Source of the DNA: Gemmatimonadota bacterium
GTDB taxonomy: Bacteria > Latescibacterota > UBA2968 > UBA8231
Length of the DNA stretch: 11,873 bases
Direction of reading: 5' to 3'
Assembly (NCBI GenBank): GCA_038128265.1
Contig: JAYPJE010000095.1
Span: 1 to 11,873, forward strand
Shown: one piece after another, positions 1 through 11,873 of the stretch
How the letters are laid out: each line of letters starts with the position of its first letter
Position numbering within the stretch: the first letter of the stretch is position 1
Program-made: the position numbers and the translations under genes
The notes under the pieces: model-generated
What the model saw: the letters and a program-made list of their open reading frames with translations, nothing else
Told to the model about the DNA's origin: nothing
The model's database searches: none

Positions 1-126
1 TGGCAGGCCATCGCTTCCTATATGGAATGGCTCGGCCCCATGCGGCTCATCGATGTCGAACTCGTGCAGCTGCAGATTGTGGCCAAGTTCCGCGGCGAAG
101 CAATCAGCGACGAAGAATTCTGCTAG
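1..126 (+). CDS. 3' end of a gene (5'-truncated by the window edge) ending in a FliG C-terminal-like domain; paralog of 139-930
   Basis: Not in the ORF track. Frame 1 translates to WQAIASYMEWLGPMRLIDVELVQLQIVAKFRGEAISDEEFC* (TAG 124-126). This matches the FliG C-terminal pattern MExLGPVRLxDVExxQxxIV and aligns without gaps to the end of the next ORF. Confidence 0.8.
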   Translation, partial: WQAIASYMEWLGPMRLIDVELVQLQIVAKFRGEAISDEEFC

Positions 127-138
127 GGAGGGTGTGAT

Positions 139-930
139 ATGACCACGTCACGGGAATTGCCCGATCGCCCTAGCCTAGAAAATTTGAGAAAGCAGGCCAA
201 GGCGCTGCACCGACAGATCACGGCCGGCGATGATGAGGCCGTCGCTCGGGCACGGCAGCACCTGCCGCGCCTGGGCCGCATCGACGCGGCGGATGTAGCC
301 CGAGCGGGCGTAACGCTGCAAGAGGTCCAGCACATTATTGCCGTCGAATACGGCTATGGCAAGTGGCAGGACCTGCTGGCCAGCCTAGACGGACAGCGTC
401 CCAAGAATTGGCCGCGCGCGATTCCCATCCGGCCGGGCTTGCCCAACTTGGAGCGCGAAGCGGCTATGTTGCACCGCGCTGCTCAGGAGGGACGATCTTG
501 GTGTGCCCTGCGCTTCAGAAAAAGCGTCGCCCGCTTGGCCGATGTGCCCGACGATGAAATCGGCCGCGCTGGCGTAACCTTAGACGAGGCGAGGCTAGTC
601 ATCGCCACCGATTACGGCTACGCGAGTTGGACCGATTTGGATGCAGAGGTAGGTCAACTGCGTCCCGTGCACGCCTTCGAGAGCTTGGCCGACCTAGAGG
701 ACGACGAGATCCGCGAGATCATCGTTCGCGTGGGACGCGATCGCCTCGCCATCGCTTTCAAGTCGGTGAGCGACCACTTCAAGAATCGCTTCTCAACCAA
801 TATGACCGCTGCAGAGTGGCGGGCTCTGGTAGAGGCTACCGAAGCGCTCGGTCCCATGCCGCAGACCGCAGTAGAGGCGGTGCAGTTGGAGATCCTGCGC
901 AAGTTCCGCAGCGACGACCCGCTGGTGTGA
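139..930 (+). CDS. Hypothetical protein, 263 aa: two tandem N-terminal helical repeats (LPxRPxLxxL...AxxYGYxxWxDL) fused to a FliG C-terminal-like domain
   Basis: GGAGG RBS at 127-131 and ATG at 139. Residues 7-80 and 95-168 are repeats. Residues ~180-257 (FESLADLEDDEIREIIVRVGRDRLAIAFK...FSTNMT...LGPM...VEAVQLEIL) follow the FliG_C pattern FEDLxxLDDxxIxxxLRxVxxxxLAxALK...NMS...LGPV...VExAQxxI. It lacks the FliG N and middle domains, so it is not called fliG. Confidence 0.8.
   Translation: MTTSRELPDRPSLENLRKQAKALHRQITAGDDEAVARARQHLPRLGRIDAADVARAGVTLQEVQHIIAVEYGYGKWQDLLASLDGQRPKNWPRAIPIRPGLPNLEREAAMLHRAAQEGRSWCALRFRKSVARLADVPDDEIGRAGVTLDEARLVIATDYGYASWTDLDAEVGQLRPVHAFESLADLEDDEIREIIVRVGRDRLAIAFKSVSDHFKNRFSTNMTAAEWRALVEATEALGPMPQTAVEAVQLEILRKFRSDDPLV
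157..642 (+). repeat. Intragenic tandem domain duplication (copies ~157-378 and ~421-642; period 264 nt / 88 aa)
   Basis: Gap-free manual alignment gives about 30 identical residues in ~74, including LHR, RL, RAGVTLxE, IA and YGYxxWxDL. Confidence 0.9.
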
Positions 931-942
931 TGGACAAATAGC

Positions 943-980
943 CGCTCGGGTGGGTCGGTCTACAGCCACCCGCCCGAGCG
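943..980. terminator. Strong GC-rich hairpin just after the 139-930 stop; possible terminator or 3' stabilising stem
   Basis: CGCTCGGGTGGGT (943-955) pairs with ACCCGCCCGAGCG (968-980), 13 bp with one G-U pair. There is no immediate U-tract on the + strand. Confidence 0.5.
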
Positions 981-1110
981 CGTCGATCGGTGTGCCTTTT
1001 TCGAGTCGGATATAGAGCGCCGTCGTCGGGCGCACGATATCCGCCTCGTAGCGCCTCTTGGCAGTACAGCTCCAATTTTTCAACAGATAAATGCCGCTGA
1101 GAGCGCCAAC

Positions 1111-1150
1111 AAAAAAGCCCTCTGAACGCGTTGGGTCGCTTCCAGAGGGC
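1111..1150 (-). terminator. Rho-independent terminator downstream of tRNA-Val
   Basis: Minus strand reads GCCCTCTG-gaagcgacccaacgcgtt-CAGAGGGC-TTTTTT, beginning 8 nt after the tRNA CCA end. Confidence 0.85.
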
Positions 1151-1158
1151 CGTATAAA

Positions 1159-1235
1159 TGGTGGGCGATACTAGATTTGAACTAGTGACCTCCTGCATGT
1201 CAAGCAGGCGCTCTAACCAACTGAGCTAATCGCCC
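1159..1235 (-). tRNA. tRNA-Val (anticodon GAC), 77 nt, CCA encoded
   Basis: Reverse complement is GGGCGATTAGCTCAGTTGGTTAGAGCGCCTGCTTGACATGCAGGAGGTCACTAGTTCAAATCTAGTATCGCCCACCA. Acceptor stem GGGCGAT/ATCGCCC, D arm GCTC/GAGC, anticodon stem CCTGC/GCAGG with loop TTGACAT, T arm ACTAG-TTCAAAT-CTAGT. Confidence 0.98.
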
Positions 1236-1291
1236 CCAAACAGCCTCTTTACAGGCCATTTTAAATTCTCTTAATTGCTGACAGGCTGAAT

Positions 1292-1320
1292 AATGTAGAG
1301 CATAAAATACGCAGCGTCAA
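1292..1320 (-). promoter_or_regulatory. Sigma70-type promoter for tRNA-Val
   Basis: Minus strand: TTGACG (1320-1315), 17-nt spacer, TACATT (1297-1292), in an AT-rich gap about 55 nt upstream of the tRNA. Confidence 0.75.
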
Positions 1321-1351
1321 GCCTGTGCTCTCCCCTCATAGGAGCTATACT

Positions 1352-2404
1352 ATGCCCGTCACATATCGCGTTGGATTGGTCGGCTGTGGGCGCATGGGCG
1401 CCACTATTGACGACGAAGTAAAGGACCGCCCTAACTCCCATATTTTCCTGCCCTACTCGCATGCGGCAGCCATCGTCGCCAGCGAGCGCACCGAGCTTGT
1501 AGCCGTATGCGACCCCGTTCCCGAAAAGGCCGAGACCATTCGCCAGCGCTACGGTGCGCAGAAGGCCTATTCGGATCACGAGGCGATGATCGACGCCGAA
1601 AATCTCGACATAGTCGCCGTTGCTACGCGGCCCGGTCCGCATGCGGCCATTGTATGCTATGCAGCAGAGAAGGGCGTTCGGGGCATCTACTGCGAAAAGC
1701 CGCTGTGCAATGCCGTGAGCGAAATGGATGCGATGCGCGCCGCTTGCAGCAAGGCCGGCGTAAAGTTTAACTACGGCACGCAGCGCCGCTATATGCCGGT
1801 TTATTCGCGCGTGCGCGAAATGGTGGCCGAAGGAGCGATTGGCGACGTGCAGGCTATCGTTGCCCACTGTGGCGCCAGTGCGGCGCAGTGGGGTCTGACC
1901 CACGCTGCCGATATGGTGCTGTTCCTAGCCGGCGATGGCGAGATCGAATCGGTGCAGGGGGCGCTGGTTGACGCGGAGGGCGATTGGCAAGGCGATGTGC
2001 TGAAAAAAGACGCGGCCATTAGCAGCGCCTACGTGCGCTTTAAAAACGGTATACACGCCTATCTCACTGCTTCGGGCGGGTGGGAGTTTGAGGTCAGCGG
2101 CAGCAAGGGCAAGCTGCGCACGCTGAGCAACAGCCTCGACTATCAGCTGCGTCAGATCGATGAACACGGAGAGCTCAAAGAGGTGGAAGTCGCGCCGGTC
2201 GAAATCGGCAGCGGCACGCAGCGCGGCATCGAAGATTTGGCGCGCGCGCTGGACGATGACGGCGATACGATGGGCAATTTAGAGCTGGCCTGCCGCAGTC
2301 AAGAAATGATCTTTGCCGTGGCCGAGTCGCATCGCCTGGGCGGTGCGCGCGTGCCGCTGCCCTTGGCCAATCGCCAATTGGCCATTGCGCCGGACCATTA
2401 TTGA
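1352..2404 (+). CDS. Gfo/Idh/MocA family NAD(P)-dependent oxidoreductase
   Basis: N-terminal Rossmann motif RVGLVGCGRMG, LVAVCD, LDIVAVATRPGPH and the family motif IYCEKP. The start is moved to ATG 1352, which follows AGGAG, from the track's GTG at 1325. Confidence 0.92.
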   Translation: MPVTYRVGLVGCGRMGATIDDEVKDRPNSHIFLPYSHAAAIVASERTELVAVCDPVPEKAETIRQRYGAQKAYSDHEAMIDAENLDIVAVATRPGPHAAIVCYAAEKGVRGIYCEKPLCNAVSEMDAMRAACSKAGVKFNYGTQRRYMPVYSRVREMVAEGAIGDVQAIVAHCGASAAQWGLTHAADMVLFLAGDGEIESVQGALVDAEGDWQGDVLKKDAAISSAYVRFKNGIHAYLTASGGWEFEVSGSKGKLRTLSNSLDYQLRQIDEHGELKEVEVAPVEIGSGTQRGIEDLARALDDDGDTMGNLELACRSQEMIFAVAESHRLGGARVPLPLANRQLAIAPDHY

Positions 2405-2416
2405 AATGGGACTGCT

Positions 2417-2848
2417 CTGAAAATTTCCATCGTCACGTTTCAGAAGAACAGAAACGCAGACGTCGAAGCGGCCGAGGGCGAGTACGTCAAACGGCTGTCT
2501 CGCCACGCCGACGTGGAGCTCTGTCCAATTAAGAACTGGAAGGACGACGACGGACTGCCGGCGCGCTTTCTCAAGGCCGGTCGCATCGTCGGGCTCTTTG
2601 TCGAGGGGCGCTCGTATTCTTCGGAAGGATTGGCCGATCAGCTACAGCAGTGGATGAACGGCGGCGTGTCCCATATCGTGCTGGTAATCGGTGCAGCCGA
2701 GGGCATGCCCAGTGGCGTGGTAGGGCAGATCGGCGAAAAGTGGTCGCTGTCGAAGCTGACGTTTTCGCACCAGCTTATACGCCTGCTGCTACTGGAAGCG
2801 CTCTATCGCTCGTTCGATATATTGCACGGCGGTCGCTACCATAAATGA
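2417..2848 (+). CDS. rlmH: 23S rRNA (pseudouridine-1915-N3)-methyltransferase RlmH (SPOUT family); probable non-canonical CTG start
   Basis: C-terminal motifs IGAAEG, WSLSKLTFSHQLIRLLLLEALYRSFDILHGGRYHK. The frame stays open upstream of the track start (2513) as LKISIVTFQK...EYVKRLSRH, matching the RlmH N-terminus MKIxIxxVGK...EYxKRL. The start position is inferred. Confidence 0.9.
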   Translation: MKISIVTFQKNRNADVEAAEGEYVKRLSRHADVELCPIKNWKDDDGLPARFLKAGRIVGLFVEGRSYSSEGLADQLQQWMNGGVSHIVLVIGAAEGMPSGVVGQIGEKWSLSKLTFSHQLIRLLLLEALYRSFDILHGGRYHK

Positions 2849-2850
2849 GC

Positions 2851-3993
2851 TTAGAAATAGCTCATCAATTTGTCCCATAGATCCATGCGGCCGACGCTCT
2901 TCTCGGCGACGATGGGCATCTCGACCAGCAGGCTATCGCCGAGCGAGATCGTTAGGCGACCGAGTGCATCCCCTTCTTCTACGGGAGCGGGTAGCTGTGC
3001 GGGCAGCTCGAGCTGGCGCTGCAGCGCGCGCTCCTGATCGGGGCTCAAGATGGCGGTGGCGACTTCGGGCACGAGCGCGCGCACGTGCGGCTCAAGACCC
3101 CAGTCGAGCGCAACGCTACCCATCACTTCGCCTGCGTCGGCAAGGGGCACGCGCGAAAACGTATCGAAGCCCCAGTCTATCAGGCGCCGCGTCTCGCGGT
3201 CGCGCAGCCGTTCGGAGCGCGCGCCAAGCACGACGGAGACCAGGCGCATATCCCGGCGCATGGCCGTGGCGACCAGGCAGGATCCAGCGCGCTGTGTATA
3301 GCCGGTTTTGAGGCCGTCTAGCCCTTCAAATTTGCCGAGCAGTTTGTTGGTTGTATAGAGCATAAATTTGCCATCGCGAAACGGCTTATAGCGAATAGAC
3401 GACCACTGCAAAACCTGCGGATAGCGCAGCAGGGCGCGCGCAATCTGCGCTAGATCGTGGGCGGTAGTTAGGTTGCGGTTGTCCATCGGCGTGTCGTCTA
3501 GGCCGTGTACGTTGACGCAGCGCGTGTTGCGCAGCCCGAGCTGCTGGGCTTGGGCGTTCATCATGTCGATGTAGCTCGCGACGGAGCCGCCGATATGCTC
3601 TGCAACGGCGACGCAGGCGTCGTTGGCGGAGGGAATGACGATCGCCTCCATCAGCTCTTCGAGGGGAAATACCTCGCCCTGTGCCAAGAATACCTGAGAG
3701 CCGCCGATGCGCGAAGCACGCGCCGATACGCGCACCGAGTCGCTCAGCGAGAATTGGCCGCTTTCCACCTGCTGCATCGCGACTAACTCGAGCAGCAGTT
3801 TTTGCGTGCTGGCCGGTGAGCGCTGTTCGTGGGCGTTGTGCGAAAAGAGGACGGTGCCCGTTTCGGCTTCTACGAGAATGGCTGCGGCATAGGGTGGATT
3901 TTTACCCGGGTCGAATTCGATCGCGTGGGCAGCCACGGCAAATAAATAGGCAAAGAGAAGCCCTCCTGCATGGAATGCGCTGTGCATAGGCAT
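2851..3993 (-). CDS. D-alanyl-D-alanine carboxypeptidase (peptidase S11, PBP5/DacA-DacF-like)
   Basis: Catalytic motifs SxxK (PASTQK), SxN (SANDA) and KTG (GLKTGYT), plus NVHGL. It has an N-terminal hydrophobic signal peptide (…LLFAYLFAVAAHA), a PBP5 C-terminal-like region (LPAPVEEGDALG) and an amphipathic tail (LWDKLMSYF). The start could be 3993 or 3987. Confidence 0.93.
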   Translation of the reverse strand: MPMHSAFHAGGLLFAYLFAVAAHAIEFDPGKNPPYAAAILVEAETGTVLFSHNAHEQRSPASTQKLLLELVAMQQVESGQFSLSDSVRVSARASRIGGSQVFLAQGEVFPLEELMEAIVIPSANDACVAVAEHIGGSVASYIDMMNAQAQQLGLRNTRCVNVHGLDDTPMDNRNLTTAHDLAQIARALLRYPQVLQWSSIRYKPFRDGKFMLYTTNKLLGKFEGLDGLKTGYTQRAGSCLVATAMRRDMRLVSVVLGARSERLRDRETRRLIDWGFDTFSRVPLADAGEVMGSVALDWGLEPHVRALVPEVATAILSPDQERALQRQLELPAQLPAPVEEGDALGRLTISLGDSLLVEMPIVAEKSVGRMDLWDKLMSYF

Positions 3994-4047
3994 GGCGTTG
4001 GCCTGTAGAAAATTCGATGTATGCGGGGAGCTGGGGGTGAGCGATAG

Positions 4048-4075
4048 AAACTACGGCTTATGGATTTTTGGTCAA
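4048..4075 (-). promoter_or_regulatory. Possible sigma70-like promoter for the carboxypeptidase gene
   Basis: Minus strand: TTGACC (4075-4070), 16-nt spacer, TAGTTT (4053-4048), in the divergent gap. Confidence 0.35.
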
Positions 4076-4112
4076 CTAGTGTGGCCGCGATGCGCTGCAT
4101 AAGGGAGACGAT

Positions 4113-5597
4113 ATGAAGAGGGTGCTGATTGCTGGTTTGGTGCACGAAACGCATACGTTCCTCGCCGAGCATACGGAACTGGCGCGCTTTGAAGAGATGG
4201 TATGGCGCTGCGGACAGCCGATGCTAGACTATTGCCGCGGCGACCTGTCGCCCATGGGCGGAGCGCTCGAGGTAGCCGATGCCTTGGGATGGCAGCTCTA
4301 CCCTTCGCGATACGGGGCTGCCATGCCCTCGGGAACGGTCGAAGACGAAGTGCTGCGCGTGTGGTGGAGCGAAGTCGAGCGCGATTTGGATGCGGCCCTG
4401 CAGAATGGACTGGACGGCGTGTTGCTCATCTTGCACGGGGCCATGGTCTGCGCGTCGTTTGCCGATGCCGAGGGCGAGGTGCTGCGGCGCGTGCGCGCCA
4501 AAGTTGGTCCGCATATACCAATTGCCGCCGATCTCGATCTGCACGCCAATTTCAGCCCTGAGATGGCAGAGTACGGCACCCTCTTTACCGGATATCGGGA
4601 GAATCCACACACGGATGCGCGCCAGGCCGGCGTGCGCGCTGCAGAGCTGCTCCATCGCACCATGCAGTCGGGCGAGCGGCCGCGCGTGGTTTGTGTCAAA
4701 CCCGGTGCCCTGTATGCGCCGGTGGGTACGGGCACGGCCAACGAGCCCATGCGCAGCTTTCAGGCAGCGGCTCGCGCCCTCGAAGCACACTATCCGGAAC
4801 TGTTGGAGGTGTGCGTGCTGCCGGGCTTTGCCTACGCTGATATCCCCTGTGCCGGTTTTGCGCTAGTGGCCACGACTACCGGCGATGCGGTCAAGGCACA
4901 GAACCTACTGGCGCCGCTCGCTGAGGAAGTGCTGGCCCGCGTAGAGCAGGGCAATCCACTCGACCCGCCGGTCGATGAGGCGCTGCCCAACGCGCTGCGC
5001 CACAAAGCGGGGCCCATTGGCCTGATCGAACCATCGGACAATATTGGCGGGGGCACGCCGGGCGATGGCACGGGTATCCTGCAGGCCCTGCTGCGCTACG
5101 AAGTGGACAATGCCGCTGTGGTGATAAACGATTCGCAGGCCGTGCGCGCCTGTCACAGCGCCAGCGTTGGCGATCGTCTGCACTTGCCTGTCGGCGGCAA
5201 GGTCGACCGCCTGCACGGACCGACGCTCGATTTGGATCTGCAGATCGAAAATTTAACCGATGGAAAGTTCGACTTAGAGAATCCCCATTCGCATCTAGCC
5301 TCGCTCGTCGGGCGCCACGTCGATATGGGGCTGTGCGCTGTGGTGCGCCACCGCGGTGTGCGAATATTGCTAACGACGCTCAAGACGCCGCCGATGGATT
5401 TGGGACAGCTGCGCTCGCAGGGCATTGTGCCCGAACAGCTCTACGTGGTCGGGATCAAGGCAGCGGTTTCGCACAAGGCGGCCTACGACCCCATTCTAAA
5501 GGCCAGCTTTTACGTCGATACGCCGGGATTGGGGTCGAGCGATCTGAGGCGTTTTGCCTTTCGCCACGTGCCGCGCCCTATTGCGCCGCTGGACTAA
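4113..5597 (+). CDS. MlrC-family (peptidase M81) metallohydrolase
   Basis: Family motifs HETHTF, LHGAM, DAEG, DLDLHAN, YRENPHTD and SDNIGGGTPGD. Length of 494 aa is typical. RBS AGGGAG lies upstream. Confidence 0.9.
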   Translation: MKRVLIAGLVHETHTFLAEHTELARFEEMVWRCGQPMLDYCRGDLSPMGGALEVADALGWQLYPSRYGAAMPSGTVEDEVLRVWWSEVERDLDAALQNGLDGVLLILHGAMVCASFADAEGEVLRRVRAKVGPHIPIAADLDLHANFSPEMAEYGTLFTGYRENPHTDARQAGVRAAELLHRTMQSGERPRVVCVKPGALYAPVGTGTANEPMRSFQAAARALEAHYPELLEVCVLPGFAYADIPCAGFALVATTTGDAVKAQNLLAPLAEEVLARVEQGNPLDPPVDEALPNALRHKAGPIGLIEPSDNIGGGTPGDGTGILQALLRYEVDNAAVVINDSQAVRACHSASVGDRLHLPVGGKVDRLHGPTLDLDLQIENLTDGKFDLENPHSHLASLVGRHVDMGLCAVVRHRGVRILLTTLKTPPMDLGQLRSQGIVPEQLYVVGIKAAVSHKAAYDPILKASFYVDTPGLGSSDLRRFAFRHVPRPIAPLD

Positions 5598-5604
5598 AGT
5601 CGGC

Positions 5605-5634
5605 TTGACCGGCGGCGACGTATCCGCTTAGCTT
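5605..5634 (+). promoter_or_regulatory. Possible sigma70-like promoter for the dioxygenase gene
   Basis: TTGACC (5605-5610), 18-nt spacer, TAGCTT (5629-5634). RBS AGAGGAG at 5651-5657. Confidence 0.4.
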
Positions 5635-5663
5635 TTGTACTCTATCAGACAGAGGAGAAGGCG

Positions 5664-6644
5664 ATGAGCGTTGTGGACATACCGCAGTTGACCTATGGGG
5701 GCAACGCGCTCGATATGGAGCAGGTCGGTCTGCTGCGTCGGTCAGATGATGCGCTGCACGATCGCGATGAATTGCATCGGCGCATGCGCGAAGACGGCTA
5801 TCTGTTTCTGCCGGGTTTGCTCGACCGCAATCAGGTGATTGAGGCGCGCCGCGAACTGTGCGATCGGCTCTTCAAGGCGGGCATGTTGGACTATGCGCGC
5901 CCGGCTATGGAGTGCGTTGCCGCACCGCAGGCGCAGATAGACGCGGCCGCTACCGGGCCCTTTATGCCGCAGCTAGCGCGCGACAATGCGCCGCTAGCAA
6001 AGGTGATCTACGATGGGGCGATGATGCAGTTTTATGAGTTCTTTCTCGACGGTCCGGTGCGCCACTTTGACTACACGTGGTTTCGCGCCAAACAGCCGGG
6101 CACCCACACGGCGACGACGCCGCACTACGACTTCGTCTATATGGGACGCGGTACGCCGGACCTCTATACGGCGTGGACCCCGTTCAGCGACGTGCCCTTT
6201 GCTATGGGCGGTCTTATGATGCTGGAAAAATCGCACGAGCACGAGGAGTTGGTGCAGGGCTACGGGCAGACGGACGTCGATCTATACTGCGAAAACGAGG
6301 GCGATGCCGGCGAAGTCGTCGCTGCCGCGCAGGCGGCCGGTCGCGAATTGACCGGCGAGGAGCGGCAGCAGATTCGCTGGAATTCGACCGGTGCCTACTC
6401 GTCGGATGCTGTTGCTACGCGCCAGCAGTGGGGCGGCCGCTGGCTGTTGGAGGAATATCAGATGGGCGACGTGCTCGTATTTTGCATGCACATCATGCAC
6501 GCTAGCTCGGACAACCAGACGGAGTATATTCGCCTGTCGTCAGACTCGCGTTATCAGCTGGCTAATGAGCCAGCTGACGATCGCTGGATCGGCGACGACC
6601 CACCGGCCCATGGCATTCGCGCCAAGCGCGGCATGGTCTGCTAA
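5664..6644 (+). CDS. Phytanoyl-CoA dioxygenase (PhyH) family Fe(II)/2-oxoglutarate-dependent dioxygenase
   Basis: EDGYLFLPGLL N-terminal motif, HxD (PHYD), TAWTPF...GGL..LEKSH, GDVLVF...MHAS (distal His) and RLSSDSRY (2-oxoglutarate-binding Arg). Confidence 0.92.
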   Translation: MSVVDIPQLTYGGNALDMEQVGLLRRSDDALHDRDELHRRMREDGYLFLPGLLDRNQVIEARRELCDRLFKAGMLDYARPAMECVAAPQAQIDAAATGPFMPQLARDNAPLAKVIYDGAMMQFYEFFLDGPVRHFDYTWFRAKQPGTHTATTPHYDFVYMGRGTPDLYTAWTPFSDVPFAMGGLMMLEKSHEHEELVQGYGQTDVDLYCENEGDAGEVVAAAQAAGRELTGEERQQIRWNSTGAYSSDAVATRQQWGGRWLLEEYQMGDVLVFCMHIMHASSDNQTEYIRLSSDSRYQLANEPADDRWIGDDPPAHGIRAKRGMVC

Positions 6645-6670
6645 ACGCGCCAGATATATATTGGATGTGG

Positions 6671-6707
6671 AGCGGTTCGGGTGCGCTATGCCCGGACCGC
6701 TTTTTTT
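6671..6707 (+). terminator. Rho-independent terminator after the dioxygenase gene
   Basis: GCGGTTCGGGT pairs with GCCCGGACCGC (two G-U pairs) and is followed by T7 (6701-6707). It lies between convergent genes. Confidence 0.88.
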
Positions 6708-6713
6708 ATGCCG

Positions 6714-7304
6714 CTAGTTGACCGACGGGTCGACGGGTAATTCGGCCATTGCGCGGTACTTGCCGCCGAGCGAATAGAGCACGTCGCGCCACATTGACTC
6801 CGTGCTGGATGAGAGCACGAGGCCAACGTCGCCGGGCGCTAGAATCCAGGCACCCGTTGCAATTTCTCGTTCTAGCTGGCCCTGCTCCCAGCCGGCGTAT
6901 CCTAAATAGAAGCGCAGCAGCGGATCTTCGGCAGCAACTACTTCGGGTTCGGCTCGCACGGCATCGAGATCGCCGCCCCAGTGCAGGTCTTCAATAACCG
7001 GATTGCCGTTAGCAATGATATGACTGAGGCGGTGTAAGTAAAACAGGTAGCTGCGGTCGACGGGCCCACCCTCAAAGAATAGGTGGCTAACGCCGGTGTC
7101 GGTCTGCGCGCTTTCGGCAAAGCGCAGTAGCTCATCGCTCGACTCGATCTGCACCTGTTCGCCCATGGGGCGGTTGAGAACGAGGCCCATGCTGCCGTCG
7201 TCTGCGCTGTGGTGGATAATGAGTATGACCGAGCGCGCAAAATAGTCTTCTTGCAGCTCTTGGCTGGCTGCCAGTATAGTGCCTTTTTGCAGGGGAGCCG
7301 GCAT
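6714..7304 (-). CDS. yqgE: YqgE/AlgH family protein (UPF0301, DUF179)
   Basis: Motifs FARSVILI.HH...GSMGLVLNRP, GGPV, RFYLGYAGWEQGQLEREI..GAW, and C-terminal DPSVN. Confidence 0.93.
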   Translation of the reverse strand: MPAPLQKGTILAASQELQEDYFARSVILIIHHSADDGSMGLVLNRPMGEQVQIESSDELLRFAESAQTDTGVSHLFFEGGPVDRSYLFYLHRLSHIIANGNPVIEDLHWGGDLDAVRAEPEVVAAEDPLLRFYLGYAGWEQGQLEREIATGAWILAPGDVGLVLSSSTESMWRDVLYSLGGKYRAMAELPVDPSVN

Positions 7305-7403
7305 AATAACCCTTGAAAAGATGCGAAAAGCGCGCGCCCGATTTGGCCGTATTCGGGATGCGATCTACTATGAATGTGCTGCCAATCGGCGCGGCGTCAA
7401 CTG

Positions 7404-8561
7404 TCAGTAGAGGAGATAGCGTTCGCGCACGGCAGCAAAGGCGTCGAGGTCGCTTTGCCACGCGGCCAGCAGCTGCTCGAGGTCGCATCCGTCATCAATG
7501 GCACGGCGGATGTCGTCGCCGCCGGCCAGGCGGTCGAAGTTGTGAATGCCGCCGGAAGGAATGCGCCAGGAAAAATCGTCTGCGCACTGGGCGCGCAGTT
7601 CTATAAGCGCAGCAAACCCGGTGCGTATGGGGTCAAACGAGGTTCGCTCTACCACGTGCAGCTGCACGCCTTGGCACACGTGGCCAGCGTGCTTGCTAGC
7701 GCTGGGCTGGAAGTAAACGGGGCGAAAGCGCGCACCTGGTAACGGCATCTCGTTGAGCGCAGCGGCGAGGCGATGACCGTCGACAAAGGGTGCGCCAAAT
7801 TGCTCAAAGGGCCTCGTCGTACCGCGTCCTTCTGAGATGTTTGTTCCCTCAAAGAAACAGGTGCCTGGATAGGCTATGGCCGTGTCAAGCGTCGGCATAT
7901 TGGGCGATGGTGGCACCCAGGGCAAGTCGAGTTCGTCCCAGTACTGGGCGCGCTGCCAGTGTTCTAACTCGACGATATGCAGGTCGACACCGATGGAAAA
8001 TTCTTCGTTGAAAAGCCGGGCGAGTTCGCCGATGGTCAACCCATAGCGAATGGGAATGGGGTAGCGCCCGACAAAAGAAGCAAAGGACGGATCGAGCACA
8101 TTGCCCGCACAGGTCAACCCACCGATGGGGTTGGGGCGGTCGAGCACGGCAAAGGGGACACCGTGCTGAGCGCAGGCCTCCATACTCATGCTCATCGTAT
8201 ACAAGTAGGTGTAAAAACGCACGCCGACGTCCTGAATGTCGAAGAGCATCAGATCAATGCCCTCGAGCATCTCGGCGCTGGGCTGGCGCGTCTCGCCGTA
8301 CAGGCTATGGGCTGCTACGCCGGTCTGCGGATCGCGGAACGTGCCGACTTTTTCGCCGTCTTGGGCCGCACCGCGAATGCCGTGTTCCGGGCCAAATAGG
8401 GCGACTAGCGTGCAGCGCGCGTCGGCGTGCAGGCGGTCGGCCGTGGCGACCAGTCGGGCATCGACGCCGGAGTGGTTGGTTATCAGCCCAACGCGACGAT
8501 GGGCAATTAAATCGACGGCGTCGTCGAGTAGGCGTTGGCAGCCGAGGCGCACGGCGTTCAT
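7404..8561 (-). CDS. namZ: DUF1343 family exo-beta-N-acetylmuramidase NamZ-like protein
   Basis: Motifs RVGLITNHSG, LFGPEHGIRG, SLYG, FDIQDVGVRFYTY, VLDRPNP, GLTIGELA, WVPPSPNMPT, EGTNISEGRGTTRPFE, and C-terminal RERYLLY. Confidence 0.93.
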   Translation of the reverse strand: MNAVRLGCQRLLDDAVDLIAHRRVGLITNHSGVDARLVATADRLHADARCTLVALFGPEHGIRGAAQDGEKVGTFRDPQTGVAAHSLYGETRQPSAEMLEGIDLMLFDIQDVGVRFYTYLYTMSMSMEACAQHGVPFAVLDRPNPIGGLTCAGNVLDPSFASFVGRYPIPIRYGLTIGELARLFNEEFSIGVDLHIVELEHWQRAQYWDELDLPWVPPSPNMPTLDTAIAYPGTCFFEGTNISEGRGTTRPFEQFGAPFVDGHRLAAALNEMPLPGARFRPVYFQPSASKHAGHVCQGVQLHVVERTSFDPIRTGFAALIELRAQCADDFSWRIPSGGIHNFDRLAGGDDIRRAIDDGCDLEQLLAAWQSDLDAFAAVRERYLLY

Positions 8562-9523
8562 GGGCGACCTTCCGATGGAGAGGATTCGACGCGGCGCACG
8601 ATAAAGGCGATGCCGCCGAATAGACTAGCGAGAATACCGGCTAGGTAGCCCAGCAGCGACATAGCGGTAGATACCTCGGGGGCAAAGCCGAGTCCACCGA
8701 AGAGACCTACCAGCGTGTTTTCTCGCACGCCGAGTCCGCCAATCGAAATGGGCAATGAGGCAATAACGGCCGCAATGGGTTGGAAGGACATAAAGTAGAG
8801 CAGGCCAGGGAACATGCCGATGGCTAAGCCGGCTGACCAGTAGACTAGGATCCGGCAAAACTGCACGCCGAGCGAAATGCCCCAAACGCCGGCTAGGAGT
8901 GGGACACGGTCGCGGTAGACGACGACGCTGCGTCGCAGTTTGCTCACTAAACCGGCGATAGCGCCTGGCAAAAAGCGCGTGAGAATGCGCTCGATCAGCG
9001 AGCCGATGCGCCGACTCAGGCCCATGGCCAGCACGACGACTAGGCCGAGCCATACGGGGATTAATACAGAGACGAGCAGGCTGCTTTTGCTCGCCGTAGC
9101 GGCGATAAAGGGATAGGCCGCCAGCGCCAGACAGCAGGTGGAAAAGAGGCCGATCAGGCGATCCATCATAGTGGCCGCTACGCCACCGCTGCTCTCACCG
9201 GTCAGGCGGCGTATGTCGTAGATGCGCATGGCGTCGCCGCCGATATTGCCCAGCAAGACGTTGTTAAAAAAGACGCCTACAAAGTAGAATAGCAGGGCTT
9301 GTGCAAAGCGTATGGGCAGGTTTTGCGCGCGCAGCAGCAGGTACCACTGAACGGATCCCAGCGTATTGCTCAAGAGAAAAAAGAATACGGCTAGGGCGAA
9401 AAAACTCGGTGAAAGCTGAGCGAAGACAGTGCCCAATTCGCGCCAGTCCATGCCCGAGGCCAGGTAGGCGATGAGGCCTATACTGACGACGAGTTTGGCG
9501 ATTACGTTGAAGGCGCGCTTCAC
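8558..9523 (-). CDS. Lysylphosphatidylglycerol synthase TM-domain / flippase-like membrane protein (UPF0104, YbhN-like)
   Basis: Multiple hydrophobic segments with motifs W..LL, FFNNVLLGNIGGDAMR, DRLIG and LPISIGGLGVRE. The GTG start overlaps the upstream TGA (GTGA, 9523-9520). Confidence 0.88.
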   Translation of the reverse strand: MKRAFNVIAKLVVSIGLIAYLASGMDWRELGTVFAQLSPSFFALAVFFFLLSNTLGSVQWYLLLRAQNLPIRFAQALLFYFVGVFFNNVLLGNIGGDAMRIYDIRRLTGESSGGVAATMMDRLIGLFSTCCLALAAYPFIAATASKSSLLVSVLIPVWLGLVVVLAMGLSRRIGSLIERILTRFLPGAIAGLVSKLRRSVVVYRDRVPLLAGVWGISLGVQFCRILVYWSAGLAIGMFPGLLYFMSFQPIAAVIASLPISIGGLGVRENTLVGLFGGLGFAPEVSTAMSLLGYLAGILASLFGGIAFIVRRVESSPSEGRP

Positions 9524-10554
9524 GGAGCGTCCTCCTCGTCTACTAGGTCGGCCGCGCGCCGCACGCCGCGCGCGTGGTACTGATAGAGCAGGCTGCCGGA
9601 ATACATGCCGTCGCGCGCGGCGGTTTGGCGCAGGCGCTGGCTGTGGCGGCGGCGGCGAAGAATATTGAGGGGGTGGCTAACGCACCAGAGCAGGGCGACC
9701 AGCGGCGCCGGCGCACTGCTCCAGCGTCGCTGTGTTAGGTAGCCGATACTGGCTAGTAGCTCGAGCGGCAGGCGCAGCGCCAGCAGCCACAGCAGGCGAA
9801 AGAGCGGTTGGTTTTTACAGTGCATAACCAGGTTGTTGCGATGGTTTAAATAGGTCTTGCGAAAAGAGGCTGGCGGCAGCGAGAAGCCCGAGTGGTGGTA
9901 GACTACGGACCGGGGCACGGCCCAGATGCGATACCCGGCCAGCTGCAGGCGCCAGCACAGGTCGATTTCTTCAAAGTGCATAAAGAAGTCTAGGTCGAGA
10001 AAATCCAGCGCGCGCGCCGCATCGACGCGCAGGAAGAGCGCTGAGCCGCACGCCCAGAACAGCGGAACTTCCCGATCGTACTGCCCGCAGTCTAGCTCTC
10101 GCTGGTCGAAGAGGCGTCCGCGGCAAAACGTGTAGCCCAGCGCGTCGATATAGCCGCCGGCTCCGCCGCCGTAGTCGAAATATTGGTCGTCGGTAGCCGA
10201 GAGCAGCTTGGGTTGGCAGGCGGCGATTTGCGGATTGCTATCGGCTCGCTCAACGAGCGGCCGCAGCCAGCCGGGTGCGACGCGGGTGTCGTCGTTTAAC
10301 AGCACCGCGTAGCGACTCCGCGCTGCTTTCAATCCGCGGTTGCACGAACCGGTGAATCCCATATTGCGCTCATTGCGCAGGATTTCGATTTGTGGGAAGC
10401 GCGCTGCTGCCTGCTGCATGCTGGGTGCGTTGCCACCGTCGTCTATGACTAACACGCGAATCGGCCAGTCGCTGTGTTCATAGAGCGACTGCAGGCAGTC
10501 GAGTAGAACCGCGGCGCGATAGTGCGGTATGACAATGGTTACGGGCTCGCTCAC
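9520..10554 (-). CDS. Glycosyltransferase family 2 (GT2) protein
   Basis: Motifs VTIVIPHY, VLVIDDG, RNMGFTGSCNRG, LLNDD, WACGSALF and FFMHFEEIDLCWR. The start is reassigned to GTG 10554 (GTGA overlap with the upstream stop); the track's extension to 10734 lies inside the upstream gene. Confidence 0.92.
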   Translation of the reverse strand: MSEPVTIVIPHYRAAVLLDCLQSLYEHSDWPIRVLVIDDGGNAPSMQQAAARFPQIEILRNERNMGFTGSCNRGLKAARSRYAVLLNDDTRVAPGWLRPLVERADSNPQIAACQPKLLSATDDQYFDYGGGAGGYIDALGYTFCRGRLFDQRELDCGQYDREVPLFWACGSALFLRVDAARALDFLDLDFFMHFEEIDLCWRLQLAGYRIWAVPRSVVYHHSGFSLPPASFRKTYLNHRNNLVMHCKNQPLFRLLWLLALRLPLELLASIGYLTQRRWSSAPAPLVALLWCVSHPLNILRRRRHSQRLRQTAARDGMYSGSLLYQYHARGVRRAADLVDEEDAP

Positions 10555-11873
10555 GGCAGGGCGCTGCTGTCGCCTCCCTCTCCTTGTTGCAGGGCGTTTT
10601 GCAGAATGCGCTCGGCGTCGACCAGGCGCTGTTCCTCGCCGTATTCGGCCCGGTAGTTTTGCAACAGAGTCAGGGCAGCCTCGGCGTCGCCCTTGGCCTG
10701 CAGCGCCGCGGCCAGTTCGTAATAGGCATTCCAACGGGCCGGTTCTATGGCGATGATGCGCTCATAGAGGGGGATGGCGCGCTCAAACTGCGAGTAGGGT
10801 TCGTTGAGCAAGACGCCGGCTAGTGCGAGTATATTATCATAAGTTGCCAGGGCACTTTCGCCATACTGATCAATCAGTATGTTGGCGGCGTTGCCCACAT
10901 AGGAGCCAGCTACATCTTTCTGGCCAATTTTCAGCAGAAAATCAGCGGCCGTATAATAGCCCTCCCAGCTCATATAAATCGTTTCCTCGGCCCAGCGCAT
11001 AAGGCGCCGCAGGTCGTCGTCGCGCCCTTCCTCATTGTAGCGTTCGGCCAGATGCAACACGCAGGCGCGGTAGTTGCCCAGCAGGCGCCGGCTGTTCTCG
11101 TCCTTGTAAACGTGCGGATCGGTCAAGCCACGGAATTGATATACCTCAAACAGGTGGCGTTCCAGCGTTTCGATATCCGAGATGGGATTGCGCTGCGGCG
11201 TGACTTTCATCGTCATACCGGTCATCTCCATATAGGGCAGGAGGCCGGTGTAATTGTTGCTGGGAATAGTAATGGCAAAATGAAGCGGTCGTTTCCACTG
11301 GTTCCAGTATACGATGCCGATGACCATGATATCCTGCACGCGCAGCAAGTCGTGTCCGGGCTGCGCGTCGACTTCGACGTCGAGGCCGAGCTTTTTGTAT
11401 TCGGGCGGCGTTTTGGGCTGCTGCCACAGGCGCTTGTAAAGGTCGACCAGCTGCGTGTCAGTTAACACCGAGTCGATGTATTCGTCGGAGAGCTTGATAT
11501 CGACTTTGGGTTCGCGGTCGCGCAACTGCTTGATGTACCAGTTGGTGTTGAGCAGACTCAGATTGACCACGCGCACGTCGCGACGCAGTCCCTCCACTTC
11601 CTGTAGATACCACAGCGGAAACGTATCGTTATCGCCGTTGGTGAAGAGGATGCTGTTGGGTTCACACGTCTGCAGGATATTGTAGGCATAGTCATAGGCG
11701 ATGTAGTCGCCGGTGCGATCTTGTTCGTGGTAGAGCTTGTAGATCGTACCAATGGGCAGTGTCAAACCCACGACCGCGACGGCTGTCGTTATGGCCGTAG
11801 ACGAACGCGCTCGAACCCACTCGACGATGGCGACCCAGCCCAGGCCAATCCACAGCGCGTAGGCCAGATACAT
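10551..11873 (-). CDS. DUF2723 / TMEM260-like membrane protein, C-terminal part with TPR-like helices (5'-truncated by the window edge)
   Basis: The last TM helices are followed by the characteristic segment AYDYAYNIL...ILFTNGDNDTFPLWYLQEVEGLRRDVRVVNLSLLNTNWY. The C-terminus has TPR-like helices (AIPLYERIIAIEPARWNAYYELAAALQAKGDAEAAL). The ATG at 11873 is probably an internal Met. Confidence 0.82.
   Translation of the reverse strand: MYLAYALWIGLGWVAIVEWVRARSSTAITTAVAVVGLTLPIGTIYKLYHEQDRTGDYIAYDYAYNILQTCEPNSILFTNGDNDTFPLWYLQEVEGLRRDVRVVNLSLLNTNWYIKQLRDREPKVDIKLSDEYIDSVLTDTQLVDLYKRLWQQPKTPPEYKKLGLDVEVDAQPGHDLLRVQDIMVIGIVYWNQWKRPLHFAITIPSNNYTGLLPYMEMTGMTMKVTPQRNPISDIETLERHLFEVYQFRGLTDPHVYKDENSRRLLGNYRACVLHLAERYNEEGRDDDLRRLMRWAEETIYMSWEGYYTAADFLLKIGQKDVAGSYVGNAANILIDQYGESALATYDNILALAGVLLNEPYSQFERAIPLYERIIAIEPARWNAYYELAAALQAKGDAEAALTLLQNYRAEYGEEQRLVDAERILQNALQQGEGGDSSALP

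Follow-up and report, generated by a model that had tools for sequence, protein, structure and literature searches.

The gene at positions 139-930 (+) of the window, which is the whole 11,873-nt stretch of DNA analysed here, encodes a 263-aa protein that is not a FliG but belongs to an RNA-domain module, so far uncatalogued, whose partner here derives from the motor. The protein carries two copies of an N-terminal domain (ND) followed by the FliG_CC subdomain. ND copy 1 (154-390, +; residues 6-84) is canonical, with a basic KQAK helix, Q64, and W76, and ND copy 2 (421-654, +; residues 95-172) is diverged, having retained the core with variable KQAK lysines. The FliG_CC subdomain (670-912, +; residues 178-258) begins at the MFXF hinge and contains neither ARM-C nor the last helix of FliG. 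No membrane anchor was found in the protein. We propose that the ND pair, a likely binder of a structured leader RNA, and the FliG tip, a likely binder of a motor partner, may make the operon a self-limiting device that modulates or senses the flagellar motor, a reading that we consider quite plausible without calling it probable. No description of the ND-ND-FliG_CC architecture, of ND, or of the leader was found in the literature (post-2010 RNA-motif catalogues were covered via Rfam 15), in agreement with the sequence-only reading, which knew of no characterised protein built in this way.

The same reading had assigned the last ~80 aa to FliG_C, and profile and structural searches agree on this. 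Pfam FliG_C (PF01706) matched residues 179-257 with an E value of 5.7e-13 (49.5 bits, versus a cut-off of 23.3), and only positions 20-98 of the 108 in the model were covered. The fliG equivalog model TIGR00207 gave the protein 33.4 bits, versus a cut-off of 226.7. An AlphaFold model built from 36 homologues (pLDDT 82.5) matched T. maritima FliG (1lkv) with a Z score of 13.3 and an rmsd of 2.4 Å over 84 residues; solved FliG structures scored Z 12.4-13.3, compared with 6.0 for the best MgtE row and 5.0 at most for unrelated folds. In Foldseek, the FliG chain of 8ucs was superposed on the model with an rmsd of 1.3 Å over 75 columns, and no row reached an E value of 0.001. No match to FliG_N, FliG_M, or MgtE_N was listed for the protein in Pfam at E values up to 0.1. 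The FliG N-terminal and middle domains are replaced by two helical repeats, as had been proposed; these N-terminal units of ~80 aa are 40% identical to each other (E 2.6e-14). Among the Pfam matches of the window there were no flagellar genes, which also confirms the earlier reading.

The two repeats are copies of a widespread N-terminal domain. At its N-terminus the fusion protein has both the KQAK helix and the core motif G-x-x-x-W; residues K18, A20, K21, G72, and W76 of copy 1 are found in 36/36 rows of the family, and conservation at these positions extends over 140 ND sequences (K18 in 84%, K21 in 87%). A broad ND model, which includes both copies, scored them at 102 and 81 bits, and the second copy is without the conserved KQAK lysines. 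The single-sequence model of ND had a pLDDT of 54 with a best fold match of Z 5.3, and the ND rows in the full fusion model (pLDDT 82.5) reached Z 4.0 at most. No usable fold match came from the PDB, from viral structures, or from the ESM Atlas, whose entries near ND were all unnamed clusters, and this decides for neither a new nor a known fold. The N-terminal region of PF20066 (Glyoxalase_8) is weakly similar to ND, with E values of 0.013 for the present protein and 4.6e-4 for a related FliM fusion; the scores of 15.9 and 20.7 bits are below the curated cut-off of 23.7.

ND is closely coupled to a structured leader RNA. When metagenomes were scanned for the RNA first (there were at least 120 matches, of which 80 were retrieved, ten of them with too little downstream DNA), ND was found within 70 codons behind 57/58 structured leaders, compared with 0/12 unstructured ones. 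The ND HMM behind this count was partly built from those loci; a model from the family of the window alone gave more than 15 bits at 47/59 leader matches. Across 33 sources the leader stood only before ND genes or genes for a stand-alone mini-FliG_CC protein (the mini gene), and it was found neither before ND-less FliG fusions nor before the three fliG genes of the source genome. The partners fused to ND include ankyrin, glyoxalase, AHSA1, bifunctional nuclease with ClpN, LON-N, and sigma-54 ATPase domains. The covariance model of the leader matched 17/41 genomes with up to 11 matches per genome and a patchy distribution, and in 30 leader loci of the lineage that were read, the partners included ankyrin repeats, sigma-54 ATPase, ClpN, and motor pieces. 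In several relatives intact leaders stood before short or broken frames (L207, L210, L213, L214, L217, and L226), which suggests a fast turnover of ND genes.

The leader was recognised as ~130 non-coding bases upstream of the mini gene, conserved in the operons of 5/5 relatives. In the source genome, the leader of the 139-930 operon is itself cut off by the contig edge, and the same genome carries the element before an ND-ND-FliM gene on contig C93. A profile made from the five operon leaders also recognised the element close in front of the gene at most of 75 other loci, whose genes begin with ND, and leader-ND loci occur in Acidobacteriota, Actinomycetota, Chloroflexota, Armatimonadota, Planctomycetota, and Pseudomonadota. 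In an alignment of 49/80 loci, from which near-duplicates as well as variant and unanchored leaders were excluded, five helices had 88.7% of their cells paired, with two-sided changes in 17/27 pairs; 0/500 shuffles were as high, and slid controls were 31-49% paired. The pseudoknot helix is 99.7% paired, the anti-SD helix is 86.4% paired with two-sided changes in 5/7 pairs, and the first hairpin is only 62% paired. RNAalifold recovered no more than the pseudoknot helix and a single hairpin, and the other helices were defined by hand and then counted. Single-sequence folding of three leaders was unremarkable (z -0.6 to -1.8), and the evidence for the leader structure is the covariation. A TAnnnT hexamer of the -10 type, 34-46 nt before the pseudoknot, was present in 32/49 leaders, versus 3-5/47 in control windows, and points to a possible promoter of the sigma-70 type. 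In Actinobacteria, a leader variant before ND-glyoxalase genes (L029, L041, L043, L047-L049, and L067) has a conserved hairpin overlapping the apparent ORF start.

Leaders from 12 sources had no match in Rfam 15 at the gathering score, and nothing of note was found for two of them at E values up to 10. As far as their sequences are displayed in PMC2864571, Rhodopirellula-1, Solibacter-1, and Soil-1 look unlike the leader by eye. The leader could still be a riboswitch for a small signal, with ND as a receptor of the same signal and the fusions of motor fragments as brakes or decoys, which we regard as unlikely. Its invariant purine-rich core beside the pseudoknot, combined with a helix hiding the SD, would suit such an RNA, and so would the great diversity of ND partners, the leader before an ND-less gene in relative G012, and the c-di-GMP-I riboswitch under which one fliG copy of the source genome already stands. 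However, riboswitches usually control many unrelated gene types, and nearly all leaders of the metagenome scan directly precede ND. The downstream genes hint at no common metabolite, and the missing Rfam match speaks against a catalogued riboswitch class.

The preferred reading, that ND binds the leader and the FliG tip a motor partner, also draws on the organisation of the operon. At the contig edge, positions 1-126 (+) hold the 3' end of a stand-alone mini-FliG_CC gene of ~96 aa, which gives a weak FliG_C match and whose start and leader lie beyond the edge; one sequencing run was found that covers the operon genes in pieces, and it did not extend the contig past its edge. A Shine-Dalgarno-like GGAGG (127-131, +) directly follows the stop codon of this gene. 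The fragment is 78% identical to a complete 96-aa gene upstream of the ortholog in L005, and the mini-FliG_CC family comprises 69 related proteins. In five relatives, the 96-aa mini-FliG_CC gene is located directly upstream of the fusion gene, being stop-broken in one, with gaps of 10-79 nt in four relatives; the operon reads leader, mini-FliG_CC, ND-ND-FliG_CC. These relatives are MAGs labelled Latescibacterota, Gemmatimonadota, or unclassified; the genome searches recovered their five operons again, and each operon enters the counts a single time. The sequence-only reading had missed that the gene upstream is a second FliG_CC gene and that the repeats form a widespread domain tied to a leader RNA. 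No stator gene was seen by eye among the neighbouring ORFs of the five operons. Mini and fusion genes are adjacent in 5/6 relatives having the mini gene; in the sixth, G012, the leader is followed by the mini gene with no ND or fusion gene behind it. Downstream, a strong hairpin and then a terminator-like site (943-1005, +; z -3.57, with 0/200 shuffles as stable) likely mark the end of the operon, where one terminator-like site (978-995) was seen and 0.9 were expected by chance.

The remainder of the window is ordinary. A tRNA-Val(GAC) lies just downstream of the operon (1159-1235, -), and the genes at 1352-11873 encode a Gfo/Idh/MocA oxidoreductase, a SPOUT methyltransferase (its ORF at 2513-2848 covers only model positions 61-154), a D-Ala-D-Ala carboxypeptidase, MlrC, PhyH, AlgH, NamZ, a flippase-like protein, a glycosyltransferase, and a TPR protein.

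The alignment of the fusion protein to Salmonella FliG begins at residue 235. In a preprint (bioRxiv 10.1101/2024.04.30.591856), the MFXF hinge is placed at residues 233-236 between FliG_CN and FliG_CC, FliG_CN sits on the M domain of the neighbouring subunit, and FliG_CC bears the torque helix with R281, D288, and D289; MotA E98 and R90 are named as the partners of FliG R281 and D289 in another study (PMC7564593). Since the match starts at the hinge and ARM-C precedes it, the protein has FliG_CC only. The torque domain recognised by the sequence-only reading therefore stands with respect to the FliG_CC fold and not with respect to ARM-C, and the oligomerisation by ARM-C stacking that it considered loses its basis. 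The torque-helix equivalent (802-849, +, mapped to Salmonella FliG) has Ala, Glu, and Ala at the positions of R281, D288, and D289, so that the suggested torque coupling to a MotA-type motor is not borne out either. Based on the sequence, FliG_CC of the fusion would be able neither to polymerise via ARM-C nor to take torque by the known route.

These changes are general in the family. Among 35 family members (one truncated row of the 36 was excluded) and 20 full FliGs of the same lineage, the R281 position is basic in 11/35 versus 15/20, the D288 position is acidic in 29/35 versus 19/20, the D289 position is acidic in 0/35 versus 19/20, and the R297 position is basic in 2/35 versus 19/20. In 16 other FliG_C fusions, a mixed set including several ND-FliG_CC-MotA proteins, R281 was retained in 12 and D289 in 11. 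The Phe of the MFXF hinge and the K264 position are retained in the fusion, the K264 and R297 positions being ones that we take to be FliG sites with known roles. The last FliG helix is deleted according to the alignment, though the acidic-hydrophobic C-terminal tail behind it (913-927, +) is still like that of native FliG. A derived RxGRD motif (727-741, +; residues 197-201) was gained, which is found otherwise only in the mini protein (35/35 fusions, 58/59 full-length minis, 0/20 full FliGs, and 0/16 other FliG_C fusions). In a quick tree of 105 columns and 65 rows, with 15 and 14 sampled rows for mini and fusion, their FliG_CC sequences grouped into a single clade with a long stem (0.76) and an SH-aLRT support of 100. 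In short, the fusion shares with FliG_CC of known proteins (PF01706; Salmonella; T. maritima 1lkv and 1qc7; 8ucs) the fold, the sequence, the hinge Phe, the K264 position, and the C-terminal tail; unlike FliG, it is without FliG_N, FliG_M, ARM-C, the last helix, R281, and D289, has gained RxGRD, and is fused behind two ND copies.

The earlier suggestion of a non-flagellar system is contradicted by the genome itself. The source genome (84% complete) has nine flagellin-family matches, fliF, and eight MotA/ExbB-family matches; fliF, motA, and flhA are located in a flagellar cluster on contig C37, and three full fliG genes lie outside it (C32, C26, and C68; L001-L003). The usual place of fliG between fliF and fliH is empty (C37:15881-18277), the C68 copy is divergent, and a c-di-GMP-I riboswitch is located at L001:2587-2679 (-), upstream of the C32 copy. 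Intact fusion genes were found in 6/132 genomes of the class, in a search scoring at most 19 candidates per genome. All six carriers have flhA and belong to the 30/76 family genomes with this gene, and none of the 46 family genomes without flhA has an intact fusion; as only 6/30 flhA-positive genomes carry it, the fusion is accessory. Five relatives have 7-19 FliG_C matches each. In G123, fliG, fliF, and flagellin are broken, flhA has no match, and the fusion and mini genes are frameshifted, while 9/9 genes for translation-type GTPases are intact; this joint decay was seen in one genome, and related genomes are not independent.

Based on these data, it is rather improbable that the RxGRD form of FliG_CC has left the motor and now serves as a private mini-fusion module tuning ND, for which the flagellar link would be that of domain origin. 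Such a module would account for the single clade on its long stem, for the RxGRD motif, helix deletion, and D289 loss common to mini and fusion, and for their adjacency in nearly all relatives with a mini gene, but not for the absence of intact copies from family genomes without flhA, the joint decay with flagellar genes in G123, the mini gene alone in G012, or the retained K264 and FliG tail. The likely role of the fusion remains that of tying translation control to the flagellar motor and not that of driving a new one; the motor-modulator role among the suggestions of the sequence-only reading may hold.

Selection on the fusion gene was estimated against two relatives. The dN/dS values were 0.16 and 0.21 (0.17 and 0.35 for the FliG part), and the individual domains gave 0.14-0.17 against relative L005, indicating from sequence comparison that the gene is under purifying selection and bearing out the earlier claim that a FliG-derived module is reused in a new architecture. 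The fusion family spans most of the protein in 41 clusters of at least 47% identity among 48 matches. We therefore consider it quite improbable that leader and ND are a selfish or mobile expression cassette which captures host gene fragments, its fusions being mostly neutral. The multiple leaders per genome with their patchy distribution, the many leaders before broken frames in the lineage, and the FliG_C duplicated 7-19 times in five relatives would be expected of such a cassette; low dN/dS in each domain, an architecture constant over all 41 clusters with its new residues invariant, a MotA piece trimmed to a soluble form in several lineages, and 0 matches of the leader pattern in viral contigs would not. 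Finally, it is very improbable that FliG_CC is part of a non-flagellar system in which it is coupled to a motor of the MotA/ExbB/TolQ type, or that it forms oligomers via ARM stacking, since the intact fold, the retained K264, and the eight MotA/ExbB-family matches of the source genome are set against flagella in that genome and all intact carriers, the missing ARM-C, the family-wide changes at R281 and D289, the lack of a membrane anchor, and the absence, by eye, of stator genes beside the five operons.

Sister fusions connect ND with further pieces of the motor. At L085:243-1450 (C93:942-2152 in the source genome), the leader is followed by an ND-ND-FliM middle domain gene (FliM E 7.7e-14), and a similar ND-ND-FliM gene is present in G021 (L224). 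An ND-FliG_CC-MotA fusion was found in 12/76 family genomes at an E value of 1e-25 or better; in at least seven of these proteins MotA is matched at ~69-135 and then at ~212-242, the membrane hairpin between them being missing. As to the flagellar genes of the 12 genomes, flhA is present in 8/12, fliF in G005, and flagellins in G125 and G126; the completeness of G097 is 58%. Loci L010, L011, L012, L232, L225, L278, L280, L291, and L292 show ND, one or two FliG_CC, and one or two soluble MotA pieces; these genes are often in tandem, each with its own leader, and put the rotor and stator halves of the interface in one chain. Motor pieces were seen in 0/8 leader loci from five flhA-negative genomes (by eye; two were checked).

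Without ND or leader, FliG_C is also fused to whole MotA, nucleotide cyclase, FliM-FliN, and a FecR-like membrane protein. Whole MotA with a C-terminal FliG_CC is encoded at L275:881-2011 and L279:198-1313, a candidate self-locking stator as judged from its domains. Loci L266, L277, L267, L269-L271, L276, and L281 include FliM-FliN-FliG in one chain, nucleotide cyclase-FliG_C, and tandem FliG_C, as well as a mini gene of another type and FliG_C that is combined with a hydrophobic segment and has a FecR-like tail. Among 40 FliG_C loci selected for the length of their frames, no stand-alone FliG_C joined to a sigma factor was seen.

For the self-limiting modulator or sensor that we favour, the following mechanism is proposed. 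ND would bind the knotted leader of its own operon and set translation, probably by repressing it, and would act in trans as well as in cis. ND is the constant part: it accompanies the leader, carries conserved lysines, and exchanges its partners freely. It is the likely binder of the leader; against this, no usable match to a known RNA-binding fold was obtained for ND, and its second copy has lost the lysines. The leader in G012 precedes a mini gene without an ND gene, and control there needs either ND in trans or a small ligand. At the other end, the FliG_CC fold is kept, an invariant face has been gained, and the protein occurs only with flagella; its likely binding partner is the mini protein or a component of the motor. 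The RxGRD face would contact the mini protein or a component of the C-ring or stator and thereby alter the amount of ND free for RNA; the outcome would be a dose-limited modulator of the motor, or a sensor reporting motor assembly to translation. However, the contacts by which FliG is known to touch the motor have gone with R281, D289, ARM-C, and the last helix, and the partner may be a protein from outside the motor.

More generally, ND might be the RNA-binding output of a family of one-component regulators with a pseudoknotted operator and swapped inputs, in which the motor-part mimics of Latescibacterota report assembly or jam the motor, a view that is possible but on the doubtful side. The captured parts would be FliG_CC, the FliM middle domain, and FliG_CC with the soluble cytoplasmic domain of MotA, and these soluble mimics would either jam the motor at a self-limited dose or signal its assembly to translation. 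The flagellar brakes and clutches YcgR, MotI, and EpsE are soluble accessory factors presumed to work where FliG, FliM, and MotA meet, and they use PilZ or glycosyltransferase folds. The fusion resembles them as a soluble accessory protein in flagellated cells, its action on the motor being putative; unlike them, it has no PilZ or glycosyltransferase domain according to Pfam, and its putative effector derives from the motor itself. The operon also resembles autogenous operators such as the leaders of ribosomal-protein operons, in which a structured leader likewise hides the SD before an operon with a small basic candidate binder. It differs from these in that the candidate binder is encoded in the second gene as a mobile N-terminal domain with many partners, and in that its leader is without an Rfam match and present in several copies per genome.

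The fusions of ND to FliG_CC, to FliM, and to FliG_CC with soluble MotA are new, as is the leader before an ND-less gene. The latter separates two possibilities, i.e., that ND binds the RNA, also in trans, or that a small ligand binds it. The leader-ND pair spans many phyla, and this locus supplies it with concrete candidate partners, namely well-studied motor proteins with known surfaces. The natural fusions of FliG_CC with soluble MotA may serve as a ready-made model of the rotor-stator interface. If the motor fragments are indeed soluble sensors or brakes, they would represent a regulation of the flagellar motor for which no description was found in the literature.
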